Positions 1-64,000 of a DNA stretch of 64,000 nucleotides are shown piece by piece (position 1 is the stretch's first letter; each line of letters opens with the position of its first letter). The translations under genes were made by a program, and so were the position numbers. The stretch is taken from positions 87,074 through 151,073 of the IMG/VR virus record IMGVR_UViG_2974725113_000001; one strand, written 5' to 3'. Source of the stretch: Oliverocinquevirus OLIVR5 (Duplodnaviria > Heunggongvirae > Uroviricota > Caudoviricetes). The notes under the pieces were generated by a model. That model did not search any database and had not been told where the DNA came from. It saw only the letters and a program-made list of their open reading frames with translations.

Positions 1-98
1 GAAGCAGGAAAATTCAATTTCCAGGAGACGAAGGATATCTTGACAGATATCAGTGTTTCTGCTCTCGAATGCAACGCCGATCCTGACAATGGTCGTAT

Positions 99-398
99 GT
101 GGATCGAAAACTGGAAATTCGAAAGGGTCCAGAAATGAAGATGATTGATAAAACCTCAAAAGTTTTCATAGTATCTGCGGTAACAACCGATGACGAAGAC
201 AAAGTCTATTCAATCGGAAAGCGGACTCCTCGTTTCCATTTTAATGGAACGAGTCTTCGGATGACTAACATCGACAAAGCAGAGAGGCTTACATTCGATG
301 ACGCCTGGGCAACGCTCAAGGTCATCCAAATGAAACACGAACAAGGCGATATCCTCTGGATCAAAGATTGGAAAATGGAGAGAGTCAATGACGTATGA
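99..398 (+). CDS. hypothetical protein
   Basis: 99-aa ORF codirectional with downstream genes; its 3' end overlaps the next start; no recognisable motif. Confidence 0.35.
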   Translation: MDRKLEIRKGPEMKMIDKTSKVFIVSAVTTDDEDKVYSIGKRTPRFHFNGTSLRMTNIDKAERLTFDDAWATLKVIQMKHEQGDILWIKDWKMERVNDV

Positions 399-915
399 AC
401 ATAAAGCTGTAGAATTCCTCGACGAACGAAATGCTCTCACTAAAGAGAAGCTCGCCAATCTTCGGAAGCTCGCCGATTATCTTTATGAGAAAGGTGAGCT
501 CCTTGAAGATTTCGACATGGGCACATATAACGTCGATTATCAGGTGAAGCCTCATGCTCTGAATACCGAAAACGAGTGCGGAACAGCAGGATGTGCAGTG
601 GGTCATGGCCCATTCGCCGGGATAAAAGCTCTTCGAAATGAAGACTGGGTTGGATATTTCGAACGCGTCTTTATCGACGACTCGAGTTCTATCCTTTTTG
701 ACTGGCTTTTCACGGGTTCCTGGGAAACGATCGATAACTCTCCAATCGGTGCCGCAAAGAGGATTTATATCTTCCTAGATGACCACGAGAAGATCGTCGA
801 CGTCCTAAAGGAAAAAGGCTATTTCTTCGATAGCGGATATCATGCCAATGGTGAATGGTATACCCATTTGACATTCGACTACGCCAGCCTTCTTCAGAAC
901 TTCAAAAGGAAATAA
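388..915 (+). CDS. hypothetical protein, paralog family A (copy 1)
   Basis: 175-aa ORF; shares conserved blocks (MxTYNxD, CGTxGCAxGxxPFAGI, W..., DNSxxGAAxRI) with ORF 1211..1732, so the two are tandem paralogs. Confidence 0.6.
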   Translation: MTYEHKAVEFLDERNALTKEKLANLRKLADYLYEKGELLEDFDMGTYNVDYQVKPHALNTENECGTAGCAVGHGPFAGIKALRNEDWVGYFERVFIDDSSSILFDWLFTGSWETIDNSPIGAAKRIYIFLDDHEKIVDVLKEKGYFFDSGYHANGEWYTHLTFDYASLLQNFKRK

Positions 916-1149
916 CTCTTGTTTTATCTCGCACTAGCACTTGCTTCTGTTCCACTTCTTCTGGCACTCCTCGTTCCTCTCAAGTTCACCTTGATGATCA
1001 TCAGCCACAAAGAGACGAGTATCGTCTTTAAGATTTACATCTGCATCCTGATGCTTCTGACTACGATTATGGGCGGAGACCTCTATGTCAAGTACTTCGC
1101 CAATGACGTTCTCAACTTCATTCTTTTCCTCTTTTCTGGCATTTAATCG

Positions 1150-1178
1150 TTTACAAACGAGAATTTGTTAGATACGGT
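1150..1178 (+). promoter_or_regulatory. early-type promoter candidate (TTTACA-N17-TACGGT)
   Basis: TTTACA -35-like hexamer, 17-nt spacer, TAnnnT -10-like; lies between the two paralogs upstream of an AAAGGAAAA Shine-Dalgarno and the ATG at 1211. Confidence 0.35.
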
Positions 1179-1210
1179 AATCTCAACTTAAACCTTAAAA
1201 GGAAAATACG

Positions 1211-1732
1211 ATGTCATACGATCCTGAAAGACTTACGCCTATTGAGGTCTTCGAAAATATCACGAACGAGTCTCGAGAAAATCTCAAGATGCTTTCGGCT
1301 TTTCTGAAAGCTAATGCGAATGCCCTCAAATTCGATATGACCACTTACAACGGCGACGAATTATTGCCTAATCAACTCGATACGAGTAATCATTGTGGAA
1401 CAGTTGGATGCGCACTCGGATTCGCTCCTTTTGCAGGAATTCCTTTTGATGAAGGAGACTCCTGGCCTTCATATTCCAAGAGGTTCTCAAAGATCGACAA
1501 TCCTGAATACAAAATCCCAGGCGATTTCATTTACGATTGGTGTTTCTCCTGCGATTGGGAACACATTGACAATTCTGCCCTCGGCGCCGCAAGACGGATC
1601 GACGATCTCCTCGAACGTCCACAGTATGTGGCAGACCATTTTGTCGAAAATGGCGTATTCTATAGGCTTTTTGCCTGGGACGCTCAGAATGCGGTAAATG
1701 TTCTCGCTATTCATCGTAAAGATGAAGACTGA
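1211..1732 (+). CDS. hypothetical protein, paralog family A (copy 2)
   Basis: 173-aa ORF preceded by RBS AAAGGAAAA; same motif blocks as 388..915 (CGTVGCALGFAPFAGI, DNSALGAARRI). Confidence 0.6.
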   Translation: MSYDPERLTPIEVFENITNESRENLKMLSAFLKANANALKFDMTTYNGDELLPNQLDTSNHCGTVGCALGFAPFAGIPFDEGDSWPSYSKRFSKIDNPEYKIPGDFIYDWCFSCDWEHIDNSALGAARRIDDLLERPQYVADHFVENGVFYRLFAWDAQNAVNVLAIHRKDED

Positions 1733-1989
1733 TGAAGTTCATCATCCACGTGAACCGAGGTCATATCGGTAGCAATGCCAAGGATGGTGGAAATCGTCCT
1801 GTCTACACCATCAAGGAAAGAGGCAGGACGAAGCCCAGGTACGCTCGAGAGGTTCACATTGATGGACCATCGAAACTCATTTACGACGGACGCCAGCTCT
1901 CATGTGGTGCCCGTGCATGGATAGAAACTGAAGGTCCTCTAAATCTAATTGATGAGATGGACTATGAACAAGCAAGGAAGTTTCAGTAA
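1732..1989 (+). CDS. hypothetical protein
   Basis: 85-aa ORF with ATGA stop/start overlap to the upstream gene; basic. Confidence 0.4.
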   Translation: MKFIIHVNRGHIGSNAKDGGNRPVYTIKERGRTKPRYAREVHIDGPSKLIYDGRQLSCGARAWIETEGPLNLIDEMDYEQARKFQ

Positions 1990-2288
1990 TGTGGCATATC
2001 GAATACGAAGCTGAAGTGCATTCTCGAGTCAATCGATATTTCCGTTCGATTACGACTTGCCGCTTCTCCACAGACGATCCTTATCTTTGGTGGTGCTACG
2101 ATAAGAAAAAGTTCGTTCCTATTGAAGAGACGAGCGGACAATATTCGAACCATAGCGAAGGTCCGAGGACGATCAAGGCTTTCAAGCGATTTCTTCGAAA
2201 GCATCCGGAGCTCAAAGGCTATGAGGTCATCTTTGTGAACCGATACGCAGGTCTTGGAGCTACTGCAGTCTGGATTGAAGAAAAATAA
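1989..2288 (+). CDS. hypothetical protein
   Basis: 99-aa ORF with start/stop overlap to the upstream gene. Confidence 0.4.
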   Translation: MWHIEYEAEVHSRVNRYFRSITTCRFSTDDPYLWWCYDKKKFVPIEETSGQYSNHSEGPRTIKAFKRFLRKHPELKGYEVIFVNRYAGLGATAVWIEEK

Positions 2289-2311
2289 TTCGATCTCTCG
2301 TCATTTTCTTG

Positions 2312-2340
2312 TTTACATCAAGGTTTAAGTGTTGTAGAAA
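2312..2340 (+). promoter_or_regulatory. early-type promoter (TTTACA-N17-TAGAAA)
   Basis: TTTACA followed by conserved spacer tcAAGGTTTAAGtg; a GGAG Shine-Dalgarno and the ATG at 2382 lie downstream. Confidence 0.45.
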
Positions 2341-2381
2341 TAATTCATCAACAACACAACAACCTCTACGGAGACAAGACA

Positions 2382-2777
2382 ATGACCGAGAACAAATCCA
2401 AGATCATCGTATCCTACCCTGCATACACGATCATCTCTCCGGCTCATAACAAACTTCGCCACGGTGAGTCTATCATGGTAGAATTCGATGCTATCCGTGG
2501 TGGAAAACTCTGGAGAGAATTCTGTGTTGGTACAGTCGCTTCTTACGCCATTGAATATTTCGAATGTCCGATCAAGGCAGTAGAACGTGCAAAGGCAAAT
2601 GGCCACGAACTCCACTATGCATTCGGATGTGGTGCAACGATCACCTCCCACAAACGTGACCACGAATTCAAGAAAGGTTTCCGATTCGGAGATGAAATCA
2701 TCCTCGAAGGTTACGTCTTCGAAATCGTCAAAGCTCCGAACTCCAACATCGCCCTGAAAATGGTTCGTGAAGCTTAA
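2382..2777 (+). CDS. hypothetical protein
   Basis: 131-aa ORF with GGAG RBS 8 nt upstream; downstream of an early-type promoter. Confidence 0.5.
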   Translation: MTENKSKIIVSYPAYTIISPAHNKLRHGESIMVEFDAIRGGKLWREFCVGTVASYAIEYFECPIKAVERAKANGHELHYAFGCGATITSHKRDHEFKKGFRFGDEIILEGYVFEIVKAPNSNIALKMVREA

Positions 2778-2919
2778 TTCCAACGAGGTGGACAGAAATG
2801 TCCACCTCCTTCCATGGAGAATAAAATGGAAATCTTTCTTCAAATCTCCCTCACCATCCTCTTCGGTTCCTTCTTCTTTGGCTTGAGCTTGCTCGCCCTC
2901 ACCAAGCAGGAACTCTGAA

Positions 2920-3141
2920 ATGTCAATTTCAATCGCAAGTCTTTTTCTCCTTTCGGCACTCTCATCCGGTCAAGTTGAGAAAGAGGTTGAAGCGAAATTC
3001 GAATATCGATCTGAAGAACATTGTCTCCTGATCATATCGATCGTCGAAGAAGAACTCAGGATCAACAAACTCCTCGGAAACATCAGCGATAAGGCTGTCG
3101 TTTTCGAATGTGGAAAAATCAAGAAGGTGATAAAGCAATGA
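2920..3141 (+). CDS. hypothetical small protein
   Basis: 73-aa ORF with N-terminal hydrophobic segment; ATGA overlap with the next gene. Confidence 0.3.
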   Translation: MSISIASLFLLSALSSGQVEKEVEAKFEYRSEEHCLLIISIVEEELRINKLLGNISDKAVVFECGKIKKVIKQ

Positions 3142-3677
3142 CACGATCTCCGAAGCTTGAAATGAAGGCAATGCTTTTCGCAGCAGATGCTCACGAGAAC
3201 CAGGTCCGGAAGTACACTGGCGAACCTTACATCCGTCATCCGATCGAGGTTACTTCTATCCTCTCGACGTATTTTCCAGATGACTCTATCATCCTGGCTG
3301 CTGCAGCTCTCCATGACGTTATCGAAGATTGTGGTGTGATTCGAGAAACACTCGAAGATGTTTTCGGCCACGAAGTTGCTCATCTCGTCGACGAGGTCTC
3401 TGACAAGTTCTCCGATCCTGTCCACGGCAATCGTGCAAAGAGGAAGGCTCTCGAAGCTCATCGCCTCTCACATTGCTCTATCCGAGCCCAGAACATCAAG
3501 CTCGCAGATTTCCTCTCGAATTTTCCTTCGATCCTTTTCCACGACGAGTCTTTCGCTAAGCTCTACGCTAAGGAAAAGAGATACCTCATTAACCTCATCG
3601 ATCCGAAGGTTAATCCTCTCCTTCTGACTCGCGTGAAGAATATGATCGAAGATGCAGAAAAGCGGTTTACAAACTAA
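3138..3677 (+). CDS. HD-domain (p)ppGpp hydrolase, SpoT/RelA N-terminal hydrolase-like (Mesh1-type small alarmone hydrolase)
   Basis: Matches the SpoT hydrolase domain: AADAHxxQxRKxxGEPYIxHPxEV, AAALHDVIEDCG, LVDEVSDK, RAKRK...EAHR, IKLADxLSN. The in-frame ATG at 3138 has RBS GAAGGTGA; the track start at 3108 is upstream. Confidence 0.7.
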   Translation: MTRSPKLEMKAMLFAADAHENQVRKYTGEPYIRHPIEVTSILSTYFPDDSIILAAAALHDVIEDCGVIRETLEDVFGHEVAHLVDEVSDKFSDPVHGNRAKRKALEAHRLSHCSIRAQNIKLADFLSNFPSILFHDESFAKLYAKEKRYLINLIDPKVNPLLLTRVKNMIEDAEKRFTN

Positions 3678-3694
3678 TCCTTCTGGTCTATAAA
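3666..3694 (+). promoter_or_regulatory. sigma70-like early promoter (TTTACA-N17-TATAAA)
   Basis: Near-consensus hexamers at 17-nt spacing, overlapping the stop of the hydrolase gene and upstream of 3726. Confidence 0.5.
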
Positions 3695-3725
3695 GAAATC
3701 CCAAGCATGAAACAAGGAATTCGTA

Positions 3726-4292
3726 ATGCATAACTACATCACCATCCGCAACAACTTCCTCCGTCACGTTGAAAAGAATGTTCGCGGAATTCCTTTTGAC
3801 CAGAAGGTTACTTACGTCAAGGAAAACTTCAATTCTCTCTTCGCGTCTTTCGAACAGAAGAGCTTCTTGAACTCCAACGCTGCAATCCTCCTCAAGCAGA
3901 AGACCGTTCTCGAATTCCGCACTCTCGAACGGAAGGTGACTGAAGACATCGCGAAGCATCAGGAACAGATCGACCTCACTCGACGCATGGATATCATTCG
4001 TGCATCCGATCGTGAAGACATCAAGAAGCGCGAAGATCGAATTGCGTACCTGAAGTTTAAGTACAATGCGAAGACCACCCAAGTTGATCGCGATTTCATT
4101 CCTGGAGAATTCTTCGACGAGAAGACCAGGTCGCTGAATATTTTCAAAAAGGATATTCACAATGCCGTAGAAACACGGTATAAAATAGATAAGATCGCCG
4201 ACAGCTTCTTCATTTATCCAGAAAAGGAAAAGATCGAAGAAGAGACGAATGAAATTGTCAATGTCGTTGAGTCCCGCTACTATCGAGCGTAA
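3726..4292 (+). CDS. hypothetical protein
   Basis: 188-aa ORF immediately upstream of the gp32-like gene; no motif recognised. Confidence 0.45.
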   Translation: MHNYITIRNNFLRHVEKNVRGIPFDQKVTYVKENFNSLFASFEQKSFLNSNAAILLKQKTVLEFRTLERKVTEDIAKHQEQIDLTRRMDIIRASDREDIKKREDRIAYLKFKYNAKTTQVDRDFIPGEFFDEKTRSLNIFKKDIHNAVETRYKIDKIADSFFIYPEKEKIEEETNEIVNVVESRYYRA

Positions 4293-4352
4293 TCGGTAGA
4301 ACACCAAAGAAACCCAAAACAGACTACCCCAGAAAAACCCAAGGAAATCCCA

Positions 4353-5312
4353 ATGTCTTTTGCAAGTCTCCGTGAACGCGCCAAGAATATCGAAGAAGTC
4401 CGTGATGAAGTCGCTCCTAACGAAGGTGAAGGTGGCGATCGTTATCTCCAGATTGGTATCGATAAGACCGGCGTAGCATATGTTCGTGGTCGTTTCATGC
4501 CAGCTCCCGACGGCGAGCGCTCCTCGATCGTCACGTCCGAACGTTTCAAGTTCCAGAATGACTCTGGCACCAAGGAATACTACGGACTCTCCCTCCGAAA
4601 TCTCCCCGATCCTGACAATCCTTCCAAGCGCCAGCTTGATCCTGTTCAGCCTTACCTCGATGCTCTCTGGAAGGCAGGCGACAAGGACCTCTATCGCAAG
4701 CGCAAGAAGAAGACTCCGACCTACGTCAACTTCTACGTCGAAGAAGACAAGGTCAACCCGGAAAACAACGGCAAGGTTTTCCTTTGGCGTATTCCGTACG
4801 AAATCCACGACATGGTCAAGGTTGCACTGAAGCCTGTCGAAGACAAGTACGATCCGTCGAAGACTCCGAAAGCTTTCAATCCGTTCGACCTATTCGGCGA
4901 AGCAGGTGGTCGTGACTTCATTATCCGCATCAAGGATAAGGATGGCAAGAACGACTACAGCGGTTCTCATTTCGCTGACAAGCCGAATGCTTTCCTCGAC
5001 GGTGACGAAGAAAAGATGGAAGCAGCCTGGAAGTCCTGCCACTCGCTCTTCCACTTCGTTGATCCGTCTCGTCACAAGACTCGTGAAGAACTGATCAAGA
5101 TGCTGATCGACGTTGTTGGTCCTCGCGACAAGTATCTCTCGGAAATCTATCCGGAAGAGTGCGAAGAATTCCTCTCCAAGGGTCGTGGCTCTAAGTCTGA
5201 AGAGAAATCTGAAGGCAAGCGTGAAGAACGCGAGGAAAAGAAGTCAGAACCGAAGAAGGAAGAAAAAGCTCCGAAGTCTTCAGCTGCCGAAGACCTCGAC
5301 ATCGACTTCTAA
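4353..5312 (+). CDS. 32: ssDNA-binding protein, T4 gp32-like
   Basis: Block YVNFYVEEDKVNPENNGKVFLWRIPYEIHDMVKVAL matches T4 gp32 [37 protein letters not shown]; a Cys/His cluster follows (WKSCHSLFHF); the C-terminal tail is acidic (DLDIDF); 319 aa. Confidence 0.75.
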   Translation: MSFASLRERAKNIEEVRDEVAPNEGEGGDRYLQIGIDKTGVAYVRGRFMPAPDGERSSIVTSERFKFQNDSGTKEYYGLSLRNLPDPDNPSKRQLDPVQPYLDALWKAGDKDLYRKRKKKTPTYVNFYVEEDKVNPENNGKVFLWRIPYEIHDMVKVALKPVEDKYDPSKTPKAFNPFDLFGEAGGRDFIIRIKDKDGKNDYSGSHFADKPNAFLDGDEEKMEAAWKSCHSLFHFVDPSRHKTREELIKMLIDVVGPRDKYLSEIYPEECEEFLSKGRGSKSEEKSEGKREEREEKKSEPKKEEKAPKSSAAEDLDIDF

Positions 5313-5330
5313 GATTTCGAATTATCCCCT

Positions 5331-5358
5331 CCAAGGCCAGATTTTACTCTGGCCTTGG
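5331..5358. terminator. bidirectional stem-loop between convergent genes
   Basis: CCAAGGCCAGA-ttttac-TCTGGCCTTGG, an 11-bp perfect stem, preceded by ATCCCCTC as in the PeSL hairpins. Confidence 0.5.
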
Positions 5359-5364
5359 GTAGGG

Positions 5365-7293
5365 TTATGGCAGGACCATCATGCCGTTCACACCCATGTA
5401 ATCACGAGCGGAAACAGGATCACGGTCACGGACAGAAAGTCCGGAATCATAGTAAGCATTGTTCTCTACCTTTGTGGTCTTCACGGAGTTGACATTCGTA
5501 TTCGAAGCCTTGTCAAGAGCGGCAGCAAGAGAATCGTTAATGGCTGAAAACGCGGCTTCAGCATTAGCATTCTGAGATGCAGCATTCTCTCGAATCCTCG
5601 AAGAAGTTTCGATCGAAGACATTCGCTGGCCGATTCGTTCAGCGTACGAAGGACCTTCGGCGAACGGATTGAAATCAGAGAACGAAATCTCCTCATACAT
5701 TACAGAACCGAGGTTCTTCGCATAGTCGAAAGACTCCTTCAACTTGTTCTTCATCCCAGTGATGATGCTCGTGATAGTATCGGGAATTTCTTCCGTGAGC
5801 ATATTCATGAACGAATCCCAAGTCTCGGTGATCTTCGTCTCAACAATCCCGTAAGCGAGACCGCTCAACTTCTCCACATTGGACCACCATTTCTCGATAG
5901 GCTTAGCGATGTTCTCATCGTACGCACCGACGATAGAATCTACAGTGCCCATGAAAGCGGCTTCCACCCTCAATGCTGCGGCCGATGTCCAATTACTGAG
6001 AGCTCTTTCCTTCTCTGCAAACCATTGGACGACAGAGTTCGGAACGAGTGCAAGAAGAGCACGGTCCATGGAGCTCGAGACTTCTCCAGCCCAGTTACCG
6101 AATTTCTCGAAGAAGCTGGCATCAGCAAGAGCCATTTCCTTTTTGAAGCTTTCTTCCTTCTGTTGGATTTTCTCCAACTGCACTTTGCCATCGGCGATGA
6201 TCTTTTCGTTCGTGTTGATTTTCCTTCGAAGGATATCAGCAGTGGCGCTATTTCCAGACAATTCAGCCTGAGTCAACTGAACACGAAGTTCGGAGATTGC
6301 CAGGATGGATTTCTCAATAGCCTCGTTGATAGAAGAGGATTTCTTCTTCATATCGTCGATACGACCTTGGAGACGATCCTTGTCCGTGCCGAAGACAGAC
6401 TCAGCCAATTGATAAGTTCCGTCTACCATCGTGTCCAGAGCGCTCTGGATATAATCGCCGAATAGATAATCAACAGCGAGGGCTGCTGCTCCCAGGGCTG
6501 CTCCCACGGTGCCACCAGCAATGATCCCTGGAATTCCGAGAGGAAGACCAAGTGCTGCACCAGCTGCAGTCCATCGGCCGAGAGCATGGAACTTCGACAT
6601 GATATCGTTTTCCACACCTACGAGAAGAGCTTTGATGCCACCAGCAATTTGATTATCTCCGGACTCCGAAGCGTTCAGTGCACCCTTCGTGTAATCGGCG
6701 ATCGAGTATACGAGACCTTCGATAGCCGTGCCGATGATCGATACGAGAGCGATGCCTTTCAGAGCGATAGGAATGGCAGCCAGGATTCGAGTCTTCAGAC
6801 CCAAGAACATCGCCTTGAAGATTTCATCGGCAGACTTCTTAGGATTGACTTCTTCGACAGGATCAGAGGTCGGTTCTTGGAACTTCTCTTTTTCCTCTTT
6901 CTCCTGCTGGCGATTCTCCTTCTCGGTGTCCTTGAAGAATTGCTCGATCTTCTCAAGAGCGTCGACGGTCTCAGAAAAACCTTGCTCCGTCTTCTCCGTC
7001 AGGATTTCGAGCTGATCCTTCCTGCGAGGAGTATTCGTGGCCTTATGGAGAGCGTCACCAATCTTCCGTTGAGCAGCAGCGAATGCTTTCCCAACAGAGT
7101 TGATTTTCGCTGCGTCATAAAGAGTCATGAAGGGCTCTTTGAGCTGATCTAAGACCTGCTCACTTTTGCCCATCATGCTTTTCGCTACGGAGTCGAATTG
7201 GTCAGTGAGTTTCCTCACAGCCTTGTCGACTGTTTCCTGAACAACGCCGGCCACTTCCTTCTCGAAATTTGCGATCTTAGGAAGTGCTGCCAT
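5365..7293 (-). CDS. tape-measure-like protein (T4 gp29-like size), glycine-zipper hydrophobic core
   Basis: 642 aa; coiled-coil-prone N-terminal region; central Ala/Gly-rich hydrophobic segments (GAALGLPLGIPGIIAGGTVGAALGAAALAV); sits in a minus-strand tail/baseplate cluster beside a tube-family gene. Confidence 0.35.
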   Translation of the reverse strand: MAALPKIANFEKEVAGVVQETVDKAVRKLTDQFDSVAKSMMGKSEQVLDQLKEPFMTLYDAAKINSVGKAFAAAQRKIGDALHKATNTPRRKDQLEILTEKTEQGFSETVDALEKIEQFFKDTEKENRQQEKEEKEKFQEPTSDPVEEVNPKKSADEIFKAMFLGLKTRILAAIPIALKGIALVSIIGTAIEGLVYSIADYTKGALNASESGDNQIAGGIKALLVGVENDIMSKFHALGRWTAAGAALGLPLGIPGIIAGGTVGAALGAAALAVDYLFGDYIQSALDTMVDGTYQLAESVFGTDKDRLQGRIDDMKKKSSSINEAIEKSILAISELRVQLTQAELSGNSATADILRRKINTNEKIIADGKVQLEKIQQKEESFKKEMALADASFFEKFGNWAGEVSSSMDRALLALVPNSVVQWFAEKERALSNWTSAAALRVEAAFMGTVDSIVGAYDENIAKPIEKWWSNVEKLSGLAYGIVETKITETWDSFMNMLTEEIPDTITSIITGMKNKLKESFDYAKNLGSVMYEEISFSDFNPFAEGPSYAERIGQRMSSIETSSRIRENAASQNANAEAAFSAINDSLAAALDKASNTNVNSVKTTKVENNAYYDSGLSVRDRDPVSARDYMGVNGMMVLP

Positions 7294-7294
7294 A

Positions 7295-7660
7295 TTAACC
7301 TACCTCTCCGTCTTTTCCGGACTTCAGTTTGTTTGCGAGTTCCTTGATTTGGATGAACTCGTCGAATACCTTCTTCCGATCCATGCCGAGTTCTTCAACT
7401 GTCGATCCGCCGAAGTAAGCTGCAATAATACCACCGCAGAACAGAGAAATCTGAACGAAGAGAGCGGTGTACATTTCAACGTCTCGAGCTTCCACCTTGA
7501 TCAGGAGAACGGTTCCGACGAAGAAGTAGAAGAACAGGGTCAGGAAAGCGATCCATCGACGGTAAGTCCATTTCCTGTTCTGATACGTGACGAATTCCTC
7601 AGGTGAGATGCGTCCGTCATGGTTGGTATCGATAGCGTCGATTTCCCTTTCGCTAGCCAT
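7295..7660 (-). CDS. EF-hand-containing small membrane protein
   Basis: 121 aa; canonical EF-hand loop DTNHDGRISPEEF near the N-terminus followed by two predicted TM helices; its stop is 1 nt from the start of the tape-measure-like gene. Confidence 0.5.
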   Translation of the reverse strand: MASEREIDAIDTNHDGRISPEEFVTYQNRKWTYRRWIAFLTLFFYFFVGTVLLIKVEARDVEMYTALFVQISLFCGGIIAAYFGGSTVEELGMDRKKVFDEFIQIKELANKLKSGKDGEVG

Positions 7661-7831
7661 GTAGTTTCCTTTGCTGGTTCTTCTTTTCTACAAACTCTCG
7701 AGCTATTGCGAGGTAGGCTTCCCGTTCCAACGGTGGCAGGCTTTCAATCTCATCGATCGTCCAGTTCATATCCGGAAGGAGCTTGAAAGCCATGTTGGTT
7801 TTAATGTGGACGGCTAGGGAAGAATAAGCCG

Positions 7832-8533
7832 TCAGGAGGAGAAAAAATCCTTGAGGTCCTTGACCACAACTTCATTATCTTCACCGCATTCGATGCACTT
7901 GAACTTGTTCTCGTATGTGATCTTCGGATAGTCGAGCACGAATGCAAGAGCACGAGTGTAGACGTTCTTGAGAGACATGAAGAAGGCTTCAAACTCTTCG
8001 AGCGTGAACTCTTCATCGATCAGGTCTTCACCGACGTAAATCTCTTCGACGCAAGCCATGATAAGACGGATTTCAGAACTGTCATCATCAGGAGTTCCGC
8101 TGAACATATCCTTCGATTTCGGAGTCCTGAGGACGATCGTCACAGGAGAACCTTCATGATGAGAGTCGAGTACCAATTCGTCCGTAAACTTCTCAGGGAT
8201 GTTCAGCTGATGAGTGCCGATCTTGACAGGATGAGCTTTTCCGCACGACTGGCATGCGATAGAAAACTCGATAACGTTCGAGTGGGACACAGAACGGATT
8301 TCTGTGAATAGATACTGAACAGCACCGATTGGAAGCTCCCTGGCGTCAACGTCGGTACAAGAAGTGACGATATCGAGGACTGCGTTGATAAGAGAGTCAC
8401 GATCCTTCTTCAATCTGGCTGTCAGGAGGACTTTCTCCTCTCGACCCGTGAACTGCTTCAGTTTGATTTTCTTGCCTTCGAAATCGATCGTAGAGACCGA
8501 GACGTCGGACTTCTTAGATGGTAGCTTTGCCAT
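7832..8533 (-). CDS. hypothetical protein with two CxxC pairs (zinc-ribbon-like)
   Basis: 233 aa; CQSCGKAH and CIECGEDNE motifs; lies in the tail/baseplate cluster. Confidence 0.45.
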   Translation of the reverse strand: MAKLPSKKSDVSVSTIDFEGKKIKLKQFTGREEKVLLTARLKKDRDSLINAVLDIVTSCTDVDARELPIGAVQYLFTEIRSVSHSNVIEFSIACQSCGKAHPVKIGTHQLNIPEKFTDELVLDSHHEGSPVTIVLRTPKSKDMFSGTPDDDSSEIRLIMACVEEIYVGEDLIDEEFTLEEFEAFFMSLKNVYTRALAFVLDYPKITYENKFKCIECGEDNEVVVKDLKDFFSS

Positions 8534-8553
8534 TTCTTTTCCTTTGTACTAAC

Positions 8554-9075
8554 TTACACGAATGTGGTATAACGAACAGGGACATTAATCGTAGCGATCT
8601 GATTTCCTTCTTCGTATCCGAGAGTCACGGGTCCAACGGACTCTGGAAATGCTTTGATCAGAATGATCTCTTGGATGATGTTTCCTTCACCAGCCATTCG
8701 ACCCATAGGATAGAGTCTGAACTGACCTACGAAATCATCCTCATATCCAACGAGCTTCGATTCGTGATCGACTGCCAGACGAGTCCAATCATTGAAGAGC
8801 TCTCGAACGATCAGGTTCTTTCCGATATAGAATTTGAAATCTGTCGTCGTGACGTTGGATGTATGAGGTCGATAAATCGAGTTCGACCTTTCGTATTCTT
8901 TGACCTCGAGAGAGAAGCCAGGAAGTGATGCGGAAGAACACGTAAGACCAATCAGCCGCATGTGTTCTTGATACTCTTCCTGGAGACCTTGAGGCAAATC
9001 GATCTCTACGCGATATCGGTTTGGTCTGAAGAAACCTCCGGTATTCTCGATCATGTACATCAGCTCATCATGCAT
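8554..9075 (-). CDS. tail-tube family protein (gp19/gp48/gp54-like)
   Basis: FFRPNRYRVEI, CSSASLPG, FNDWTRL and the C-terminal block FPESVGPVTLGYEEGNQIATINV align with T4 gp19 FARPNLFQVEI, CKATALPAG, FDDWTV, WPTNVGELQLDWDSNNEIQTF. The chosen start ATG at 9075 leaves a 2-nt gap to the upstream gene; the track start at 9171 would overlap it. Confidence 0.55.
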   Translation of the reverse strand: MHDELMYMIENTGGFFRPNRYRVEIDLPQGLQEEYQEHMRLIGLTCSSASLPGFSLEVKEYERSNSIYRPHTSNVTTTDFKFYIGKNLIVRELFNDWTRLAVDHESKLVGYEDDFVGQFRLYPMGRMAGEGNIIQEIILIKAFPESVGPVTLGYEEGNQIATINVPVRYTTFV

Positions 9076-9077
9076 CT

Positions 9078-9713
9078 TTAATCTCCAAATCTCTTTCTTG
9101 CTTCTTTCCAGATCGACTCTTGAGATTTGCCGACGAAGAGCTGTGACGGGAAAACTACCGCCTTGTCCCAATCTTGTGGTTGGATACGGACGACCTTTCC
9201 TGCCACATGACTCGGGATATAGCTCTTGATCGCGAAGCCGAGAGGCTTGTAAGCTGCGATCTCCTTCACCATCCCGTAGGTGATTTTCATTTGCGTGTCA
9301 TGACGCATAGTGTTCGAACCAACCGTCGAAATGATCTTACCGAGGATTCGAGATCGGATGACGGGGTTCAAGTAATGGAGGTTCAAAGCCAAAAGGTTTC
9401 CATTCTTCTGGACATCCAGGAAAAGGATCAGAGGGAACCGGTCGTAGTAAGGCAGAGTCTCAGCATGCTTCGGATGATAGCTGAATGTGAAAATCTGACC
9501 AGGTAGATAATCAGATGCTGTCCTCTGTCCTTTCGTCATTAACGAAATGTTGGCACGTCCTGTGTCCACGAACTTAGCACTGTTCTTCTCAGCGAAGTAC
9601 TTTACCGATTCGCGAATACGCTTGTTGATGTTTCCCTGGTTGGCCTTCTCAAGGTCTTTAGCCATTTGAGAAAATCTCTTCTGTGCTTCAGACTCTTCAT
9701 TCTTTCTGGCCAT
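9078..9713 (-). CDS. hypothetical protein (tail/baseplate cluster)
   Basis: 211-aa ORF; no motif recognised. Confidence 0.4.
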   Translation of the reverse strand: MARKNEESEAQKRFSQMAKDLEKANQGNINKRIRESVKYFAEKNSAKFVDTGRANISLMTKGQRTASDYLPGQIFTFSYHPKHAETLPYYDRFPLILFLDVQKNGNLLALNLHYLNPVIRSRILGKIISTVGSNTMRHDTQMKITYGMVKEIAAYKPLGFAIKSYIPSHVAGKVVRIQPQDWDKAVVFPSQLFVGKSQESIWKEARKRFGD

Positions 9714-9780
9714 CGAATACTCCTTTGTTTCACTCTATTTTATTCGTAAAATACGAAGATATCTATGAAAGGGCCCTCAC

Positions 9781-10215
9781 ATGATTTATCAGATGGCAGA
9801 AGGACTTCTGGAAGCCCAGAAGATCGAGTCGGAACACAACATCCGCAAGAAGAAATTTGACGAAGCTTTCTTCGAAGTCGTGACAGGAAACAAGGTGGAT
9901 GAGTCCGCTTTCCTCGGCACGCTCGAAGGCGATGGCATCGTTGCACTTATCGAAAAGAATCGCGGTCGATCTGCAGGTTCTCCTCTCCTCGATACGGAAG
10001 GTTCTCCGTTCGATAATCGAGTCATCGCTGAACCATTCACCTCAGGTTCGCTGACTGCTTTATCTCGCACAGAGAACTCGATCATCATCCATGTCTATCG
10101 TCTCGACATCCAGAAGGAAATCGTTACGGTTGTGGATTTCCAGAACTTCACGGACGCTTTGTTCTCTCTGAAGAATCCTGTAGCCACCCCTGGTCCTGTA
10201 GCTCCGAGATACTAA
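9781..10215 (+). CDS. hypothetical protein
   Basis: 144-aa ORF on the plus strand between minus-strand clusters. Confidence 0.35.
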   Translation: MIYQMAEGLLEAQKIESEHNIRKKKFDEAFFEVVTGNKVDESAFLGTLEGDGIVALIEKNRGRSAGSPLLDTEGSPFDNRVIAEPFTSGSLTALSRTENSIIIHVYRLDIQKEIVTVVDFQNFTDALFSLKNPVATPGPVAPRY

Positions 10216-10223
10216 AATCTCTG

Positions 10224-10252
10224 TTTACAACAAACTTAAACCGTGATACTAA
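10224..10252 (+). promoter_or_regulatory. early-type promoter (TTTACA-N17-TACTAA)
   Basis: TTTACA plus spacer containing ACTTAAACC; upstream of the ATG at 10286 with RBS AAAGGGA. Confidence 0.4.
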
Positions 10253-10285
10253 AAGAACAACGTCAAAGAAAAAGGGAATTTGACA

Positions 10286-10702
10286 ATGAAACTCATCCTC
10301 GAAGGCGTAGTAGACGTCTTGAAAGAAAATGCAGAAATCAAGAACGAAGCCAGCGAAACTCCTGTAGGTCCTTTCGTCAAGCCGTTCTCCGATATGGAAA
10401 AAGCCTTTAACTCTGTCGAGCGTGACGTTAAGAAGGCTCAAGACGAAACTGCTGCCAAAGTTGGAAAGGCTCTCGGCGAGAAACACACGAAAATCCAGGA
10501 TTATGGCGATCCGGTGAAATTCGGTTTCGACAATCGCGGTCGTCCTGTCATGACTGTTGCTTTCGCTATCCATTTTCCGGAAGCTGAAAATAACGAAGAG
10601 TTTTACAAGAAGCTCAAGGCAGCTGGCATCGATTATACTTTTGCAAGCGGTAAAGCCGCAGGCAAATCTGTAGTCCAGTTCGAATACAAGAAGACATTCT
10701 GA
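10286..10702 (+). CDS. hypothetical protein
   Basis: In-frame ATG with RBS; the track start at 10280 is TTG; 138 aa. Confidence 0.45.
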   Translation: MKLILEGVVDVLKENAEIKNEASETPVGPFVKPFSDMEKAFNSVERDVKKAQDETAAKVGKALGEKHTKIQDYGDPVKFGFDNRGRPVMTVAFAIHFPEAENNEEFYKKLKAAGIDYTFASGKAAGKSVVQFEYKKTF

Positions 10703-10710
10703 TCCCTCAA

Positions 10711-10736
10711 ATGGGCCATGAAATCAATCATGGCCC
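10711..10736 (+). terminator. stem-loop TGGGCCATGA-aatcaa-TCATGGCCCA
   Basis: 10-bp perfect inverted repeat just after the stop of 10286..10702. Confidence 0.45.
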
Positions 10737-10816
10737 ACTCTTTACGAAAGGAATTTAAATGAAAAAGAATCCTGTTGCGAAAGCTCTCGCATCTCCTCAT
10801 CTCCGCAAACAGATCG

Positions 10817-11125
10817 TCACTTCGAAGAAGGTTTATTCTCGGAAGAAGAAGGTTCACCTTGAGGGGGAATGCTCTTCTGAAGCTCTCGGACAGCTCGTGC
10901 ATTAGCAGCACATTCCGAAATCCGTTTGTCCATCTTCACGATGAGCTTTGCTGTCTCCTTGTCTTTCAAAGAATCCGGCTTAGGATATTCGCTCTTTTTC
11001 AACTCCGTACACGTGAGATACCGTTCAGGAATCTTCTGATGGACAGGTTGAAGGACGATTTCCTTCTGGACAGATGCACAGGAAGTCAGAGCCAGGAGAG
11101 CGATCATAAATAAGAAGGTCTTCAT
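10817..11125 (-). CDS. o-spanin (outer-membrane lipoprotein spanin subunit)
   Basis: N-terminal lipoprotein signal MKTFLFMIALLALTS-C (lipobox LTSC); Pro-rich C-terminus with additional Cys; 4-nt overlap with the upstream i-spanin gene. Confidence 0.55.
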   Translation of the reverse strand: MKTFLFMIALLALTSCASVQKEIVLQPVHQKIPERYLTCTELKKSEYPKPDSLKDKETAKLIVKMDKRISECAANARAVRELQKSIPPQGEPSSSENKPSSK

Positions 11126-11469
11126 TGTGCTTTCTCCTGGAGTTTACGAACAGTATTCTTCAAGACGTCGGACGAATCCTGATCTTCGAACTCGCTGAAC
11201 GAATCTAGGATTTCATCGACTTTCGTCTGGTCGATGGCATTCTGGATGGCCAAGTTCTTGTCGACCTCTTCCTGGGCCTCGATCCAATCGAACAGACCTT
11301 CGGCAGAATTCTTCCAAAGATCACGAGAAATCGTGAGTCCTTTCACTTCGTTCTGAAGCAGAGCGATCTCGGTCGTCTTGGAGTCGAGCGTCATTTTCGT
11401 CGCGATCCCGCCGATGACCAGGGCGGCCATGAGAATAACGACCACCCATGTAAGCAATTTCGTAGTCAT
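11122..11469 (-). CDS. i-spanin (inner-membrane spanin subunit)
   Basis: N-terminal TM helix (LTWVVVILMAALVIGGIA) followed by predicted coiled-coil; directly precedes and overlaps the lipoprotein gene. Confidence 0.55.
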   Translation of the reverse strand: MTTKLLTWVVVILMAALVIGGIATKMTLDSKTTEIALLQNEVKGLTISRDLWKNSAEGLFDWIEAQEEVDKNLAIQNAIDQTKVDEILDSFSEFEDQDSSDVLKNTVRKLQEKAQ

Positions 11470-11473
11470 GATA

Positions 11474-12097
11474 TTATACCTCGAAACCTTTCTTCGCTTC
11501 AGGCACGTCCTTGTCTTTCAGTGGGACGGCATATGTTGCAATACCGGCAGTCGAAGTCGTTGGCATATCCTCCTTGCAGAGAACATCCTCGAGGGCTTCG
11601 ATCAGCATCACGTTCGACCAGAAGTCGTCCTTCTGTGGCTGAGGAGGAAGATGAGGACGGTAGTCGATATCCTGGTATTGAAACCTCGAATATTCGGAGT
11701 CGAGAACATCCTGAAGAATCGAAGTCGACACGTCAGGCTTATAGGCCATCGTTGGATCGAAAGCGTTCTCGTCGAACTGGACGTCGGAGTCTTCGACACA
11801 CTTTTTCAAATGGATCATAAACTCGTCGTACTGCTTGTCCTCGAGATAAGTCAGAGCAACAGCCATCTGAGCCACGCCATGGTTCTTCAGAACTCGACGA
11901 ACCCAGATACAAATCTTCTCGAAAGGACCGAACGAATCCTTCTGTTGTTGGGTCATATCTCGAGTCTTTACAATCTGCTTACCGGAAGCATCGATAACAC
12001 CGAGTTTGAAGGCCTGGAGCTTGTCGATATCCTTCGTCAAAAACAGGAGGAGACGCTTGGCCGCATAAATTTTCGTGATATTTCCTACAAGACTCAT
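11474..12097 (-). CDS. hypothetical protein
   Basis: 207-aa ORF immediately upstream of the spanin pair; no lysozyme motif recognised. Confidence 0.4.
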   Translation of the reverse strand: MSLVGNITKIYAAKRLLLFLTKDIDKLQAFKLGVIDASGKQIVKTRDMTQQQKDSFGPFEKICIWVRRVLKNHGVAQMAVALTYLEDKQYDEFMIHLKKCVEDSDVQFDENAFDPTMAYKPDVSTSILQDVLDSEYSRFQYQDIDYRPHLPPQPQKDDFWSNVMLIEALEDVLCKEDMPTTSTAGIATYAVPLKDKDVPEAKKGFEV

Positions 12098-12098
12098 C

Positions 12099-12455
12099 TC
12101 AGATTCCTCTACTGTTTCGAAGGATTTCGGCCTCTAGCCTTACCCTGAATTGGACGTTGTGTGGTATTTTTTTATTTTTCTCTCGGACGGCTCTGCAGGA
12201 CCCATAAATCAAGCGATGCTCTTTTTCGAACCTCGACTCGAGCATATGGTCGATGAATTCTCGACAGAAAGTGTTCTCGATCCCGATGACGAGATTGTAA
12301 ATCACGTGAGCATCCGACGTGCCTTTGTCGAACTTTCTGAACCTGCGAAGGAGCGTGATGAAATCGGCCATGGCCTTCTCTGCGTACGCTCGAGATGTGA
12401 AATTCTGATCGAGATAATTTTCGACGTCCATTAGAAACTCTTCTTCGAATAGCAT
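12099..12455 (-). CDS. hypothetical protein
   Basis: 118-aa ORF whose stop abuts the start of 11474..12097. Confidence 0.4.
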   Translation of the reverse strand: MLFEEEFLMDVENYLDQNFTSRAYAEKAMADFITLLRRFRKFDKGTSDAHVIYNLVIGIENTFCREFIDHMLESRFEKEHRLIYGSCRAVREKNKKIPHNVQFRVRLEAEILRNSRGI

Positions 12456-12487
12456 TTTTCTATTTTACTTCTGCAGCTACCGGTGAT

Positions 12488-13576
12488 ATGCTGATATCTA
12501 TGTCAAACGAACGCGATTCCATTAACAGAATTTCTTACAAGATTGAAGGCTTCGAGTGGGTAACTTCTTCGAAAGCTATCTTCAGGTGTCCAGTGTGTGG
12601 AGACTCGAAGAAGGATCAGAATAAGAGACGAGGTTCTTTCTTCTCGAACGGTGGTCCGTTTATGTTCGGATGTTTCAACTGCGACGATGACGGAAATGGA
12701 ACAACATCGTATCGGAAGTTTCTCGAGTTCTTCGATCATTCCGAATATGAATACCTCCGTCTCGGTCGTCTTCGAGACTCACTCTCGTCATTGAACATGT
12801 CGAACAAACCTGTCGAACAGAAGAAAATCCATGACAAGGTCGGATCGATCAACTCTCTCTTTGACGAGGAGAAGCACTCGATTTTCAAAACTCTTCGAAG
12901 TCTCGACTCTCTCCACGAGTCTCATGAGGCACGAGAATATGTTCGAGGTCGTCGAATTCCTAAGAAGGATTTGTCTCGCCTCTATTACGTTCATGACTTC
13001 GCCCAATGGGCTATCGAGGTCAATCCGAACTTGATGGAGCAAGACAAGAAGTCAGGTGAAGGAATTGTCATTCCTCTCATCTCTCCTGATGGGACGGAGT
13101 TCGGATATCAGTGCCGCTTCATGCAAGGCAAGTTCCGATACATGACTCACATCATGAACCAGACGGACATCAAGTCTTTCGGGCTCGACAAGATCGACGT
13201 TGAGAAGGATATCAACGTCACCGAAGGAACATTCGACTCTTTCTATCTACCGAACGCGATCGCGTCTCTCGACGGCAGTCTCCACGGAACATGCACGAAA
13301 CTCACGGAGAGGTACGGAATTCCGAAGGAGAAGTTTATCCTGTGGTTCGACTTCGAGCCTGGGAACTCTCAAGTCATGAAGATGAAGAGGATGGCTGTCG
13401 AGGAAGGATATCGTGTTGCGTTCGTGCGGAAGCAGGATGCACCTTTTAAGGATATCAATAAGATCATTCAAGAGGCTGACGATCCGATCAAGGCGCACCG
13501 TGCTCTTCGAGAAAACGCTGTGATCCTTTCGGGAATTCACGCTCGTCTCCAATTTCAATCAACAACTTACATGTGA
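12488..13576 (+). CDS. 61: DNA primase (T4 gp61-like; zinc ribbon plus Toprim)
   Basis: N-terminal CPVCGDSKKD...CFNCDDDGNG zinc-binding motif; central Toprim-like INVTEGTFDSFYL; 362 aa. Confidence 0.55.
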   Translation: MLISMSNERDSINRISYKIEGFEWVTSSKAIFRCPVCGDSKKDQNKRRGSFFSNGGPFMFGCFNCDDDGNGTTSYRKFLEFFDHSEYEYLRLGRLRDSLSSLNMSNKPVEQKKIHDKVGSINSLFDEEKHSIFKTLRSLDSLHESHEAREYVRGRRIPKKDLSRLYYVHDFAQWAIEVNPNLMEQDKKSGEGIVIPLISPDGTEFGYQCRFMQGKFRYMTHIMNQTDIKSFGLDKIDVEKDINVTEGTFDSFYLPNAIASLDGSLHGTCTKLTERYGIPKEKFILWFDFEPGNSQVMKMKRMAVEEGYRVAFVRKQDAPFKDINKIIQEADDPIKAHRALRENAVILSGIHARLQFQSTTYM

Positions 13577-13582
13577 GGCCAA

Positions 13583-13732
13583 ATGTGGAAAGAAGTCAAA
13601 TTTGAAGACGTGAAGAATATGACTGGGAAATATGTAGAGTTCTCTAAGGACGGCGTCTCATGGTCTTACTTCCACGGAAATTCTTTCCATTTTGATCAAT
13701 TCAAATATCGCTACTTAAAGGAAATCAAATGA
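13583..13732 (+). CDS. small hypothetical protein (49 aa)
   Basis: ATG with GAGG RBS; not in the ORF track (below 60 aa). Confidence 0.2.
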   Translation: MWKEVKFEDVKNMTGKYVEFSKDGVSWSYFHGNSFHFDQFKYRYLKEIK

Positions 13733-13845
13733 TAGCAATCATACAAATACTCGAATTCCTATCGGCGTTGACGTTTTTCTTTTCTTCTTTCGTTACGATG
13801 GTAACTTTTAGGATTTATGATGACGTTAGGTCATTGGGAGAATGA
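13729..13845 (+). CDS. small hydrophobic peptide (38 aa)
   Basis: ATGA overlap with the previous small ORF; single predicted TM segment. Confidence 0.2.
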   Translation: MIAIIQILEFLSALTFFFSSFVTMVTFRIYDDVRSLGE

Positions 13846-13929
13846 CCAATTTAAAGATTTCCTTCCTCGAGGCCTTGTGGTAATGTCAATCTCAGGCCTT
13901 ATTTGGTTCATGACATATGGAGTCTATCG

Positions 13930-14241
13930 ATGAACAAACGCGAAAAAGACATGCTCCTCAGCACTCTCGTCAAATGGGAGTTCTTCACAGGAGGATCGTC
14001 ATCTGAAGCTGCAGCTCGAGCCGGATGTTTCGAAGACATCATGGAGCTATTCAAAATCTCCGAAGACGACCTCGTTTTCCACAGGACGTACGAAATCTGC
14101 ATGAACGTCGGGATCGATCCAGATGATCATGACACTTTCGATAAGCTTTATGATGCAGTGGAGGATAATTTCCGAGGTGTCCTCGACGCTTACGACGTAT
14201 CTCCTCAAAGGCTTATTGAATTTATTAACGAAAGGAATTAA
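13930..14241 (+). CDS. hypothetical protein
   Basis: In-frame ATG inside track ORF 13903..14241; acidic. Confidence 0.35.
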   Translation: MNKREKDMLLSTLVKWEFFTGGSSSEAAARAGCFEDIMELFKISEDDLVFHRTYEICMNVGIDPDDHDTFDKLYDAVEDNFRGVLDAYDVSPQRLIEFINERN

Positions 14242-14242
14242 A

Positions 14243-14521
14243 ATGGACCTCAAATCCGCACGCGATCATCTCGAATACATGATGGGAAATTTCGAGAAAT
14301 ACGCCGAGAACAATCGAGCCGTCCTCAAAGAATTGGATGGAGTTCTCGAAGCGTTCGAGAACCGAGAAGAAGGCACGAATGCGTATGTCGTTCGGATGGC
14401 GCTCGATCATAAGAACTCTCTCCGTCGGGATGAGGCAGACATAGCAGCTATCAAGACTGTTCTCGATTTCCTGAACAAATTGGACGAACCTGTGAAATTC
14501 GAGTTTACAAGCTCTATCTAA
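14243..14521 (+). CDS. hypothetical protein
   Basis: ATG preceded by AAAGGAA; in frame within track ORF 14123..14521. Confidence 0.4.
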   Translation: MDLKSARDHLEYMMGNFEKYAENNRAVLKELDGVLEAFENREEGTNAYVVRMALDHKNSLRRDEADIAAIKTVLDFLNKLDEPVKFEFTSSI

Positions 14522-14566
14522 TGTGATTTATAGAAGACCATCCTATAAATCAAGAAAGGAATTTTG

Positions 14567-14845
14567 ATGTCAAGAGGTATTTATCGTTTCTCCTGGGACT
14601 GCGGTCGTAATGGAGACATCGACGGAATTTTCTCGGCCGAGGAAAACGAAGTCAAGGAAGCTATCGGAAAGAATGTGAATTTCGGCGAGGCTCTCGGCAA
14701 GCACTCTGAAGTCTACGGAGTCATTGAAGAAGGTGAAATCGTTCTCGTCACGGACGACGTGGATGCTGTCAAGATTTTCGATACTTACGATTTCAGCAGC
14801 GGCTACAATCCTCTCTTCTATATCCGCAGCGACGAGGAAGAATAA
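14567..14845 (+). CDS. hypothetical protein
   Basis: ATG with RBS AAAGGAA; the track start is TTG at 14564. Confidence 0.4.
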   Translation: MSRGIYRFSWDCGRNGDIDGIFSAEENEVKEAIGKNVNFGEALGKHSEVYGVIEEGEIVLVTDDVDAVKIFDTYDFSSGYNPLFYIRSDEEE

Positions 14846-15291
14846 TGTCGAAGAGGGAAAACACGGAGAAACTCAACGAGACCCTCAGTTGGCTGAAGAA
14901 ACGAAGGAATATAGTCAAGGCGCTTCTTGACGGTGAGACGGTGGAGTTCTTTGATGATGAAGGGTATCACGTTTGTTTCGCAAGCATAGAGTCTGACGAA
15001 CTCATGAAGACTCTCCATCATTACCGATCTGTTTCGGTCGTTCAACCGGTCAATGCGGCCAATGACCTCATCTGGAAAGCATTGCCTGACGTTCGTTTCA
15101 TCGCGATGGATTTCAACAAGGATTGGTACGGCTACAAGAACAGCATCCATCCAGAAGATTTCGGCTGGATGTTGGACGATGTAAAAGAGCATCGTATTGT
15201 TCCAATTCCTGAAGAAATGTTTTGGCTCCTTCCCAAGTTCTCTGAAAACAAATGGAAGAAGTCTCTCCTTGTTCGTCCTTCGAATGTCTAA
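14845..15291 (+). CDS. hypothetical protein
   Basis: 148-aa ORF with ATGA overlap to the upstream gene. Confidence 0.45.
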   Translation: MSKRENTEKLNETLSWLKKRRNIVKALLDGETVEFFDDEGYHVCFASIESDELMKTLHHYRSVSVVQPVNAANDLIWKALPDVRFIAMDFNKDWYGYKNSIHPEDFGWMLDDVKEHRIVPIPEEMFWLLPKFSENKWKKSLLVRPSNV

Positions 15292-15316
15292 AATAACTCA
15301 CATCAATTCAATTCGT

Positions 15317-15345
15317 GAAAGCCCGGACTCATCCTCTGGGCTTTC
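15317..15345 (+). terminator. intrinsic terminator-like hairpin GAAAGCCC...GGGCTTTC
   Basis: 8-bp GC-rich stem followed by TTCTTGG. Confidence 0.45.
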
Positions 15346-15471
15346 TTGGTCTGTGGAAGAATCCGTTCGAAATTGTTGTTTAGAACGAACTTAGCTGTTT
15401 ACTTCCTCGGTCCTCTGGCTTAGAACCATTTAACCATCAACGCAAACCCAAAGAGGAAAAGAAAACGACTC

Positions 15472-16497
15472 ATGTCCGAAACAAACATTGTGAAAATTTT
15501 CGAACCTTGTGACGTTCGTCGTCCAAACTATTACCCGTTCGCAGAGGAACTTTCGGATAAAATCTTGAAGGGTTTCTGGAGCCATCTCCGCTTCACGTTC
15601 AAGCGCGACGTCAATGACTTCCATACGCTCTTCACTGACGAGGAACGAGACATCATCGTCCGTGACCTTTCAATGATCGGTCAGGTCGAGATCAACGTCA
15701 AGCGCTACTGGGCCAACATCGGCAATATCTTTCCTCATCCGTTTATCGAGGAAGCAGGCTTCATTTTCTCCCAGAATGAAGTCGTCCACAACCGCGCATA
15801 CGAGAAGCTTCTCCGTGTCTTGAACATGGAAGATATCTTCCAGGAAAACCTCAAGCTTCCGTTCGTTGCCGATCGCGTCAAGTACCTGAAGAAGCATACC
15901 GAGAAGACTTACGAAAACGATCGTCAGCAACAGCTTTATTCGCTGGTTCTGTTCACTCTCTTCGTCGAAAACGTTTCGCTGTTCTCGCAGTTCTACATTA
16001 TGCGATGGTTCAACCGTTGGCATCCAGAACACCAGAACAACAATCCTCTTTCGGAAACGGCTGTCCAAATCCAGTACACGCGAAACGAAGAGACTCTCCA
16101 TGCTCAGTTCGGCATCAAGCTCTTCAATACGGCTCGTGAACAATATCCTGAGCTGGTGACGGATGACTTCATCGAGAAAATTCGCAAGGAAGCCATGTCG
16201 GCTTACATCGCGGAATGTAACGTCCTCGATTGGATTTTGGATGGATACGATAAGCCGAAGCTTTCGTCTAAAATCCTCAAGTCCTTCATCCAGAAGCGCA
16301 TCGATGACTCGCTGATCCAGATCAACATCGATCCGCTTTTCACAGAGCACAAGTTCCGAGCTCTCGACTCTGAACACAAGTGGTTCTTTGACGAGGAAGT
16401 CTCCGAACTCGATGCAGATAATTTCGATGCCCACAACGACGCGTACACTCGCGACGACCGTGAATATGACATCGACACAGACATCATCTCATTCTGA
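15472..16497 (+). CDS. nrdB: ribonucleotide reductase small subunit NrdB
   Basis: Di-iron ligand pattern: E-x-x-H (NEVVHNRAY), FVENVSLFSQFY, EETLH; 341 aa; upstream RBS AAAGAGGAAAAG. Confidence 0.75.
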   Translation: MSETNIVKIFEPCDVRRPNYYPFAEELSDKILKGFWSHLRFTFKRDVNDFHTLFTDEERDIIVRDLSMIGQVEINVKRYWANIGNIFPHPFIEEAGFIFSQNEVVHNRAYEKLLRVLNMEDIFQENLKLPFVADRVKYLKKHTEKTYENDRQQQLYSLVLFTLFVENVSLFSQFYIMRWFNRWHPEHQNNNPLSETAVQIQYTRNEETLHAQFGIKLFNTAREQYPELVTDDFIEKIRKEAMSAYIAECNVLDWILDGYDKPKLSSKILKSFIQKRIDDSLIQINIDPLFTEHKFRALDSEHKWFFDEEVSELDADNFDAHNDAYTRDDREYDIDTDIISF

Positions 16498-16502
16498 AAC
16501 AA

Positions 16503-16518
16503 GGGAGCTTCGGCTCCC
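16503..16518 (+). other. C(UUCG)G tetraloop hairpin between nrdB and nrdA
   Basis: GGGAGC-TTCG-GCTCCC; no U-run follows, so more likely an RNA stability or processing element than a terminator. Confidence 0.4.
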
Positions 16519-16544
16519 ACTCTGAACATATCCCAAGGAATACA

Positions 16545-18365
16545 ATGACTGACATCAATCAACTTCTCGATCCGAATCGTCCGGATTGGGTCTGGGTCAC
16601 CGACGACACCAACCGCTTCCTCTCCGGCGGCTATCTTGAAGATGGAGAAACCGTTCAGAAGCGTTTCGAAGATATCGGCCTCATGGTAGAGGACCGCATG
16701 GGTGAACCCGGTCTTGCAGAACAATTTATCCATGCTGGTGCTCGCGGATGGTTCTCACCCTCCTCTCCTGTATGGGCCTCTGCTGCTCGGAAGACCGGTC
16801 TGCCTATTTCCTGCAACAACTCTAACTTCGGTGACTCTATCGAACAGTTCGCAGACAAGTTGGCCGAGATGATGGTCATGACCAAGCACGGTGCTGGTAC
16901 CTCGGCCTGGATTGGTGACATGCGCCAACGCGGTTCTGTGATTTCTACAGGCGGTATCGCTCTTGGTCCATCGCACTATTCTCCTATGATCGAATCGGTC
17001 GTGAAGACCACTTCGCAGAAGGGATATCGTCGAGGCTCTTGGGCTGCCTATTTCCCTGTCTTCCATCCGGATGCTCCTGAACTCATCGAACGTTTCCAGA
17101 ACGATAACGATGCTGATCTCGGCGATACACCATTCGGTGTCACGATTCCTGATTGGTGGTTCGAGCGTGTCATCTCGTACGCTCTCGAAGGCAAGAAGGA
17201 ATACGAACCTGAAGCGCGGATGTGGCTCACACTTCTGAAGAAGAAGATCGAGACCGGATATCCTTACTTCATCTATCACGACAACGCGAATAACTATTCT
17301 CCTGAGATTTTCCAGCTCCTGGGTCTGGCCATCCTCGGTTCGAACCTGTGTACGGAAATCTTCCTTCCGTCGAATGCCAAGGAATCGTTCGTGTGTAACC
17401 TTTCTTCGGAAAATCTCCTTTACTGGAGAGAGTTCCGCGATAAGGGTCTTCATACTCTAGGCATCAAGGTTCTCGACGCTGTCATGAGCGAATACATCGA
17501 GAAGACAGCTTCGATCAAGCATATGGAAGCCGCAAACCGTTTCGCCGTTCGTCATCGTGCCGTAGGTCTCGGCATTCTCGGTCTCCATTCGCTTTATCAG
17601 CGTGAAGGTCTCGCATTCGCTTCGGCTGGTGCATACGACCTGAACAAGACTATCTTCCGGGAGATGGACGCTGAAACGAAACAGGCATCTCTCGATCTGG
17701 CTGAGAAGCTTGGCCCTGCGCCGATCTTCAATGAAATCGAAGACTATGATGGTCCGAAATACCGGAACTCGACTCGTCTCGCGATTGCTCCTACGAAGTC
17801 TTCTTGCTCTATCATGGGCATCCATCTTTCGCAGGGTATTCAGCCTTTCACGAACAACGTCTCTTTGAACCGTCGTGCCAAGGGTTGGTATGAGTTTAAG
17901 AACCCGTTCCTGGAAATCGAGCTCGAGAAGGAAGGACTGAACACGGAAGAAGTATGGGACGAAATCCGTTTCGCCTCTGGTTCTGTACAGACTGTGGAAG
18001 GTCTTTCGAAGCGCGTAAAGGACATCTACAAGACCTTCCGTGAAATCGACCAGGAAGACCTTATCATCCAGGCAGCTCATCGTCAATTGTGGATTGACCA
18101 GGGCCAGTCTCTGAACACGTCCTACAACAACGACGAGAAGAACATCAAGATTTCGATGGACTATATTTACGGTTGGCGATTAGGGATCAAAAGTTCATAT
18201 TACCAGAACAGTAAAAAACTGACTCTCGACGCAAACCAGGAGTCAGCCAGAAATCTCCACGAGCTTAAGAAAGCCCGTAAAAACGGTGAAGCGAAAGACG
18301 AAAAGATTTTCGTTCAAAATGCAGCAGACGACTTCGGCGTTGACTGTATTGCTTGCTCTGCCTAA
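16545..18365 (+). CDS. nrdA: ribonucleotide reductase large subunit NrdA (no ATP-cone)
   Basis: Active-site GSNLCTEI (E. coli NrdA SNLCLEI); C-terminal redox pair CIACSA; 606 aa, short because an N-terminal ATP-cone is absent. Confidence 0.7.
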   Translation: MTDINQLLDPNRPDWVWVTDDTNRFLSGGYLEDGETVQKRFEDIGLMVEDRMGEPGLAEQFIHAGARGWFSPSSPVWASAARKTGLPISCNNSNFGDSIEQFADKLAEMMVMTKHGAGTSAWIGDMRQRGSVISTGGIALGPSHYSPMIESVVKTTSQKGYRRGSWAAYFPVFHPDAPELIERFQNDNDADLGDTPFGVTIPDWWFERVISYALEGKKEYEPEARMWLTLLKKKIETGYPYFIYHDNANNYSPEIFQLLGLAILGSNLCTEIFLPSNAKESFVCNLSSENLLYWREFRDKGLHTLGIKVLDAVMSEYIEKTASIKHMEAANRFAVRHRAVGLGILGLHSLYQREGLAFASAGAYDLNKTIFREMDAETKQASLDLAEKLGPAPIFNEIEDYDGPKYRNSTRLAIAPTKSSCSIMGIHLSQGIQPFTNNVSLNRRAKGWYEFKNPFLEIELEKEGLNTEEVWDEIRFASGSVQTVEGLSKRVKDIYKTFREIDQEDLIIQAAHRQLWIDQGQSLNTSYNNDEKNIKISMDYIYGWRLGIKSSYYQNSKKLTLDANQESARNLHELKKARKNGEAKDEKIFVQNAADDFGVDCIACSA

Positions 18366-18375
18366 TTCCCCTAAA

Positions 18376-18398
18376 GGAGCAGGATTTATTCCTGCTCC
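18376..18398. terminator. bidirectional stem-loop GGAGCAGGA-tttat-TCCTGCTCC
   Basis: 9-bp perfect stem between convergent nrdA and the homing-endonuclease gene. Confidence 0.45.
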
Positions 18399-19141
18399 AC
18401 CTTTCTCCACCCTTTGAATTCGTCTCTTTTACCTTTAATTACGGCTGTTGCTCCAGCATATCCTAGACCGTATTTCTGACAAAATTCCCAATATCCTTCG
18501 ACTTCAACAATCTCTCCGGAAGGAGACATGATGAGTCCTTTCTTCCTGATAGCTTTCGACATTTTATCTCTAATTTCTGGATCATTCCATTGAGACTTAG
18601 CGTTGTCTTTTTGTCCCTTCGATCTTTCAGGATTGGCGTCGTAATTCGCTTTCTGTGATTTCGCTAGCTTTCTTTTCCTCTCAGGATTCGTAGCATAATC
18701 TTTCAAAGCCGCATCGCTAATATGCCTCGTCGTTCTTTCTCGATACCCGAGGTCTTCCCAATTTTTGATACTTCCTTCGCTTATTTTCCTTCTTGCAGAA
18801 GCTGAGTGTTTCCCTCCGGCGAAATTGAATTTTTCACCGTTGATTGTCATATTAATAAAGAGAGGAGATTTATGAGCGTCAAAGTGTTCTAGCATCGATT
18901 TCTCGTACGCGTAAGCGTCGTCTTCGATCTCGAAAGTCTTATGAATTTTGATCTTGAACAAATGAGGATTATTTCTCTTCTCCTCATTCCAAATTCTTTT
19001 ATACCTTCCAGAGCCTACAGACCCGCGATAACCTTTCTCGATTTTAGAGATGGTTCCTTTTCCGATATAAAATGGTGGGAGTTTGTCGCCGGTATAGATG
19101 GTAATATAAACACAATACGGTTTATTACATTTGCTGGACAT
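18386..19141 (-). CDS. GIY-YIG homing endonuclease (Seg-like) with NUMOD3-type repeats
   Basis: N-terminal YCVYITIYTG...FYIGKG (GIY-YIG); C-terminal repeated basic helix motifs (ARRKISEG, RKRKLAKSQKA, RSKGQKDNAK); paralogous to 40113..40811 and 41556..42161 (shared HFDAHKSxLFINM). Confidence 0.65.
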   Translation of the reverse strand: MSSKCNKPYCVYITIYTGDKLPPFYIGKGTISKIEKGYRGSVGSGRYKRIWNEEKRNNPHLFKIKIHKTFEIEDDAYAYEKSMLEHFDAHKSPLFINMTINGEKFNFAGGKHSASARRKISEGSIKNWEDLGYRERTTRHISDAALKDYATNPERKRKLAKSQKANYDANPERSKGQKDNAKSQWNDPEIRDKMSKAIRKKGLIMSPSGEIVEVEGYWEFCQKYGLGYAGATAVIKGKRDEFKGWRKVEQE

Positions 19142-19272
19142 CGTTAGGTTCCTTCCTAGTCTAGAGACCTCGGATATTGGCGTATCGCGGAGGTCACTTG
19201 ATATTTTAACTTTTCGATGTTTACGTCTTCATTCATTTGATGTATGTTTCAACTTTACTGAAAGGAAGTCTC

Positions 19273-19521
19273 TTGAAAATCGATATCTACACTATCGCAG
19301 ATTGTGTATTCTGCGCCAAGGCGAAAGCCGCTCTCGAATGCCGTCGACGTGAATTCACCGTGAAAGATGTCACGGAAAACAAGAAGGAATTCATGGACGA
19401 ACTCCAAGCGAGGTTCGGTTTTCCTGATTCCGAAAGGACATTCCCTAAACTCTTCATCGATGGCGAACTTGTCATGGGTTACACAGCGCTCAAAAAGAAA
19501 ATTCTCATTGGAGCCGTGTGA
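19273..19521 (+). CDS. glutaredoxin (NrdH/T4 NrdC-like)
   Basis: KIDIYTIADCVFCAKAKAAL (CxxC), TFPKLFIDGELV; probable TTG start with RBS AAAGGAAG 5 nt upstream; the track ORF begins at 19237. Confidence 0.65.
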   Translation: MKIDIYTIADCVFCAKAKAALECRRREFTVKDVTENKKEFMDELQARFGFPDSERTFPKLFIDGELVMGYTALKKKILIGAV

Positions 19522-19781
19522 TGTATGATTTGATGTTTCACAGGATAGGACTGAAGAACGAAGACAAACTCACTATTGATCTTCGCATCGACTCTATTCT
19601 AGAAGCACACGGTTTCGAATTTGTCGGAGCTGGTGGCTTCGCGGGTGAACACGGGCGAGATTATCATTATGAGAGGTCAGACTCCGTGGTCGATGTCTCT
19701 GGACTCCTCGAAGAATTGCAGAACGCAATCGGTGGAGAATACGAGAATTTCGAACTCGAACCTTCTACATGGCGAGATTAA
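19518..19781 (+). CDS. hypothetical protein
   Basis: 87-aa ORF with GTG/ATG start overlapping the glutaredoxin stop. Confidence 0.4.
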   Translation: MMYDLMFHRIGLKNEDKLTIDLRIDSILEAHGFEFVGAGGFAGEHGRDYHYERSDSVVDVSGLLEELQNAIGGEYENFELEPSTWRD

Positions 19782-19789
19782 CATTTGAA

Positions 19790-19855
19790 TGGGTCAGAAG
19801 AAAAATTCTTCTAGCCCATTTTTGTATTTACAAGACTTAAAGCTTGATGTATGAA
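19790..19855 (+). promoter_or_regulatory. hairpin plus early promoter (PeSL-like variant)
   Basis: Imperfect stem AATGGGTCAGAAG...CTTCTAGCCCATT, T-run, then TTTACA-N17-TATGAA with spacer AGACTTAAAGCTTG. Confidence 0.4.
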
Positions 19856-19886
19856 TAATCCATCAACGAAAAATGGAGTTTTCGAA

Positions 19887-20144
19887 ATGTCTTCTCGTCA
19901 TTCGGTTTATATTCCTCACAAAATGAAGTTTGGTTCTTTTTCAGGTACACTCCGTGATCCGAAAGAGAATTTCTCAAAATGGGCATATTGGAATTTCGTC
20001 AAGTCAGGATGGGTATCTTCTCCTATTACGACAGGAGAATTAATCGAATGGAAATCGGAATTAGAGAAAATGAATTCGCCTGATTTTCTCTACAAAAAGG
20101 AGCTCGATAGAGCTTTAGAATGGTTTAAAAAGAAAGGATATTGA
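19887..20144 (+). CDS. hypothetical protein
   Basis: Second in-frame ATG with GGAG RBS; the track start at 19851 overlaps the putative -10. Confidence 0.35.
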   Translation: MSSRHSVYIPHKMKFGSFSGTLRDPKENFSKWAYWNFVKSGWVSSPITTGELIEWKSELEKMNSPDFLYKKELDRALEWFKKKGY

Positions 20145-20145
20145 A

Positions 20146-20337
20146 ATGACCGAGAAAGAAATCCTCAACCTCGAAGTTCGTGGTCACAAAGTCTCCGCAA
20201 TCATCGATGCTCTTTGCACCATTCTCGACGGTGAAACTGCTCACGATATCCACAACATGACAGGTCTCGATCGTGAACACGTCGAAGAAATCGTCGACAT
20301 GAAATCTGCTCTTTCACCTGTATGGATGGAGATATAA
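20146..20337 (+). CDS. hypothetical small protein
   Basis: 63-aa ORF with RBS AAAGGA. Confidence 0.4.
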   Translation: MTEKEILNLEVRGHKVSAIIDALCTILDGETAHDIHNMTGLDREHVEEIVDMKSALSPVWMEI

Positions 20338-20340
20338 TCC

Positions 20341-20562
20341 ATGGACGACCTTATAGAAGCTCTCACCATCTTCAAGAAGTATGTTGATAAAGGCTCCTAC
20401 GCCTACAACAATCCGTTTCATTGCGAACCTGATGTTCTCTCTATCAATGGACTTCAACTCGATCTCATGGCCGAAGAAGATGTGTCTCGTTTGAATGAAC
20501 TCGGTTTCTTCTACGACCATCATTCTGACTCCTTCCAATCCTATCGCTTCGGCTCCTGCTAA
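20341..20562 (+). CDS. hypothetical small protein
   Basis: 73-aa acidic ORF. Confidence 0.4.
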   Translation: MDDLIEALTIFKKYVDKGSYAYNNPFHCEPDVLSINGLQLDLMAEEDVSRLNELGFFYDHHSDSFQSYRFGSC

Positions 20563-20572
20563 GGAATTCCAA

Positions 20573-20875
20573 ATGATCACGAAACATCAGGTAGTTCTCT
20601 TCGACATTGATCCTCGTGGACTCAAGGTCACCGTCGAATGCACAACACGCCATAAAGGTATCAAGTTCCCTGGCTCCTCGATCAAATCTCTGATCGTCTC
20701 CGGATGGAACAAGGAAGTTTCTAATTCTCTCATTGGAGCTCTTCGGAAAGACATGGAAGGTTGCGATCAGCTCGCCATCGAAATGCACGACATCCACAAG
20801 CGTGAATTTCCCGAATATGACCAACTCGATTTCGATCACATCTTCTTCAAGATCGGCGAACGGATTGCGGCATGA
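20573..20875 (+). CDS. hypothetical protein
   Basis: In-frame ATG with RBS AAGGAA inside track ORF 20495..20875. Confidence 0.4.
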   Translation: MITKHQVVLFDIDPRGLKVTVECTTRHKGIKFPGSSIKSLIVSGWNKEVSNSLIGALRKDMEGCDQLAIEMHDIHKREFPEYDQLDFDHIFFKIGERIAA

Positions 20876-21108
20876 CCAGACTCGTACGCTTCGCTACTCC
20901 ACTCACTAAGGACACAGCCGATTTCTGTGAGCGAATGACAGAGTTCATGATCGGCTACAATCCGAAGCTTTCTGTTTACGACAAAGGACTCAACGGAAGT
21001 CATATCGAAATCATTTTCGAAGGTCCTCTCACCGATTGTGATATCAAGTATCTTCCGCTGTGTCTTGAATATATGGCGCCGGTGAAAGTGAGATTGCTCG
21101 AGGAGTAA
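20872..21108 (+). CDS. hypothetical small protein
   Basis: 78-aa ORF with ATGA overlap. Confidence 0.4.
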   Translation: MTRLVRFATPLTKDTADFCERMTEFMIGYNPKLSVYDKGLNGSHIEIIFEGPLTDCDIKYLPLCLEYMAPVKVRLLEE

Positions 21109-21140
21109 AATAACTCGTCCATCATTTCTTTTCCTTTCAA

Positions 21141-21170
21141 GGAGGAGAGAAGCTTCGGTTTCTCTCCTCT
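21141..21170 (+). terminator. long C(UUCG)G tetraloop hairpin
   Basis: GGAGGAGAGAAG-C-TTCG-G-TTTCTCTCCTC, about 13 bp including wobble pairs; followed by GAGGGGAT and a late-type motif. Confidence 0.5.
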
Positions 21171-21183
21171 GAGGGGATCGACT

Positions 21184-21191
21184 TAAAATAA
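21184..21191 (+). promoter_or_regulatory. late-promoter-like motif TAAAATAA, 6 nt upstream of an ATG (leaderless candidate)
   Basis: TTAAAATAAATCACTATG; no Shine-Dalgarno before the ATG at 21198; the same arrangement recurs at 37481. Confidence 0.4.
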
Positions 21192-21197
21192 ATCACT

Positions 21198-21659
21198 ATG
21201 GCACATACGAAGACTCTTAAGTCCAAATTCGAACCGAAGAATCTGACGAAATACATGGGAGATTCTACCAACATCATCACTCGATCGAGTTGGGAATACT
21301 TCTTCGCGTCCTGGTGTGATAATTCCCCTATCGTCGAACGATGGGCTTCTGAAGAAGTCGTCGTCCAATACATATCACCAAAGGACGGAAGAGAACACCG
21401 ATATTTCATCGATTTCTTTGTCATCTTCAAGGACGGAAAGAAAGTCCTTTTCGAAATCAAGCCTCACGCTCAAACGCTTCCTCCTGTCTGGAACGGAAAG
21501 AAGACTCGTAAAGCCGAGACTCGATATATGGAAGATATGGTCACGTATCAGATCAACCAAGCGAAGTGGGCATATGCTCGAAGATTCGCCGAAAGGAATG
21601 GACTCCATTTTGAAGTCTTCACAGAACACCATCTCCGGAAACTCGGTATGCCGATTTGA
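21198..21659 (+). CDS. hypothetical protein with a possible PD-(D/E)XK nuclease-like motif
   Basis: 153 aa; YFIDFFV...LFEIKP resembles a D...(E)xK catalytic core. Confidence 0.3.
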   Translation: MAHTKTLKSKFEPKNLTKYMGDSTNIITRSSWEYFFASWCDNSPIVERWASEEVVVQYISPKDGREHRYFIDFFVIFKDGKKVLFEIKPHAQTLPPVWNGKKTRKAETRYMEDMVTYQINQAKWAYARRFAERNGLHFEVFTEHHLRKLGMPI

Positions 21660-21667
21660 CGCGTGGA

Positions 21668-21675
21668 TAAAATAA
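21668..21675 (+). promoter_or_regulatory. late-promoter-like motif TAAAATAA upstream of the sheath gene
   Basis: GATAAAATAAATCGACT, about 46 nt before the ATG at 21722, with RBS AAAGGAAA in between. Confidence 0.4.
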
Positions 21676-21721
21676 ATCGACTACCGATCATCTCCTCAAA
21701 ACAACATGAAAGGAAATTAAA

Positions 21722-24241
21722 ATGACTCTCGGTCTTTCCCCGGGTGTTTACCCGTCTGAACACGCAGTTGATACGATGGTTCCTGCAGCTCAGACTCGAG
21801 CAGGCGCTACTGTCGGCTGGTACAACTGGGGTCCTGTTCTTGAGCCGGTTCTTCTCGACGGTGAGAAAAGCCAGGTTGCAAACTTCGGTCTTCCCTCTGA
21901 CAAGAACTTTAAGGATTGGTTCGTAGCGAACGAATTCCTTTCCGAATCCGGTTCTCTCCGAGCTACCCGTATCGTTGGTGCTGGTGCACAAAACGCTATC
22001 GTCGGTGGTGCAGGCTCCGGACTCACTCTGGACGTCAATTCTATCAATGGTGAAGTAGTATCGATCGCCATCGCCGCAAAAGGCCAACTGTATAATGCTG
22101 GCGACATCGTAGAGATTTCTTCGGGATTGTCCGATGGTATCGCTTCTGAAGTCCGTGTTAACAGCGTGGATGAAGCAGGCGGTGCAGTCGATGTTTCATT
22201 GCTCTCTACCGGTACCGGCATCCCTACTGCTTCTGCGGTAGCAACCGTTTCTCGCACGAAATTCTTCGTGGGTACAGACTATCAGTTCGAAGAAGGCGAC
22301 GTTGAACTTCCGCCGATCCTGGCTCGCTATCCTGGCGATCTCGGTAACAACCTTGGAGTTTCAATTGTCCGAGCAGCTGAATATTACGGATCGTTCTTCG
22401 AAGACCGTTTTCCGGTCGCTCCTGCAGCGACTGTCGTCTACCTCGAAGACCCTACTGTCGTCGCCAATGGTTCTCTTACTTATACTGTATCTCCGACTGT
22501 CCTGGCTGCACCGGACCTTACAGTCACGTATGAGAATGCCACGATTGAAGAGGGTTCCCTCCCCGGACAATGGAGCGTTACTCGCGATTCTTCTGGCGAC
22601 ATCACTACTAACGAACTCGTTTACCTCACAGATGCTAATATCGTTGCTGCATCTGGTAAAAACTACCAGTTCACAATCACCAATGACTATAAGCTCGATC
22701 TTTTCTCAGCGGTGGTAAAACTCGGTACGAAGGAATATGCTCCTCGGTTCGACGGTATCGGTAATGTTCCGAAGGGCTTCTTCGACATCGACCCTGATAC
22801 TCTTCAGCTGACGATCGGCACGGAATTCTTCGCGGTTTCCGGCGACGGTCATACGGTTGAGTACGAAATCCTGACGACGAATCTTCCTCGTCCTGAGTCG
22901 ACGATCGTTGACGTTGACGGTGTAAGCTTCACGGTTGTAACGACCGAGCCAAACTCCGGCGAAGTCAAGATCGAAGTTCTCTCGACTGGTTTCAAGATCA
23001 AGTTCGAAGCTTCAGAAGCTCCGGCTATCGGTCTTCGTAATATCCAGGTTCGTTGGGACCTTCCGGTTGGCAACATCGATGTAATCCTCGGTCGTCCTCG
23101 CCGTGCAGACTCTCTGAAGCTGTTCGCGAACATGACCGAGTGCCATGCGATCGTTTTCGATTCGACTGGCAAGCTTTCGAATGAGAAGGATTCGGTTCTC
23201 GAGCCTTTCCAGTTCCTCTCGCTTGTTCCAGGGACCTTGAACGAAGATGGCACGTCGGCATACTTCGAGGACGCGATCAACGCTCGTTCGAGCTATATCC
23301 GAGTCACTCCTTCTCTGAAGCATTTCGGTGAATGGAAACTTGGTCGTGGTTCTGATGGTGCTGAACCGACCGATGCCGATTACCTGGCCGGCTACGAACT
23401 GTACCGTTCAAAGGAAGACTACGAAGCTACCTACGTCATCGACGTTGTGAAGTCTCGTACCGTCTCTATCCGTGTCATCGATCTGATCGAGAAGCGTGCC
23501 GACGGTGTTGCCTTCACGGGTGCTCCTCTGAACCTCACGTTCGAGAATCGTCCGAACAAGGCAAAGGATGTCATCGAGTACAAGCGCTCGCTGATGCCTT
23601 CGAGCTATGGTCACTTCAACCCGACCTGGATTCGCGTGTTCGACCGGTTCAACAACAAGTACCGTTGGATTCCATCTTCTGGTACTGATGCTGGTATGTA
23701 CGCCCGTACGCATAACTCGATCAATATGTGGACTGTTCCTGCAGGCTACAACCGTGGTCATTATCGTCGTTCGGAACGCGTTTCGTATCTCCCGAACGAG
23801 ACCGAACGCGATCAGCTGCATCAGAACGGTATCAACACCGTGGTTCGTGAAAAGGGTTCCGGCTTCGTCCTTCTGTCTTGGGTAACCATGCAGGAGAAGA
23901 AAGGTCTGTTCCAGGATATGAACGTTCGTTACCTCTCCATTTACTGCAAGATCAACATTGCTGAGATGCTGAAGTACATCATCGCCGAGATCAACGACGA
24001 AATCACTCGTTCGCAGGTCCGCAATGCGATCAACCCTTTCCTGGCACGTGTCAAGGCTGGACGTGGCGTTTACGATTATCGCACGCGTTGCGATGACAAG
24101 AACAACACTCCCGAAGTCGTCGATCAGAAAATCCTGAAGGTTGATGTTTACATGAAGCCTTCTCGCTTGATCGAAGGCATCGACCTTCGCCTGATCTACA
24201 CGAAGTCTGGCATCAGCTTCGAAGAAATCGTGATGGCCTAA
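21722..24241 (+). CDS. 18: tail sheath protein (T4 gp18 position)
   Basis: 839-aa ORF immediately upstream of the tube, portal, protease, scaffold and capsid genes in T4 order; preceded by a late-type motif. Confidence 0.5.
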   Translation: MTLGLSPGVYPSEHAVDTMVPAAQTRAGATVGWYNWGPVLEPVLLDGEKSQVANFGLPSDKNFKDWFVANEFLSESGSLRATRIVGAGAQNAIVGGAGSGLTLDVNSINGEVVSIAIAAKGQLYNAGDIVEISSGLSDGIASEVRVNSVDEAGGAVDVSLLSTGTGIPTASAVATVSRTKFFVGTDYQFEEGDVELPPILARYPGDLGNNLGVSIVRAAEYYGSFFEDRFPVAPAATVVYLEDPTVVANGSLTYTVSPTVLAAPDLTVTYENATIEEGSLPGQWSVTRDSSGDITTNELVYLTDANIVAASGKNYQFTITNDYKLDLFSAVVKLGTKEYAPRFDGIGNVPKGFFDIDPDTLQLTIGTEFFAVSGDGHTVEYEILTTNLPRPESTIVDVDGVSFTVVTTEPNSGEVKIEVLSTGFKIKFEASEAPAIGLRNIQVRWDLPVGNIDVILGRPRRADSLKLFANMTECHAIVFDSTGKLSNEKDSVLEPFQFLSLVPGTLNEDGTSAYFEDAINARSSYIRVTPSLKHFGEWKLGRGSDGAEPTDADYLAGYELYRSKEDYEATYVIDVVKSRTVSIRVIDLIEKRADGVAFTGAPLNLTFENRPNKAKDVIEYKRSLMPSSYGHFNPTWIRVFDRFNNKYRWIPSSGTDAGMYARTHNSINMWTVPAGYNRGHYRRSERVSYLPNETERDQLHQNGINTVVREKGSGFVLLSWVTMQEKKGLFQDMNVRYLSIYCKINIAEMLKYIIAEINDEITRSQVRNAINPFLARVKAGRGVYDYRTRCDDKNNTPEVVDQKILKVDVYMKPSRLIEGIDLRLIYTKSGISFEEIVMA

Positions 24242-24249
24242 CCTGCCAA

Positions 24250-24279
24250 GGGCTAGTGATCAAAATAGTTCACTAGCCC
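24250..24279 (+). terminator. hairpin GGGCTAGTGA-tcaaaatagt-TCACTAGCCC
   Basis: 10-bp perfect stem after the sheath gene; the loop carries CAAAATAGTTCACTAG, related to the late motif. Confidence 0.45.
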
Positions 24280-24313
24280 ATTCACTCTAACCGCCTAAGA
24301 AAGGACATTCTCT

Positions 24314-24937
24314 ATGGCAGAAACTCGTTTCACCGGCTTCGATATGGCAGGTTTCCAGTCCCAGCTTGGGAACGTGACTCAGCTCAACCAGTTCGCAGCC
24401 AACATCACTCTTCCTCCGTTCCTGGCATCTCTGTTCTCGGAGACCGACCAGTTCAACCGTAAAGTTGCTTTCTCGATCCGTGCGGCAAACCTTCCGCCTT
24501 CTCAGATCGGCGAAATTCCGGTTCCGTTCCGTGGCGGCCAGCGCTTCCGAATTCCTGGCGACCGTGACTATTCTGGCAACTGGGAAGTCACTCTCCGATA
24601 CGACATCAAGAACATCATCGGCAACGTAATGACTAAGTGGTCGGACTCGATGGTCGGTTGGGTCAATGCCGACTCTGTCGGTTCTGACGAAAACGTTCTC
24701 GATTACATGGGAGTTGGTGAAGTTCATCAGCTTTCCCGTAATGGTCGTATCATCACGTCTTGGAGTGTTGCTAACATCTGGCCTACGACTGTTGGTCAGC
24801 CTCAGTACGACTGGACCGCGGACAACGCTATTGTTGAAATCCCTGTCACGTTCGTAATGCAGCACATGGAAACTCCTGTGACCCGAAACAACTTGATCAT
24901 GGAAGAACAGCTTCTCTCCGGCGAACTGTTCCTCTAA
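24314..24937 (+). CDS. 19: tail tube protein (T4 gp19-like)
   Basis: C-terminal ANIWPTTVGQPQYDWTADNAIVEIPVTFV matches T4 gp19 GLWPTNVGELQLDWDSNNEIQTFEVTLAL; position directly after the sheath gene. Confidence 0.6.
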   Translation: MAETRFTGFDMAGFQSQLGNVTQLNQFAANITLPPFLASLFSETDQFNRKVAFSIRAANLPPSQIGEIPVPFRGGQRFRIPGDRDYSGNWEVTLRYDIKNIIGNVMTKWSDSMVGWVNADSVGSDENVLDYMGVGEVHQLSRNGRIITSWSVANIWPTTVGQPQYDWTADNAIVEIPVTFVMQHMETPVTRNNLIMEEQLLSGELFL

Positions 24938-24980
24938 GTTTCGAGCTATAGTGGTGTTGAGAGTAAATTTCTCTTTGAAA

Positions 24981-24988
24981 TAAAATAA
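24981..24988 (+). promoter_or_regulatory. late-promoter-like motif TAAAATAA upstream of the portal gene
   Basis: ATAAAATAACTCAACACC, about 33 nt before the ATG at 25022, with RBS GGAAGGAAA. Confidence 0.4.
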
Positions 24989-25021
24989 CTCAACACCATT
25001 AGCCGCTTGGAAGGAAATTAC

Positions 25022-26656
25022 ATGGAATTTTTCGGTTTTGAAATTAAACGCCGAGCCGACAAGATTAATGACATTCCTCTTCTCGACATAGAGCAGAATG
25101 GTTCATACGTCTCGACGAACGCCGCGGCCACGTCTTACGACTTCGACTTTATTTCCTCAACTGAAGTCGACCTTATCAACTCCTACCGTCGAATCGCACA
25201 TATCCCTGAAGTAGCTTCAGCCATTGACAAGATCATCAACGAAATGGTAATCTTGGACGATGAGAGGGATGTCGTCAAACTCGAGACCTCGAAACTCGTA
25301 GATCAAAAGGTCATCTCTGAAGAGTTGGCCGATACGATCAACGATGAGTTCGTCCAAGTCTGCCGTCTCCTCGACTTCAATAATACGGCTCATACGAAGG
25401 TCCGCGATTGGTACATCGACTCCAGGATCGTTTTCCAGAAGGTCATCAATCCTAGCAAGCCTAGCGATGGCGTCCAGAGAATGGTTCAGCTCGATCCTCG
25501 TAAGATCAAGCGGATCGAGATTGTCGACGATTTGGAAAATGGTCTTCTGAAGATCAAAGATACGTTCTTCGTCTACATGACGTCGCTGTTCAATTCGGAC
25601 ATGAACAACTTCAATACGCAGAACATTCAGATGTCGCTCAATGACTATGAACAGTTCAGACGTAACGTTTCATTCCGAGTTCATCCAGACACAATCACGT
25701 ACGTCGATTCGGGGCTGGTGGATCGCACCTCTGGTATCTCTTATGGAAACATGCACAGGGCTGTCAAGATCGCTAACCAGCTTGATCTGGTGGAAACTGC
25801 GCTGCTGATTTATCGTCTCTCGCGCTCTTCTGAACGCCGTGCGATCTACGTTGACTCTGGTAACTTGCCGCCTATCAAGGCTCGTGAACTTCTCGAAGCC
25901 ACGAAGGCAGACTTCCGTAACAAAGTCTACTATGACTCTGTCCGTGGTACCGTCGAAGACAAGGCTCGTATCATGTCGATGCAGGAAGATTACTTCATGC
26001 TTCGTCGTAACGGCAAGAGCGCCACTCAAATCGAGACGCTTCAAGCTGGGGAGAACCTTGGTCAGATCGAAGATGTTATTTACTTCCGTGAGAAACTCTT
26101 CACTGCGCTCTCCGTGCCACTCTCTCGTTTCCGTGAAGACGGAGGCGGACTCTTCTCGAATAAGTCAGAAATCTCCCGAAGCGAATTGGAATTCTCGGAG
26201 TTCGTCAAACGAAACCGTCTTCAATTCTCTCACGTCTTCCTCGACGTGCTTCGAACGAACCTCATCCTGAAACGGATCATTAAGCCTGACGACTGGCCTA
26301 GGATCAAGGATGGACTGAGGATCATCTTCAACCGCGATAACTACTTCGCTGAGTTGAAGGAAATCGAAATGCTTGAACGCCGACATGCAGCCCTTGATAC
26401 TGTTAAGGAATACATCGGTGTCTATTACTCGAACAAACACGTTCGGAACACCATCCTCCAGCAAACGCAGGAACAGATGGAAGAAATGGACAAGCAGATC
26501 AAGGAAGAAGGCAGCGAATACCTCGATCGGAACCAACCGTTCCCGAACGAAGATACCGCGAAAGCCCAGGAGATTATTGACGGTGAAGACGAGCCTATCG
26601 TCACACCTTATAAGAGGAATCCTCCCAAAATCGAAACAGGAAAGGATGAGGAATGA
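25022..26656 (+). CDS. 20: portal vertex protein (T4 gp20 position)
   Basis: 544 aa from the in-frame ATG with strong RBS (track start 25007 is TTG); follows the tube gene and precedes the protease and scaffold genes as in T4. Confidence 0.5.
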   Translation: MEFFGFEIKRRADKINDIPLLDIEQNGSYVSTNAAATSYDFDFISSTEVDLINSYRRIAHIPEVASAIDKIINEMVILDDERDVVKLETSKLVDQKVISEELADTINDEFVQVCRLLDFNNTAHTKVRDWYIDSRIVFQKVINPSKPSDGVQRMVQLDPRKIKRIEIVDDLENGLLKIKDTFFVYMTSLFNSDMNNFNTQNIQMSLNDYEQFRRNVSFRVHPDTITYVDSGLVDRTSGISYGNMHRAVKIANQLDLVETALLIYRLSRSSERRAIYVDSGNLPPIKARELLEATKADFRNKVYYDSVRGTVEDKARIMSMQEDYFMLRRNGKSATQIETLQAGENLGQIEDVIYFREKLFTALSVPLSRFREDGGGLFSNKSEISRSELEFSEFVKRNRLQFSHVFLDVLRTNLILKRIIKPDDWPRIKDGLRIIFNRDNYFAELKEIEMLERRHAALDTVKEYIGVYYSNKHVRNTILQQTQEQMEEMDKQIKEEGSEYLDRNQPFPNEDTAKAQEIIDGEDEPIVTPYKRNPPKIETGKDEE

Positions 26657-26844
26657 TTTCCCATAAACTAACCGAGATTGGAGCGATTTGTTTTCTTGGC
26701 GCAGGTTATTGCGCCAGGGAATACGAGTTGATTTCTCCGATGACATTTAAATACGTGACTGCCAGCGTTTCCGTCGTAGCAATCGTCCTTCTTTGGTCAT
26801 TGTTCTTCGAACCAGGCACTAAAGAAAAAGGAGCTATTCAATGA
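26653..26844 (+). CDS. small hydrophobic protein (prohead-core gp67/gp68 position)
   Basis: 63 aa with two hydrophobic segments; ATGA overlap on both sides. Confidence 0.3.
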   Translation: MISHKLTEIGAICFLGAGYCAREYELISPMTFKYVTASVSVVAIVLLWSLFFEPGTKEKGAIQ

Positions 26845-27500
26845 CCAAAATTCGTGCACGGCTCTTCTCCGAATCTACCGGCTCTTCGCAGCTCGAGTAT
26901 ACCGCGGAGTCTATCGACGGCAAGAAGAAGTATGTCATTGAAGGCATCTTCGCTCAAGCCGAAAAGCCGAACCGGAACAAGCGTCGTTATCCTCGCGAAG
27001 TTCTTTTCGAGACGGTCGAAAACTACATCGATCAGAAAGTCTCTAAGAAATTGGCATATGGCGAACTCGACCATCCGCCTGAACGTGTCCAAGTAAAAAT
27101 GTCTGATATGTCGCACCTCATTACTGAACTTTGGTTTGAAGGCGACAACGTCATGGGTAAAGCGACGATTGCCGATACTCCGAAAGGTCGTATCGCAATG
27201 GCTGCTATGGACATCGGCGGTCAAATTTCCGTTTCCACTCGTGGTCTCGGTCAGTCTAAACCTGAACGTTCCACAGGTCTGGAAGTAATGGAAATGTTTC
27301 ATATGACGGCGATCGACATCGTCTCTTTCCCGTCCGGCATTGACTGCTTCCCTCGCGGGTTCAATGAGTCTTTGGAATTCCTCGTTGAGGAAGGTCATAT
27401 GACAAAAGTTGAAGCTCATAAAATAATTCGAGAAACAGATACGAGAGTTTCAGCTGCTGAATTCTCGAAAGCTCTGAAGCACATCATGAAAGGACTCTGA
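26841..27500 (+). CDS. 21: prohead core protease (T4 gp21-like)
   Basis: 219 aa; motif PNRNKRRYPREVL resembles the gp21-family NGRxYP; immediately upstream of the scaffold gene. Confidence 0.45.
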   Translation: MTKIRARLFSESTGSSQLEYTAESIDGKKKYVIEGIFAQAEKPNRNKRRYPREVLFETVENYIDQKVSKKLAYGELDHPPERVQVKMSDMSHLITELWFEGDNVMGKATIADTPKGRIAMAAMDIGGQISVSTRGLGQSKPERSTGLEVMEMFHMTAIDIVSFPSGIDCFPRGFNESLEFLVEEGHMTKVEAHKIIRETDTRVSAAEFSKALKHIMKGL

Positions 27501-27502
27501 AG

Positions 27503-28993
27503 ATGGCGAAGATCAGCCTGAAGTCTATCCTCGAAGCCGAGGAAAAGGAAGACAAGGTCGACGAAAACGATACCGACCAGGTAGATGAGAACGAAGATAA
27601 GATCGATGAAAATGACGATCAGGTCGACGAGAACGATGCCTGGGCAAGCAAGGTAAACGGCGAACGTACGAGCGCTTCCCGCGCCGGCGACAAGGTTTAC
27701 AAAGAAAAGGAAGACCAGGTCGACGAGAACGACGATAAGGTTGATGAGAACGACGATGAAGACAAGCTCGATGAAGCTTTCAATCAAGTTCTTCCCAAGC
27801 CTGGCGCTCTTCGCAAGGAATCTGAGTCTGAACCGAATGACGCCGCTAAGAAGCTCGACGGTGAAGGCAAGCCTGGCGAAACCGACGTCATCAACGATCG
27901 CCTTGAAAAGGAATCGAAGCCTGGCGAAACGAAACAGGCAACTGGTGGCACGACAGGTGATACCAAGGACCGTCCTAACGTAACCGAATCCGACGAAGAG
28001 AAGGTTGACGAAGACGAGAAGGAAAAGATCGAGGAAGAAGACGACGAAGACCTTCTCCTGATCGAAGACGAAGACAAGGTCGATGAAGCTAAGGGCAAGA
28101 AGCGCTCGAAGAAGGAATCGGCTGATGAGAAGACCGACGAGTCTGATGACGAGAAGGTTGATGAGTCCGATGATGAAAAGAAGGACGAGTCTGACGAAGA
28201 GAAAGTGGACGAGGAAGATTGTATCGACGTGAAGGTCGATGAAGCTGTTCTCGACCGAATGCTCAAGGTCCTCAAGGTCGACGAATCCGAACTCGCTACC
28301 TTCAAGGATGTCCTCCGTGGTGCTATCGTCGAATCCGTTCGCGTCACTTCGGCCAAGGCTGTAAAGCGTGCGCGGAAGCAGATCGTCTCTGAGGCCAATA
28401 CGCGAATTCGCCTTGCAACCGCTCGCAAGAAGGAATCAATCAAGAAGCTCAACGCTATCTCTGAACGCGCTTTCGCTCGTTTCGAAGAAGCTCATAAGAC
28501 TGAACTGAAGAAGCTCGGTCAGTATGACGAGATGGTAAAGCTGTTCAAGTCGATGAACGGTGTCATGGAAGCCTTCGGTCTCTCCACGAACCCGACGAAC
28601 AAGCGTCTTGCTGTCCAGCTCGAAGCGGCTCGTAAGGCACATGCTGTCGACGTCGCTGAACTGAAGAAGGAAAATGCTGAACTGAAGGTAGAAGCCGAAC
28701 GCGCTAAGATTCGCTCTGCCGTAGATCGCATGACCAAGACGATGACCGAATCTGAACGTTCGGAGTTTCTGACTATCGTTGCTGAAATGAAGGTTGTCGA
28801 CTCGAATGATTTCCTCCGTCGTGCAACGAAGATCAAGGATCGCCTCTACAAGGAAGACGAATCGTCCTATACCAACTTCGTAGAACGATTTACTGAATCG
28901 GCCGACCTCGTGCGTAAGCCGAAGCCGGTCAATGAAGACAAGTCTGCTCCCAAAAACATCATGGAAGCAGTATCTGAAGTTCTCCGCGGATAA
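27503..28993 (+). CDS. 22: prohead scaffold protein (gp22-like) with tandem acidic repeats
   Basis: 496 aa; N-terminal two-thirds is made of repeated D(K/Q)VDENDD and DESDDEKVDE units (21-nt DNA repeats); C-terminal third is predicted coiled-coil. Confidence 0.55.
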   Translation: MAKISLKSILEAEEKEDKVDENDTDQVDENEDKIDENDDQVDENDAWASKVNGERTSASRAGDKVYKEKEDQVDENDDKVDENDDEDKLDEAFNQVLPKPGALRKESESEPNDAAKKLDGEGKPGETDVINDRLEKESKPGETKQATGGTTGDTKDRPNVTESDEEKVDEDEKEKIEEEDDEDLLLIEDEDKVDEAKGKKRSKKESADEKTDESDDEKVDESDDEKKDESDEEKVDEEDCIDVKVDEAVLDRMLKVLKVDESELATFKDVLRGAIVESVRVTSAKAVKRARKQIVSEANTRIRLATARKKESIKKLNAISERAFARFEEAHKTELKKLGQYDEMVKLFKSMNGVMEAFGLSTNPTNKRLAVQLEAARKAHAVDVAELKKENAELKVEAERAKIRSAVDRMTKTMTESERSEFLTIVAEMKVVDSNDFLRRATKIKDRLYKEDESSYTNFVERFTESADLVRKPKPVNEDKSAPKNIMEAVSEVLRG

Positions 28994-29005
28994 CGGAGCT
29001 TGGCT

Positions 29006-29047
29006 GGAGTCAGAAACGAGCGAAAATAAACGCAAATTTCTGACTCC
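29006..29047 (+). terminator. stem-loop GGAGTCAGAAA...TTTCTGACTCC with large loop
   Basis: 11-bp stem with about 20-nt loop after the scaffold gene; a weak terminator at best. Confidence 0.25.
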
Positions 29048-29048
29048 T

Positions 29049-29056
29049 TAAAATAA
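29049..29056 (+). promoter_or_regulatory. late-promoter-like motif TAAAATAA upstream of the major capsid gene
   Basis: TTAAAATAAAACGAAC, about 40 nt before the ATG at 29096, with RBS GGAGAAAAG. Confidence 0.4.
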
Positions 29057-29095
29057 AACGAACATTCCAACAACCATCCGATTGGAGAAAAGAAA

Positions 29096-30454
29096 ATGGA
29101 ATTTAACCAGTACGGTATCTACAACGAACAGGATATGGAACTCGAGAAGAAGTGGAAGAAGGTCATCGACGCCGACGGCGCACCGAAGATCGCTTCTGAA
29201 GACCTCAACATGCGTTATGGCATGGCTCGTCTCCTGGAAAACACTTTCACTGAAATCAAGCTCGAGCGCGAATCCGGCGTCGGCATGTTTGCTGAGTCTA
29301 CTCCGACCACTCAGACCGGCGGCATTGCTAAGTGGGACCCGATCCTGATCTCGATGGTACGTCGTATCGGCCAGACGATTCTTTCGAACCGTCTCGTAGG
29401 TAACCAGCCAATGACCAGTCCTTCTGGTCTTATCTTCGCTGTTCGTCCTCGTTACGAAAATCAGCAAGGTCCTGAAGTTCTTACGGGTGCTCCGAAGACC
29501 GCGTTCACCGGCTTCAACTCTGCTGGTAACCCGGGTTGGGACCTCGCCAACGAGATTCCTTCTGACGTCGCTCTCGATCCGTTCGCAAAGGCTCAGCCTG
29601 CTGATCCGTTCGGTACCGGCTTCACGACCGGTTTCGGCATGGACACGGCAACCGGCGAAGGTGATGTGAACTCTGAGCTGACCGTCACGATCGACTCTGC
29701 ACGAGTTGATGCGAAGACTCGTAGCTCTAAGGCAAGCTACTCGATGGAAACCGCTCAGGACATGGCACGTCAGCACGGCATGAATGCTGATGCGTTCCTC
29801 ACGTCCATCCTGGCTGACAACATCGCTGCTGAAACCTACTACGAAATTCTTCGTTCGATGTACATCTCTGCGAAGCTCGGCTGCACCGACACTTCGACTC
29901 CTGGCGTGTACGACTTGAACGTAGACAGCTCCGGTGGCTGGATCGCTGAAAAGGCTCGTACGCTTGCTCTGCGAATCATCTACGAAGCTTCGGAAATCAT
30001 GGCTACGACTCGTGCCGGCTACGGTACCTTCGCAGTCGTCGATCGCAAGACCTACAACCTGCTCCAGGGCGCTGGTCTGATCTCGGATTACGGTCCGTCG
30101 AACAACATGATGACTGGTGCTGACCCGATCATCCGGAACAACGTTCCGAACTCTGGTCTGCTCTTCGGTCAGCTTGAAGTTTACCGCGATGACTACGCAC
30201 AGTTTGGTGCACGTGAAGGCTTCTGCATGGTCGGCTTCAAGGGTTCCAACGAAGCTGATGCTGCTATGTATCACTGCCCGTACATCCCCGTCTGGACCGT
30301 ACGCGCTGTTGATCCGAAGTCCGGTCAGCCGATGATCTTCTTCAAGAAGCGTTACGGCGTTGCTGCCAACCCGCTCGCTGACACTGAAGGTAAGATCGTT
30401 CCGCGCTCGAACCCGCTGCTCCGCATCTTCAAAATCCAGAACATCGAAATCTAA
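29096..30454 (+). CDS. 23: major capsid protein (gp23-like position)
   Basis: 452-aa ORF directly after the scaffold gene; strong RBS; high-expression codon usage. Confidence 0.5.
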   Translation: MEFNQYGIYNEQDMELEKKWKKVIDADGAPKIASEDLNMRYGMARLLENTFTEIKLERESGVGMFAESTPTTQTGGIAKWDPILISMVRRIGQTILSNRLVGNQPMTSPSGLIFAVRPRYENQQGPEVLTGAPKTAFTGFNSAGNPGWDLANEIPSDVALDPFAKAQPADPFGTGFTTGFGMDTATGEGDVNSELTVTIDSARVDAKTRSSKASYSMETAQDMARQHGMNADAFLTSILADNIAAETYYEILRSMYISAKLGCTDTSTPGVYDLNVDSSGGWIAEKARTLALRIIYEASEIMATTRAGYGTFAVVDRKTYNLLQGAGLISDYGPSNNMMTGADPIIRNNVPNSGLLFGQLEVYRDDYAQFGAREGFCMVGFKGSNEADAAMYHCPYIPVWTVRAVDPKSGQPMIFFKKRYGVAANPLADTEGKIVPRSNPLLRIFKIQNIEI

Positions 30455-30466
30455 TCGATTCCTTAG

Positions 30467-30488
30467 AACCCAGGATTTTTCCTGGGTT
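30467..30488 (+). terminator. intrinsic terminator AACCCAGGA-tttt-TCCTGGGTT
   Basis: 9-bp stem followed by TTGGGGG, just after the capsid gene stop. Confidence 0.5.
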
Positions 30489-30568
30489 TTGGGGGAGCTG
30501 TGGCGATTTATCTATCGAGCTGATATATCATTCATCTTTCTTCTTTAACTCTCCCATGCTCATCCCCT

Positions 30569-30592
30569 CAGACCCAGGCAAATACCTGGGTC
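30569..30592 (-). terminator. hairpin AGACCCAGG-caaata-CCTGGGTCT
   Basis: 9-bp stem sharing the CCCAGG/CCTGGG core with the hairpin at 30467; on the minus strand it is followed by GAGGGGAT. Confidence 0.4.
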
Positions 30593-30623
30593 TTGTCTGA
30601 TTTCAAATGATATTATGTCCTGT

Positions 30624-31505
30624 TTAAATCTCGGCGTTTGAATCAATAAACGATTTGAGGAATTTCATCGCTTCGATTGCCTGGTTTCGAGACTTGATGT
30701 TGATCAACATGCGACCTTCTTGAACATCGATGTTTCGAGATTCGCCGTATTCACCTCTTTCAATGATCGTTCGAGTCTTGAAAGGTGGTTCAATTTCTGT
30801 ATCTGAGCATTCGACTTTTACCTTCCTGAGGTCCACGATGTAATGCTGAGAAAGATCGAAACCGTACTTCACGTTCTCAAACATTTCTCCAGTCTTCGTA
30901 TCATACTCTCGTCTGGAGTTAATAAGAGGACCTGTAGCTGACTCTACTTCGATGGCATAATTTCCCTGATCCCAGGTGATGAAGTCGCCTTTCTCTAGCG
31001 AGAAGACGAAGTCTTCGAACTCTTCATTGACTTCAACGAATTGCATTCCAGATCGAAGGATTATTTCTAGGTCTTCTCCGCCATTTCGGAATTCGTCAGT
31101 CTTCATCTGAAATCCGGTGCTTCCAGGAGAAGTTCTAGCCGATCCTTCTTTGAAAATGATGATTTTTTCTTCTTCGGAAATACCGAAGCCTTCGATGACT
31201 GCAGAGAGAAATCTAATTCCCCATGTGATTCGTTTTCCAATAACGAGAGACAGCGCCTTCTTGAGCTCGATCTCTGTCGGAGCTCGGACTTCATCCAGAG
31301 CGAATGTCCTAAATTTGTCCGTCTCGTAAAGAGTCGACATTTGAATATCTGAAATGTCGCCGAATTCGTCGATACCTATAAAGTGGCTTTCGTCTGTTCC
31401 GAGAGGATCAGTCACAAAGTAGTGGTCAATCCCGATGCCTTTCACGATCCCAATGCCTGACGTGTTACAGTCTTTGAAGTATACAATTTCGCCGAGTCTT
31501 ACCAT
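30624..31505 (-). CDS. hypothetical protein, paralog family B
   Basis: 293 aa; N-terminus MVRLGEIVYFKD...GIDHYFV...IGIDEFGDI resembles the N-terminus of 57634..58305; both genes sit directly downstream of a PeSL-like element. Confidence 0.45.
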   Translation of the reverse strand: MVRLGEIVYFKDCNTSGIGIVKGIGIDHYFVTDPLGTDESHFIGIDEFGDISDIQMSTLYETDKFRTFALDEVRAPTEIELKKALSLVIGKRITWGIRFLSAVIEGFGISEEEKIIIFKEGSARTSPGSTGFQMKTDEFRNGGEDLEIILRSGMQFVEVNEEFEDFVFSLEKGDFITWDQGNYAIEVESATGPLINSRREYDTKTGEMFENVKYGFDLSQHYIVDLRKVKVECSDTEIEPPFKTRTIIERGEYGESRNIDVQEGRMLINIKSRNQAIEAMKFLKSFIDSNAEI

Positions 31506-31536
31506 TCGACTTCTCCGTCTGAGTTTTGATGTTCGA

Positions 31537-31605
31537 CTAATATCCTACGACTTAGTCCTTGTAAATAGCTAAATCCCCTCCAAGGCGAAATTAATTTCGC
31601 CTCGG
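31537..31605 (-). promoter_or_regulatory. PeSL-like element (hairpin with TTAATT loop, then GGAGGGGATTTAGCTATTTACA-N17-TATTAG)
   Basis: Hairpin CCAAGGCGAAA-TTAATT-TCGCCTCGG at 31580..31605; minus-strand -35 TTTACA at 31560..31565 and -10 at 31537..31542. Confidence 0.5.
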
Positions 31606-31611
31606 AAAGAT

Positions 31612-31899
31612 TTAAAGAATTCCTACCCAGACACAAATGCCATGGATGATCCCGATAGGGAATATAATGGCTCCAAAAGCGAGCAGAATCCACGAGGACG
31701 TCTTGATGCATACTACCACGTGAGTGATCCATGCCAGCGCTGGAATCAGGACAGGTGCTGCCACCGATACGATGAAAAGGAGAAACAGCGAGATCGCTTT
31801 AATCCAACCGAAGAAGATTTCCAACATTTCAATACCTTTCTTCAAAAACTTTGTTCTTGCTTGCGACGTCAGGAACAGGAACAACACTCCATCTGTCAC
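31612..31899 (-). CDS. small membrane protein
   Basis: 95 aa with three hydrophobic segments. Confidence 0.4.
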   Translation of the reverse strand: MTDGVLFLFLTSQARTKFLKKGIEMLEIFFGWIKAISLFLLFIVSVAAPVLIPALAWITHVVVCIKTSSWILLAFGAIIFPIGIIHGICVWVGIL

Positions 31900-32059
31900 G
31901 ATAAAGAGATGACCTCTCTAGGACACCTTTGTCGAAACGGAATGCTGCACAGTTCTCGTCTTTATAGACTTTAATCTTTCCTGGTTCGTTTGTAAACCAG
32001 GTAATGCAAGCCGCGACGGCATAATATTTGTTTTCATCTTCGAGGAAAATCGAAATCAT
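31829..32059 (-). CDS. hypothetical small protein
   Basis: 76-aa ORF overlapping the downstream gene by 71 nt; the start is uncertain. Confidence 0.3.
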   Translation of the reverse strand: MISIFLEDENKYYAVAACITWFTNEPGKIKVYKDENCAAFRFDKGVLERSSLYRDRWSVVPVPDVASKNKVFEERY

Positions 32060-32595
32060 TTGTTGAGACCTGCCTTGAACTTTTCGTTGTCGAGAATTCC
32101 GTTGATCCTGAAAGACCGAGTGTTGATCTGCTTCAGGATTTCTTCGAGTGCCGCCTTCGAGTCTTTCGCCGATCGAACACGTTTCCGAAGAGTTCGAATA
32201 GGAATGTTCGCATTGAGATAAAGGTTCAGCTCATCTTTCGTATTGATAATCAGATTGTGCGGACGACGCTTGTATTCGTCTTCATGAGCACGACCTTTGA
32301 GATAGAGAGATTCCTTCGTCTCTGCCTCTTCGAGCTCATCTTCCAGCTCAGACAATCGCATATTCACACGAATGAGCTGATTGAAGTACTTCGAATGCAG
32401 CTTCGAGATTCGTCGCTGTTCCGAAGATAAGTCGTTTCCGATTTCTGCATCTGCTTCCCAGGAGTCTAGGAGCTTTTCGAGAAACGACTTCTTATCGTTT
32501 TCTTCATGGTCTGACAAGATTTTCACTGTCCTCATAAACGTTGCCGTTGATAGTGTCCACCTCGATATTCGATAGACCGAACGTCGCGATGCCAT
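32056..32595 (-). CDS. hypothetical protein
   Basis: 179-aa ORF; an alternative start at 32535 would remove the overlap with the upstream gene. Confidence 0.4.
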   Translation of the reverse strand: MASRRSVYRISRWTLSTATFMRTVKILSDHEENDKKSFLEKLLDSWEADAEIGNDLSSEQRRISKLHSKYFNQLIRVNMRLSELEDELEEAETKESLYLKGRAHEDEYKRRPHNLIINTKDELNLYLNANIPIRTLRKRVRSAKDSKAALEEILKQINTRSFRINGILDNEKFKAGLNK

Positions 32596-33022
32596 ACACT
32601 ACAGGTGCTACACCAGAATTCGAGGAAAAGGAAATAGAATTTACGCCTCGAGGGAAAAGAGACGTATATCGAAGACCTACAACTCCTCGACCATGATTGT
32701 CAAGGATCGTGAGTGATGCGTTCGATACGAGAGACGGGATTTCAGTTTCATCAGAAGTCTTGATCTTAAGAGTCCAAGAAAGCACTTCCATGTATGTTTC
32801 CCATTTCTCATCCATGATCCATGTCAGAACAAGATCGTCTGGCCGCCAGACCGCGCCAGGTAGCCGTTCGATGATCTGTCCAATAGGAATATCAGTGGTG
32901 TCAAGACTGATCCCTGGCATGATAATATCGACCGCTCGAAGAGATGTCTTCGGAAGCTTCGGACAAGTGAATACGAAATTATCAGTATGCGAATTGTTTA
33001 GTTTGTCTTTATTTTCTGCCAT
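32504..33022 (-). CDS. hypothetical protein
   Basis: 172-aa ORF. Confidence 0.4.
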   Translation of the reverse strand: MAENKDKLNNSHTDNFVFTCPKLPKTSLRAVDIIMPGISLDTTDIPIGQIIERLPGAVWRPDDLVLTWIMDEKWETYMEVLSWTLKIKTSDETEIPSLVSNASLTILDNHGRGVVGLRYTSLFPRGVNSISFSSNSGVAPVVYGIATFGLSNIEVDTINGNVYEDSENLVRP

Positions 33023-33030
33023 ATCGATCC

Positions 33031-33429
33031 TCAGTATTCGAGTTCGAGTTCTAGCATCTCCTGTGCGACTCTCTTCACTTCATCCATATCCTTGTACGAA
33101 TGAGCCATAAGATTGAGCGCACAGGAAAAGAAGAACCGTGCTTGTTTCTGGACGAATTCTTCAGAGGTGTTTTGAACCATCTCGTTGAATTCGTCTTCCA
33201 TTCCTTCTACGACGTGGATATCGACAACATCCTCGTGATAGACCTTTTCTTCAAAGATTCGCTGCTTCAAAGAAGAGACGGATTTCTCCGTCTTCTTCAT
33301 TTTCTTGATGTCGTTCGAATTCCTTTTAGATCGGAAATATGACTGAGAGCATACAACGACAAGAACCACGAAGAACGCGAAAGTCGTTGATGCGCCGATG
33401 CCTGTAAGGATTGAAAGGAACAAATCCAT
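33031..33429 (-). CDS. type II membrane protein (N-terminal TM)
   Basis: 132 aa; TM helix in residues 5-27 followed by a charged domain. Confidence 0.4.
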   Translation of the reverse strand: MDLFLSILTGIGASTTFAFFVVLVVVCSQSYFRSKRNSNDIKKMKKTEKSVSSLKQRIFEEKVYHEDVVDIHVVEGMEDEFNEMVQNTSEEFVQKQARFFFSCALNLMAHSYKDMDEVKRVAQEMLELELEY

Positions 33430-33465
33430 GTTTATGCTTTCGTGTTCGAGAGGAAAGAGTAATCC

Positions 33466-34188
33466 TTAGCTAGAAGCTTTCGGAGTGCGAGTTTTCCTGA
33501 CTGGGCGTTCCTTTTTAGGCGCTGCCACCTTCTCTTTGGACTTGTCCACAGCAGGCTTGCGTCGAGCAGGAGTAGCAGAAGCCACATTATCCACTGCGTC
33601 GACCTCATCTTCCAGGCCGTCAATCGATAGCGGATCGTGACCGGAACCTGCTTGAGAAGCGCTTTTAGAAACTTCCACAGGCTTGGCAGGAGCCGCTTTT
33701 TTCTCTTGAGATTTGAACGCAACATATTCGTCGCGCCGAAAGATAAGGGCTCCGTTGGCGAACCTCCGGTTTCCAGCATAACGCTCCAGGTGGTCAGGAT
33801 CGAGATTGATTTCGCCGAGAGTTGCAGCGTAAACGATCTTGACGTCTTCTGCAGTCATCTGGTTCGTGAACTTGACGTAGAGTTCTTCGAGCTTCGGTCG
33901 ATCGAAATCCTGGCGGAAGAAGTACTGGAGATAGTCAGAGAAGAACTTCTCGAGCGATGCTGCTGGCCTTTCCATCCGATTGACGAGGGACTCAGGGACT
34001 TCGCCAGAAATCAGGATTTTCTTGTAGCCACCGCCGACGAGCCAGACGAAGTTGTCGAGGACCGTCGAGTGCTGCACTGGTCGTCCGTCCATGAAGGCAC
34101 GGATTTGAGAGTATGCTGCCTGGCCCTGGAAACGAAGGCTCTCCTGACGAGCTACCTTGCTTTGAAATTGTTCGTGTGAATTCTGCAT
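33466..34188 (-). CDS. hypothetical protein with Lys/Ala/Pro-rich histone-H1-like C-terminal tail
   Basis: 240 aa; C-terminal roughly 70 residues KKAAPAKPVEVSK...KEKVAAPKKERPVRKTRTPKASS. Confidence 0.4.
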   Translation of the reverse strand: MQNSHEQFQSKVARQESLRFQGQAAYSQIRAFMDGRPVQHSTVLDNFVWLVGGGYKKILISGEVPESLVNRMERPAASLEKFFSDYLQYFFRQDFDRPKLEELYVKFTNQMTAEDVKIVYAATLGEINLDPDHLERYAGNRRFANGALIFRRDEYVAFKSQEKKAAPAKPVEVSKSASQAGSGHDPLSIDGLEDEVDAVDNVASATPARRKPAVDKSKEKVAAPKKERPVRKTRTPKASS

Positions 34189-34228
34189 TGAATGCTCCGT
34201 TCGTTTATTCTTATGTAGTCTATTTTGA

Positions 34229-35140
34229 TCAGAAGAGGTCCAGGTCGGAAACAGTCTTCAGCTCTGGATAGAAGTCTTCGGCTTTCTGGACGTACTGACC
34301 TTGACGCAAACGAATGAGCATATTGTTTACATCGCCGCGACGAATTTCCTTGTTGTATTCGGTCATGATCCGATCCTTGACTTCTTTAGGAGTCTGAGTC
34401 AGATCGACGAGAGCCTTGTTGCGCTTGTAGTTGCGGAGAACTTCAGAAGCCGGAAGGTGTTTGAAATTCGTACGAAGGATTTCGTCTTCGACATCGACAG
34501 CAGCCATAAGTTGAGCTTTCATCTTAGCTGAAAGAGTGCGCTGCTTTTTGTTAGGATCGACGAAGGTATCGTCGTCAGAAAGAATATTTGGCACGTCGTC
34601 GCCAGGGTCGCCAGTCAGAGTCAGCAAACGATAGTAGTCCTTGCCGTTATCGGTCATGACTTTCTTGATCGGATTGTAGACCTGGATGTGCTTGAAACGA
34701 GTGAGCTGAGCCATGTCTTTATCAGCAGAGCAGACGAGGTTTGGACCAGGAGTTTCTTGAGCGAGAACAGCCATGACATCGTCACCTTCAGCGCCATAGC
34801 ACTTGATGGTACGATAGACCTGTTCGTCATGAAGAATATCCCACATGGAGTGGATTTCTTCGAAGACCTGCTGGATGATAGAACCTTCGAGGACTTCTTC
34901 AGCTTCGCGCTTTTTACGGCGACGGTACTTGTATTCTGGGAATACGTCGAAGCGGAAAGAACGATGGTCTGCACAAAGAATGAGCTCGCCGTATTTGCCA
35001 CGGAATTCCGTGTTGATTTGGCGAAGCTTGCCGAGAAGCAAGCTTGCCGGAGTAGTTTCTTGATCGTCCAACTCGTTGAGCTGGATTGCTTTCATGGTAA
35101 CTGCAGAAGCAATATTACTCCAATCGGCCAAGATTGCCAT
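34229..35140 (-). CDS. rnh: RNase H / flap endonuclease (T4 rnh-like 5'-3' exonuclease)
   Basis: 5'-nuclease motifs YGAEGDDVMAVLAQ (GxEADD-like) and SADKDMAQL (SxDKD); 303 aa (T4 RNase H is 305 aa). Confidence 0.6.
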   Translation of the reverse strand: MAILADWSNIASAVTMKAIQLNELDDQETTPASLLLGKLRQINTEFRGKYGELILCADHRSFRFDVFPEYKYRRRKKREAEEVLEGSIIQQVFEEIHSMWDILHDEQVYRTIKCYGAEGDDVMAVLAQETPGPNLVCSADKDMAQLTRFKHIQVYNPIKKVMTDNGKDYYRLLTLTGDPGDDVPNILSDDDTFVDPNKKQRTLSAKMKAQLMAAVDVEDEILRTNFKHLPASEVLRNYKRNKALVDLTQTPKEVKDRIMTEYNKEIRRGDVNNMLIRLRQGQYVQKAEDFYPELKTVSDLDLF

Positions 35141-35179
35141 GTTTTAGTCCTTTCGATTTAATTTAAGAGGACCATATCA

Positions 35180-35404
35180 TCAATAAATATCGATGTAAAT
35201 CTCTTTTTCTGCAAGTTCTTTCTGAATTTGTCTTTTAGCCTCCGAGACGGCCGAGTCGATGAGATACTTAATGAGCTCTACAGCATCATTTGCATCGGGC
35301 ATGCCGTGAACTCCGCCAAGACTCACGATGTTCAGGAGACTTTCTTCAAGTGATGTTGAAGCATCCTCGACTGTGTTGATTTGTGTGAAATCATTCAGCT
35401 TCAT
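35180..35404 (-). CDS. small hypothetical protein, paralog family C (copy 1)
   Basis: 74 aa; LGGVHGMPDANDAVELIKYLIDSAV parallels LGGYHGTGAADDVSKLVRYIIDESI in the adjacent ORF. Confidence 0.45.
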   Translation of the reverse strand: MKLNDFTQINTVEDASTSLEESLLNIVSLGGVHGMPDANDAVELIKYLIDSAVSEAKRQIQKELAEKEIYIDIY

Positions 35405-35405
35405 G

Positions 35406-35663
35406 TCATACTCCTTCGTCGAGGTCTTCGAAATTAGATTCGCCTGGAGGAAGGAGACGAACTCCTACTTCACGGAGGCGTTCTTCCAGAGACGTTTCGA
35501 ATTTCTTAATTGACTCGTCTATGATATAGCGGACGAGTTTCGAAACGTCGTCTGCCGCTCCTGTTCCGTGATATCCGCCGAGAGAAGCCAATGTGCAAAG
35601 TCGATTCTTGAGGATATTTTCCGCATGTTCGACGTTGACGATCTTTCTACCTTCAATAATCAT
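35406..35663 (-). CDS. small hypothetical protein, paralog family C (copy 2)
   Basis: 85 aa; tandem paralog of 35180..35404. Confidence 0.45.
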   Translation of the reverse strand: MIIEGRKIVNVEHAENILKNRLCTLASLGGYHGTGAADDVSKLVRYIIDESIKKFETSLEERLREVGVRLLPPGESNFEDLDEGV

Positions 35664-35667
35664 CTCA

Positions 35668-36048
35668 TTACACTTTCGGTGCGCGTTCGGCTATGCGTTC
35701 GCGATTGATTTTGATGTCGTATGCGTTTGGTTCCCATTCACCGAGCCATTCTGTGCCTATACCTTTGATGGTGTTGGCGTCTGGCCAGAAATTGACCTTG
35801 AACCCGCGTTTGTCCATTTCGAGACAAAGTTGAATTTGCCTCGAATAGAGATAGCCGAGTTTGTTGTAAAAGAAACGGACATGACCAGGACCGAGAGTGT
35901 AAAACTTCGGATTGCGCTTGTCGTCAGGTTTTTCTTTGCGCTCGATAGCTTTACGAACGAGATTGAAAACACGAGGAAGCTCGCGATACTCGGCCACGAG
36001 ATGCTTGTCGTGAAGTTCAGAAGGAGGGACGACATTTATGCGAGTCAT
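35668..36048 (-). CDS. denV: pyrimidine-dimer DNA glycosylase (T4 endonuclease V, DenV)
   Basis: [33 protein letters not shown]...[23 protein letters not shown]...KRGF is near-collinear with T4 EndoV [33 protein letters not shown]...[22 protein letters not shown]...KRGF. Confidence 0.9.
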   Translation of the reverse strand: [126 protein letters not shown]

Positions 36049-36074
36049 GATATGCTCCGTTATTGACTTAGACC

Positions 36075-36103
36075 CTTATAGCAAAGGTCTAAGCCTTTGT
36101 AAA
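36075..36103 (-). promoter_or_regulatory. early-type promoter on minus strand (TTTACA-N17-TATAAG) upstream of denV
   Basis: Minus-strand sequence TTTACAAAGGCTTAGACCTTTGCTATAAG; a GGAG RBS follows. Confidence 0.45.
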
Positions 36104-36106
36104 CAA

Positions 36107-36340
36107 CTAAATCAGGCAATCGTGAAGATTTTCGACGGCTTCGAGTTTCTCCGACATGTATTCGAACTGATCGAAGTAACGGACGAGACGCTTAGCCTGA
36201 TCTTCTTTGACAATTCTTTTGAAGAGTTCTTCGACGTCTTCGTCGAACCTCGCACACGCTTCCTTCTCGACAGTGTCCATACGGACCTTATGAGCGTCGA
36301 CGGCTTTGATGTAATTCTCCCACTCTTCGAGCCGCTCCAC
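36107..36340 (-). CDS. hypothetical small protein
   Basis: 77-aa ORF with GTG start in the track; acidic coiled-coil-like. Confidence 0.3.
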   Translation of the reverse strand: MERLEEWENYIKAVDAHKVRMDTVEKEACARFDEDVEELFKRIVKEDQAKRLVRYFDQFEYMSEKLEAVENLHDCLI

Positions 36341-36475
36341 ATAGACCTTAGCTTCTTCGAGAGTCGCATTGGCTTACATCGATCCACGGCTTGGTCTTCG
36401 GCCCGTTAGGAGAAGGACCAATATTGTCCGGTTCGTAGTAATTGCCGTAGAACCGATTTCTGAATTTCACGAGGT

Positions 36476-37036
36476 TCATTTTTCATTCTCCAATGTTTGA
36501 CGGATTTCAGCCTCACTGAACAATCCGTACTTCGCCGCTGATTTGGTTGCTTTCGTTACAAAGCCGCTATCCAGGAAACCTTTCCAGACGGAGAGCTTCC
36601 GCTTTCTGAATTTCTTATCGAGTTCGAACTTCATGGTCTTGGCAATATTTCCTTCGACGATGTTGATGTCGCGAAGAGCCTTTCGACCGAACTCCATTAC
36701 GTCAGCCTTGAACTCTTTGAAATCCTTCGTCGTCCGAAGGTTGTTGCATTCGAAACAAGATATGGCATAATTCGAAGGTGCGTCCTCTCCACCTTTGGCT
36801 TTCGGGACACAGTGTTCGATCGTCGCTAGATCGTTGTTGTTCGGAGGACTTTCGAGGAACGTCAAGCACTCGCAGAAGCAGCATTTCCCTTTCTGAGCCA
36901 GATACAAAATCCTTTTGACGATCTGGAGATTGAGAGCCTTCTCGGTATACTCGTGTTCCTCTTTGAGGTAAGAGAGCTCGAGCTTCGCTATCCGTTTGGC
37001 ATGGAGAGCTAGAGTCTCTTCAATGGTCATCGTCAT
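36476..37036 (-). CDS. HNH endonuclease
   Basis: CCFCECLTF...IEHCVPKAKGGEDAPSNYAISCFECNNLR shows HNH/zinc-finger architecture (C..C...H...GG...N....C..CN). Confidence 0.55.
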   Translation of the reverse strand: MTMTIEETLALHAKRIAKLELSYLKEEHEYTEKALNLQIVKRILYLAQKGKCCFCECLTFLESPPNNNDLATIEHCVPKAKGGEDAPSNYAISCFECNNLRTTKDFKEFKADVMEFGRKALRDINIVEGNIAKTMKFELDKKFRKRKLSVWKGFLDSGFVTKATKSAAKYGLFSEAEIRQTLENEK

Positions 37037-37404
37037 TCTCCGAATACGGTGTAAAGGTCATTGATAAATGAGACTCGACCGTCGATTTCTTCATGACTTT
37101 CGTTAATGAGCATAACGAAGTTCCGGAATTTCCTGGCATCCTTTTCTTCGCTGATGCCGAAGATCGAGGCGGAATCGATGAAGAATTGGTTTGACGCCGT
37201 TGTGCTTATTCGACGATTCTCGTCTCGAGCGGTTTCGAATTCAGCTTTCTCGAGGTTGTAAGCCTTGAGCGCTTCGGCGTAAACGATGACGTCTTCAGGA
37301 GTATGATTAGCCTTAAGACTCGGTTTCGTCGGTCTCGAAATTTCCTTCAAGACCGGAGAGTATTTACCTTTGTCTACGTTGATATCGAAATAGAAAATGT
37401 TCAT
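37033..37404 (-). CDS. hypothetical protein
   Basis: 123-aa ORF with ATGA overlap to the HNH gene; AGGAG RBS. Confidence 0.4.
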   Translation of the reverse strand: MNIFYFDINVDKGKYSPVLKEISRPTKPSLKANHTPEDVIVYAEALKAYNLEKAEFETARDENRRISTTASNQFFIDSASIFGISEEKDARKFRNFVMLINESHEEIDGRVSFINDLYTVFGE

Positions 37405-37430
37405 TTTAGTCTCCTATTGAATTTGGATTT

Positions 37431-37459
37431 CTTATATTCAAGGTCTAAGTGATTGTAAA
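37431..37459 (-). promoter_or_regulatory. early-type promoter on minus strand (TTTACA-N17-TATAAG)
   Basis: Minus-strand sequence TTTACAATCACTTAGACCTTGAATATAAG, upstream of the gene starting at 37404. Confidence 0.45.
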
Positions 37460-37480
37460 TAGAAAAGTGCCATCTCCTCT

Positions 37481-37488
37481 TAAAATAG
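37481..37488 (+). promoter_or_regulatory. late-promoter-like motif TAAAATAG, 6 nt upstream of an ATG (leaderless candidate)
   Basis: TTAAAATAGTTCACTATG, same architecture as 21184; no Shine-Dalgarno. Confidence 0.4.
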
Positions 37489-37494
37489 TTCACT

Positions 37495-38841
37495 ATGAGC
37501 GAAATCCAGTTTTACGAGAAAAGAAAGCATGATCCTGACAAGGCTCTCAATTTCCCTGGGGAATACGAGCTTGAGTCGGCTGAGGTCGCTGGCGAAGACT
37601 TTCTTGCAAAGGTCGGCTCCATTGTGATCTTCGAAGATATGAATCTCCCGTACGTCACGGGGGAAATCAACGCGATCGACACGCAGAACATGGCCTCTCT
37701 TAAGCCTTTTATAGGCGGCGAGAAGGTAAAGTTCACAATCCGAGACTGCTACCGTCAAAAACTCGAGTTCGATTTTGTCCTGATTCGAGTTTCTGACCGT
37801 CGACCGATTTCATTGAGCTCCACTGCTTACACGATCAAATTCGCGTCGAAGTCCTACATCAATTCGAAGGCGAAGAAAATTTCGAAAGCCTACGCCAAGA
37901 TGAAAACTGAGGCGGCTTTCGCAGATGTCTGTATGAATTACATGAACATCCCGGCAGAAAAGCTTCAATGGGTCGAGACCGAAGCTCCTATCTCTTGCAT
38001 CATTCCAAACTGGCGTCCTGGCCATTCTGTCAAGTGGTTGGCGTCTCGATCAGTAGCATCTCGTGCAGAGTTCGCGAAGTCTCCATATACCGTCTTCGAA
38101 GAGAAGGATGGGAAGATGAATTTCCTTCCTCTCGATTTCCTTTATAACGAAGAGACAAACATCGAACGAGGAGAAATCCTTCTGAAGTTCGGCCGTCATA
38201 CGATGGATGACAATGCTTCTATCGCTCTTCATGAAAGGATGGGTGTCCATCAGCTTTCGATGGAGAGATTCGAGATCGTTAAGACTACCGACTTTGGTGA
38301 GAACCTCGAGCACGGCATGTATAATAATGCTGTCCAGGAAATTGATCTGTTCGCTCGTGATACGGAAATTCGAGAATACTCCTATAAGGAAGACTTCGAA
38401 GATTCGCAGCACCTGAACAAATATCCTTTCCTTCGACCGAACGGAATCGAAGCTCAGAATGATATGTCCTACTGGCAGACCGTGCCTAAGAACGACGCTC
38501 TCTTCTCTGACATGGACTCACGCGCCATGATCAACCCGTCTCTCTACTCTTTTATTTCGAAATGGCAGCAGACAGAGCAGATGGTTGTGAGAGGACTTCT
38601 TCCAGGATCGTTCGAGCTCAGAGTCGGTCAGAAGTATCGACTGAACATTCCTGCGTTCAGTTCGGCTACGGTCACCGGAGTCCAGTCAATAGATGGTTAC
38701 TTCTCTGGCAATTACATCGTCGAAGCGATCAAGCACGAATTCACACCAAACAACAAGTATTTCGCAACCGTCCAACTCTTCACGGATTCGGTCTCTCAGG
38801 AGATTAAACCTATCCTGGAAGTTGAAGGAAGAACAGGCTAA
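37495..38841 (+). CDS. 27: baseplate hub protein (T4 gp27-like)
   Basis: C-terminal NYIVEAIKHEFTPNNKYFATVQLFTD matches T4 gp27 [24 protein letters not shown]; immediately upstream of the gp5-like spike gene; 448 aa. Confidence 0.5.
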   Translation: MSEIQFYEKRKHDPDKALNFPGEYELESAEVAGEDFLAKVGSIVIFEDMNLPYVTGEINAIDTQNMASLKPFIGGEKVKFTIRDCYRQKLEFDFVLIRVSDRRPISLSSTAYTIKFASKSYINSKAKKISKAYAKMKTEAAFADVCMNYMNIPAEKLQWVETEAPISCIIPNWRPGHSVKWLASRSVASRAEFAKSPYTVFEEKDGKMNFLPLDFLYNEETNIERGEILLKFGRHTMDDNASIALHERMGVHQLSMERFEIVKTTDFGENLEHGMYNNAVQEIDLFARDTEIREYSYKEDFEDSQHLNKYPFLRPNGIEAQNDMSYWQTVPKNDALFSDMDSRAMINPSLYSFISKWQQTEQMVVRGLLPGSFELRVGQKYRLNIPAFSSATVTGVQSIDGYFSGNYIVEAIKHEFTPNNKYFATVQLFTDSVSQEIKPILEVEGRTG

Positions 38842-38843
38842 AG

Positions 38844-39758
38844 ATGATCGGAATTATTCCATCTGAGTTCGGCAAGAACTTGCAATTCTGGACTGGCATC
38901 GTTGAGGATCGAGGTGATCCTCTGCAGCAGGGCAGGGTACGCGTGAGGATTTTCGGACGTCACACTCTAGATACATCACTCATCCCTACGACTTCGCTCC
39001 CATGGGCGCAGGTCATGCAAGGAGTGACTTCTGCTGCCATCGGTGGTGTTGGTCAATCTCCAACTGGGATTATGATTGGAACACTCGTCCTTGGTTTCTT
39101 CATGGACGGAAATGACATGCAGCAGCCTTGCGTACTCGGGACTCTTGGCCCTATTGAAGGCGTCACGTCTGCAAACGGATCAGAAGGAAACGGCGTAGTG
39201 AACTCCGGCGGCATCGAAGATTCGAATCACAATCTACCTGGAAACGTGAAGTTCTCCGAGTCCGAACCTCCGTGGCTTTCTATTGCCCGCGGAGAGATTG
39301 GTCAAAAGGAATTCTCTGGTCCTTCAGACAATCCTCGGATTCTCGAGTATCACAAGACCGTAGGCATCTCCGGAAGCGAGACGATCCCTTGGTGTTCGTC
39401 TTTCGTGGCATGGTGCCTGAAGAAGTCTGGTCAGTCTATCCAGGGAGCTAATGCCATGGCTCGTTCATGGGAGAAGGCTCAGTGCATGGAGAAACTCGAT
39501 ACGCCTATTCGTGGATGTATCGCTGTATTCTCTCGTCCTCCGAATCCTAACTCTGGCCACGTCGGTTTCGTCGATGCTATCCAAGGTGGTTCCATCGTCA
39601 TGGTCCACGGAAATACGCAGGACTCTGTCGCTCGATCCGGTAAAAGTGCCCAAAGACTCGTTGGTTTCTTTTGGCCACGCGGATATCCGAAGGAAGCGTA
39701 TGCCATTAAGGAAGACACCGGCCCTGCGGCACCTGCGGCAAGCGATCGCGAGTCTTGA
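38844..39758 (+). CDS. baseplate central spike (gp5-like N-terminal OB domain) fused to a CHAP peptidoglycan-hydrolase domain
   Basis: N-terminus FWTGIVEDRGDPLQQGRVRVRIFGRHT...LPWAQVMQGVTSAAIGGVGQSP matches the gp5 N-terminal OB fold; C-terminus has Cys and His motifs (CSSFVAWCL, GHVGFVD) typical of CHAP amidase/peptidase; 304 aa, with no beta-helix region. Confidence 0.55.
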   Translation: MIGIIPSEFGKNLQFWTGIVEDRGDPLQQGRVRVRIFGRHTLDTSLIPTTSLPWAQVMQGVTSAAIGGVGQSPTGIMIGTLVLGFFMDGNDMQQPCVLGTLGPIEGVTSANGSEGNGVVNSGGIEDSNHNLPGNVKFSESEPPWLSIARGEIGQKEFSGPSDNPRILEYHKTVGISGSETIPWCSSFVAWCLKKSGQSIQGANAMARSWEKAQCMEKLDTPIRGCIAVFSRPPNPNSGHVGFVDAIQGGSIVMVHGNTQDSVARSGKSAQRLVGFFWPRGYPKEAYAIKEDTGPAAPAASDRES

Positions 39759-39807
39759 TCAAAATAGATAAACAGACATAGACGTCTGGCTATCAAGGAA
39801 TAGGACA

Positions 39808-40116
39808 ATGACAAAGCATGTTACAAAGAACCTCATAAAGAAAACAACGTTCTTCCAGGACTTTATCCAGGACGTGGAAATTGGCACGATTGAAGACATC
39901 GAAGATATCTCGGTGTCTGCATATGATCAATTCGATTTCGAGAATTTCCTCGAGTTCGTAGAGTTCATCAAGAAGGACGAAAAGACTATCACGATCAAGG
40001 TTCCGGTAGAACACGTGAAACGATTCGAGCGAGGCCAGATGATTATCGTGGTCATTGCCCTTCAAAATGGTGAGGTCACTAATCCCGCAAACCTTTGCGT
40101 CGAGATATCTAGATGA
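39808..40116 (+). CDS. hypothetical protein
   Basis: 102-aa acidic ORF. Confidence 0.35.
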   Translation: MTKHVTKNLIKKTTFFQDFIQDVEIGTIEDIEDISVSAYDQFDFENFLEFVEFIKKDEKTITIKVPVEHVKRFERGQMIIVVIALQNGEVTNPANLCVEISR

Positions 40117-40811
40117 GGTACTCGAAAGGCGTCGATCCGTCTAAGGAATTTTGTGTCTATCTAATCGTGAATTCTTCTGAAATTTTGGCGCCTTTCTATA
40201 TCGGACAGACTTCGACTTCGAAATTCCTAGGAGATTATTTCGGTTCTGTGGCGTCGAGGAAGTGGCGGAAACTCTACAATGAAGAACTTTCGAAGGATTC
40301 CTCACGATTTAGAAAGAAAGTTCTTTATACTTTCGATTCTAAGAAAGAAGCTATTGATAAAGAGACCGAAATCTTAAAACATTTCGATGCACATAAGTCT
40401 CGTCTCTTCATCAATATGAATATCGGCGGATCGGAATTTTTCGGAGGTCCTAAAGACGAGAATGTAAGGAAACGAATTTCTGCCGCATTAAGAGGAAGGA
40501 AACTTACAAAGGAACATGTTGTTGCTGCCACTAAGCACCTAACGGGTTCTAAACGCAGCGAAGAGACTAAAAGGAAAATCTCTGAAGGAAATAAACTAGC
40601 CGTCACAGATGAACTCCGTGCTCTCCGACGTGAGATAGGAGGAAGGCCTAAGTCTGAAGAAACCCGTCTTAAGATCGCAGCTAGTCAGAAAGCCAGAATC
40701 GCTAGGAAACTCGCATCAGGAGAGATTATAGTCTCTCCAATGAAAGGAAAGAAACATTCCGAAGAGACAAAGGCGAAAATGTCTAAACCTAAACGAAGGA
40801 TTAATAAATGA
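40113..40811 (+). CDS. GIY-YIG homing endonuclease (Seg-like), paralog 2
   Basis: FCVYLIVNS...FYIGQTS (GIY-YIG); HFDAHKSRLFINMNIGG; NUMOD3-like repeats (RKRISAAL, EETKRKISEG, EETRLKIAAS, EETKAKMSKP); ATGA overlaps both neighbours. Confidence 0.65.
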   Translation: MRYSKGVDPSKEFCVYLIVNSSEILAPFYIGQTSTSKFLGDYFGSVASRKWRKLYNEELSKDSSRFRKKVLYTFDSKKEAIDKETEILKHFDAHKSRLFINMNIGGSEFFGGPKDENVRKRISAALRGRKLTKEHVVAATKHLTGSKRSEETKRKISEGNKLAVTDELRALRREIGGRPKSEETRLKIAASQKARIARKLASGEIIVSPMKGKKHSEETKAKMSKPKRRINK

Positions 40812-41563
40812 GCACGGTGAAACCCATCTCGAGAGACCAATTGATCAAGACCGTCTTGGAAAGGATGGGTCACCCTGACATTCATATTCCGGTGACTGGA
40901 CCTCAGCTCCAGCACCTTGCTCAGGAAGCGATCACGAGGTTTGTCGAATTCCACTACCAGTCTACGACGAAAGCCTACCTGGATTTCGAAATCACTGAGG
41001 AGCTGAAGGCCTCTAAGACCATCAAGATGCCTAACTTCGTTGTCGGCGTCGACACGATCCTTTCGTACAAAATCAACGACTTCCTTTATCGGACGGACGC
41101 GTACGGAGCTTCGATGTGGTCGATGCTTTCAAAGAACCATTTCGGTCAGTCAACATCTCTTTCGAAGGTCGACATTTATCTCTACGAACGAGAGCTATCT
41201 GAATGGGAAGCTATCTTCCAGACGATGCCGAAATTCGTCTTCTCGAAAACCAACCATGAGCTCGTCATCGAAGGCGGCTCGTATCGAATGAACCTCGGCT
41301 CTAAGCTCCTCGTGCGCTGTTCGATTTCGCTTGAAGACTTCGAAGGAGAGTTCTTCTCGAACTCTTGGCTTATCCGTTACATGGAAGCTCTCGTCCGCAT
41401 TAAGATGGGTGAAAACCTTTCGAACTGGTCAGACTTAGGCCTTCCTGGCGGCGTGAAGTACAACGGTCCTCAAATCCTTGACAGAGGCGAAAAGATGAAG
41501 GCTGAGCTCGAAGAAGAAATGCTCGATATGGCCTACTTCGAATCGGGGATAGTCATTGGTTAA
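40808..41563 (+). CDS. hypothetical structural protein (baseplate region)
   Basis: 251-aa ORF flanked on both sides by GIY-YIG endonuclease genes. Confidence 0.4.
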   Translation: MSTVKPISRDQLIKTVLERMGHPDIHIPVTGPQLQHLAQEAITRFVEFHYQSTTKAYLDFEITEELKASKTIKMPNFVVGVDTILSYKINDFLYRTDAYGASMWSMLSKNHFGQSTSLSKVDIYLYERELSEWEAIFQTMPKFVFSKTNHELVIEGGSYRMNLGSKLLVRCSISLEDFEGEFFSNSWLIRYMEALVRIKMGENLSNWSDLGLPGGVKYNGPQILDRGEKMKAELEEEMLDMAYFESGIVIG

Positions 41564-42161
41564 AGATTGGTGCACATACTTAATTGTGTATAACGGACGA
41601 GAGTTTCCTCCGTTTTACATAGGGTATTCTTCTAAAGTCAAAATCGAAAATGGTTACAGAGGATCAGTTTCTTCTAAAAAGTATAAGGCTCTTTGGAAGA
41701 AAGAACTTTCCTCTAATCCTCATCTTTTCAGGATTAAAATCCTGAAGTCCTTTGACACTAAGGAAGAAGCCATCAAATACGAAACCGAAATCCAGACGCA
41801 TTTTGCCGTTCATAAATCCAAACTTTTCGTGAATATGGCTATCGCCGGAGAAAAGTTCATGGGTCCTGAAATTATGGACCCTAAGGTGAAAGCGAAAATC
41901 TGCCGTTTCGGTAAGAAACATTCTGAAGAAACTAAAAGGAAAATCGGAGAAGCTCATAAAGGCCTAAAACAAAGCGAAGAGGCCAAAGCGAAGATTTCCG
42001 TTTCGAATAAAGGTAAGAAACATTCTGTAGAGACTAGGGTAAAAATGTCTAAGTCTCACACCGGATCGAAGAGGCCTCCAGATATCCGTAAAAGAATGTC
42101 GGAGAGCGCAAAATTGGCTTGGGAGAAAAGGAAAAATGGCAAACAAACTATTCTCACATAG
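41556..42161 (+). CDS. GIY-YIG homing endonuclease (Seg-like), paralog 3
   Basis: CTYLIVYNGREFPPFYIGYSS; HFAVHKSKLFVNMAIAGEKF; repeats (KHSEETKRKIGEAHKG, KHSVETRVKMSKSHTG). Confidence 0.65.
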   Translation: MVKDWCTYLIVYNGREFPPFYIGYSSKVKIENGYRGSVSSKKYKALWKKELSSNPHLFRIKILKSFDTKEEAIKYETEIQTHFAVHKSKLFVNMAIAGEKFMGPEIMDPKVKAKICRFGKKHSEETKRKIGEAHKGLKQSEEAKAKISVSNKGKKHSVETRVKMSKSHTGSKRPPDIRKRMSESAKLAWEKRKNGKQTILT

Positions 42162-42834
42162 TCTGTTCTCGAATGACGCGAAGTTCATTCAGTCGATCCA
42201 TGACCGTTTCATTTTCGACAACGGGATTGATGCTGAATATCTGCCGCGGAAAATCATGAATCGTGATCCTATCCTGAATGAGCCTCTATCGTCGGTTTTC
42301 GATGATGCCATTTCTCTGGACATGTACATTCATAATACCGAAATGTTCTTCGGTGGAAACCAGACTCTCGGCATGAACGGTTTCAGCTTCTCTTTTGGAG
42401 CTGCTTCTGTTCTCGTCTCTCGAAACGAGTTCATCGCCAAGGTGAAGATCGATTCTCCGCATGAAGGCGATCTGATTTTCCTCCATCCAAACAAGATGCT
42501 TTTCGAAATCATCAACGTGAACTCGAAGGACGCTATCATTTCGGGCGGTCGTCTGTTCACTTTCGAAATCTTCATCAAGCCTTACAGCTGGGGTGAAGGA
42601 TATGCCTCGTTCGATAATCTCAATGACGGAAACACCTCGTCTCCTGCTATTGACATCATCAAGGATATGGTCAACAAGGTCGACGAATCTAAGTGGGACG
42701 ATGGCTGTAAGGACGACCAAACATCCATGCTCGATATGAAGGAGAACCTCGGTCTCCAATCGCAGAACGCCGATTTCGAATGTGACAGCGCAGACAAGAT
42801 ACACCGCGATGTGAAGTCGTTCGGATTTAGCTAA
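42136..42834 (+). CDS. hypothetical protein (baseplate/structural region)
   Basis: 232-aa ORF overlapping the 3' end of the endonuclease gene by 26 nt. Confidence 0.4.
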   Translation: MANKLFSHSLFSNDAKFIQSIHDRFIFDNGIDAEYLPRKIMNRDPILNEPLSSVFDDAISLDMYIHNTEMFFGGNQTLGMNGFSFSFGAASVLVSRNEFIAKVKIDSPHEGDLIFLHPNKMLFEIINVNSKDAIISGGRLFTFEIFIKPYSWGEGYASFDNLNDGNTSSPAIDIIKDMVNKVDESKWDDGCKDDQTSMLDMKENLGLQSQNADFECDSADKIHRDVKSFGFS

Positions 42835-42845
42835 GGAGTAATTCA

Positions 42846-43685
42846 TTGAGAAGCGTATTCTTCTCCCACGCCCACGTGCGGACCGCCATCGGTCTATTTG
42901 GAGCAGTCTTCAATCGAATTTACATTGCTAGGTTCGATCGGACTGGCACGAAGATCGACAAGCTCTGTCACGTTCCAATTCTCTACGTTCCGAGGTCCAG
43001 GATTTTCACGAAGGACTGGATTTCGAACGAAGAGTCCAACAAGGACATCTACGAAAAATTCTATGGCGTCTATCCTCGAATCTGCTTCGAGTTTGAAGGC
43101 ATGTCATATCGTCAAGCTGTCCAGCTCCAGAAGACTGCCAAGATTCGAGTCGGAAGCCAGTTCGGATTTACACCGACGCCATACACTCTCGGATTCTCTA
43201 TGCACATCGTGGCTCGAGATCAGAACACCGCACTCCAGGTCGTAGAGCAAATCATCCCTCGCTTCAAACCGTCTATGACTATAGAATGCGATCATGAAGT
43301 TTTCGACAACATCAACAAGGACGTGAGGATCAATCTGATCGATATCTCTCTTGAGGACAATGCGACGGATTATGACGAGAAACGTATTGTCGTCTACACC
43401 TTGAACTTCGAGATGGAAATCGACTTCTACGGTTACGTCAAAGGAGCAGATATCGAAATTGCCAAGACCGGCGAATGTGGTATCGACGTCGAAATCCCGA
43501 TCATGGAACTTTGCCCTGACGACGGTGGCGGAAACGAACTCGGCGAGCAGATCGAAAAGATCATCGTCGACTATCACGACCTCAAGGTTTGGCCGAAGTT
43601 CTGGCCTACTCTCGAACGCGATATCATCACAAAAGATGGAGTGGAGACCGTTCAGGCGACACATCCTATTCCATTGGAAGACTAA
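42846..43685 (+). CDS. hypothetical protein (baseplate/structural region)
   Basis: 279-aa ORF. Confidence 0.45.
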   Translation: MRSVFFSHAHVRTAIGLFGAVFNRIYIARFDRTGTKIDKLCHVPILYVPRSRIFTKDWISNEESNKDIYEKFYGVYPRICFEFEGMSYRQAVQLQKTAKIRVGSQFGFTPTPYTLGFSMHIVARDQNTALQVVEQIIPRFKPSMTIECDHEVFDNINKDVRINLIDISLEDNATDYDEKRIVVYTLNFEMEIDFYGYVKGADIEIAKTGECGIDVEIPIMELCPDDGGGNELGEQIEKIIVDYHDLKVWPKFWPTLERDIITKDGVETVQATHPIPLED

Positions 43686-43687
43686 AT

Positions 43688-43725
43688 ATGATAATAGAGG
43701 TCAGATTCGAAAGTCTCTGGCCTCT
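43688..43725 (+). terminator. stem-loop AGAGGTCAGA...TCTCTGGCCTCTTTT
   Basis: Imperfect stem followed by a T-run, after the stop of 42846..43685. Confidence 0.4.
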
Positions 43726-43780
43726 TTTAGGGTTAAGTTTCAATGACTTGTAAAATAAATAACTCGACGTCATTTTTCGT

Positions 43781-43810
43781 ATTTACTTAAAGCCGGATTT
43801 CTCGTTATAA
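43781..43810 (+). promoter_or_regulatory. near-consensus sigma70-like promoter (TTTACT-N18-TATAAT)
   Basis: Within the roughly 400-bp intergenic region. Confidence 0.45.
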
Positions 43811-44085
43811 TTGCGATAGCACATTCCCCTACACCCTACCTTACTCTATCCGGTGGATGGAGATTATATAGGATAGTATACAAATTTAGTGTACTAACGT
43901 CTGGTCTTGAAGTCCGGTTCTAACCGCGAAGCGGCCGACGTGTCGGAAACCGAGGTTACTGGTCAAAGTTTGTATATAATTATTGACCAGTAGGCCTTTT
44001 AAGGTTCTCTTTGAAAATGGTTTGTGATATTGATAATCCATAAAGAAATCCTAAGAGGATAATGCAATGAAGAAGGTTTAATCCA

Positions 44086-44346
44086 ATGTCTGAAACTCCT
44101 AACCCGTTCAATCGTAATTTCGAAGCTGTTGCTCGACCTGATGGCAAGATCGATATCGTTCCGATTGGTCCTGATTCGATCATCTCTATCGAAGAAGCAG
44201 CAGAAGCCATCGAGATCGCCGTGGCAGAACTCATGGGCCGACTGACTGAACGGGCAAAGATTAACACCTTCCAGACGGCTACGCTTGTCGCAGTTTCCGA
44301 TCTGATCAAGGAATCGTTTGAAATCCTCGCTAATTCCAAGGAATGA
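44086..44346 (+). CDS. hypothetical protein
   Basis: 86-aa acidic ORF. Confidence 0.4.
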   Translation: MSETPNPFNRNFEAVARPDGKIDIVPIGPDSIISIEEAAEAIEIAVAELMGRLTERAKINTFQTATLVAVSDLIKESFEILANSKE

Positions 44347-44347
44347 A

Positions 44348-44746
44348 ATGTCTAAATTCGAGACGATAACTCGCGACGTTATCAGCATGGAAGACGAGAT
44401 CAAGAAGTATCTCGCTGTCACCGTGGTGTATGATCCCGAGACTGGCGATTCGGAAGGAACTTTCTCCTTCCATGAAGCGGCTCCTGAAATTGCTCGGCAT
44501 TATGCTAATGAGCAATTCTCAGAGGATTATGCTTACCTTATCGGTAGGCATTTCTCTCGCCATGTCAATAAGGATGGATTCCTTTGTGACTTCGTTTTCA
44601 TACCGTTTAACGAAAAGGACCTTGACGAATATGTCGAAGGCAAAATCAAAGACGAAGACATTCTGCGATCTATCAAGCGAATCACAGCAAGATACCGCGG
44701 GACAGGTCTGGACCGTCTTCTTCAGGTCTCTATTGGTCGTGGCTAG
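44348..44746 (+). CDS. hypothetical protein
   Basis: In-frame ATG with RBS AAGGAA; the track start is 44318. Confidence 0.4.
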   Translation: MSKFETITRDVISMEDEIKKYLAVTVVYDPETGDSEGTFSFHEAAPEIARHYANEQFSEDYAYLIGRHFSRHVNKDGFLCDFVFIPFNEKDLDEYVEGKIKDEDILRSIKRITARYRGTGLDRLLQVSIGRG

Positions 44747-44856
44747 TCTTTACTTTCTAAGTAAAGTTTTTCTAAATTGATCTACTAATTCACTCTCCTT
44801 GGTCAGGTAAAATACCAAAAGTTAAAAGGACCAAGGAGAGACAGGGATTTAGTGTC

Positions 44857-45210
44857 ATGTCGGAAGAAAATAAGAACAGTGGCCCGATTTCCAAAGAGAA
44901 GGCCGTTTCTTTCGTTTCAGCCGTTTCAATCATCGGAATGTGCTTTGCACTCTATACCGGGGTCTTCGATAGAGGAACCTCGACGGGTTCGTTCAACGAG
45001 AAGCTCATCTTCATCGAGAAACAGTTGACGAGGTCAGAAATGGTTCTGGCCGACCTTACGAAGAAACTTGAATCTAATTCAGCAGCTGACAACGAGATCA
45101 GAATCGAAGTCATCAAGCTTACAGGGATCGTCGAACAACTCAGATACGAACAAAAGGAAACGAAGAGAGAAATGGAACTCCTTCGTGGCGGCGGGAGGAT
45201 TGACCGATGA
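44857..45210 (+). CDS. membrane-anchored coiled-coil protein
   Basis: 117 aa; one TM helix (AVSFVSAVSIIGMCFALYTGVF) then heptad-like region. Confidence 0.4.
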   Translation: MSEENKNSGPISKEKAVSFVSAVSIIGMCFALYTGVFDRGTSTGSFNEKLIFIEKQLTRSEMVLADLTKKLESNSAADNEIRIEVIKLTGIVEQLRYEQKETKREMELLRGGGRIDR

Positions 45211-45398
45211 ATAGCGGCGTGAAGTTTTACTCGTTCCGTGTCCGTCTTCCTTCTGGCCGAACCGGAGCAACTGGGGTCTATGCGGACAACTATACGGCCG
45301 CGGTCGAGATAGCCAATTTCCTCTTTCCGAAGATGGTTATCACTGTCCCGACTCAAGAAGGGAAAGATGACAATTACGAGGAGAATGTAAATGGCTAA
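45207..45398 (+). CDS. hypothetical small protein
   Basis: 63-aa ORF with ATGA overlap. Confidence 0.35.
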   Translation: MNSGVKFYSFRVRLPSGRTGATGVYADNYTAAVEIANFLFPKMVITVPTQEGKDDNYEENVNG

Positions 45399-46206
45399 AA
45401 CGGCATCTGAAATCGCTGGAACGAAAGCTCTCTCCTTCGATTTCTCGATTCCTGACAAGAACGGAATGAGCATTCCGAAAATCCAGATTCGCGCATATCG
45501 AATCACGTCTAATCTCATGACCGGGATGGATAACGGAACCATCGATATCACGTCTCCGACATCGATCATCAATTCGGCTAAAAGGTCTCGTGAGCATTCG
45601 TGCACAGCGACTCTTCCAATCCCTGACAACCTTCGTTTCTCGACGGATTTCAATTGGAACGCTGAAGAGAAAAACCTTCTCGCGACTTTCGTCGGATCGT
45701 TGAACGCTCCTGAATCGTCTCGACAAGAAATCCAGTCTCCGAACGCGATCGGTATTGCGGTCGCTCGAGCAATCGAATCCGTCGATATGTTCGGCGGTGA
45801 TATGATTATCCGAAACATGGGTCTCTACTCTGATGCTCTTCGTGAGCTGTTCTTCAGAGGTCAAGAGTATCGAAAGTTCACCTGGAATTGGGAATTGGTT
45901 CCGAGGAATGCGATCGAAGCAGAACAGATGATGCTTTGCGTTCGTAAGCTCAATCTTGACTCTCATCCAGAGAAGCTCTCGCATGGTATCAACATTCTTC
46001 CTGGAGAATTCGAAGTCTCCTGGGTTGACGCCAAATTGCCAGCGATCGGAAAGCTCGTATGTACCAACTTCGAAGCGGACTACGGTGACGGCAGTCCTGT
46101 CCCTCGGTTCACACGTGACAAATATCCGTCTGCGATCAAGTTCACCATGAGTTTCATGGAGCTCGAACGCCAGGATAGGAAACAGCTCGAGAGGAGTCAA
46201 TATTAA
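45391..46206 (+). CDS. hypothetical protein
   Basis: 271-aa ORF. Confidence 0.45.
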   Translation: MAKTASEIAGTKALSFDFSIPDKNGMSIPKIQIRAYRITSNLMTGMDNGTIDITSPTSIINSAKRSREHSCTATLPIPDNLRFSTDFNWNAEEKNLLATFVGSLNAPESSRQEIQSPNAIGIAVARAIESVDMFGGDMIIRNMGLYSDALRELFFRGQEYRKFTWNWELVPRNAIEAEQMMLCVRKLNLDSHPEKLSHGINILPGEFEVSWVDAKLPAIGKLVCTNFEADYGDGSPVPRFTRDKYPSAIKFTMSFMELERQDRKQLERSQY

Positions 46207-46799
46207 TGGCTATTGGATTTTTCCGAAATTTCCCTATCGAAGTTTTCGAATTCGATGGCGAAAGGTATTCTCTCGAAGACCTGACGAGAAAGGTAGCATA
46301 CCGAGGAGAGGATTTTGACAACGGAGTCCTAGTGGAAGAGCTTCTCCTTACAGGAGAGCGTCCAGACACCCTGGCTCATATTCTCTACAATGACTCAAAC
46401 CTTTGGTGGACATTCTTCGTGGTGAACAACATCACGATCAACGAATGGCCCATGGAAGACAACGAGCTCGATCGGATGATGTATTCGAAATACACGGAAT
46501 GGCAGCTGATGCAGCCTTACGAATATCTCGATTCTGATGGCAAATCGATTCCTCCGGCAGGATGGTATTCATTTGAGGCCGATGGAAAGGAAATCTTCTA
46601 CGGTTTCGACAAAACTCAATTCAAGTCTGATATGCCTATCAGGAAGATCACAGGTTCGAATGGAGAGATGATCACTCTTCGAGAACACATCATCCGTGAG
46701 AATGAGGCGAAGAAAAAGATTTGGATCATTCGTCAGCAGTTCATTGGTGAATTCCGAGACGACTTCATCAAGAGAATTTCTGGTCAAAGAGACTACTAA
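46206..46799 (+). CDS. hypothetical protein
   Basis: 197-aa ORF. Confidence 0.45.
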   Translation: MAIGFFRNFPIEVFEFDGERYSLEDLTRKVAYRGEDFDNGVLVEELLLTGERPDTLAHILYNDSNLWWTFFVVNNITINEWPMEDNELDRMMYSKYTEWQLMQPYEYLDSDGKSIPPAGWYSFEADGKEIFYGFDKTQFKSDMPIRKITGSNGEMITLREHIIRENEAKKKIWIIRQQFIGEFRDDFIKRISGQRDY

Positions 46800-46801
46800 A
46801 A

Positions 46802-46869
46802 CCCTGAGGCGATTAATTTCGCCTCTGAGGGATTTAGCTGTTTACATCCACATCGAGATAGCGTATAAA
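46802..46869 (+). promoter_or_regulatory. PeSL-like element (hairpin GAGGCGA-TTAATT-TCGCCTC, then GAGGGATTTAGCTGTTTACA-N17-TATAAA)
   Basis: Hairpin at 46806..46825; -35 TTTACA at 46841..46846; -10 TATAAA at 46864..46869. Confidence 0.5.
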
Positions 46870-46929
46870 TAAATTGTCTGAACCAAACCGGTTCATTTCC
46901 CTCAACTCTAACCCATAAGGGTACAATAC

Positions 46930-47298
46930 ATGTCTATCGCAATTACCGGCTACTTCATCGTCAACTCTCGCGGTTACAAGACTGCAATCGCTCTTTCTGC
47001 CGGTCTCGCCGAAGGTATGATGTTCGTTGCAAATCCTGTTCGCAATCGTTCGATCACTACTCTTCGTGAAATGCATCATTTCGTTTCCAACCGTCTGGCT
47101 GCCGATCCTCAGGCACGCATCGAAGACTCTGAAGGCAATGTCCTGGAACAGCGCGAACTCTTCGACTTCGCTGCATACTCCCGCTACCGTACGACTGCTT
47201 CTGCTCGCAAGATCGTCGTCGACAAGGACAGCTTCAAGTTCGCTCATCTGACGCAACCAGAAATGAACGAAGTTTATTCGTCGATCTTCAACGCGTAA
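46930..47298 (+). CDS. hypothetical protein
   Basis: 122-aa ORF downstream of a PeSL-like element. Confidence 0.45.
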   Translation: MSIAITGYFIVNSRGYKTAIALSAGLAEGMMFVANPVRNRSITTLREMHHFVSNRLAADPQARIEDSEGNVLEQRELFDFAAYSRYRTTASARKIVVDKDSFKFAHLTQPEMNEVYSSIFNA

Positions 47299-47389
47299 TT
47301 CTTCTAACACGAAAACCTCCAGTTTTGAGACTCCTGCTGATCCACCGGCAGGAGTCTTCGCACGTTATAACTCCTACGAAAGGTAATGC

Positions 47390-48592
47390 ATGGCAAATGC
47401 TCTTTTAGATAAACTGAAGAAAGTCTCGGCTAACAAGATCAAGTCGAAGACTCTAGCAGACACGGATTTCTTCAATTCGAAGAAGTACGGCGCAGCTTTC
47501 GACACTCATCTTTTCAACCTGGCCGTATCTGGCAAGTTCAAGGATGGCGGCGTGACTCCTGGTGTTACGGTTCTCGCAGGTCCTTCTCGATCGCTCAAAA
47601 CCGTTTTTGGCATCTATGGTGTCAAGGCATTTCTAGACAAGTTCGAAGAAGGTATTTGTCTATTCTACGACTCGGAGTTCGGTGGTCCTGGTTACTGGGA
47701 AACTGCTGGCGTCGACATGGATCGTGTTCTCCATATTCCTATCAAGAATATCGAAGACCTCAAGTTCGACGTTCAGAACAAGCTCAACGAATTGACCGAC
47801 AAGGACAAGGTCATTATCTTCATCGACTCGATCGGCATGCTCGCATCGAAGAAGGAAGCTAATGACGCTCTCGAAGAGAATTCTGCAGCTGACATGACTC
47901 GAGCGAAGGAAATCAAATCCTTCTTCCGAATTGTCACTCCGACTCTGAACCAGTATCACATTCCTCTCCTGGCTATCAACTCTGTCCATGCGTCGTTCGA
48001 CAAGTATGCTCCGGTAGCTATGGGCGGCGGTACCGGCATTCTCCTGGCAGCCAACACCGTTCTGTTCTTCGCGAAGTCAAAGCTCAAGGATGAACGTTCG
48101 GACAAGGAAAAGAAGGCAGATACTTCTGGTCGTACGACGGATGACGGTCGCTTCGGTAACAAGTTCCGTATCACGATCGAGAAATCTCGTTTCATCAAGG
48201 AAGGCTCGAAATTCGAATTCGAAGTCGTCTACGGTGAACGTGGTCCAAATCGATACACTGGTCTCTACGAGATGGCTCTGAAGACTGGCGATATCTATTC
48301 TCCTTCGAACGGATGGCGTGCAGCCAGGACGATCGACAAGGACGGCAATATCCTTCCTGAAGACCAGCATCCGAAGTTCCGTGAGAAGGACAAGCGTCTC
48401 GATCCTGATTTCTGGGAAAAGACGATGTTCAAGCAGACCAACTTCGCTCAGAACGTTGAGAACCGAATTTCTCTCCAGTTTGTCGGTGGCGATGCTGCAG
48501 ACTTTACGGACGATGCTGACAATGCTTCTTACATTCCTCCGGATGACGATTTGCCTCCGCACGATCCTGTTACAGGCGAACTCGAAGACTGA
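47390..48592 (+). CDS. uvsX: RecA-like recombinase UvsX
   Basis: Walker A GPSRSLKT (T4 UvsX GPSKHFKS); FYDSEFGGP; VIIFIDSIGMLASKKE; 400 aa (T4 UvsX is 391 aa). Confidence 0.75.
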   Translation: MANALLDKLKKVSANKIKSKTLADTDFFNSKKYGAAFDTHLFNLAVSGKFKDGGVTPGVTVLAGPSRSLKTVFGIYGVKAFLDKFEEGICLFYDSEFGGPGYWETAGVDMDRVLHIPIKNIEDLKFDVQNKLNELTDKDKVIIFIDSIGMLASKKEANDALEENSAADMTRAKEIKSFFRIVTPTLNQYHIPLLAINSVHASFDKYAPVAMGGGTGILLAANTVLFFAKSKLKDERSDKEKKADTSGRTTDDGRFGNKFRITIEKSRFIKEGSKFEFEVVYGERGPNRYTGLYEMALKTGDIYSPSNGWRAARTIDKDGNILPEDQHPKFREKDKRLDPDFWEKTMFKQTNFAQNVENRISLQFVGGDAADFTDDADNASYIPPDDDLPPHDPVTGELED

Positions 48593-48597
48593 TATGG

Positions 48598-48662
48598 GAG
48601 GCCGGGAGATTAATTTCTCTCGGCCTTTTCTCATTTACAACTCCATTTTCCTGTGGTAAAAT
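48598..48662 (+). promoter_or_regulatory. PeSL-like element (terminator hairpin with TTAATT loop plus TTTACA-N17-TAAAAT)
   Basis: GGCCGGGAGA-TTAATT-TCTCTCGGCC then TTTT; -35 at 48634..48639; -10 at 48657..48662; lies between uvsX and the helicase gene. Confidence 0.5.
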
Positions 48663-48689
48663 TTCCACCTCTGAAACAGAAGGTAAAAC

Positions 48690-50087
48690 ATGCGCATTTC
48701 TACAGAACGACTAATCATCAACTCGCTCTTTGCGAATGATGAATATTTCCGGATGGCAGGTCAGTTCCTGAAGCCGGAATATTTCGAGGAGCAGGAAACT
48801 CGAACTATCTTCACTGTGATGAATGAGTACATAACGAAATACTCCGAACGTCCTTCGATCGTCGAAGTCCTCGGAATGGTTTCTGAGCTCTCGATCAATC
48901 CGGAGTCATCCGATCTTATCGAGGAAATCCTTCGATATGAGCCTGACGACGAAATATCCACAGAGTGGATGACCGACGTTTCTGAGGACTATTGCAAGCG
49001 CCGTGCCATGAAGATAGCTCTCATGGAGTCGTTGGATATCATCGAAGGGAAATCGAAAGCTCCTCTACACGCGGTTTCCGATCTGATGGACAGGGCAGTG
49101 AATTTCAAATTCGATCCTGACCTCGGTCTTAACTTCTATGAGGACATCGACAGGAAAATCGAGTCGTACGATGAGAACCTCACGAAAATCCCATTCAAGC
49201 TTGGTCTCCTCAACAAGATCACAAATGGTGGTATGGAGCGTAAGACGGTTAACGTCGTTGCAGCTCCGTCAGGTTTCGGTAAATCGATCTGGCTCGGCGA
49301 CGAAGCTGTTTTCCAATCGAAGCAAGGTCTGAACACGGTCTATGTCACTTTCGAAATGTCGGACACTCGTATTGGCAAGCGAATGGACGCTACTGCCAAC
49401 GAGAAGACTCTCGAAGAAATGCGGAAAATGTCCGAAGAAAGTCTTCGATCTACTTTCGAAGGTCTTCGGAATAAGAAACACGGATATCTGATCGTCAAGG
49501 AGTACGGCCCAGGCGAAATCACAGCTGCGAAGCTGAGACTATACCTGAAGGAAGTCGAGATGCACATGGGTGAGCCTGTGGACGTACTCGTTCTCGACTA
49601 CTTGAACCTCATGGTATCAGCTCGTGGAACGAAGGACAACAGCCTCTTCTTGAACGGCAAGTACGTTTCTGAAGACCTCGTTTCTCTCGCGAAGAAGTTG
49701 AACCTTGCAATTCTCACAGCTGTTCAGTTTGGTCGTGGAGGTCAGAAGAATTCTTCTCCTGAAGTTTCTGATATCGCGGAGTCTCAAGCCATCACGAATA
49801 CCGTCGATTTCCTTTTGGCAATGTTCGACACTGATGAGATGGCTGCAGCCAAACGAGCTATCGGTAAAATCCTCAAGAATAGATACGGGTCAAAGGACGA
49901 ACTGAAGACTTTCATCGTTGGTATCGAACGAGCGATGATGAGGTTCTTCGACGTTTCTGAAAACGAGTCTAAAGACCTTGCCGACAACGTGCGTGATAAC
50001 GGTCCGACAGACATTCATCGTGCACCGAAATTCGAAAAGAACGGAAAGATAGACAATGACGACTTTGGAACATTCTCGTTCGAGTGA
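48690..50087 (+). CDS. 41: replicative DNA helicase, DnaB-family (T4 gp41-like)
   Basis: Walker A VVAAPSGFGKS; RecA-fold motifs (VLVLDYLNLM, TAVQFGRGG); 465 aa; follows uvsX as in T4. Confidence 0.65.
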   Translation: MRISTERLIINSLFANDEYFRMAGQFLKPEYFEEQETRTIFTVMNEYITKYSERPSIVEVLGMVSELSINPESSDLIEEILRYEPDDEISTEWMTDVSEDYCKRRAMKIALMESLDIIEGKSKAPLHAVSDLMDRAVNFKFDPDLGLNFYEDIDRKIESYDENLTKIPFKLGLLNKITNGGMERKTVNVVAAPSGFGKSIWLGDEAVFQSKQGLNTVYVTFEMSDTRIGKRMDATANEKTLEEMRKMSEESLRSTFEGLRNKKHGYLIVKEYGPGEITAAKLRLYLKEVEMHMGEPVDVLVLDYLNLMVSARGTKDNSLFLNGKYVSEDLVSLAKKLNLAILTAVQFGRGGQKNSSPEVSDIAESQAITNTVDFLLAMFDTDEMAAAKRAIGKILKNRYGSKDELKTFIVGIERAMMRFFDVSENESKDLADNVRDNGPTDIHRAPKFEKNGKIDNDDFGTFSFE

Positions 50088-50445
50088 TTATAATCTCATC
50101 TCGGATATCCGAAAGGAAATAGACGACGGATGGAGTAAAGGAAGGACCCTGTATCGATATAGGGTTCCAGCCAGCGGAGTGCCAGCGCTGATCTCAGATT
50201 TGCTTGATGGTTCTACAATTCCTTCCGTCGAGGTCATCAGTCTGCGCCTGGCTCAGTTTAACAAGCCTCAATATCCTCTAACAACGAAGTTCAATGTTTT
50301 TGAAACTTCAGATTATCGAATCCGTCCTGGAACGGACAAGATGGTCATCTTCGACGGAGCCAACGAAATAATGCTAGAGGATATCCTGGCTATCAAAACA
50401 CAAGCGGCGAGCCATGTTGTCGTTCTCATTTTCGAATGGAGCTGA
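50056..50445 (+). CDS. hypothetical protein
   Basis: 129-aa ORF overlapping the helicase 3' end by 32 nt. Confidence 0.35.
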   Translation: MTTLEHSRSSDYNLISDIRKEIDDGWSKGRTLYRYRVPASGVPALISDLLDGSTIPSVEVISLRLAQFNKPQYPLTTKFNVFETSDYRIRPGTDKMVIFDGANEIMLEDILAIKTQAASHVVVLIFEWS

Positions 50446-50446
50446 A

Positions 50447-50722
50447 ATGGAAGAGTCAATTTTCGAAGAAGATGAAGACGTCCGTGTCATCATCAACGCA
50501 GGAAGAGTCCCTGATGGGTGGAGAGTCACGAAACTCAAAGGGACGAAGGAATATCGGATCGTGAAGACGATCAAAGTCTGGAATGAGAATAAGGTTCAGC
50601 AGAAGATCGAAGGTCTCTTCATTATAGACGGAAGTGCCAACATCAATTCGATCGATCCAGACACAGAGGTCGTTATGATTCTGCATCCGTACAATCTCCT
50701 TCAGATCATGGGAGAAGTGTAG
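50447..50722 (+). CDS. hypothetical protein
   Basis: In-frame ATG with GGAG RBS inside track ORF 50414..50722; acidic N-terminus. Confidence 0.4.
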   Translation: MEESIFEEDEDVRVIINAGRVPDGWRVTKLKGTKEYRIVKTIKVWNENKVQQKIEGLFIIDGSANINSIDPDTEVVMILHPYNLLQIMGEV

Positions 50723-50748
50723 CAAAATAATCCGAAAGGAATTTTGCT

Positions 50749-51336
50749 ATGATCGGATTCGACTACAGTATGAGCAGTCCCGCTATGTGCGTGACTCATA
50801 AAGGAATATTTGAAATCCACTTTGTGACCGCCAAGAAGAAATTCAAAGACTTCTTCGCTGAACAGAGTGGATTTCGCGTATACGGCCACTACTATGATCA
50901 TAAACGTGAAGGGCATGAGGACATCCAGCGATTTGGAACAATCGCAGGTAAATTCCTCGAAATCCTTCGTCACCACCATTTCGACACTGACCCTGTAGGT
51001 CTGGCATACTTCGAAGCATACGCGTTCGGAGCAAAAGGGATGTTGGCAAATATCGGCGAATGTACGGGCATCATGAAGCACGAGCTCGCGAAGATGGGAT
51101 TCAGGATCGAGACTATCTCTCCAACGTCCGTCAAGAAATATGCCTCCGGTGCTGGCAATGCCAAGAAGGAAGATATGGCTGAAGCCTTCAAGAACCAGAA
51201 TGGGTTCTATATCCATGACCTTCTTGGTTGCAAAATCGGCGATTCTCCAGCATCAGATGTCGTCGACGCATATTATGTCTACCTCTCCGGCAAGATGGAC
51301 CACCTCTCAAATGGATTGTTAAGAAATCCAAAATAG
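50749..51336 (+). CDS. RuvC-like Holliday-junction resolvase
   Basis: N-terminal MIGFDYSMSSPAMCV (RuvC MIILGIDPGSRVTGYGV with catalytic Asp); AYFEAYAFG (catalytic Glu); TISPTSVKKYASGAGNAKKEDMAEAF (RuvC [25 protein letters not shown]). Confidence 0.45.
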   Translation: MIGFDYSMSSPAMCVTHKGIFEIHFVTAKKKFKDFFAEQSGFRVYGHYYDHKREGHEDIQRFGTIAGKFLEILRHHHFDTDPVGLAYFEAYAFGAKGMLANIGECTGIMKHELAKMGFRIETISPTSVKKYASGAGNAKKEDMAEAFKNQNGFYIHDLLGCKIGDSPASDVVDAYYVYLSGKMDHLSNGLLRNPK

Positions 51337-51399
51337 TCTAAAAGAAGTATTCCACTCCGTCGAAAGCTGTGGTATAAGACAACTGTACGGGAAACTCCG

Positions 51400-51888
51400 A
51401 TGCCTTACAACCCTAATAAATATCCTAAAGCGAGGAACATCTCACGAAGCTTTGCCACTGACAGAAATTTCAATCTTGCTTTCTCACAGTTCGTTTACGG
51501 ACTAGGAAAGAATGGTTCTGGTAATACGCATTTCAGTTTCACGTCCTACGTGTCTTCGACTGAAGCTTATCCGGTAGCCTTTACTCCAGAAATCGCTGTT
51601 AAGTACGAAGTCGATCTGATCTTCATCGGTAATCTTCAGAATGAGTCGTGGATGATGTTCCACGTTTCTGAATTTAGACCGACTGACGATGGAACAGGAG
51701 AACCGAAAGCGAAGTATCTATCTTCGTTCAAGGTGCCTGTGAGTTTTGATCTTGAAGCGATCAGACGTTCTTACTTTGAAAGGCCAGCTGTCATCGACGG
51801 CGAAAACATTAGGTTCGAGTCTGGTCTCGGAGGTTCCCTGTTTGTCATCAACAAAACAGGACTTTCGAAAATTGACGAAGTTACTTAG
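51400..51888 (+). CDS. hypothetical protein
   Basis: 162-aa ORF. Confidence 0.4.
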   Translation: MPYNPNKYPKARNISRSFATDRNFNLAFSQFVYGLGKNGSGNTHFSFTSYVSSTEAYPVAFTPEIAVKYEVDLIFIGNLQNESWMMFHVSEFRPTDDGTGEPKAKYLSSFKVPVSFDLEAIRRSYFERPAVIDGENIRFESGLGGSLFVINKTGLSKIDEVT

Positions 51889-52466
51889 GTAATGTCCAAC
51901 CTTTGTACGATGCAGATTTTCCTAGGAGCAATTGGCTAATAGCTCCCTTGTTGAGGCCGTGTTCGAGACAGAATTCGGCCCTTCCAACAAACTCGTGTAA
52001 TATCCCATCTGGAGAAATCAATTTTCCTGATTTCATTCTTTTCGTAGTTCGATTTGCTCTTTGAATCGCAAACGTTTCTCGAAGTCTTCTTCTAGTTTCT
52101 TCTGAATTTTTTCGGAATTCCTGATTCTTTCCTTTTACGATTGATTTCCTCATGCTTCAATCGAGTTTCAGGGGACCATTTCCTAGCTCCTCCGAATCCT
52201 CCGGGAGCTAAATTGTAAAAGTCTTTAGACTCTATGGCGTCGTACTTAATAATGAAGTGTGCTTCCATAACAGAACACTCTTCCCTAGATTCGTATTCTC
52301 CTAAGATTTTGCATGAGAAGTTTTCAATTCCGTATTTCTTTATTGCTCTAGAGATTAATTTCCCTGAACCTCGATAATTGTCTTTTAGAGGATTAACGTT
52401 GTGCTGACCTATGTATTTCTTGCCGTTTAAGATATTCTCGGTCATATAGACATAAAACATTTCCAT
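51881..52466 (-). pseudogene. GIY-YIG homing endonuclease split by a frameshift
   Basis: ORF 52092..52466 carries the GIY-YIG core (FYVYMTENILNGKKYIGQ, NLAPGGFGG); the overlapping ORF 51881..52153 in another frame carries the basic C-terminal region (KNSEETRRRLRETF); the two halves overlap by about 60 nt. Confidence 0.5.
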
Positions 52467-52529
52467 TCTCCTTTAAGTTGTGTTATTTAAGAAAGGTACA
52501 CCGTTCGTGTAATCTCAAAAGGAAATTTA

Positions 52530-53129
52530 ATGACGCTACTAGAGAAATCAGACGCTGACTTATTAATGAAGCAGCTCGAAGTCGTTCGCATATCTTCAGG
52601 GATCATCAGAAATCATACTACGATGGTTTCGAACGGTTCTGCTTATTCGAACGGGGCCCATATCGGGAACTGTATTCAGCTCCTTCTCCTCGTTCTTCCT
52701 ACAGCATCTCCTGCACTTATTCGACACACGGTTTTCCACGACTATCCTGAGTTCGTGACCGGTGACATCGTCGGGGACGCCAAGGTCAAGTTCCCAGAGC
52801 TCAAAGCTGTTGTGGACATCATCGAAGAAAAGATCGACAAGGAGTTTATTATCCTTGACGGTTATGATATGAACGAGGCTGAACAGAAATTCTTGAAAGC
52901 ACTCGATCGTCTTGAGCTCTACATTTGGTGCCTCGAGCAATACCAGCTCGGCTGCCGTTCTCCGCGATTCATGAAAATGGTAGATCGCCTGGAAATCGCA
53001 GTCGTAGATTTCATCAACGCCGGATCGAAGATTGCCAAAGGAGATGACGATCTTATCTCTATTGATGAAGGCTTTAAGAAGCTCGGTGTCATCTACCGTC
53101 GAACATACGAATCATTCTTTGATATTTGA
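52530..53129 (+). CDS. HD-domain 5'-deoxynucleotidase (YfbR-like)
   Basis: FHDYPEFVTGDI matches YfbR YHDASEVLTGDLP; upstream His and downstream KALDRLELYIWCLEQ helix pattern; 199 aa. Confidence 0.55.
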   Translation: MTLLEKSDADLLMKQLEVVRISSGIIRNHTTMVSNGSAYSNGAHIGNCIQLLLLVLPTASPALIRHTVFHDYPEFVTGDIVGDAKVKFPELKAVVDIIEEKIDKEFIILDGYDMNEAEQKFLKALDRLELYIWCLEQYQLGCRSPRFMKMVDRLEIAVVDFINAGSKIAKGDDDLISIDEGFKKLGVIYRRTYESFFDI

Positions 53130-53142
53130 ATAAGGACAACTC

Positions 53143-53763
53143 ATGGCATTCCGCGTAGGATTCGTCGGATATAAAAACTCCGGCAAAACTCACATCTCAT
53201 CGAAGCTGAAGTCTGCATCGGCTTTCGTAAAGACGATCGGTTTTTCTGATCCACTTTATGAAACGGTCGTTGCAGCCACCGGTATTCCGATGGAAGATTT
53301 CCAGAACAAGGAAATCCGAGAACTTCCTGATCCTCGTCTTGGAGGTCGGTCTATCCAATATGCTCTGAACACTCTCGGCTCTGAATGGGGTCGGAAGATG
53401 ATGTTCGAAGAGATTTGGACGAACCGCGCCTTCAAAAATGAAGAAGACGACATGATCAACATTTTCGACAATGTTCGGTTTACAAACGAACTCGAAGGTG
53501 TTAGAAAAGGTTCGAAGAGTGTTCTCTTCGCTATCAAAAATCGAGACGTCAAAAACGACGGATCGTATCCAGAGAAGGAAATCGCTAAGCTCCAGAAGCA
53601 GTGCGATTTCGTGATCGATAACACAGGTCAACAGTTCGCGATGGACACTCACGCTATGACCTTGTTCCTCGATTATCTCCACGTCATATCCGCCAACAAT
53701 CTATCCATCGAAGAGGCAGCATATTGCCTTCACGGTGTGAAATATATTCTGCAGAAATTCTGA
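53143..53763 (+). CDS. 1: deoxynucleoside monophosphate kinase (T4 gp1-like)
   Basis: P-loop VGFVGYKNSGKTH matches gp1 LIFLSGVKRSGKDT; IGFSDPLYE matches LAGPIKDAL; RSIQYALNTLGSE matches RRLMQALGTD; 206 aa. Confidence 0.55.
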   Translation: MAFRVGFVGYKNSGKTHISSKLKSASAFVKTIGFSDPLYETVVAATGIPMEDFQNKEIRELPDPRLGGRSIQYALNTLGSEWGRKMMFEEIWTNRAFKNEEDDMINIFDNVRFTNELEGVRKGSKSVLFAIKNRDVKNDGSYPEKEIAKLQKQCDFVIDNTGQQFAMDTHAMTLFLDYLHVISANNLSIEEAAYCLHGVKYILQKF

Positions 53764-53773
53764 AAGGACTGAA

Positions 53774-54253
53774 ATGAAACCTGAACAAACCAAAACCGAA
53801 CACAACGCCGATATCCTCTTTGACAAAGTGCGCTCCATGCACGCGAAGTTCGGTTTCCACGACTCTGCCGACGCTATGAGCAATGAGGTATTCTGGGAAT
53901 TCATGAAGTTCCGAGTCAACGTCCAGATGCGTGAAGAACTCGAAGAAATCCTCACCGCCATCGAAAACCGTGATGCTGAAGAACTGTTCGACGGCTTGAT
54001 CGACATCGACGTTTTCCAGAAGGGCACTGTCGACTTCCTGGTCTCGAAGGAAAAGTATCTGGAAGGCTACGCTCGCGTGATGGATGCAAACCTGGCCAAG
54101 GAACGAGGCATCAAGCCAGGTCGTCCGAACCCTTTCAGACTTCCTGATCTTCTGAAGCCTGAAGGCTGGACAGCTCCGACCCATGAAGGTCTTTTCGACG
54201 AAATCCAGGCGCATTTTGATCGACCAGGTGTTTACAACGACGAAGCCGCGTGA
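53774..54253 (+). CDS. MazG-like all-alpha NTP pyrophosphohydrolase (candidate dCTPase/dUTPase, gp56 analogue)
   Basis: MREELEEILTAIENRDAEELFDGLIDIDVF fits the MazG ExxE...E...D metal-binding helix pattern; 159 aa. Confidence 0.5.
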   Translation: MKPEQTKTEHNADILFDKVRSMHAKFGFHDSADAMSNEVFWEFMKFRVNVQMREELEEILTAIENRDAEELFDGLIDIDVFQKGTVDFLVSKEKYLEGYARVMDANLAKERGIKPGRPNPFRLPDLLKPEGWTAPTHEGLFDEIQAHFDRPGVYNDEAA

Positions 54254-54287
54254 TAAGCTGAATTCGTAATCTGAAAAAGGAAAAGAA

Positions 54288-55052
54288 ATGACAAACGCCT
54301 ATCACACATTTGAAGATGCTTATGCTGACGTCTTGGACCAGATCGTCAACTTCGGCAATACTCGAGAATCGTCTTTCGGTTCTTCGAAGGAGCTTCGGAA
54401 CTTCGTCTACGAGATTGCCAATCCGAGCACATTTGTTGAAACTTGGCCGACTGAGCGAAAGCCATCTGAAGAATATGCAAAGGCTTTCGCCGATTGGGTT
54501 CTCTCAGGTTCTGACGTCATGCCGAAATCTTTGATCGAACTCAATCCGATTGCAGACAAGTTCAACTATCGTCGTGAAGACCTGGAAGCTTTCGAACTCC
54601 CATCGTCGTTCTCGGTCTTCTACGGTCCTCGTATCGCTCAGCAGTACGACAACGTCAAGAATGAACTTCGTGCATTCCCTGAGACTCGTCGAGCAGTCAT
54701 TTCTGTTCTCGATGGCATCAACGACAACAAGATGCTTTCAGCGCTCCGTGACGATCTTCTCCAGAAGGTCGAATATCCTTGTACGGTAGCTCTGATCTTT
54801 GATATCACGAAGGACACGGATGGAATTTCCTATCTGAACGTGACGTCGATGATGCGTTCGCAGAACATGGTCTCTGTATGGCCATATGACTTCTTCATCG
54901 CCAAAACTCTTCTCGAGAAAATGGCAAAGGATATCGGAGTCCAGGTCGGAACCGTCTCCGGCATTATTTCGTCTGCTCACATCTACGGTCGTGATGTAGA
55001 GTACGCGAAGTCTTTCGTAGAAGCCTACGATAATATTCCTTACGGAGGTTAA
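54288..55052 (+). CDS. 42: thymidylate-synthase-family enzyme, probably dCMP hydroxymethylase (T4 gp42-like)
   Basis: ETRRAV (TS DSRRII); catalytic YPCTVAL (TS APCH, gp42 MCTNTV); MRSQNMVSVWPYDFFIAKTLL (TS [20 protein letters not shown]). The residue aligned to TS Asn177 is Asp, as at gp42 Asp179; 254 aa (gp42 is 246 aa). Confidence 0.6.
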   Translation: MTNAYHTFEDAYADVLDQIVNFGNTRESSFGSSKELRNFVYEIANPSTFVETWPTERKPSEEYAKAFADWVLSGSDVMPKSLIELNPIADKFNYRREDLEAFELPSSFSVFYGPRIAQQYDNVKNELRAFPETRRAVISVLDGINDNKMLSALRDDLLQKVEYPCTVALIFDITKDTDGISYLNVTSMMRSQNMVSVWPYDFFIAKTLLEKMAKDIGVQVGTVSGIISSAHIYGRDVEYAKSFVEAYDNIPYGG

Positions 55053-55053
55053 T

Positions 55054-56160
55054 TTGGCAATTCGAGTACCAACAAAAAACATCGGAAAGAGCATAGGTGA
55101 CTATGCTTCTCTCCATAGCCTCAAAGAGATTTGCGTTTTCCAGCAATACTCAATGAGGTCTTACGAGACAGGTCTCTATGACGTTCTCACTGATGGCAAT
55201 GTCAATTCGATGGTCAAGATCATCACTGCGGCATGTGCAACGGCGAAGAAGAACGGAAATCCGATCAAAGCGGTTTCGGTCTCGTGTCCTGATCCGTCTT
55301 TCGTGAAAGGTGGAGACGATGCTCTCGAAGCTCTTCGGAAGAAGTTCTCTGTCTGTGGAGCTGACATCTTCTTGTTCGATGTCGACTACGGTTCGAATGC
55401 AAAGGAAAACCGATACGTCGTTTCCGGTCAACCTCTCGACTATGAAGCTCTCAACATCACGTACTTCAAGCACAATCGCGAAGAAAATGAACACACGATC
55501 TTCGTATGTCCAGGTTCTCCTCGACCTGAAAATCCGTTGTACGACGAGTCTGAATTCGATTACTTCCAAGAAGCGATCTTGAATTCTGATATGACATTCT
55601 TCTACAACTGGAACCAGGCAAGGTTCGGTGCATATCATCGGTGCTTCGAAGCGGCTGGAGTGACTTTCGAGATGTCTCGAAATCGTGTCATCGATGATCC
55701 TCTTCCGAGGTTCCATTACTATTTCCCGTATCGACTGACGGACAAGGACTATCTCTTCGATGAGTTCATCTCCGATCTTCCGAACGGAACGGTGGTAGCT
55801 GTGACCGATCCGAACGAATCTCTCGGTCGCATGAATGCTCTCTCTGTCGTCCAGAGTGAGAAAAATCCTGGTGTGACTCTCATGAAGATCGATCCTCGGA
55901 CTCATCTCGATATCGTCCGTTCGATCATTATTGACAACGAGATTGCTTTCAACTCTGGCAAGAAGTACAAGCCTCTTCGTCAGATCGTGATCACGTCTCG
56001 TCTCTCGAAGACTCTTCACATGGGTCCTGCTGAGATGTTCTCCATCGCGTATCCGAAAGGTGCCACGAGGAAGAAGGACATCAACCACTTCAAGTTCATC
56101 GAAGCCGGCACGACCGAATTCGAATTCGAAACAGAGAGCGAACGAGCTCTAGGAAGGTAA
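55054..56160 (+). CDS. hypothetical protein (candidate DNA-modification enzyme by position)
   Basis: 368-aa ORF whose ATG overlaps the stop of the hydroxymethylase-like gene; no glycosyltransferase motif confidently recognised. Confidence 0.4.
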   Translation: MAIRVPTKNIGKSIGDYASLHSLKEICVFQQYSMRSYETGLYDVLTDGNVNSMVKIITAACATAKKNGNPIKAVSVSCPDPSFVKGGDDALEALRKKFSVCGADIFLFDVDYGSNAKENRYVVSGQPLDYEALNITYFKHNREENEHTIFVCPGSPRPENPLYDESEFDYFQEAILNSDMTFFYNWNQARFGAYHRCFEAAGVTFEMSRNRVIDDPLPRFHYYFPYRLTDKDYLFDEFISDLPNGTVVAVTDPNESLGRMNALSVVQSEKNPGVTLMKIDPRTHLDIVRSIIIDNEIAFNSGKKYKPLRQIVITSRLSKTLHMGPAEMFSIAYPKGATRKKDINHFKFIEAGTTEFEFETESERALGR

Positions 56161-56165
56161 ATGAC

Positions 56166-56363
56166 ATGATACTTCGTCCTGAAGACGTTGAGATTAACAC
56201 ATACAGCTCCAGGCCGTCAGGGTTAGTCAATGTTGCTCCGGATGGAGTATCTATTGTCCATCTCCCTACCGGCACTGTGGCACGGTTCCACGGCTACAAG
56301 AGTCAACACAAGAACCGTTCCGTAGCCATGGAAATGATTTCTGTAGCTATCAGAAATTTGTAA
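56166..56363 (+). CDS. hypothetical small protein
   Basis: 65-aa ORF. Confidence 0.3.
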   Translation: MILRPEDVEINTYSSRPSGLVNVAPDGVSIVHLPTGTVARFHGYKSQHKNRSVAMEMISVAIRNL

Positions 56364-56370
56364 TTTTTCT

Positions 56371-56413
56371 GTTTACATCCGTTTCATTTTTGTGTAGAGT
56401 AACGGATGTAAAC
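56371..56413 (+). promoter_or_regulatory. early-type promoter embedded in a 13-bp perfect inverted repeat (operator-like)
   Basis: GTTTACATCCGTT...AACGGATGTAAAC arms at 56371..56383 and 56401..56413; TTTACA at 56372..56377; -10 TAGAGT at 56395..56400 lies between the arms. Confidence 0.45.
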
Positions 56414-56437
56414 TCAACCTCTAACGAAAGAAATCAA

Positions 56438-56641
56438 GTGAATCATCAACGGAACTTTTCCATTATCGCTCTTGTAGCGGTCGTGGTATTCTTCTTCGGA
56501 TATCTTGGTCCGGCACTCATTTCTGCAAAGAACACGATCCTCAACCTCGGCGGTGTATTCCTCGGAGTCCTGCTGATCTACGTGATCGTGACTCTGGCAT
56601 ACAACGTCATTCAGAAACTCGTCAAAGGAAAGAACTCTTGA
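56438..56641 (+). CDS. small two-TM membrane protein (holin-like or NfeD-like partner)
   Basis: In-frame GTG start (the track ORF begins with TTG at 56390; no ATG in frame); two hydrophobic helices (FSIIALVAVVVFFFGYLGPALI and LGGVFLGVLLIYVIVTLAY); basic C-terminus KLVKGKNS; stop overlaps the start of the next gene (TTGA). Confidence 0.4.
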   Translation: MNHQRNFSIIALVAVVVFFFGYLGPALISAKNTILNLGGVFLGVLLIYVIVTLAYNVIQKLVKGKNS

Positions 56642-57477
56642 AGCTATCTCGCATTATCTCCGTCGGTCTCCTGGCCGCTCTCGTCGCATCCTGTGCTCGT
56701 GTCGAAGCCGGTAACGTCGGCATCAAGGTCAAGCTCCTTGGTGACGAAAAAGGTGTAAGCAACACCGAAGTCCTCGGTCCTGGTCGATACTGGGAAGGTT
56801 GGAACGAAAAGATTTACACGTTCCCGACTTTCACCCAGAACAAAATCTGGGAAGGTGAAAAGGGTTCCGAGAAGAAGGCATTCGAATTCCAGACCAACCA
56901 GGGCATGGTCGTCTCCGTCGATATGGGTCTCTCGTACTACGTCCAGGCGGAATCTGCTGCAACTGTTTTCCAGAAGTATCGACGCGGTATCGACGAAATT
57001 ACCGACGTCTATCTGAAGAACATGATCCGCGACTCTCTTGTTGCCGAAGGTTCGAAGATCACCGTTGAAGACGCTTATGGTGCTGGCAAGGAAGCTCTCC
57101 TCGAACGTGTCCAGGAACGTGTCCGCAAGCAGGTCGAAGATATCGGCATCAAGATCGAGCGAATTTACTGGATTGGTCAGTTCCAGCTTCCTCAGGAAGT
57201 TATCGAGAAGATCAACGCGAAAATCCAGGCAGGTCAGATGACTGAGCAGCGTCTTCAGGAAGTCGAACAATCTCGAGCTGAAGCTCAGAAGCTGGAAGCT
57301 GAAGCTCTCGGTCTGAAGAACGCAGCCATTCTCAAGGCTGAAGGCGAAGCGGAAGCTAACCGACTCATCACAGAGTCGATCTCTGAAGAACTGATTCGGT
57401 ACAAGCAGATCGACACCTGGGATGGTGTACTTCCGAAGGTTACCGGTGGTGCAACTCCGATGATTAAGATCGATTGA
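56638..57477 (+). CDS. SPFH/band-7 (prohibitin/stomatin-like) lipoprotein
   Basis: TTG start with RBS AAAGGAAAG 6 nt upstream; lipoprotein signal MKLSRIISVGLLAALVAS-C; SPFH-domain body with C-terminal Ala/Glu-rich coiled coil (RLQEVEQSRAEAQKLEAEALGLKNAAILKAEGEAEANRL); 279 aa. Confidence 0.65.
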   Translation: MKLSRIISVGLLAALVASCARVEAGNVGIKVKLLGDEKGVSNTEVLGPGRYWEGWNEKIYTFPTFTQNKIWEGEKGSEKKAFEFQTNQGMVVSVDMGLSYYVQAESAATVFQKYRRGIDEITDVYLKNMIRDSLVAEGSKITVEDAYGAGKEALLERVQERVRKQVEDIGIKIERIYWIGQFQLPQEVIEKINAKIQAGQMTEQRLQEVEQSRAEAQKLEAEALGLKNAAILKAEGEAEANRLITESISEELIRYKQIDTWDGVLPKVTGGATPMIKID

Positions 57478-57487
57478 TCAAACTTTC

Positions 57488-57553
57488 CAAGGCGATTAAT
57501 TTCGCCTTGGAGGGGATTTAGACGTTTACGAAAACAATTTCCTATTATATGCT
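57488..57553 (+). promoter_or_regulatory. PeSL-like element (perfect hairpin CCAAGGCGA-TTAATT-TCGCCTTGG, then GAGGGGATTTAGACGTTTACG-N17-TATGCT)
   Basis: Hairpin at 57488..57510; -35 TTTACG at 57525..57530; -10 at 57548..57553. Confidence 0.5.
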
Positions 57554-57633
57554 AACGTTAACATCAAGCATCTTTCCGATTTAGAAGAGGCTCAAGAATT
57601 CATCGATTTCTGCATAGAGAAAGGTATTTACAA

Positions 57634-58305
57634 ATGATCTTCAAGCGCGGCGACATCGTCACAATTTCTGAGAAAGGGAAGAGGCTTCTCGGTCGCATCC
57701 ACTATATCCAAAGCGAGGTATGTTTCGTCGAGAATATCTCTATTGGTCCTGAAGGAAAAGACCAAGATGAACTCCTCTTTAGCATTGGAGCATTCGACGA
57801 GATTCCTAGCCTCAAGAAGAATGTGAAGACTTTTTATCGGAGCGTACACGAAGTGTCACACGCTTCCGTCTCTGCTCTCGTCGACTTCCTCGTGGACGAA
57901 CGTGTCACATGGGGCTCTAAGAGCGTTTCTTATGTAGTCAGAGGAGTCTCTTTAGGAGAAGGTGATATCGTCATTTACTTCAAAAGCAAATCTGGCAAAA
58001 GGATCGATCCTGAAGGAACATTTGAAGAGTCTCCGCCTCCGCATTTCTTGCAAGACTTGGAAAACCTCGAAATCCTGAGAGAGTACGAGCCAGAACTCCA
58101 AAAACTCCCTGTGGCCGTGCAGGAACCAGTTCTTCCTGAGGCTGAAGAACTACGTTTCGAAGTCAAGAAGAAGATCACACCCGGCTACTATGGAATCGCA
58201 GACGTTGATACCGATCAAATCACTCTTCGTCTCCGCAACCGTGAAGACTTCTTGAAAGCTCGGAACTTCCTCGATCATATTCTCAATGAAGGTATCGACC
58301 TTTAG
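57634..58305 (+). CDS. hypothetical protein, paralog family B
   Basis: 223 aa; N-terminus MIFKRGDIVTI...GRIHYIQSEVCFVE...IGAFDEIP resembles 30624..31505; downstream of a PeSL-like element. Confidence 0.45.
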   Translation: MIFKRGDIVTISEKGKRLLGRIHYIQSEVCFVENISIGPEGKDQDELLFSIGAFDEIPSLKKNVKTFYRSVHEVSHASVSALVDFLVDERVTWGSKSVSYVVRGVSLGEGDIVIYFKSKSGKRIDPEGTFEESPPPHFLQDLENLEILREYEPELQKLPVAVQEPVLPEAEELRFEVKKKITPGYYGIADVDTDQITLRLRNREDFLKARNFLDHILNEGIDL

Positions 58306-58307
58306 TA

Positions 58308-58336
58308 TTTACAAGGTCTAAATCGTGTGATAGACG
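58308..58336 (+). promoter_or_regulatory. early-type promoter (TTTACA-N17-TAGACG)
   Basis: TTTACAAGGTCTAAATCG shares the conserved spacer; starts immediately after the stop of the upstream gene. Confidence 0.4.
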
Positions 58337-58462
58337 TAAGAGAAATCTTTAACGAAAATCAGGAGCTAGTCTTGACCAGGTCTGAATTTATCTCTTTCGT
58401 CTCTTGCGTGATCGTAATTCTTGCATCCGTCCACGTAATCACGAAAATCTTCGGAGTTTAAA

Positions 58463-58930
58463 ATGGAAGACTTTTCTAAATACGAGAAACTGAACGAGCT
58501 CAAAGACAGTCTAAAAGCCGCTCTCGATCTCTTCGACTCGAATCAGTCCTATTCCGCAAGTCGAAATTTCTACCACCGAACGAGAAGTTCATATCATCGT
58601 ACTACAGGTAAGGCGTATCCGAAGCACATTAAGAGTCTTTATCACAACGTGATCGAGGCCAGGACGATCCTTGCGCACCTCAGGCATTTCAACTCTTTGA
58701 GTTGTGTTTCTCGAGACGAAATCGAGTTCGCCGAGAAGTTCACGGCTGTATACGTCGAAGATCATTTTTCAAAAGAATACGACCTCCTTCTGGAAATACT
58801 CAGAGCTAAAGAGGACTTCGAGATAGAGAAGATTACGAAGAAGAAGCGGAACCAGGATTTGGCTATGGCTTTCACTGCTGCCGCGGTCATCGTCCTGGCA
58901 GTCATTTATCGGCTTTTCCAGGATTTCTGA
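58463..58930 (+). CDS. hypothetical protein with C-terminal TM helix
   Basis: 155 aa; C-terminal LAMAFTAAAVIVLAVIYRLF. Confidence 0.4.
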   Translation: MEDFSKYEKLNELKDSLKAALDLFDSNQSYSASRNFYHRTRSSYHRTTGKAYPKHIKSLYHNVIEARTILAHLRHFNSLSCVSRDEIEFAEKFTAVYVEDHFSKEYDLLLEILRAKEDFEIEKITKKKRNQDLAMAFTAAAVIVLAVIYRLFQDF

Positions 58931-58931
58931 A

Positions 58932-59171
58932 ATGGTTAAAAAGGAAGATAGAGAACGCCTTGCTTCGTATATCGTCGGAACATGCCAGAGCATTTTCATG
59001 TGTCTGGAAATTCTGGAACTCGAAGAAGGCTACGATTGGGAAGATGAACTTCTTACAGAAAATGTTGAGCAGTGCCTCGGATGCGGATGGTGGCACTACT
59101 CTTATGAACTAGAGGTCCATGACGAATGGGCTTATTGTGACAGCTGCGCGCCAGTGGAGAGCGACGAATGA
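58932..59171 (+). CDS. small acidic zinc-ribbon-like protein
   Basis: 79 aa; CLGCGWWHY...YCDSCAP gives two CxxC pairs. Confidence 0.4.
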   Translation: MVKKEDRERLASYIVGTCQSIFMCLEILELEEGYDWEDELLTENVEQCLGCGWWHYSYELEVHDEWAYCDSCAPVESDE

Positions 59172-59452
59172 TACTACGTAAATATCCAACACTTGCCAAT
59201 GTTATCCGTCTCAAGGCAGACATCCTGGGTCTCAATGGCCAGGAAGAGATGCTGAGACTTGAACAAATTTTCGGTCTCCACTGCGCGATGTATCAAATTA
59301 AGGTGGAAGACCTTATCCTCACAGACAAATTCTTCAGGAAGACGGACGTCATGTACTGGGAAGACATCATGCGAGAAAGGTCATCAGAGCTCTTCGACCT
59401 TGAGATGAGGATCGCGGCATCTATCTTGGAAACTTTCTTCGACGATATTTGA
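59168..59452 (+). CDS. hypothetical protein
   Basis: 94-aa ORF with ATGA overlap. Confidence 0.4.
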   Translation: MILRKYPTLANVIRLKADILGLNGQEEMLRLEQIFGLHCAMYQIKVEDLILTDKFFRKTDVMYWEDIMRERSSELFDLEMRIAASILETFFDDI

Positions 59453-59461
59453 TTTTTCTTA

Positions 59462-59490
59462 TTTACAAGGCTTTAAGTCTAGGATAGGAA
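59462..59490 (+). promoter_or_regulatory. early-type promoter (TTTACA-N17-TAGGAA)
   Basis: TTTACAAGGCTTTAAGTCTAGGA shares the conserved spacer. Confidence 0.4.
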
Positions 59491-59505
59491 TAATCATAAC
59501 GAAAC

Positions 59506-59733
59506 ATGGAGACATCCAAAATGACACGTTCTGAAATCCGCGAAGAGAAAGCTCTCAACAAGTTTATCAAATCGAATGGAGGTCAACCGATCGGTTGTCT
59601 TGCTGAACGTAGTTTCATCACGAATCTCTTCGATCCGGTTATGCCAAACGGAAAAAGTCTCCTGACAGGCAAAGCTCTTAAGAAAGGTACGAAAGTGAAG
59701 CTCTTCGGAACTGGTGAAATTGTTGAAATCTGA
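59506..59733 (+). CDS. hypothetical small protein
   Basis: 75-aa ORF. Confidence 0.4.
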   Translation: METSKMTRSEIREEKALNKFIKSNGGQPIGCLAERSFITNLFDPVMPNGKSLLTGKALKKGTKVKLFGTGEIVEI

Positions 59734-60205
59734 TATGGAAGAAATACTCGTTCGATTTAACCAGGAAGGTGTTGGGAGAGTCCTTTCAAATCTCTCCAAG
59801 CACCGTTTCATTTTCAGAGGGGTCCAGTGCCAATCTACGGAAGGAATTCTTCACTCTGTTAAGGTGAATGATCCGGAGTTCCAGCGTGGATGGTGTATGA
59901 AGCACGGAGTAGAGGCCCAGAGAATTCCCTCGAAATACAAACCGGATTCCTGGAAAGAGAAGCAGACTCTGTGGTGGCAAGGAACTCCAATGATGCGGAC
60001 GTCTCGAGTCTATCGGGAGTTCGTAAAGGAAATGTATTACGAAGTCTCGCTTCATTGTCCGGACTATCGTGATGCGCTCCTCTCCACGAAAGGAAAGCGT
60101 CTCATCCATCCGATGGGTCCTATCGAACCGAACAAAACGGTTCTGACCAGACACGAATTCACATCCGCTCTAGAATGGGTCAGAGACCAATGGATTTCTG
60201 ACTAA
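59714..60205 (+). CDS. hypothetical protein
   Basis: 163-aa ORF; the start may be the internal Met of MEEILVRF. Confidence 0.4.
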   Translation: MKLLKSDMEEILVRFNQEGVGRVLSNLSKHRFIFRGVQCQSTEGILHSVKVNDPEFQRGWCMKHGVEAQRIPSKYKPDSWKEKQTLWWQGTPMMRTSRVYREFVKEMYYEVSLHCPDYRDALLSTKGKRLIHPMGPIEPNKTVLTRHEFTSALEWVRDQWISD

Positions 60206-60264
60206 ATTCTTATTTACTCTGACAATGATCTGGTGTATGTTCACCAAATCAATAAGGAAAAAGT

Positions 60265-61947
60265 ATGACAAAGAAACATCACTACGGGATGGAAATCGAC
60301 GAGCAGTTGATTTTGGAATTGTTCCCGTTCGATAAGCCTCGTGATATCCAGCTCGAAGCTATCAAGAAATCTCTTCATGAATTCAACGAGGGTGTCGAAC
60401 ACGTTATCCTCGATGGTCCTACCGGTGCAGGTAAGTCTGCCATCGCCTACACGATCGCGCGGTATATCCAGCACACGACTTATGGCGAGGAGAAGTCTCT
60501 TTTCACCACGATCACGAAATATCTCCAGGACCAGTACATTCGAGACTTTCCTGATCTTCATTCTATCCGTGGAGCTGCTGATCCTATCTACACCTGCGAT
60601 GATCTCCACAACAGGAACACCGAAGGTTGTGTCCTCCATGTGAAGGCGACTGCGAAGAAGTGCATGGGTGAATGCCCTTACAGGCGTGCCCAGCAGAAAT
60701 TCATGAAGGGTCCTTTGTCCCTCACAAATACTCACTTCGTCGCTCGTATTCCTCGATCCTGGCATTTCCTCGTTCTCGACGAGTGTCATGAAGTCGGTTC
60801 TGTCATTACCTCGGCTGCCGAAACTCCTATTTTCCATGAGGACGAAGTCAAGTTCAATCTTCTCTTCGGACCAGGTTCTTCTCAACTCGTAGAAATCTGG
60901 CGTGGCGTGCGTGAAAACCTCTCTCAGTACGAGCATGGCGAAGTCTTCGAAATGCCTGTCTTCGATGGTCTCCATGAATTCGATCTAGAGAAAGCCAAGA
61001 AGGAAGTCGAAGGAATGGCTGGTCAGACAGGTTATCGTTCTCTCGCAGGTCATCTCGCAGGTCTCACCTCTGCCATGTCTGCGTGCTGGATTATGGAAGG
61101 CAAAGAGGCCATCGCTCACCGTGATCCGAAGGAAATGGAGAAGGACCCGAAGCTGAAGCCGATGATCAAACCGGTCTATGCTGCTGACTTCGCCGACAAG
61201 CTCATTTTCTCTAAGGGTGAGAAAATTCTTCACATGTCTGCAACGGTATGTGGCGATGATGCATACAGCCGAGAGCTTGGCTTCAATGATCACAACTGGG
61301 CATCTGTCAGTGTGCGCCACCCTATCCCTGCAGACACCAGGAAGGTGTATTTCAATCCTCTCGGATGGATGTCGGCAAAGACCGAAGAGAAGGACTTCCA
61401 CAACACTGCGAAATTCGTTGATGCTCTCGACGAGAAGTACGACGCGAACATGATGATCCATACTGCCTCGTACAAGCGAGCCAATCGGATCAATGATCTG
61501 TCCTATGCTCACATCGATCTTCCGAAGTCTGCCAAGGAAGCCATCCAAATTCTCCAGGATGGTGCCAATTCCAAGAAGAAGAAAATCGTCGCTTCTCCTT
61601 CGATCATGGCCGGTGTAGATGGCAAGGATGATCTTTGCCGGATCAACGTGATTGCGAAGCTTCCATTCCCTTCATTCGGCGATCCTCGAGTTCGGTACAT
61701 TTCCCAGAAGCGTCCGTATCTCATTACTCAGCAGGTCGTTCGTCATGTTGTCCAGGCAGCAGGCCGTGGAACTCGACACGAGAACGACTTCTCTTACACG
61801 TTCATCCTCGACGGGATGTTTGACAAGCTCTACAATGATAACAAACAGATGTTCCCTGAATGGTTTAAAGAGTCCATCCAGTGGCGCTACAACGGAGTCC
61901 TTCAAAATCTGCCAGAAGGTCTTGAACTCAATAGGAAGGAAAATTAA
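60265..61947 (+). CDS. DinG/XPD(Rad3)-like Fe-S helicase
   Basis: Walker A VILDGPTGAGKSAIAY; four-Cys insertion between Walker A and B (CDDLHNRNTEGC...KKCMGECPY) typical of the Fe-S domain; DEAH-like LVLDECHE; C-terminal QAAGRGTRHEND (motif VI); 560 aa. Confidence 0.55.
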   Translation: MTKKHHYGMEIDEQLILELFPFDKPRDIQLEAIKKSLHEFNEGVEHVILDGPTGAGKSAIAYTIARYIQHTTYGEEKSLFTTITKYLQDQYIRDFPDLHSIRGAADPIYTCDDLHNRNTEGCVLHVKATAKKCMGECPYRRAQQKFMKGPLSLTNTHFVARIPRSWHFLVLDECHEVGSVITSAAETPIFHEDEVKFNLLFGPGSSQLVEIWRGVRENLSQYEHGEVFEMPVFDGLHEFDLEKAKKEVEGMAGQTGYRSLAGHLAGLTSAMSACWIMEGKEAIAHRDPKEMEKDPKLKPMIKPVYAADFADKLIFSKGEKILHMSATVCGDDAYSRELGFNDHNWASVSVRHPIPADTRKVYFNPLGWMSAKTEEKDFHNTAKFVDALDEKYDANMMIHTASYKRANRINDLSYAHIDLPKSAKEAIQILQDGANSKKKKIVASPSIMAGVDGKDDLCRINVIAKLPFPSFGDPRVRYISQKRPYLITQQVVRHVVQAAGRGTRHENDFSYTFILDGMFDKLYNDNKQMFPEWFKESIQWRYNGVLQNLPEGLELNRKEN

Positions 61948-62324
61948 TGCGTGACATTCGATTGTGGGAAATTCTTCGAGACGTCCTCGATGATCCGAAT
62001 GATGGACGAACAATTCATCAGTTCGTTTTCCCTCGTCAGAAATTCCGAGTGACGACAAACCTCATCATTTTGGCTAAGCAATACATCCAGGATGGGAAGA
62101 AAGTCATTTTCGTTACCAGACGAGGAGTTGAGGCATCTCGTCTCCGTAAAGACCATCCAGGTCTAAGAGCTGTTCCAGAAGCAGACCTCGGGAAATCCCT
62201 CGAAGGAAATTCTTTCGATTATGTCATTGCCGACAGCTACATCACATACGACACGATGGACGCCGTTGCAGAAGCTCTCGACAGCAAGACTGTCAAGAAA
62301 TTCTTGAAGGTCGAGACGAAATAA
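61947..62324 (+). CDS. hypothetical protein
   Basis: 125-aa ORF with ATGA overlap to the helicase gene. Confidence 0.4.
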   Translation: MRDIRLWEILRDVLDDPNDGRTIHQFVFPRQKFRVTTNLIILAKQYIQDGKKVIFVTRRGVEASRLRKDHPGLRAVPEADLGKSLEGNSFDYVIADSYITYDTMDAVAEALDSKTVKKFLKVETK

Positions 62325-62342
62325 ACCCTCTCAAAATACTTT

Positions 62343-62807
62343 ATGGATAGCATAACGGATACACAGTATTCGCGCTTTCCTCGAGGATATGTCTACACCG
62401 ACGGTCGACACTATAAGATTTATAGATCGATCGTCGACAAAGCTGTTTCTGAAAATCGGAACAAGAACGGTGAGATTTATTTCGAATCTCATCATATTGT
62501 TCCGAAGTCGTATGACGGAGATAATTCGAAGGAAAACCTCGTTCTCTTGACTGCACGCGAACATTACATTTGTCATCTCCTTCTAACGAGGATGTTTTCG
62601 AACATCACGATGCGAAAGAAGATGACAAGAGCTTTGGCGTACTTTAGGAGCAGAGGGAATTCTGCTTCTAGGAGTTTTGCTTTGGCAAGGACTATCCAGT
62701 CGCGAGGGATGCGCGGAAACAAGATCGGGATCGGCTACAAGCAATCTCAAGAGCATATAGACAAGAGAGTTGCCTCACTGAAGAAAACTCTCGCGTCTAA
62801 GAAATGA
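62343..62807 (+). CDS. HNH homing endonuclease
   Basis: HHIVPKSYDGDNSKENLVLLTAREHYICH shows the HNH motif H-H...N...H. Confidence 0.6.
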   Translation: MDSITDTQYSRFPRGYVYTDGRHYKIYRSIVDKAVSENRNKNGEIYFESHHIVPKSYDGDNSKENLVLLTAREHYICHLLLTRMFSNITMRKKMTRALAYFRSRGNSASRSFALARTIQSRGMRGNKIGIGYKQSQEHIDKRVASLKKTLASKK

Positions 62808-62811
62808 TTAG

Positions 62812-62883
62812 ATGGACCCATCGAATTAATTTTCGTTTGGGTCCATTTTAGGGGTTTACAAGCTTTAAGTTCGTGTGTATGGT
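62812..62883 (+). promoter_or_regulatory. PeSL-like element (hairpin ATGGACCCA...TTAATT...TGGGTCCAT, then TTTTAGGGGTTTACA-N17-TATGGT)
   Basis: Hairpin at 62812..62846; -35 at 62855..62860; -10 at 62878..62883. Confidence 0.5.
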
Positions 62884-62910
62884 CACCTTAAATCAAACGG
62901 AGTCAAAAAA

Positions 62911-63252
62911 ATGTCTACGATCTCTATCGAAAGAATTAATGAAGCGAAATTCGGAGATGTCCGGAGATTTGATCGGGTTCATACCGACCGTATCACTCTC
63001 GACATCGAATTCTACGAATGGGATTTCATCTGCGTCAAGACGATCGGAGACAAGACTCAGGTCATTCGGAATGTTCGAATTCCTGTAACGGAGCTCTGGG
63101 AGTCCATCGACGTTTTCTCTCGCCCGTCGAAAGCCATCCTCAAAGACGGCACATTCGTATGGGTGATGAGAGCCAGACTCGATCCTGAAACCGGGAAGTA
63201 CAAAGAACTCATCGCCGGAAACTCTTCAGAATTTGTAATCGCACGGAGATAG
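62911..63252 (+). CDS. hypothetical protein
   Basis: In-frame ATG with GGAG RBS; the track start is 62875. Confidence 0.4.
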   Translation: MSTISIERINEAKFGDVRRFDRVHTDRITLDIEFYEWDFICVKTIGDKTQVIRNVRIPVTELWESIDVFSRPSKAILKDGTFVWVMRARLDPETGKYKELIAGNSSEFVIARR

Positions 63253-63254
63253 AA

Positions 63255-63500
63255 ATGCACGGCACTAGCCACAATATCCTTAAAGCTCTTATAGCGTTAG
63301 GAGAAATCAAACTCACAGGAAAGATCGATGGTTATGTGATGTCTATCGAGATGGATGCCACCGCTATCCCTGTGGTCATGCGCCTCAAGACCTTCGGCGA
63401 AACAGAGACGAAGCGTTTCATGAAGATGACCGGAGCTGTCGATTGGCTCAAGGAAAATTTCACCGATATAAAAATCCTCGAAGTGGAGAAACTCGTATGA
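63255..63500 (+). CDS. hypothetical small protein
   Basis: 81-aa ORF. Confidence 0.4.
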   Translation: MHGTSHNILKALIALGEIKLTGKIDGYVMSIEMDATAIPVVMRLKTFGETETKRFMKMTGAVDWLKENFTDIKILEVEKLV

Positions 63501-63976
63501 CTTTCAAAATCTATCTCGATCCTCAGACCTGGGAAGAAGTTCTGGAAAACCGGAAGAACTGGGCAGCTTTCCTCCAATCTGGAGTCAAGAAGAGGAAGCA
63601 TGTTCTCGACGACGGAGAAGGAAATCGTTGCTGCATAGGACACGGATGCTTCATTGCAGAAGGCCTGGAAAGACACGACGCAGGAATACAGGACATCGAT
63701 GGCGCTCGAATATCTTATAACGGGTTCTCGTATTCTGCTCCAGAGTCTTTCGTCTTCGCTCTCCAGATGCGATCTGCTGGTGGCGATTTCGATGATTCCT
63801 TTAAAGTTGAGGAGAAGTTCGTTAATGAAAGGTCTGAAGTCAGCACTCTGGCAGCACTCAACGATTACACTTTAATGGAATCGAGCGATATCGGAGCTCT
63901 CATCGAAAAGATGATTGAAGGTGGTCCAGGAACTCCATTTCACGCAAAAGATCATTTCACAAAGATCGTCGGATGA
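63497..63976 (+). CDS. hypothetical protein
   Basis: In-frame ATG overlapping the upstream stop (ATGA); the track ORF starts at 63443. Confidence 0.4.
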   Translation: MTFKIYLDPQTWEEVLENRKNWAAFLQSGVKKRKHVLDDGEGNRCCIGHGCFIAEGLERHDAGIQDIDGARISYNGFSYSAPESFVFALQMRSAGGDFDDSFKVEEKFVNERSEVSTLAALNDYTLMESSDIGALIEKMIEGGPGTPFHAKDHFTKIVG

Positions 63977-64000
63977 GTTATAGTCATCTGATCTGATAAG

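What the first reader, a model, noticed from the sequence alone, without database searches (positions are those of the whole stretch)
38844..39758. gp5-like baseplate spike carrying a CHAP peptidase domain and lacking the beta-helix needle
The N-terminal OB domain matches the T4 gp5 / P2 gpV family. The enzymatic module has Cys and His motifs characteristic of CHAP (cysteine, histidine-dependent amidohydrolase/peptidase): CSSFVAWCL and GHVGFVD. T4 uses a lysozyme fold at this position. The protein ends at 304 aa, with no triple-stranded beta-helix. The puncturing needle or tip must therefore be supplied by another gene, perhaps 39808..40116 or a gene downstream of the inserted homing endonuclease. 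A CHAP spike implies cleavage of peptide cross-links rather than the glycan backbone during DNA injection.
Basis: partly seen in the sequence, partly recalled or inferred. Interest (0 to 1): 0.55.

Follow-up and report, generated by a model that had tools for sequence, protein, structure and literature searches.

The report
OB–CHAP half of split phage spike
This gene encodes the hub-docking, cell-wall-cutting half of a phage tail spike whose needle is made by a separate distant gene; this split arrangement is already described for this phage family, so the call is correct but ordinary.

Summary
The window is the last 64 kb of Agrobacterium phage OLIVR5 (Pootjesviridae). ORF 38844..39758 (304 aa, gp187) is real. 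It carries a T4 gp5-type N-terminal OB domain and a C-terminal CHAP/NlpC-P60 (TIGR02594) domain. Both score above the curated cut-offs and both are recovered in an AlphaFold model. Cys184, His239 and Asn257 are invariant in 26 homologues. The protein has no beta-helix.

The needle is not missing. OLIVR5 gp257 (862 aa) lies 247 bp before the window start. Its C-terminal part aligns with T4 gp5 residues about 360-565. It is the only such ORF in the genome.

Kuttervirus SE14 gp5 (541 aa) is the fused equivalent: its first part matches gp187 and its later part matches the gp257 helix. Two uncultured T4-like contigs carry the same split, with the needle gene directly downstream.

ORF 39808..40116 is an acidic orphan, and the gene after the homing endonuclease is the gp13 neck protein.

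gp257 also seems to carry a lytic-transglycosylase-like domain, so the spike probably cuts glycan as well as peptide.

Split gp5 (phiM9, 2015; Atu_ph04, 2019) and CHAP-bearing gp5 (CBA120, 2011) are both published. Low interest.

The parts
38844..39758 (+). gp187 (the 'gp5.2' type): a 304-aa central-spike subunit made of an OB domain, a flexible linker and a CHAP/TIGR02594 domain.
   Evidence: ORF confirmed. Identical to OLIVR5 gp187. Pfam, PHROG and NCBIfam hits. AlphaFold model and Foldseek matches.
38871..39161 (+). gp5-type N-terminal OB domain (aa about 10-106), the module that docks on the gp27 hub in T4.
   Evidence: Aligns with T4 gp5 residues 5-103 (E 7e-18) and with the Klebsiella phage KP1 spike (E 2.8e-18). 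Pfam Gp5_OB. Foldseek matches T4 gp5 with probability 1.0 and 46-48% identity over about 100 residues.
39150..39263 (+). Gly/Ser/Asn-rich linker (aa about 103-140), predicted to be disordered.
   Evidence: pLDDT is below 50 for aa 103-128 and 130-133. This region varies in length among homologues.
39270..39674 (+). CHAP / NlpC-P60 (TIGR02594) peptidoglycan peptidase-amidase domain (aa 143-277). Putative catalytic codons: Cys184 at 39393..39395, His239 at 39558..39560, Asn257 at 39612..39614.
   Evidence: TIGR02594 at 108.7 bits over the full model. Pfam CHAP. C184, H239 and N257 are invariant in 26 homologues of 32-73% identity. Foldseek matches CwlO, LysGH15 CHAP, CHAPK and Acd autolysins with probability 1.0. 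Codons checked.
37495..38841 (+). gp188, a 448-aa 'tail protein' in the position the phiM9 paper calls gp27 (the baseplate hub that gp5 sits on). Its stop codon lies 2 nt before the gp187 start.
   Evidence: phrog_350 tail protein, E 4.8e-66. Labelled gp27 in PMC4621102. Homology to T4 gp27 was not demonstrable here: no PDB hit with the single sequence or with a 58-sequence profile. 8 of 58 relatives hit Pfam YQBQ-like.
39808..40116 (+). gp186, a 102-aa acidic protein of unknown function.
   Evidence: No hit in Pfam, PHROG or NCBIfam. 18 Asp+Glu, 3 Gly, 1 Cys. No match to the beta-helix profile. Found only in Heverleevirus and ORM_20. No significant similarity to the gene at the same position in phiM9.
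40113..40811 (+). Free-standing NUMOD3 homing-endonuclease gene inserted between gp186 and gp13.
   Evidence: NUMOD3 E 8e-14. phrog_314 homing endonuclease. Absent from the 97%-identical phage LG08.
40808..41563 (+). gp13-type neck protein. This is the gene 'downstream of the homing endonuclease', and it is not a needle.
   Evidence: phrog_211 head-tail adaptor, E 6.7e-25. Annotated as a neck protein. Syntenic with gp13 of phiM9.
1..398 (+). 3' end of gp256 (window ..138) and all of gp255 (135..398). These are small tandem paralogues directly downstream of the needle gene gp257. gp257 itself lies outside the window, at OLIVR5 84239..86827, ending 247 bp before window base 1.
   Evidence: Annotation. 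Translations. gp257 evidence.

Best explanation
gp187 is the membrane-proximal half of a genetically split T4-gp5-type central spike.

Shown: it has a gp5 OB domain, a flexible linker and a CHAP/NlpC-P60 (TIGR02594) domain with an intact Cys-His-Asn set. The genome holds exactly one separate gene with a gp5C-type beta-helix, gp257 (862 aa), about 40 kb away beside the large terminase. The fused equivalent, OB-CHAP-helix in one chain, exists in Ackermannviridae. Other T4-like phages carry the same split with the needle gene adjacent.

Inferred: three gp187 OB domains sit on the trimeric hub encoded just upstream (gp188). The gp257 beta-helix trimer docks on that OB platform without a covalent link. 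This mirrors T4, where gp5C stays bound to gp5* after cleavage at Ser351/Ala352; here the break is written into the genome. On sheath contraction the needle pierces the outer membrane and is shed in the periplasm. The three tethered CHAP domains then cut peptide stems of the peptidoglycan locally so the tube can reach the inner membrane. A lytic-transglycosylase-like domain on gp257 probably cuts the glycan strands as well.
For: - Domain identity. Model and fold matches.
- Invariant C184, H239 and N257 in 26 homologues.
- gp257 aligns with T4 gp5 residues 360-452 and 482-561, and with Klebsiella phage KP1 spike residues 369-565 (E 4.7e-13 with the single sequence, 1.8e-20 with the profile). 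It also matches VgrG.
- phrog_430 is matched at positions 14-114 by gp187 and at 313-533 by gp257.
- SE14 gp5 aa 8-301 matches gp187 (38% identity, E 1e-54) and aa 334-441 matches gp257 aa 528-643 (34%, E 4e-13).
- One OB+CHAP ORF and one helix ORF in the whole genome.
- Contigs L006 and L007 have a short OB+CHAP gene followed at once by a 264- or 349-aa helix gene (E about 7e-30).
- gp187-type and gp257-type proteins co-occur in OLIVR5, ORM_20, Atu_ph04 and the P10VF group.
- Published: split gp5 in phiM9/P10VF (PMC4621102) and Atu_ph04 (PMC6630229); CHAP domain in CBA120 gp5, whose ViI orthologue was found in virions (PMC3184105).
Against: - No virion proteomics or structure for any Pootjesviridae member turned up in the held literature, so the presence of gp187 and gp257 in the particle, and their contact, are inferred.
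- gp257 has about 510 residues before the helix with no counterpart in T4 gp5, and the genes are 40 kb apart.
- The upstream 'gp27' (gp188) could not be linked to T4 gp27 by sequence here.
- The gp257 model is poor overall (pLDDT 47). Foldseek found nothing for it, and HMM support for its glycosidase domain is below threshold.
- The bond cut by the CHAP domain is unknown.
- No PAAR-type tip protein was found.
Confidence: 0.75

Rival explanations
1. gp187 alone forms a blunt, needle-less spike. gp257 would be an unrelated structure, such as a second injection or fibre-like protein, or a protein ejected with the DNA, that only shares a beta-helix motif.
For: The genes are 40 kb apart, and gp257 carries a large extra N-terminal region (a helical domain at aa 111-256 and a lysozyme-like domain at 340-500). 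No direct evidence of contact exists.
Against: gp257 similarity starts a few residues after the point that corresponds to the T4 gp5 maturation cleavage. It includes the conserved YPY..TESGH..E.DDTPG.ER motif at the base of the T4 helix. The fused SE14 protein joins exactly these two pieces. gp257 has no OB domain of its own with which to bind a hub. In L006 and L007 the helix gene directly follows the OB+CHAP gene.
Confidence: 0.1
2. The CHAP-like domain is a non-catalytic structural or peptidoglycan-binding module, like RipD-type inactive NlpC/P60 domains, and wall cutting is done only by the lysozyme-like domain of gp257.
For: No activity data exist. The Foldseek list includes the non-catalytic NlpC/P60 protein RipD.
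Against: Cys184, His239 and Asn257 are invariant across 26 homologues down to 32% identity, while the surrounding sequence varies. The match to TIGR02594 covers the whole model, well above its cut-off.
Confidence: 0.08
3. gp187 is a truncated or frameshifted gp5 (a sequencing or assembly artefact, or a pseudogene) whose helix was lost or lies out of frame downstream.
For: The protein stops where fused relatives continue.
Against: No helix-like sequence occurs in any frame of the window. Six independently sequenced phages have the identical or near-identical 304-aa ORF. About 20 homologues at 45-76% identity end at the same position. The next genes downstream are an orphan and gp13, even in relatives without the endonucleases.
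Confidence: 0.02
4. gp187 acts mainly as a soluble lysis enzyme (endolysin) late in infection and not as a virion protein.
For: The CHAP part matches PHROG 'endolysin' families with E 3e-9 to 2e-7.
Against: The gp5 OB domain, the position directly after the hub-like gene inside the neck/baseplate cluster, and orthology with ViI/CBA120 gp5 (whose ViI orthologue is reported in virions, PMC3184105) all point to a structural role. The genome has a separate annotated amidase, gp031.
Confidence: 0.05

Closest known systems
Sinorhizobium phage phiM9 gp5.2 / gp5.1 (split gp5 of phiM9-like T4-superfamily phages, now Pootjesviridae; also P10VF and Atu_ph04 gp54/gp213)
   Same: This is the orthologous pair. 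phiM9 gp5.2 is 59% identical to gp187 over 94% of its length and has the same OB+CHAP content. P10VF and Atu_ph04 gp5.1-type proteins are 48% identical to gp257. The local gene order is the same: gp27-like, gp5.2, a small ORF, gp13, gp14, gp15. The split was published in 2015 and 2019. The phiM9 GenBank note already mentions NlpC/P60 similarity.
   Different: Only the placement of homing endonucleases differs: before gp5.2 in phiM9, after the small ORF in OLIVR5. The small ORF downstream is not detectably conserved. The papers do not discuss the enzyme domain of gp5.2 or the N-terminal 510 residues of gp5.1.
Ackermannviridae (ViI / CBA120 / SE14) gp5, a 537-541-aa central spike with a CHAP domain
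   Same: The OB and CHAP/TIGR02594 modules are homologous (38% identity, E 1e-54), and the helix base is homologous to gp257. The CHAP-for-lysozyme swap was described in 2011.
   Different: It is one polypeptide, OB-CHAP-helix. In OLIVR5 the chain is broken between CHAP and helix, and the helix protein carries an extra N-terminal region of about 510 aa.
Bacteriophage T4 gp5 (gp5* + gp5C) on gp27
   Same: It has the same OB domain and the same helix family. It has the same two-piece end state, because T4 cleaves gp5 at Ser351/Ala352 and the pieces stay together (established knowledge; PDB 1K28). gp257 homology starts at about T4 residue 360.
   Different: T4 carries a T4-lysozyme-type domain where gp187 has CHAP. 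T4 makes the two pieces by proteolysis of one chain, whereas OLIVR5 encodes them separately. The T4 tip protein gp5.4 (PAAR) has no recognised counterpart here.
Uncultured T4-like phages on contigs L006 (SRR22868767) and L007 (ERZ28593664)
   Same: A short OB+CHAP protein (322 or 373 aa) with a separate gp5C-type helix protein.
   Different: The helix gene is adjacent and minimal (264 or 349 aa), with no N-terminal extension. The OB+CHAP proteins have a longer linker.
Tail-associated CHAP lysins of phages of Gram-positive bacteria, and evolved VgrG spikes of type VI secretion systems
   Same: The principle is the same: a wall-degrading or effector domain is carried on the tip complex of a contractile or tail machine (general knowledge). 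VgrG shares the OB and helix folds.
   Different: The carrier proteins and hosts differ. They are not homologous over the full length.

Membership tests
T4 gp5-type central spike (N-terminal OB, PF06714) | Profile match to Gp5_OB above the curated threshold | tested here: met
   56.6 bits against a cut-off of 25, E 4.6e-15. phmmer to T4 gp5 residues 5-103, E 7e-18.
T4 gp5-type central spike (N-terminal OB, PF06714) | OB fold superposable on the T4 gp5 N-domain | tested here: met
   Foldseek probability 1.0, E about 2e-8, 46-48% identity over about 100 residues to 1K28, 1PDL and 9MKB. pLDDT is about 80-87 for most of the domain, with one loop (aa 63-72) below 50.
T4 gp5-type central spike (N-terminal OB, PF06714) | C-terminal triple-stranded beta-helix in the same polypeptide | tested here: not met
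   The protein ends at aa 304 with no Gp5_C or helix hit. The helix is in gp257.
T4 gp5-type central spike (N-terminal OB, PF06714) | Sits on a gp27-type trimeric hub | tested here: inconclusive
   The upstream gp188 is a PHROG 'tail protein' and is called gp27 in PMC4621102. It gave no PDB hit by sequence or profile. 8 of 58 relatives hit YQBQ-like.
T4 gp5-type central spike (N-terminal OB, PF06714) | Present in the virion at the baseplate centre | not testable with these tools
   This needs virion mass spectrometry or cryo-EM. No such data for Pootjesviridae were found.
CHAP / NlpC-P60 superfamily, TIGR02594 subfamily | Profile match above the curated thresholds | tested here: met
   TIGR02594 at 108.7 bits against 70.55, model positions 1-132 of 132. 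Pfam CHAP at 43.4 bits against 26.
CHAP / NlpC-P60 superfamily, TIGR02594 subfamily | Conserved catalytic Cys and His plus a third polar residue | tested here: met
   C184, H239 and N257 are invariant in 26 sequences. Their catalytic roles are inferred from the family and were not measured.
CHAP / NlpC-P60 superfamily, TIGR02594 subfamily | Papain-like alpha+beta fold | tested here: met
   Foldseek probability 1.0 to CwlO, LysGH15 CHAP, CHAPK and Acd24020/Acd33800. pLDDT is about 75-94 over aa 180-280.
CHAP / NlpC-P60 superfamily, TIGR02594 subfamily | Peptidoglycan amidase or endopeptidase activity and bond specificity | not testable with these tools
   This requires an enzyme assay and muropeptide analysis.
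Split gp5 of phiM9-like phages (gp5.2 + gp5.1) | Orthology of the OB-bearing protein with phiM9 gp5.2 | tested here: met
   59% identity over 94% of the query, with the same Pfam content. The position is syntenic.
Split gp5 of phiM9-like phages (gp5.2 + gp5.1) | A separate gene in the same genome encoding the gp5 beta-helix without an OB domain | tested here: met
   gp257 matches the T4/KP1 gp5 helix, has no Gp5_OB hit, and is the single such ORF in the genome.
Ackermannviridae-type gp5 (OB-CHAP-helix in one chain) | All three modules in one polypeptide | tested here: not met
   SE14 gp5 is 541 aa and contains both pieces. OLIVR5 encodes them separately.
PAAR / gp5.4 spike-tip protein (considered for ORF 39808..40116) | PAAR-repeat profile or motif | tested here: not met
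   No Pfam, PHROG or NCBIfam hit. The protein is acidic, has 3 Gly and no PAAR motif.
Lytic transglycosylase / goose-type lysozyme-like fold (considered for gp257 aa about 340-500) | Lysozyme-like fold with a catalytic Glu-Ser motif | tested here: inconclusive
   [not shown]

The most novel reading that the evidence does not exclude
The Pootjesviridae spike may be a two-enzyme device encoded in two pieces. One piece is a CHAP peptidase tethered to the OB platform (gp187). The other is a lytic-transglycosylase-like domain fused directly to the detachable needle (gp257), which also carries an uncharacterised helical N-terminal domain of about 300 aa. On this reading the genomic split replaces the proteolytic maturation that T4 uses. 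The needle protein would double as a carrier that delivers a second wall-degrading enzyme, and perhaps a further effector or pilot domain, into the periplasm. None of this has been described for the family. Pairing a stem-cutting peptidase with a glycan cutter might be an adaptation to the heavily LD-cross-linked peptidoglycan of Rhizobiales; that last point is speculation.
Probability: 0.3. Interest if true: 0.45.

Novelty: already known. Interest (0 to 1): 0.2.

Why it matters
For annotation, the point is practical. 'Baseplate hub subunit and tail lysozyme' is applied to two different OLIVR5 genes. Neither is a T4-type lysozyme, and only together do they make up a gp5 equivalent.

Biologically, the locus is one more example showing that the enzyme module of contractile-tail spikes is swappable. 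It also shows that the break between the enzyme-bearing part and the needle can be made by proteolysis (T4) or written into the genome (Pootjesviridae and some uncultured T4-like phages).

OLIVR5 is being considered for biocontrol of Agrobacterium, so its virion-borne wall hydrolases could be of applied interest.

None of this changes current understanding. The architecture has been in the literature since 2011-2015.

Tried and rejected
- **ORF 39808..40116 as needle or tip.** No family hits, acidic composition, no match to the helix profile, narrow distribution. Rejected.
- **Gene downstream of the homing endonuclease as needle.** It is the gp13 neck protein, and the endonucleases are optional insertions. 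Rejected.
- **Frameshift or truncation.** No helix-like sequence in any frame of the window, and the protein length is conserved across homologues. Rejected.
- **PAAR-type tip protein.** A crude motif scan of the whole genome, plus profile scans of gp255 and gp256, found nothing. Left open.
- **Linking gp188 to T4 gp27.** phmmer and a 58-sequence profile against PDB sequences gave no hit. The only signal was a weak YQBQ-like hit in 8 relatives. BLASTP to the upstream genes of L006 and L007 gave nothing meaningful.
- **Pfam on the gp257 family.** Only sub-threshold DUF2345 and Gp5_trimer_C hits, and no lysozyme family.
- **Literature search for virion proteomics or baseplate structures of Pootjesviridae or Ackermannviridae.** Nothing relevant in the held library.

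Full report
**Identity of the window**

A 6.2-kb stretch around the finding is 100% identical to Agrobacterium phage OLIVR5 (NC_055841.1 / MT234342) and OLIVR6. It is 96.7-97.3% identical to Rhizobium phages IG49, LG08 and IC12. Window base 1 corresponds to record base 87074, so the window is the last 64 kb of the 151,073-bp record. OLIVR5 is a T4-superfamily myovirus of the family Pootjesviridae, genus Heverleevirus.

**The observation**

The ORF at 38844..39758 (+) exists. It runs ATG to TGA, encodes 304 aa, and starts 2 nt after the stop of the upstream gene. It is OLIVR5 gp187, annotated 'baseplate hub subunit and tail lysozyme'.

| Test | Result |
|---|---|
| Pfam Gp5_OB | aa 44-106, E 4.6e-15, 56.6 bits (cut-off 25) |
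| Pfam CHAP | aa 180-257, E 4.9e-11, 43.4 bits (cut-off 26) |
| NCBIfam TIGR02594 | aa 143-277, full model, 108.7 bits (cut-off 70.55) |
| phmmer against PDB sequences | aa 10-104 align with T4 gp5 residues 5-103, E 7e-18 |

I built an AlphaFold2 model from a 26-sequence alignment (mean pLDDT 72). It has a confident OB barrel, a disordered linker (aa about 103-133, pLDDT below 50) and a confident alpha+beta domain. Foldseek matched the first domain to T4 gp5 (probability 1.0, 46-48% identity). It matched the second to NlpC/P60 and CHAP enzymes: CwlO, LysGH15 CHAP, CHAPK and the Clostridioides autolysins.

In the alignment, Cys184 (in WCSSFVAWCL), His239 (in SGHVGFVD) and Asn257 are invariant down to 32% identity. 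The protein has no beta-helix.

**Is the short length real?**

Yes. Six independently sequenced phages carry the same 304-aa ORF. About 20 further homologues, at 45-76% identity and 276-312 aa, stop at the same point. A six-frame scan of the window with a beta-helix profile found nothing.

**Where the needle is**

The OLIVR5 record annotates a second 'baseplate hub subunit and tail lysozyme'. This is gp257, 862 aa, at record 84239..86827, beside the large terminase gene.

- gp257 has no OB domain.
- Its residues about 513-725 align with T4 gp5 residues 360-452 and 482-561, and with residues 369-565 of the Klebsiella phage KP1 spike (E 4.7e-13).
- With a 10-sequence family profile the E-value is 1.8e-20, and VgrG spikes are also matched.
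- One PHROG family of full-length gp5 proteins (phrog_430) is matched at positions 14-114 by gp187 and at positions 313-533 by gp257.
- Six-frame scans of the whole genome find exactly one helix ORF and exactly one OB+CHAP ORF.

**The fused counterpart**

Kuttervirus SE14 gp5 is 541 aa. Its residues 8-301 align with gp187 12-301 (38% identity, E 1e-54). Its residues 334-441 align with gp257 528-643 (34%, E 4e-13). gp187 plus the C-terminal third of gp257 therefore equals one Ackermannviridae gp5.

The break falls between the enzyme domain and the helix. T4 cleaves gp5 at essentially this place (Ser351/Ala352; established knowledge, PDB 1K28). gp257 homology with T4 begins near residue 360.

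**The split recurs elsewhere**

Two uncultured T4-like contigs encode short OB+CHAP proteins of 322 and 373 aa. Each is followed directly by a stand-alone helix protein of 264 or 349 aa that opens with the same conserved motif (E about 7e-30 against the gp257 family profile). Pseudomonas phage Cygsa01 instead has an 1129-aa protein with OB+CHAP at its N-terminus.

ORF 39808..40116 (102 aa) has no hit in Pfam, PHROGs or NCBIfam. It is acidic and glycine-poor, does not match the helix profile, and occurs only in Heverleevirus and Ochrobactrum phage ORM_20. It shows no significant similarity to the ORF at the same position in phiM9.

The gene after the homing endonuclease is the gp13 neck protein, followed by gp14 and gp15. 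Both NUMOD3 endonuclease genes (40113..40811 and 41556..42161) are missing from the 97%-identical phage LG08. There the order is simply hub-like gene, gp5.2, small ORF, gp13, gp14, gp15. Nothing is interrupted.

**What the spike probably cuts**

The CHAP/TIGR02594 domain is predicted to act on the peptide part of peptidoglycan, as an amidase or an endopeptidase. The exact bond cannot be told from sequence.

The family keeps an invariant Glu361-Ser362 in a RESGG..Y..N..G..Q context. HMM support is only sub-threshold. I rate a glycan-cleaving domain on the needle protein as likely but unproven.

**Mechanism**

Shown: the domain content of both proteins, their uniqueness in the genome, and their equivalence to a fused gp5.

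Inferred:
1. A gp187 trimer docks by its OB domains on the hub encoded upstream.
2. The gp257 helix trimer binds that platform without a covalent link, as T4 gp5C binds gp5*.
3. Contraction drives the needle through the outer membrane.
4. The needle is released and the tethered hydrolases open the wall locally.

The hub identity of gp188 rests on position, the PHROG 'tail protein' label and the phiM9 paper. I could not link it to T4 gp27 by sequence or profile. Only 8 of 58 relatives touch Pfam YQBQ-like. No PAAR-like tip protein was found.

**What is already known**

- Johnson et al. [quoted passage not shown]
- Attai and Brown 2019 reported the same for Atu_ph04 (PMC6630229).
- The phiM9 GenBank note on gp5.2 already records NlpC/P60 similarity.
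- Kutter et al. 2011 described a CHAP/TIGR02594 domain in place of the lysozyme in CBA120 gp5, and cited detection of the ViI orthologue in virions (PMC3184105).
- The OLIVR paper does not discuss the gene.

The finding is therefore a correct reading of a known architecture in a new family member. Three aspects appear undescribed in the papers I could read: the likely transglycosylase-like domain and the N-terminal helical domain of gp5.1, the recurrence of the split with adjacent genes in uncultured T4-like phages, and the exact correspondence to the Ackermannviridae fused protein. These are modest additions.

**Verdict**

Novelty: already known. Interest is low, about 0.2.

Noticed in passing
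window 40113..40811 and 41556..42161: Two free-standing NUMOD3 homing-endonuclease genes flank the gp13 neck gene. Both are absent from the 97%-identical phages LG08 and IC12, and one is absent from IG49, so they are recent mobile insertions.
   Followed up: partly
[not shown]
   Followed up: partly
window 1..138 (3' end of gp256) and 135..398 (gp255): Two small tandem genes directly downstream of the needle gene look like paralogues. They share a C-terminal W-I-x-[ND]-W-K-[FM]-E-R-V motif and have no family hits. They could be a chaperone or tip-associated proteins, but that is a guess.
   Followed up: partly
L006:6001-7778 and L007:6001-8187: Uncultured T4-like phage contigs carry the same split spike in a compact form. 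A short OB+CHAP gene is followed at once by a minimal 264- or 349-aa gp5C-type helix gene, within a gp53 ... gp25-gp6 baseplate cluster.
   Followed up: yes
L009:2992-6381 (Pseudomonas phage Cygsa01): An 1129-aa 'hypothetical protein' has the OB and CHAP modules at its N-terminus with a long insertion between them. It appears to be a long fused form of the same spike.
   Followed up: no
window 37495..38841: The hub-like protein upstream of gp187 belongs to a large family (1612 representatives at E <= 0.001). That family has no Pfam model match and no detectable sequence link to any solved structure, although the literature treats it as gp27.
   Followed up: partly
whole OLIVR5 record: Two different genes (gp187 and gp257) carry the identical product name 'baseplate hub subunit and tail lysozyme'. 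Neither contains a T4-lysozyme-type domain.
   Followed up: yes

Follow-up and report, generated by a model that had tools for sequence, protein, structure and literature searches.

A gene block of Agrobacterium phage OLIVR5 predicted to replace cytosine with glycosylated 5-hydroxycytosine

Known cytosine modification systems and the OLIVR5 block

The genes gp220-gp215 of Rhizobium phage RL38J1 (Pootjesviridae) are 5-hydroxycytosine (5hoC) glycosylation genes, and the virion DNA of RL38JI carries gal/glc-hexosylated 5-hydroxycytidine (Lee et al., NAR 2026, PMC13326640). Arabinosyl-5-hydroxycytosine systems of T4-like phages, with RB69 gp48 or HY126 AfhB and the adjacent gp47:46, are also described (He et al., Nat Chem Biol 2026; Mahler et al., Cell Host Microbe 2025; both as cited in PMC13326640), while the T4 pathway uses gp42, gp56, gp1 and alpha/beta-glucosyltransferases and leads to hydroxymethylcytosine. 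The DNA of Atu_ph04, which belongs to the same family as OLIVR5, resisted nine restriction enzymes (PMC6630229). DNA modification is mentioned in neither of the two OLIVR5 papers. Restriction-evading 5hoC-sugar modification was described in related phages in 2025-2026, and OLIVR5 would be a further predicted case.

We analysed the last 64 kb of the genome of Agrobacterium phage OLIVR5 (Pootjesviridae), hereafter the window (64,000 nucleotides), which is 100% identical to MT234342.1. The block under study lies at positions 139603-143233 of that record. The initial annotation had described a set of five ORFs, and these were found as described, all on the + strand (Table 1), with intergenic gaps of 13, 10, 34 and 1 nt and a Shine-Dalgarno-like AAGGA/GGAGG 5' of every ORF. 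The families that it had assigned to four of them (YfbR-like, dNMP kinase, MazG-like and TS family) held up in matches to Pfam and PHROG profiles. The order of the five genes recurs in metagenomic contigs and is that of RL38J1 (HD, dNMP kinase, MazG-like, TS homolog, GT), whose gp220, gp219, gp218, gp216 and gp215 have orthologs in the same order in OLIVR5, with identities of 48, 43, 48, 52 and 35%, respectively. However, the HNH endonuclease found between the MazG-like and TS genes of RL38J1 is absent in OLIVR5, and the gp214-like kinase is encoded elsewhere in the OLIVR5 genome and is only 26% identical. The virion DNA of RL38JI was analysed, whereas the modification of OLIVR5 is predicted from its genes. 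We consider it likely that the five genes form an operon-like module which would swap cytosine for glycosylated 5hoC in OLIVR5 DNA.

Table 1. Features of the OLIVR5 block (positions in the window)
Feature	Position	Strand	Basis
gp239, putative HD-domain phosphohydrolase, YfbR/HDDC2 5'-deoxynucleotidase family	52530..53129	+	PF12917, phrog_38769
gp240, deoxynucleoside monophosphate kinase	53143..53763	+	phrog_139, P-loop
gp241, putative MazG-like all-alpha NTP pyrophosphohydrolase	53774..54253	+	phrog_671, phrog_12019
gp242, predicted TS-fold dCMP 5-hydroxylase (5hodCMP synthase, AfhB-like)	54288..55052	+	PF00303, PDB 9iqu/9iqc, RL38J1 gp216
EYPC: Glu162 (= ThyA L143), catalytic Cys165 (= ThyA C146 / T4 C148)	54771..54782	+	alignment
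RSQN: Arg190-Ser191 (= ThyA R166-S167), Asn193 (= ThyA D169)	54855..54866	+	alignment
GAC codon, Asp201 of WPYDFF (= ThyA N177 = T4 gp42 D179), cytosine-selecting	54888..54890	+	alignment
GGAGG Shine-Dalgarno of gp243, within 3' end of gp242	55044..55048	+	same in phage LG08
gp243, predicted GT-B glycosyltransferase, RL38J1 gp215 / RB69 gp47:46 family, Pfam-silent	55054..56160	+	model, homology

Residues and predicted product of gp242

The product of gp242 is named 'deoxycytidylate 5-hydromethyltransferase' in GenBank and matched PF00303 with an E value of 4.6e-10. Its residues were placed by aligning it with E. coli ThyA and T4 gp42 in MAFFT. The catalytic Cys, the phosphate-binding Arg residues and structural matches to the TS fold were all present, R134-R135 being aligned with ThyA R126-R127, and the catalytic Cys and RR pair were thus retained as the initial annotation had proposed. 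It had also placed an Asp at the TS specificity position, and D201 does share a column with ThyA N177 and T4 D179 in the alignment. Because Asp201 occupies the base-discriminating position, gp242 very probably uses dCMP. This column cannot separate a hydroxylase from a hydroxymethylase, because D177 and an acidic residue at position 143 are common to both.

The signature of gp242 at ThyA positions 143, 146, 169 and 177 is E/C/N/D, the same as in RB69 gp48 and in RL38J1 gp216 (EYPC, RSQN, D177), while that of T4 gp42 is D/C/D/D and that of ThyA L/C/D/N. ThyA D169 contacts the folate pterin. This column holds Asn in gp242 (RSQN) rather than the Asp of T4 gp42 (RSND) and MilA (RAND).

The D169N change is described as diagnostic of 5-hydroxy-dCMP synthases, and all D169N homologs tested (RB69 gp48, DLP3 gp80, RL38J1 and eight others) made 5hodC in vivo (PMC13326640). 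This rule is empirical and comes from about a dozen tested enzymes, of which the nearest, RL38J1 gp216, is only 52% identical to gp242. The HY126 enzyme is reported to have a flavin cofactor and to take its oxygen from O2, as given in PMC13326640. BLASTP of gp242 gave 107 bits to RB69 gp48 (32% identity) and 27.7 bits to T4 gp42. The best phmmer matches in the PDB were 9iqu ('HY126 dCMP hydroxylase AfhB') and 9iqc (entitled 'monooxygenase dependent on riboflavin with dCMP and FAD'), with an E value of 2.7e-26, and no T4 gp42 entry was found at E<=1. The same two structures were the top Foldseek matches (TM 0.85) of the AF2 model of gp242 (pLDDT 87).

Among the 150 best representatives of the gp242 family from 1.84 billion proteins, the E/N/D signature was present in 43 of the 50 top-ranked relatives, and D/D/D types prevailed only below rank ~75. 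The smallest clade of the NJ tree that contained OLIVR5, RB69 gp48 and RL38J1 gp216 had 103 tips, 84 of them with E/N/D; T4 gp42 fell outside this clade, while all tips of the OLIVR5 subclade (19/19) carried E/N/D.

From the residue signature, the clade membership, the tested ortholog and the closest solved structures, we infer that gp242 is probably a flavin-dependent dCMP 5-hydroxylase (5hodCMP synthase) and that its product is probably not 5-hydroxymethyl-dCMP. The initial annotation had proposed a virion DNA modified at cytosine and had named 5-hydroxymethylcytosine as the base. Its general proposal stands, OLIVR5 virion DNA being very likely cytosine-modified, whereas the named product does not agree with Asn193, with AfhB as the best structural match or with the BLASTP scores. 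The expected base is most likely glycosylated 5hoC, in which the sugar would be ether-linked directly to C5-O instead of to a CH2OH arm as in T4, and not glucosyl-5-hydroxymethylcytosine, given D169N, the AfhB structure matches and the greater similarity to RB69 gp48 than to T4 gp42.

If gp242 were instead a folate-dependent dCMP hydroxymethylase of the T4 gp42 type, with 5-hydroxymethylcytosine in the virion glucosylated by gp243, the GenBank name, the presence in the block of counterparts to the helper enzymes gp56 and gp1, the rank of the CMP hydroxymethylase MilA as third-best structural match, and the combination of Asp at N177 with an acidic residue at L143 (D201 and E162, as in T4 gp42) would all be accounted for. 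These two residues are not discriminating because hydroxylases have them too, and we regard a hydroxymethylase as improbable in view of Asn193 in the column where T4 gp42 and MilA keep Asp, the weak BLASTP score to T4 gp42, the position of T4 gp42 in the tree and the RL38J1 system, in which the 52%-identical ortholog made 5hodC and RL38JI DNA has ether-linked hexosyl-5-hydroxycytosine. A slightly larger, though still small, chance is left to another C5 product, such as 5-methyl-dCMP or an unknown adduct, or to 5hoC that stays unglycosylated since gp243 has another acceptor. Against another product, OLIVR5 has the exact signature of the tested enzymes, as does its whole subclade, and the hydrophobic residue at position 143 which is linked to methyl transfer is absent in gp242; against unglycosylated 5hoC, the TS and GT genes are neighbours in two phage families, and the transferase has degenerated in the relative without the TS gene.

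An ordinary thymidylate synthase, as in the RefSeq annotation of related phages, is hardly credible. Relatives of gp242 do bear the product name 'thymidylate synthase', and gp242 gave weak matches to Pfam and NCBIfam TS models, but the NCBIfam scores were at most 57 bits against equivalog cut-offs of 108-327 bits (57 versus 174 for the best), Asp201 occupies the N177 position and the OLIVR5 genome has a separate ThyX-like gene, which covers dTMP synthesis. A ThyA identity was rejected on Asp201 and on NCBIfam scores far under the equivalog cut-offs.

The predicted glycosyltransferase gp243 and the sugar supply

The gene downstream of gp242 had been proposed, from its position, as a candidate for a further modification enzyme such as a glycosyltransferase, and this was supported by a predicted GT-B fold and by homology to RL38J1 gp215 and RB69 gp47:46. 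gp243 was modelled confidently with two Rossmann-like domains in GT-B topology. It had no match in Pfam or NCBIfam and matched only phrog_3891, a family of unknown function, while comparison with RL38J1 gp215 gave an E value of 1e-56 (35% identity) and hhalign with the fused RB69 gp47+gp46 gave a probability of 98.7% (E 2.6e-16). The motifs SMRSYETGxY..DGN, FP(Y/F)Rx(T/S)D and TDPN(E/N)S are shared by gp243 and RB69 gp47:46, which lies directly downstream of the RB69 hydroxylase gene as gp243 does of gp242, so that the TS-GT adjacency is kept across two phage families. Of 56 near-invariant residues, only 20 are left in the gp243 homolog of a relative that has no TS gene at the syntenic position; the other homologs retain 93-100%, apart from P0021, the most distant of them (60%). 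gp243 would attach the first sugar to 5hoC. The 'galactosyltransferase 1' label used in RL38J1 is itself derived from structure.

A TTG start of gp243 at 55054 is better supported by the sequence than the GenBank ATG at 55153, because GGAGG precedes it by 5 nt and the homology with relatives already begins 25-30 residues ahead of the annotated Met. The position of this GGAGG inside the 3' end of gp242 suggests that the two genes are translationally coupled.

A UDP-galactopyranose mutase (PF03275, E 1.4e-63), common to RL38J1 and OLIVR5, and an NAD-dependent epimerase named 'UDP-glucose 4-epimerase' in GenBank (PF01370, E 1.9e-44) are encoded in the OLIVR5 genome outside the block. This differs from RB69, whose sugar genes encode an arabinose-5-phosphate isomerase, a kinase/uridylyltransferase and a phosphatase; the RB69 and HY126 systems also differ from OLIVR5 in phage family and host. 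Neither tblastn nor scans with Pfam and PHROG, which covered 11 ORFs without annotation and at least 248 aa long, revealed a further glycosyltransferase in OLIVR5. By tblastn, OLIVR5 has no homolog of RL38J1 gp151 or gp237, which are proposed to be glucosyltransferases 2 and 3, and its genus is also without them. Since these two transferases are absent, the OLIVR5 glycan may be shorter than that of RL38J1, possibly a single sugar; cryptic further transferases may exist, because gp243 itself is invisible to Pfam.

Nucleotide-metabolism genes and proposed pathway

The gp239 protein, 48.5% identical to RL38J1 gp220, matched PF12917 (E 8.9e-9) with 35.7 bits, above the gathering cut-off of 25.9 bits, and phrog_38769 with an E value of 5.7e-58. 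It has the metal-ligand motif H...HD...E (H44, H69-D70, E73), its matches to HDDC2 and YfbR in the PDB were weak and its position in the block is kept in metagenomic relatives. The HD profile and ligands point to a YfbR-like nucleotidase, which we call putative because the NCBIfam equivalog score was far under its cut-off.

The initial annotation had pointed to a pyrophosphohydrolase and a dNMP kinase beside the TS-family gene, analogous to T4 gp56 and gp1, and both PHROG profiles and position agreed with this. gp240 matched phrog_139 (E 7.3e-24) and has the P-loop GYKNSGKT. Its relation to T4 gp1 is at the profile level only, because phmmer gave no match to any solved kinase structure, T4 gp1 structures included. 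gp241 matched phrog_671 (E 2.7e-15) and phrog_12019, while its matches to Pfam PRA-PH (E 0.023, 15.5 bits, under the 21.3-bit cut-off) and to PDB 2p06 (E 0.0012) were weaker. Its tblastn relatives carry a MazG-like annotation, and the segment EELEEIL...DGLIDID is a candidate for the acidic metal-binding helix EExxE...D. The BLASTP comparison of gp241 with RB69 gp56 was not significant and similarity to gp56 of T4 or RB69 was not detectable; gp241 would be a dCTPase by analogy with these proteins, not by homology.

In the pathway that we propose, gp241 would convert dCTP to dCMP, perhaps assisted by gp239, and this step would both prevent the incorporation of normal dC into phage DNA and supply gp242. 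Although it has a TS fold, gp242 would now work as a monooxygenase that depends on flavin and O2, in contrast to the folate-dependent hydroxymethylation of T4; dCMP would be bound via Asp201, C6 attacked by Cys165 and C5 hydroxylated to give 5-hydroxy-dCMP. Phosphorylation of this product by gp240 to the diphosphate and then by the host NDP kinase would yield 5hodCTP for the phage polymerase. Finally, gp243 would move a hexose from a UDP-sugar onto the C5 hydroxyl, donor, acceptor and timing being presumed, and this sugar is probably galactose, with the epimerase and the UDP-galactopyranose mutase encoded outside the block.

Gene content of the block

The block at positions 52530-56160 was 100% identical to the corresponding part of MT234342.1, the 151,073-bp record of OLIVR5 (a Heverleevirus of the Pootjesviridae), window coordinates being record coordinates minus 87,073, and four close relatives (OLIVR6, IG49, IC12 and LG08) matched it at 96-100%. 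The initial annotation had described a nucleotidase, a dNMP kinase, a MazG-like enzyme and a thymidylate synthase (TS) homolog followed by a possible glycosyltransferase gene, and this factual description was correct. The five ORFs are co-oriented and tightly packed, with spacings of 13, 10, 34 and 1 nt and AAGGA or GGAGG before each. gp239 belonged to the YfbR-like HD family (Pfam, E 8.9e-9, over the cut-off) with its H...HD...E ligands, gp240 was a phage dNMP kinase with a P-loop (phrog_139, E 7e-24), and gp241 was a MazG-type pyrophosphohydrolase at the PHROG level (E 2.7e-15), as its phage relatives are annotated. gp242 matched the TS family (PF00303, E 4.6e-10), and its alignment with E. 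coli ThyA and T4 gp42 showed D201 (WPYDFF) opposite ThyA N177 and T4 D179; the catalytic Cys is kept, as are the Arg residues. Promoter and terminator scans gave counts that were not above those of shuffled controls.

Coordinates and annotation of the module and of associated genes
Feature	Location	Coordinates	Annotation or match
gp239	OLIVR5, window, + strand		GenBank 'hypothetical'
gp240	OLIVR5, window, + strand	53143-53763	GenBank 'deoxynucleotide monophosphate kinase'
gp241	OLIVR5, window, + strand		GenBank 'hypothetical'
gp242	OLIVR5, window, + strand	54288-55052	GenBank 'deoxycytidylate 5-hydromethyltransferase'
gp243 (TTG start)	OLIVR5, window, + strand	55054-56160	GenBank 'hypothetical'
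GIY-YIG (SegE-like) homing endonuclease gene	OLIVR5, window, - strand	52092-52466	
65-aa ORF	OLIVR5, window	56166-56363	RF-1/peptidyl-tRNA-hydrolase domain, E 1.6e-8
UDP-galactopyranose mutase	OLIVR5, outside window, ~8 kb beyond gp243, counting through the record ends	record 10-1125	PF03275, E 1.4e-63
NAD-dependent (GalE-like) epimerase	OLIVR5, outside window		UDP-glucose 4-epimerase
dCMP deaminase	OLIVR5, outside window		
ThyX-like gene (gp19c)	OLIVR5, outside window	L008 (OLIVR5 record) 10986-11885	'thymidylate synthase'
HNH endonuclease	Rhizobium phage RL38J1	L003 7113-7928	
TS and gp243 homologs	metagenomic contig L013 (ENA ERZ23498512, 3.5 kb)	1795-3434	
HD, kinase and MazG genes and gp243 homolog	metagenomic contig L014 (Logan SRR29421772, 18 kb)	4328-7083	

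The TTG start proposed initially for gp243 was preferable to the ATG at 55153 given by GenBank, which is also the start annotated in LG08. The TTG is preceded, at 5 nt, by a perfect GGAGG, the gp243 homologs align from residue 8 on, and the conserved QQYS (before MRSYETG) precedes the annotated Met. The TTG start adds 33 residues, some at positions conserved in homologs, and the deposited protein is probably truncated at its N terminus.

Product of the TS homolog gp242

The initial annotation had taken the aspartate of gp242, together with the MazG-like and kinase genes, to suggest 5-hydroxymethylcytosine. However, an Asp at N177 is common to two functionally different branches of the TS family and therefore does not decide the product. 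RB69 gp48 and DLP3 gp80, which are TS homologs with N177D and L143E, make 5-hydroxy-dCMP and not 5-hydroxymethyl-dCMP (2025 preprint; NAR 2026, PMC13326640). The makers of 5-hydroxy-dCMP uniformly have an Asn at ThyA D169, and the deoxynucleoside 5hodC was produced by each of nine more D169N homologs, one of them from RL38JI, a Pootjesviridae phage of Rhizobium (PMC13326640). For the HY126 homolog, He et al. (Nat Chem Biol 2026), as cited in PMC13326640, report that the crystal structure contains a flavin and that the oxygen comes from O2.

Our alignments showed that gp242 has EYPC (E143), RSQN (N169) and D177 (E/N/D), the same as RB69 gp48 and RL38J1 gp216, in contrast to T4 gp42 (DFMC, RSND and D) and MilA (RAND). 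The tested RL38J1 enzyme shares 52% identity with gp242, and RB69 gp48 32% (107 bits), while the score of gp242 against T4 gp42 was only 27.7 bits. The best matches by sequence among solved structures were 9iqu and 9iqc (E 2.7e-26); T4 gp42 entries were absent from the PDB sequence matches at E<=1. The AlphaFold2 model of gp242 was confident (pLDDT 87.2) and had 9iqc and 9iqu as top Foldseek matches (TM 0.85); the Foldseek descriptions, from which these identities are taken, are 'Monooxygenase dependent on riboflavin with dCMP and FAD' for 9iqc and 'phage HY126 dCMP hydroxylase-AfhB' for 9iqu.

A word-indexed protein search with gp242 returned only 17 close relatives, and the wider picture needed a search that covered 1.84 billion representatives exhaustively. 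In this search E/N/D was present in 43 of the 50 best matches, and T4-like proteins with D/D/D at the same three positions dominated only past rank ~75. A neighbour-joining tree was built from 166 homologs; its smallest clade with OLIVR5, RB69 gp48 and RL38J1 gp216 had 103 tips (E/N/D in 84), with T4 gp42 outside it, among D/D/D sequences. Because the signature, the solved structures and the wider family concur, we read gp242 as a predicted AfhB-like dCMP 5-hydroxylase. The part of the earlier interpretation that stood was a cytosine-specific TS-fold enzyme with helper enzymes, a glycosyltransferase and predicted modified DNA, whereas its chemistry did not, the E/N/D signature and the AfhB matches pointing to a hydroxyl and not a hydroxymethyl group. 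This corrects a widespread mis-annotation, public records giving 'dCMP hydroxymethyltransferase' or 'thymidylate synthase' for genes of the gp242 type.

The OLIVR5 record places its 'thymidylate synthase' gene, gp19c, on the minus strand, and the translation there does not look like that of a protein. The plus-strand ORF at the same position (299 aa) matched Pfam Thy1/ThyX at E 2.9e-5, just under the cut-off, and from its sequence the real dTMP enzyme of OLIVR5 is probably this ThyX, annotated on the wrong strand.

The predicted transferase gp243 and its association with TS homologs

gp243 had no match in Pfam or NCBIfam, and only 21 relatives were found in an index of 5.8 billion proteins, belonging, as far as traceable, to Pootjesviridae phage genomes or metagenomic contigs. 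Its AlphaFold2 model, built from the alignment of these relatives, was confident (pLDDT 90.4, pTM 0.89). The ortholog of gp243 in RL38J1 is gp215 (35% identity, E 1e-56), which is listed as 'galactosyltransferase 1' on structural grounds only (PMC13326640). Comparison with predicted viral structures gave a protein of Acinetobacter phage KARL-1 and RB69ORF047c as best matches. RB69 gp47 and gp46 are a single gene, split by a sequencing error (PMC13326640), and lie immediately downstream of RB69 gp48. The fused RB69 gp47:46 has the motifs of the gp243 family (SMRSYETGxY..DGN, FP(Y/F)Rx(T/S)D..Y.F and TDPN(E/N)S) and matched the family profile with an hhalign probability of 98.7% (E 2.6e-16, 253 columns). 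By this homology and position, a hydroxylase gene followed by a gp243-type transferase gene is therefore a conserved two-gene module, common to the arabinosylating T4-like and the hexosylating rhizobial phages.

Metagenomic contigs L011 and L012 had the same five-gene order. On contig L013, whose gene context (5'-3' exonuclease, DUF6378) is unlike that of Pootjesviridae, a TS homolog with E143, Ser169 (RSQS) and D177 overlaps a distant gp243 homolog (26% identity). On contig L014 the HD, kinase and MazG genes were well conserved (67, 50 and 67% identity), and no TS gene was found at the syntenic site. The TS gene of this phage may have been relocated beyond the 18-kb contig. The gp243 homolog of L014 kept 20 of 56 near-invariant family residues and lost the other 36, while the other homologs kept 93-100% of them, or 60% for the most distant, P0021. 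Judged by these residues, the L014 transferase looks like one decaying after loss of its substrate supplier, the hydroxylase.

Nucleotide supply, glycan and variation around the module

By analogy with the T4 and DLP3/RB69 schemes, the roles would be dCTPase for gp241, 5hodCMP kinase for gp240 and additional deoxynucleotide phosphohydrolase for gp239, although no substrate specificity is readable in the three sequences. No homology of gp241 to T4/RB69 gp56 was detected (BLASTP not significant), and gp240 had no match by sequence among solved kinases. Since translation of gp243 appears to be coupled to that of the hydroxylase, and since the protein nearest to gp243 in structure is a glycosyltransferase of small molecules, glycosylation might be pre-replicative, gp243 adding the first sugar to the free 5-hydroxy-dC nucleotide and the pre-glycosylated dNTP then being polymerised, an order that we consider unlikely. 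Published work on the RB69/DLP3 homologs could not distinguish a mononucleotide from DNA as acceptor of the first arabinose, and single transferases showed no activity on DNA containing 5-hydroxycytosine (5hoC) (PMC13326640).

RL38J1 gp151 and gp237, the proposed glucose adders, had no homolog in the whole OLIVR5 genome (tblastn, E<=0.01). In our phage collection their genes were confined to Rhizobium phages, save that gp151 also occurred in phiM9 and Atu_ph04, and both were absent from every Heverleevirus and from ORM_20. Among the unannotated OLIVR5 ORFs, 11 of at least 248 aa were scanned with Pfam and PHROG and yielded no further transferase, a negative that is weak because such scans miss the Pfam-silent gp243 itself. 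The OLIVR5 glycan is predicted to be shorter than that of RL38J1, possibly one galactose, and Heverleevirus DNA may carry a new single-sugar 5hoC glycoform, galactosyl or galactofuranosyl. With only one recognisable transferase, Heverleeviruses thus offer a simple system for the role and timing of the 5hoC-proximal transferase.

The OLIVR5 system belongs to a kind already reported in 2025-2026 for RB69, DLP3, HY126 and RL38J1; PMC13326640 explicitly includes 'related Pootjesviridae' and does not name OLIVR5 in its text. The modest points added here are the homology of gp243 with RB69 gp47:46, the absence of distal transferases from Heverleevirus and an apparently decayed transferase in a TS-less relative. 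DNA of Atu_ph04 (Pootjesviridae) resisted nine restriction enzymes (PMC6630229); the phiM9 paper has nothing relevant on DNA modification, and the literature on OLIVR5 and IG49/IC12/LG08 reports neither restriction resistance nor modified bases. The glycosylated 5hoC predicted for this Agrobacterium biocontrol candidate would affect how its DNA can be sequenced, cloned and mapped with restriction enzymes, and how sensitive the phage is to host defences.

Comparison of OLIVR5 and LG08 showed 1 difference in the 765 nt of the TS gene and 1 in the first 99 nt of gp243, while the flanking genes differed by 4-6.5%, clustered in patches (52500-52700, 53800-53900 and 55400-55600). Synonymous sites are conserved too across 54227-55400, which suggests mosaic recombination or recent exchange and not protein-level selection.

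The GIY-YIG gene abuts the block start in OLIVR5, and in RL38J1 the HNH gene separates the MazG-like gene from the TS gene; homing endonucleases appear to move around the module. The 65-aa ORF directly 3' of gp243, whose domain match is exactly at the Pfam cut-off, has SGL in place of the GGQ motif, and a nucleotide-kinase gene occupies the counterpart position in RL38J1.

Follow-up and report, generated by a model that had tools for sequence, protein, structure and literature searches.

Organisation of the locus

The cassette described here lies in Agrobacterium phage OLIVR5, in a window (the whole stretch of DNA that was analysed) of 64,000 nucleotides from whose first letter all positions are counted and whose sequence matches OLIVR5 at 100% identity. 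It is a real and self-contained two-gene unit, in which a gene for a tiny two-helix membrane protein is followed by one for a presumably lipid-anchored SPFH (stomatin/prohibitin-like) protein. Its features are as follows.

56371..56383, no strand assigned: left arm of a perfect 13-bp inverted repeat (GTTTACATCCGTT), which holds the -35 hexamer and is invariant in four related phages
56372..56400, plus strand: sigma-70-like phage promoter, with TTTACA (56372-56377), a 17-nt spacer, TAGAGT (56395-56400) and a T-rich upstream stretch
56401..56413, no strand assigned: right arm of the inverted repeat (AACGGATGTAAAC), overlapping the putative transcription start
56438..56641, plus strand: small ORF, from GTG at 56438 to TGA at 56639-56641, 67 aa, two transmembrane (TM) helices, phrog_1130
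56625..56629, plus strand: Shine-Dalgarno-like AAGGA, read from the sequence, 8 nt 5' of the SPFH TTG and within the end of the small ORF
56638..57477, plus strand: SPFH/Band_7 lipoprotein gene, TTG start, 279 aa, phrog_200
57483..57514, plus strand: hairpin with a 13-bp stem, which probably closes the transcription unit

The two ORFs are gp245 and gp246 of OLIVR5. Both are already in GenBank and the SPFH identity had been annotated before, so finding them in this genome is in itself ordinary. Phage SPFH genes have been noted since 2006, and in phages with T4-like modules they are accessory rather than core (PMC1524935), in agreement with an earlier note on this DNA that placed SPFH proteins outside the T4 core genome.

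The same note had the SPFH gene start at a TTG overlapping the stop codon of the small two-TM gene. This was confirmed in the sequence, as the TTG at 56638 and the TGA at 56639-56641 have the tetranucleotide TTGA in common. Initiation at this TTG also holds, since not a single alternative start codon lies between it and the lipobox, and a relative with a 73%-identical SPFH protein likewise uses TTG. The Shine-Dalgarno sequence had been called strong; AAGGA is indeed present at a spacing of 8 nt, but its strength is fair rather than strong. The GTG of the small ORF is preceded by a weak Shine-Dalgarno sequence only (GAAAG). Translational coupling of the SPFH gene to a real small two-TM gene is supported.

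The small protein

Judged by its substitution pattern, the 67-aa ORF is a genuine coding gene. Among close relatives its own frame has accumulated 7 synonymous changes and 1 non-synonymous change, where the two remaining frames show ratios of 1:7 and 0:8. A single-sequence search returned near-identical proteins only and a word-index profile search 19 homologues, whereas an exhaustive profile search gave more than 1,255 clusters at 50% identity, nearly all of them 55-100 aa long. Against PHROGs the protein matched phrog_1130 (E=3.7e-9). The GTG at 56438, taken as the start in the earlier note, is right and the TTG at 56390 used in RefSeq is wrong, because relatives carry a frame-breaking 1-nt indel between the two; the N-terminus MNH(Q/T)(R/K) that follows from the GTG is kept in two further loci (L106 and L107).

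The gene is often missed or mis-started in annotation, as in RefSeq OLIVR5, IC12, RCS47 and E. coli chromosomes. In IC12 a 1,080-nt "lipoprotein" CDS starts at a GTG that was made by an A-to-G change in the right arm of the palindrome, and it overlaps the small ORF in the frame that shows 0 synonymous against 8 non-synonymous changes. The phrog_200 profile has 84 extra N-terminal positions, which wrongly annotated long ORFs of this kind may in part explain.

In family alignments the loop between the helices carries a conserved P25-x3-S29...G39 motif, and the N-tail has on average 1.25 K+R residues, the C-tail 3.0 and the loop only 0.43, a positive-inside pattern. The extramembrane loop has only about 10 residues and the protein is nearly all membrane-embedded. 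The product would accordingly be a two-helix hairpin in the inner membrane, with both ends cytoplasmic and the short P-x3-S...G loop in the periplasm.

The SPFH lipoprotein

The SPFH/Band_7 identity proposed in the earlier note was checked against Pfam, and residues 21-216 matched PF01145 (Band_7) with E=2.3e-24 and 86.8 bits, well above the gathering cut-off of 23.6. The match to the phrog_200 profile was stronger still (E=7.7e-77). Residues 1-18 form a signal peptide (MKLSRIISVGLLAALVAS-C) with the lipobox VAS-C and Cys19 at 56692-56694; a basic n-region, a hydrophobic h-region and a lipobox of the form [LVI][ASTVI][GAS]-C within the first 35 residues are all present. Cys19 is kept in every one of 24 homologues with 46-100% identity, which bears out the lipoprotein signal that had been read from the sequence, and a lipobox was detected in 60 non-redundant SPFH homologues. 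Several other homologues have an uncleaved TM anchor in its place.

The residue at +2 after the lipobox cysteine differs between lineages. In OLIVR5 it is Ala. In non-enterobacterial homologues it is mostly Ser (48/60), which by the E. coli rule would direct the protein to the outer membrane, although this rule may not be that of Agrobacterium. Both E. coli prophage versions that were read have Asp (C-D-R), a classical signal for retention in the inner membrane. A Pasteurella prophage SPFH protein that may belong to this family, PM0222, was found in outer-membrane vesicles (PMC9872710). The OLIVR5 protein is probably lipidated and located at the inner membrane in Agrobacterium; the Asp of the E. 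coli versions speaks for this location, and the Ser of most homologues, the Ala of OLIVR5 itself and the vesicle finding count against it.

After the SPFH domain come a helix of 62 residues (aa 186-247) and, at the C-terminus, a conserved W-x-G-x-x-P motif. An AlphaFold2 monomer model had a mean pLDDT of 82, with low confidence in the C-terminal tail (267-279), and showed the SPFH alpha/beta domain with a long helix as found in cage-forming members. When this model was used in Foldseek, full-length matches were obtained to HflK (rank 1), prohibitin, HflC, erlin and stomatin, with E values from 1e-12 to 1e-9. About 58 residues are invariant across hosts of different classes.

Conservation of the pair

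Co-occurrence of the pair was checked in 80 viral loci, and in 77 of these both the hairpin and the SPFH gene were present on the same strand. When the search was instead started from small-protein homologues, a Band_7 gene was the next gene downstream at 8 of 8 places. The commonest junction between the two genes is a 4-nt overlap (19 of 59 non-redundant loci). These results support the view that the hairpin and SPFH genes are a conserved functional unit. A conserved third partner was also sought across the 80 loci, and no other gene family occurred in more than 6 of them. In one of the 80 (L025) the two proteins are naturally fused in frame, in the order hairpin, linker, signal peptide and SPFH, which fixes their relative topology; the best 150 small-protein representatives held no such fusion.

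An SPFH homologue occurs in 755 phage records and, by DNA similarity, in 460 of 5,426 complete E. coli genomes (about 8%). The carriers of the pair are unrelated virulent and temperate phages, and the distribution is patchy and cassette-like.

By its profile matches the OLIVR5 pair belongs to an already known phage family, phrog_200/phrog_1130. Other phages with both members, namely the N4-like vB_Eco_SPSP_018/019, the P1-like RCS47 (p0073) and a Klebsiella Mydovirus (M5a_00089/00087), have the same gene order, strand and coupling, and the lipobox and loop motif are the same as in OLIVR5. In contrast, the TTG and GTG starts, the separate promoter with its palindrome and the Ala at +2 are specific to the OLIVR5 lineage.

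Relation to cellular and phage SPFH systems

E. coli HflK/HflC is the best full-length fold match. Its SPFH domain lies on the periplasmic face of the inner membrane, and the order of SPFH domain, long helix and conserved C-terminal tail is that of the OLIVR5 protein. However, HflK and HflC are two paralogues, each with an N-terminal TM helix, whereas OLIVR5 has one SPFH gene, a predicted lipid anchor and a separate two-TM partner. The scores against the NCBIfam equivalogs were far below cut-off, with 20.1 vs 159.4 bits for TIGR01933 (HflK) and 19.8 vs 134.4 bits for TIGR01932 (HflC). Membership of HflK/HflC was rejected on account of these scores, the lipobox in place of a TM anchor and the single SPFH gene; as modelled, the likeness is at the level of the fold only.

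The GenBank product name of the SPFH gene is "protein QmcA", and the earlier note saw a resemblance to bacterial NfeD-stomatin or YqiJ/K pairs. The cassette could in this case be a phage copy of the cellular NfeD-stomatin/QmcA-YbbJ membrane quality-control pair. QmcA is the best sequence match among solved structures (PDB 8z5g, E=3.5e-6), and in the QmcA-YbbJ and YqiK-YqiJ operons an SPFH gene is co-transcribed with a gene for a small membrane protein, as in OLIVR5. According to a passage in PMC9872710 that cites its reference 7, such operons are common in bacteria. The QmcA match is, however, confined to the C-terminal helices (profile positions 163-279), and neither Pfam nor NCBIfam gave an NfeD or OB-fold match in the small partner, whose loop of some ten residues has been described above. 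The SPFH domain of QmcA is reportedly cytoplasmic. Since the OLIVR5 protein has a lipoprotein signal instead of an N-terminal TM anchor, its SPFH domain would be periplasmic, on the opposite side of the membrane from QmcA and YqiK. Furthermore, all three bacterial loci that we inspected were prophages. The identification as QmcA was therefore rejected on the partial match and the implied export, the resemblance to NfeD-stomatin or YqiJ/K did not survive, and descent of the pair from such a cellular system is largely refuted and in our judgement highly improbable.

Among phage proteins, MbpS of Staphylococcus Kayvirus (phage K ORF28) is also a member of phrog_200 (E=1e-92). Its gene is preceded, with a 1-nt overlap, by the small TM-protein gene mbpV (ORF29). 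MbpV is a single-TM protein of 102 aa (phrog_3667) unrelated to the hairpin protein, MbpS has a TM anchor and no lipobox, and the pair lies in the lysis region. Homologues in Gram-positive phages thus pair with an unrelated single-TM protein, and the hairpin is not universally required.

In T4, Imm is a small inner-membrane protein and Sp is periplasmic and membrane-anchored. The OLIVR5 pair recalls this combination of a small two-TM inner-membrane protein with a periplasmic membrane-anchored one, made early in infection, but the likeness is a general one; in searches with Pfam and PHROGs profiles no sequence or profile similarity to Imm/Sp or to class II holins was found. The two proteins were also considered as a spanin pair, which was rejected as the partner lacks a coiled coil on the periplasmic side, the lipoprotein is a large globular protein, and Gram-positive phages have homologues too.

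Promoter and end of the transcription unit

The hexamers upstream of the small gene agree with the plain sigma-70 consensus at only 9 of 12 positions, and a scan with this consensus gave 9 sites vs 7.5 expected, no better than chance. For this reason a phage-specific weight matrix was used in its place. OLIVR5 has a promoter family of the form TTTACa-N17-TAgaaT with at least 13 sites, defined by a T-rich upstream stretch, TTTAC(A/T), a spacer of 17-18 nt and TA(G/T)(A/G)NT, and the cassette promoter is among the 13 intergenic sites that were aligned. In a leave-one-out test it scored 23.4 bits (rank 10 of 127,882 positions), where the maximum in 20 shuffles was 17.2. The promoter claimed for the pair is consequently real and a clear member of a repeated phage family. 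Transcription probably starts at about 56406-56408, some 7 nt downstream of the -10 hexamer.

The same promoter family also precedes the RNR, glutaredoxin, primase/helicase and helicase genes, and the structural genes of OLIVR5 bear AAAATAAA-type motifs instead. From this company the cassette promoter appears to be of early type, and the pair would be expressed accordingly. In temperate relatives the pair lies within early operons. Relatives with 61-73% identical SPFH proteins have neither a separate promoter nor a palindrome at the pair.

The hairpin downstream of the SPFH gene has a predicted stability of -22.9 kcal/mol and a z-score of -5.9, and 0 of 200 shuffles were equally stable. Similar hairpins occur in other intergenic regions of OLIVR5, and the next promoter of the family lies past this one, at 57525. 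As a clear U-tract is absent, the hairpin is a presumed rather than a typical terminator.

The palindrome around the promoter

The arms of the inverted repeat are separated by 17 nt, and among the perfect close-range inverted repeats of the window this one is the longest; about 0.1 such repeats would be expected by chance in the 151-kb genome. The earlier note had placed both the -10 and the start site between the arms. The perfect 13-bp repeat is there and its arms bracket the -10, which lies in the loop, but the putative start site would fall inside the right arm, and the left arm takes in the -35. Only the four closest phages (the OLIVR5 clade) have the palindrome. Across these, 0/13 and 1/13 columns vary in the arms and 3/17 in the loop. 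The one change in the arms is at the innermost base of the right arm, which is G in IC12, LG08 and IG49, leaving 12 perfect pairs and a T:G.

A palindrome that is perfect, statistically unexpected and conserved in four phages, and whose arms bracket the -10, could be an operator, at which a dimeric DNA-binding protein would cover both the -35 and the start site. Near-copies of the extended -35 (GTTTACATCC), which equals the palindrome half-site, are found at three other genome sites, one of which was recovered as a promoter site, so something may recognise this half-site. On the other hand, the genome-wide search of all 151 kb gave single half-site near-copies only and no second palindrome, and in the window copies with up to 3 mismatches were about as frequent as by chance (18 vs 15.9). 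Its absence from the relatives with 61-73% identical SPFH also speaks against an operator, and no candidate regulator was found.

Alternatively, the palindrome may matter at the RNA level alone, as a hairpin in transcripts that read through from the RF-1-domain gene upstream, or it may be a by-product of a duplication of the extended -35 element. As RNA it has a predicted stability of -18.5 kcal/mol with a z-score of -2.8. The sole change in the arms (A to G) keeps a G:U pair and fits RNA pairing as well as it fits a 12-bp operator, and the four phages are too similar to show covariation. A transcript from the cassette promoter would, however, hold the right arm only. An intrinsic terminator was rejected because of the 17-nt loop and the lack of a U-tract. 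Overall, we see the operator as a possible reading that is somewhat doubtful.

Lysis and superinfection exclusion

The earlier note also raised the idea that the small protein is a holin or antiholin. In such a lysis-timing module it would be a class II holin or an antiholin-like protein, and the SPFH scaffold would control its clustering and hence the time of lysis. A length of about 67 aa and, judged by hydropathy and charge distribution, two TM helices, cytoplasmic ends and a basic, charged C-terminus are gross features of class II holins, even though they are not holin-specific. In Kayvirus, mbpS and the holin-like TM gene mbpV come directly after the endolysin gene, and a lysis-related role has been discussed (PMC7150955). 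Against this, an SPFH gene beside a lysin was seen in Staphylococcus Kayvirus only, and there with a non-homologous partner. The OLIVR5 cassette is outside the lysis cassette, about 120 kb from the amidase gene of the phage, and has an early-type, not a late-type, promoter. In N4-like, P1-like, P2-like, Pseudomonas and marine prophage loci the pair is likewise surrounded by early or replication genes. P1 has its own holin system, and a P1-like phage would thus already be equipped. The holin or antiholin idea is weak in view of these data, and a role in lysis timing is in our opinion quite unlikely.

An early-type promoter together with an envelope location would also suit superinfection exclusion or envelope protection, where an early periplasmic/inner-membrane pair blocks DNA entry or lysis from without by secondary phages. 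The patchy occurrence in virulent and temperate phages that are not related to each other, and the lack of conserved neighbours, are in line with this, and PHROGs puts phrog_1130 in the category "moron, auxiliary metabolic gene and host takeover". In the Vi01-like phage PhiSH19 the SPFH gene adjoins a gene that is, by annotation only, a "superinfection exclusion protein" (PMC3220722). The pair of the N4-like phage comes after a gene of the Pfam family GP17, "superinfection exclusion gene product 17"; this neighbour was discarded as a functional clue, being a P22 gp17-type protein and not informative, and adjacency to the GP17 family was seen in two lineages only and in none of the 80 loci. Exclusion proteins are usually lineage-specific, and the roughly 58 SPFH residues that are invariant across host classes fit self-assembly or a universal host partner better than they fit the recognition of particular incoming phages. 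Moreover, neither protein matched the defence profiles of PADLOC-DB 2.0 up to E=1. We therefore consider exclusion unlikely, if less so than a function in lysis.

A model for the pair

Taken together, we favour a model in which the cassette is an autonomous early or middle unit consisting of a sigma-70-type promoter, a GTG gene, a coupled TTG gene and a hairpin. It rests on the layout of the genes and their coding status, on the families to which they belong, on the way they are paired and coupled, and on the fold, the promoter family and the signals for anchoring outside the cytoplasm, all shown above. The SPFH product would be exported, lipidated at Cys19 and kept on the periplasmic face of the inner membrane. 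The SPFH domain, a helix of about 60 residues and a conserved C-terminal tail are the building blocks of the membrane-capping rings and cages of HflK/C, prohibitin, stomatin and erlin, and we infer that copies of the lipoprotein assemble into an HflK/C-like dome in the periplasm that contacts, and is docked to, the hairpin protein. Coupled translation would provide the hairpin protein in a fixed proportion, and this protein would supply the TM part that HflK/C subunits carry themselves, giving a "split" HflK-type architecture. Early in infection the complex might then fence off a patch of the host inner membrane and thereby control a host inner-membrane protein. Leaving the client aside, we regard this structural and organisational model as reasonably probable.

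As to the client, an FtsH-type protease would be the lead candidate, as it is a recurrent client of SPFH cages, but control of FtsH or of proteolysis is a tentative guess that may well be wrong. Still more speculative is the generalisation that phrog_1130/phrog_200 form a phage-specific "split HflK/C", in which a cage and its membrane partner capture a universal inner-membrane machine early as a general viral strategy. If this were true, the target could be FtsH or a protease like it, a complex for secretion or lipid synthesis, or the place where DNA enters, and the strategy of envelope control would be common to virulent myoviruses and to N4-like, P1-like and P2-like phages.

What is new here is the family context. 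The SPFH lipoprotein is almost never found without a specific and very small two-helix membrane protein, and together the two genes behave like a mobile early cassette, present in hundreds of phages from unrelated lineages. Structural work now presents SPFH cages as machines that fence off membrane. A viral form that faces the periplasm, has two components and has homologues in E. coli prophages is therefore a tractable system. The role of phage SPFH genes has been called unclear (PMC13239085, 2026; PMC7150955), and pairs of the OLIVR5 type would allow the question of why phages need SPFH proteins to be approached.

The gene pair and its start codons

Agrobacterium phage OLIVR5 (MT234342 / NC_055841; Pootjesviridae, Heverleevirus) and OLIVR6 match the region at 100% identity, and the Rhizobium phages IC12, LG08 and IG49 at 95-98% (OLIVR5 record positions minus 87,073 give window positions). 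Many T4-type modules are carried by OLIVR5 (baseplate, sheath, portal, DNA end protector, RNR, clamp loader and late sigma factor), therefore the 'T4' framing of the earlier note is reasonable in a broad sense. All sequence features named in that note were present in the region. The two genes, named gp245 ('hypothetical protein') and gp246 ('protein QmcA'; 'lipoprotein' in RefSeq) in GenBank, read as follows.

56438-56641, +, small ORF, GTG 56438 to TGA 56639-56641
56638-57477, +, SPFH ORF from TTG 56638, 279-aa product

The start of the SPFH ORF and the stop of the small ORF share the tetranucleotide TTGA, as claimed, and AAGGA lies 8 nt upstream of the TTG. The proposed SPFH identity was borne out in Pfam by a Band_7 match far over the gathering score (E=2.3e-24), and the product also matched phrog_200 ('lipoprotein', E=8e-77). 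Its N-terminus, MKLSRIISVGLLAALVAS-C, is the textbook lipoprotein signal it was said to be, with a lipobox Cys that was unchanged in an alignment of 24 homologues, at identities down to 46%.

For the small gene, RefSeq starts at TTG 56390 (83 aa) and the earlier note at GTG 56438 (67 aa). Four lines of evidence show that the GTG is right and that the RefSeq start is 48 nt too early (56390-56437). A 1-nt insertion between the candidate starts in the three related phages shifts the upstream TTG into another frame; among four phages the GTG frame has seven synonymous vs. one conservative (V to I) substitution, as compared to synonymous:non-synonymous ratios of 1:7 and 0:8 in the two other frames; more distant relatives have an ATG aligned with the GTG and proteins starting MNHT(R/K), vs. 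MNHQR in OLIVR5; and the inferred transcription start is downstream of 56390. The same indel and substitution data indicate that the 1,080-nt 'lipoprotein' CDS of IC12 (locus L003, 1900-2979), into which the small gene is merged in the wrong frame, is an annotation artefact. Annotation often misses the small gene; we found it in the P1-like Escherichia phage RCS47 (locus L086, 3772-4017) and in a P2-like prophage of E. coli, and RefSeq records of E. coli chromosomes and plasmids (locus L105, 6723-6941) leave it unannotated, as does RCS47.

Conserved pairing and distribution

The OLIVR5 pair belongs to an already known phage gene family. By tblastn the SPFH protein was found in 755 of 50,697 phage records, with hosts including Staphylococcus, Pseudomonas, Enterococcus, Klebsiella, Erwinia, Bacillus, Escherichia, Burkholderia and Caulobacter. 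When an HMM of the small protein was run on 80 IMG/VR loci recovered by an SPFH profile, a homologue was present in 77, in every case on the strand of the SPFH gene and in nearly every case directly upstream, so that the pairing is conserved. The commonest junction was a 4-nt overlap (ATGA; TTGA in OLIVR5), seen in 19 of 59 non-redundant cases, the others being mostly short overlaps or gaps. In the reverse direction, four small-protein homologues from a profile search had a Band_7 gene next downstream in all eight places. When all neighbouring ORFs were clustered, every other family was limited to at most 6 of the 80 loci. An exhaustive profile search placed the small protein in at least 1,255 clusters at 50% identity, almost all of 55-100 aa. 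Residues P25, S29 and G39, located in the loop between the helices and at the start of helix 2, are invariant in the family.

Judged by DNA similarity, 460 of 5,426 complete E. coli genomes contain the E. coli version of the SPFH gene, in P1-like plasmid prophages and chromosomes; the two marine bacterial copies and the one E. coli chromosomal copy examined were all in prophages. In RCS47 (2980-4931) the pair has upl/plp on one side and a tRNA-Met gene on the other, upstream of the dnaB-type helicase gene, where phage P1 presumably has its tciA-C genes.

Topology, location and fold

Mean K+R values for the N-tail, loop and C-tail of the small-protein family are 1.25, 0.43 and 3.0, and this positive-inside pattern indicates cytoplasmic termini and a periplasmic conserved loop. 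The sole fusion in the 80 loci (L025, 2770-3852; IMG/VR UViG_2645727527_000001) joins in frame the hairpin, a basic linker, a lipobox-bearing signal peptide and the SPFH domain, an order that makes topological sense only with the SPFH domain extracytoplasmic and beside the hairpin. Some homologues, including phage K ORF28, have an uncleaved TM anchor instead of the lipobox. In both E. coli prophage versions read, the lipid-modified Cys is followed by Asp (C-D-R), the classical inner-membrane retention signal; as this position is mostly Ser in other homologues and Ala in OLIVR5, the membrane location in Agrobacterium can only be inferred. A Pasteurella prophage SPFH protein, a possible member of this family, has been detected in outer-membrane vesicles (PMC9872710).

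In an AlphaFold2 model of the protein (pLDDT 82), the SPFH domain is accompanied by a 62-residue helix and a further short one, and the conserved W-x-G-x-x-P motif lies in a low-confidence tail. Full-length Foldseek matches were HflK (rank 1), prohibitin 1/2, HflC, erlin, stomatin and flotillin, and more distantly the major vault protein, all of which build rings or cages on membranes. At the sequence level, the protein does not qualify as HflK, HflC or QmcA. The proposed NfeD-stomatin or YqiJ-type pair was not upheld, as the partner had no NfeD match, and neither protein matches any known defence system.

Promoter and transcription unit

A generic sigma-70 consensus scan did not tell the site upstream of the pair apart from chance (9 matches vs. 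7.5 expected). The window does hold a recurring intergenic motif (T-rich stretch, TTTAC(A/T), 17-18 nt, TA(G/T)(A/G)NT), and TTTAC is 4.5-fold enriched between genes (24 of 117 occurrences in 4.5% of the sequence). With a weight matrix trained on 12 other sites, leaving the cassette site out, 56372-56400 scored 23.4 bits and ranked 10 of 127,882 positions, eight of the nine sites above it being training sites, vs. a top score of 17.2 in 20 shuffled windows. The promoter claimed before the pair is thus a member of a repeated phage promoter family.

1150, 2312, 15398, 19220, 19827, 43782, 44749, 46841, 48634, 56372, 57525, 59462, 60213, 62855, +, promoter family sites
12464, 58308, +, candidate family sites
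36103, 31565, 37459, -, candidate family sites
about 21190, 21668, 24985, 29025-29055, AAAATAAA-like motifs upstream of structural genes
57483-57514, 3' of the SPFH stop, hairpin with 13-bp stem (-22.9 kcal/mol, z-score -5.9)
58327-58461, +, small predicted membrane protein, 44 aa, just downstream of the cassette
58463-58930, +, predicted membrane protein, 155 aa, C-terminal TM helix, just downstream of the cassette

Family members are found in front of small early ORFs and DNA-metabolism genes, and of the RNR, glutaredoxin, primase/helicase and helicase genes, whereas the AAAATAAA-like motifs, which resemble T4 late promoters, precede structural genes instead. From this context we infer that the cassette is expressed early or middle, by a host-type RNA polymerase. 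With its own promoter, the trailing hairpin and the next family promoter (57525) directly past it, the two genes are a self-contained unit of about 1.1 kb; an N4-like phage has annotated terminators on both sides of the same pair. The products of the two downstream membrane protein genes had no Pfam or PHROG match.

Intergenic hairpins sharing the core CCAAGGC...GCCTTGG occur at 5331-5358, 31579-31606 and 57487-57510 and at record positions 19585 and 26076, often followed by (T)nAGGGG and not a plain T-run, and comparable hairpin-plus-AGGGG arrangements lie near 21140, 30470 and 62815. These hairpins resemble a phage-specific signal for termination or processing.

The palindrome and the upstream genes

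56371-56383 / 56401-56413, perfect 13-bp inverted repeat, 17-nt spacer (inverted-repeat scan)

The palindrome claimed around the promoter is real and non-random, and is the longest perfect close-range repeat of the window. Its left arm is the extended -35 element, with near-copies, GTTTACATCC(G), at record positions 6567, 15588 and 133914 (the last recovered as a new promoter site by the weight matrix); the right arm repeats the left one in inverted orientation and overlaps the inferred start site. The 151-kb genome holds no other palindromic copy, the innermost pair is T:G in the three close relatives, and relatives with SPFH proteins 61-73% identical have neither promoter nor palindrome, the small gene following the upstream gene by 9-19 nt. 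The palindrome is a recent addition specific to this clade, tied to the inserted upstream RF-1-domain gene and outside the conserved module. Folded as RNA it gives -18.5 kcal/mol (z-score -2.8); it may be an operator, a hairpin in read-through RNA or a duplication by-product.

The upstream gene (56166-56363, +) encodes a 65-aa protein that matches the RF-1 domain of peptide chain release factors (E=1.6e-8; 35.0 bits, at and not above the Pfam gathering score of 35). It lacks the catalytic GGQ, with RPSGLVNVAPDG at that position of release factors, and such a GGQ-less mini domain is unusual in a phage. Between it and a dCMP hydroxymethylase-like gene lies a phrog_3891 ORF (55054-56160, +; 368 aa from TTG 55054, RefSeq start ATG 55153). 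The 155-kb relative L107 (SPFH 61% identical) is without the RF-1-domain gene and keeps the phrog_3891 ORF (382 aa) directly upstream of the small gene.

Proposed function

The observation of the earlier note was confirmed, and its interpretation is partly supported. In the best-supported model, an early accessory cassette would make an SPFH ring, lipid-anchored to the inner membrane and facing the periplasm, and, in a fixed ratio to it, a dedicated membrane partner of two helices. This would be a 'split' version of the HflK/C architecture. Control of an inner-membrane protease or other inner-membrane machine ranks first as its role, because SPFH-FtsH-type partnerships recur in biology, the predicted orientation is periplasmic and temperate phages carry the pair in early operons. 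Second comes superinfection exclusion or envelope protection. The third candidate is lysis timing, its sole support being the gene position in Kayvirus (PMC7150955), where the SPFH partner is a different protein. The searchable literature holds no functional study of phage SPFH genes, whose presence has been called unexplained (PMC13239085, PMC7150955, PMC1524935, PMC3220722). The interest lies in the conserved pairing and the breadth of the family rather than in the OLIVR5 copy itself.
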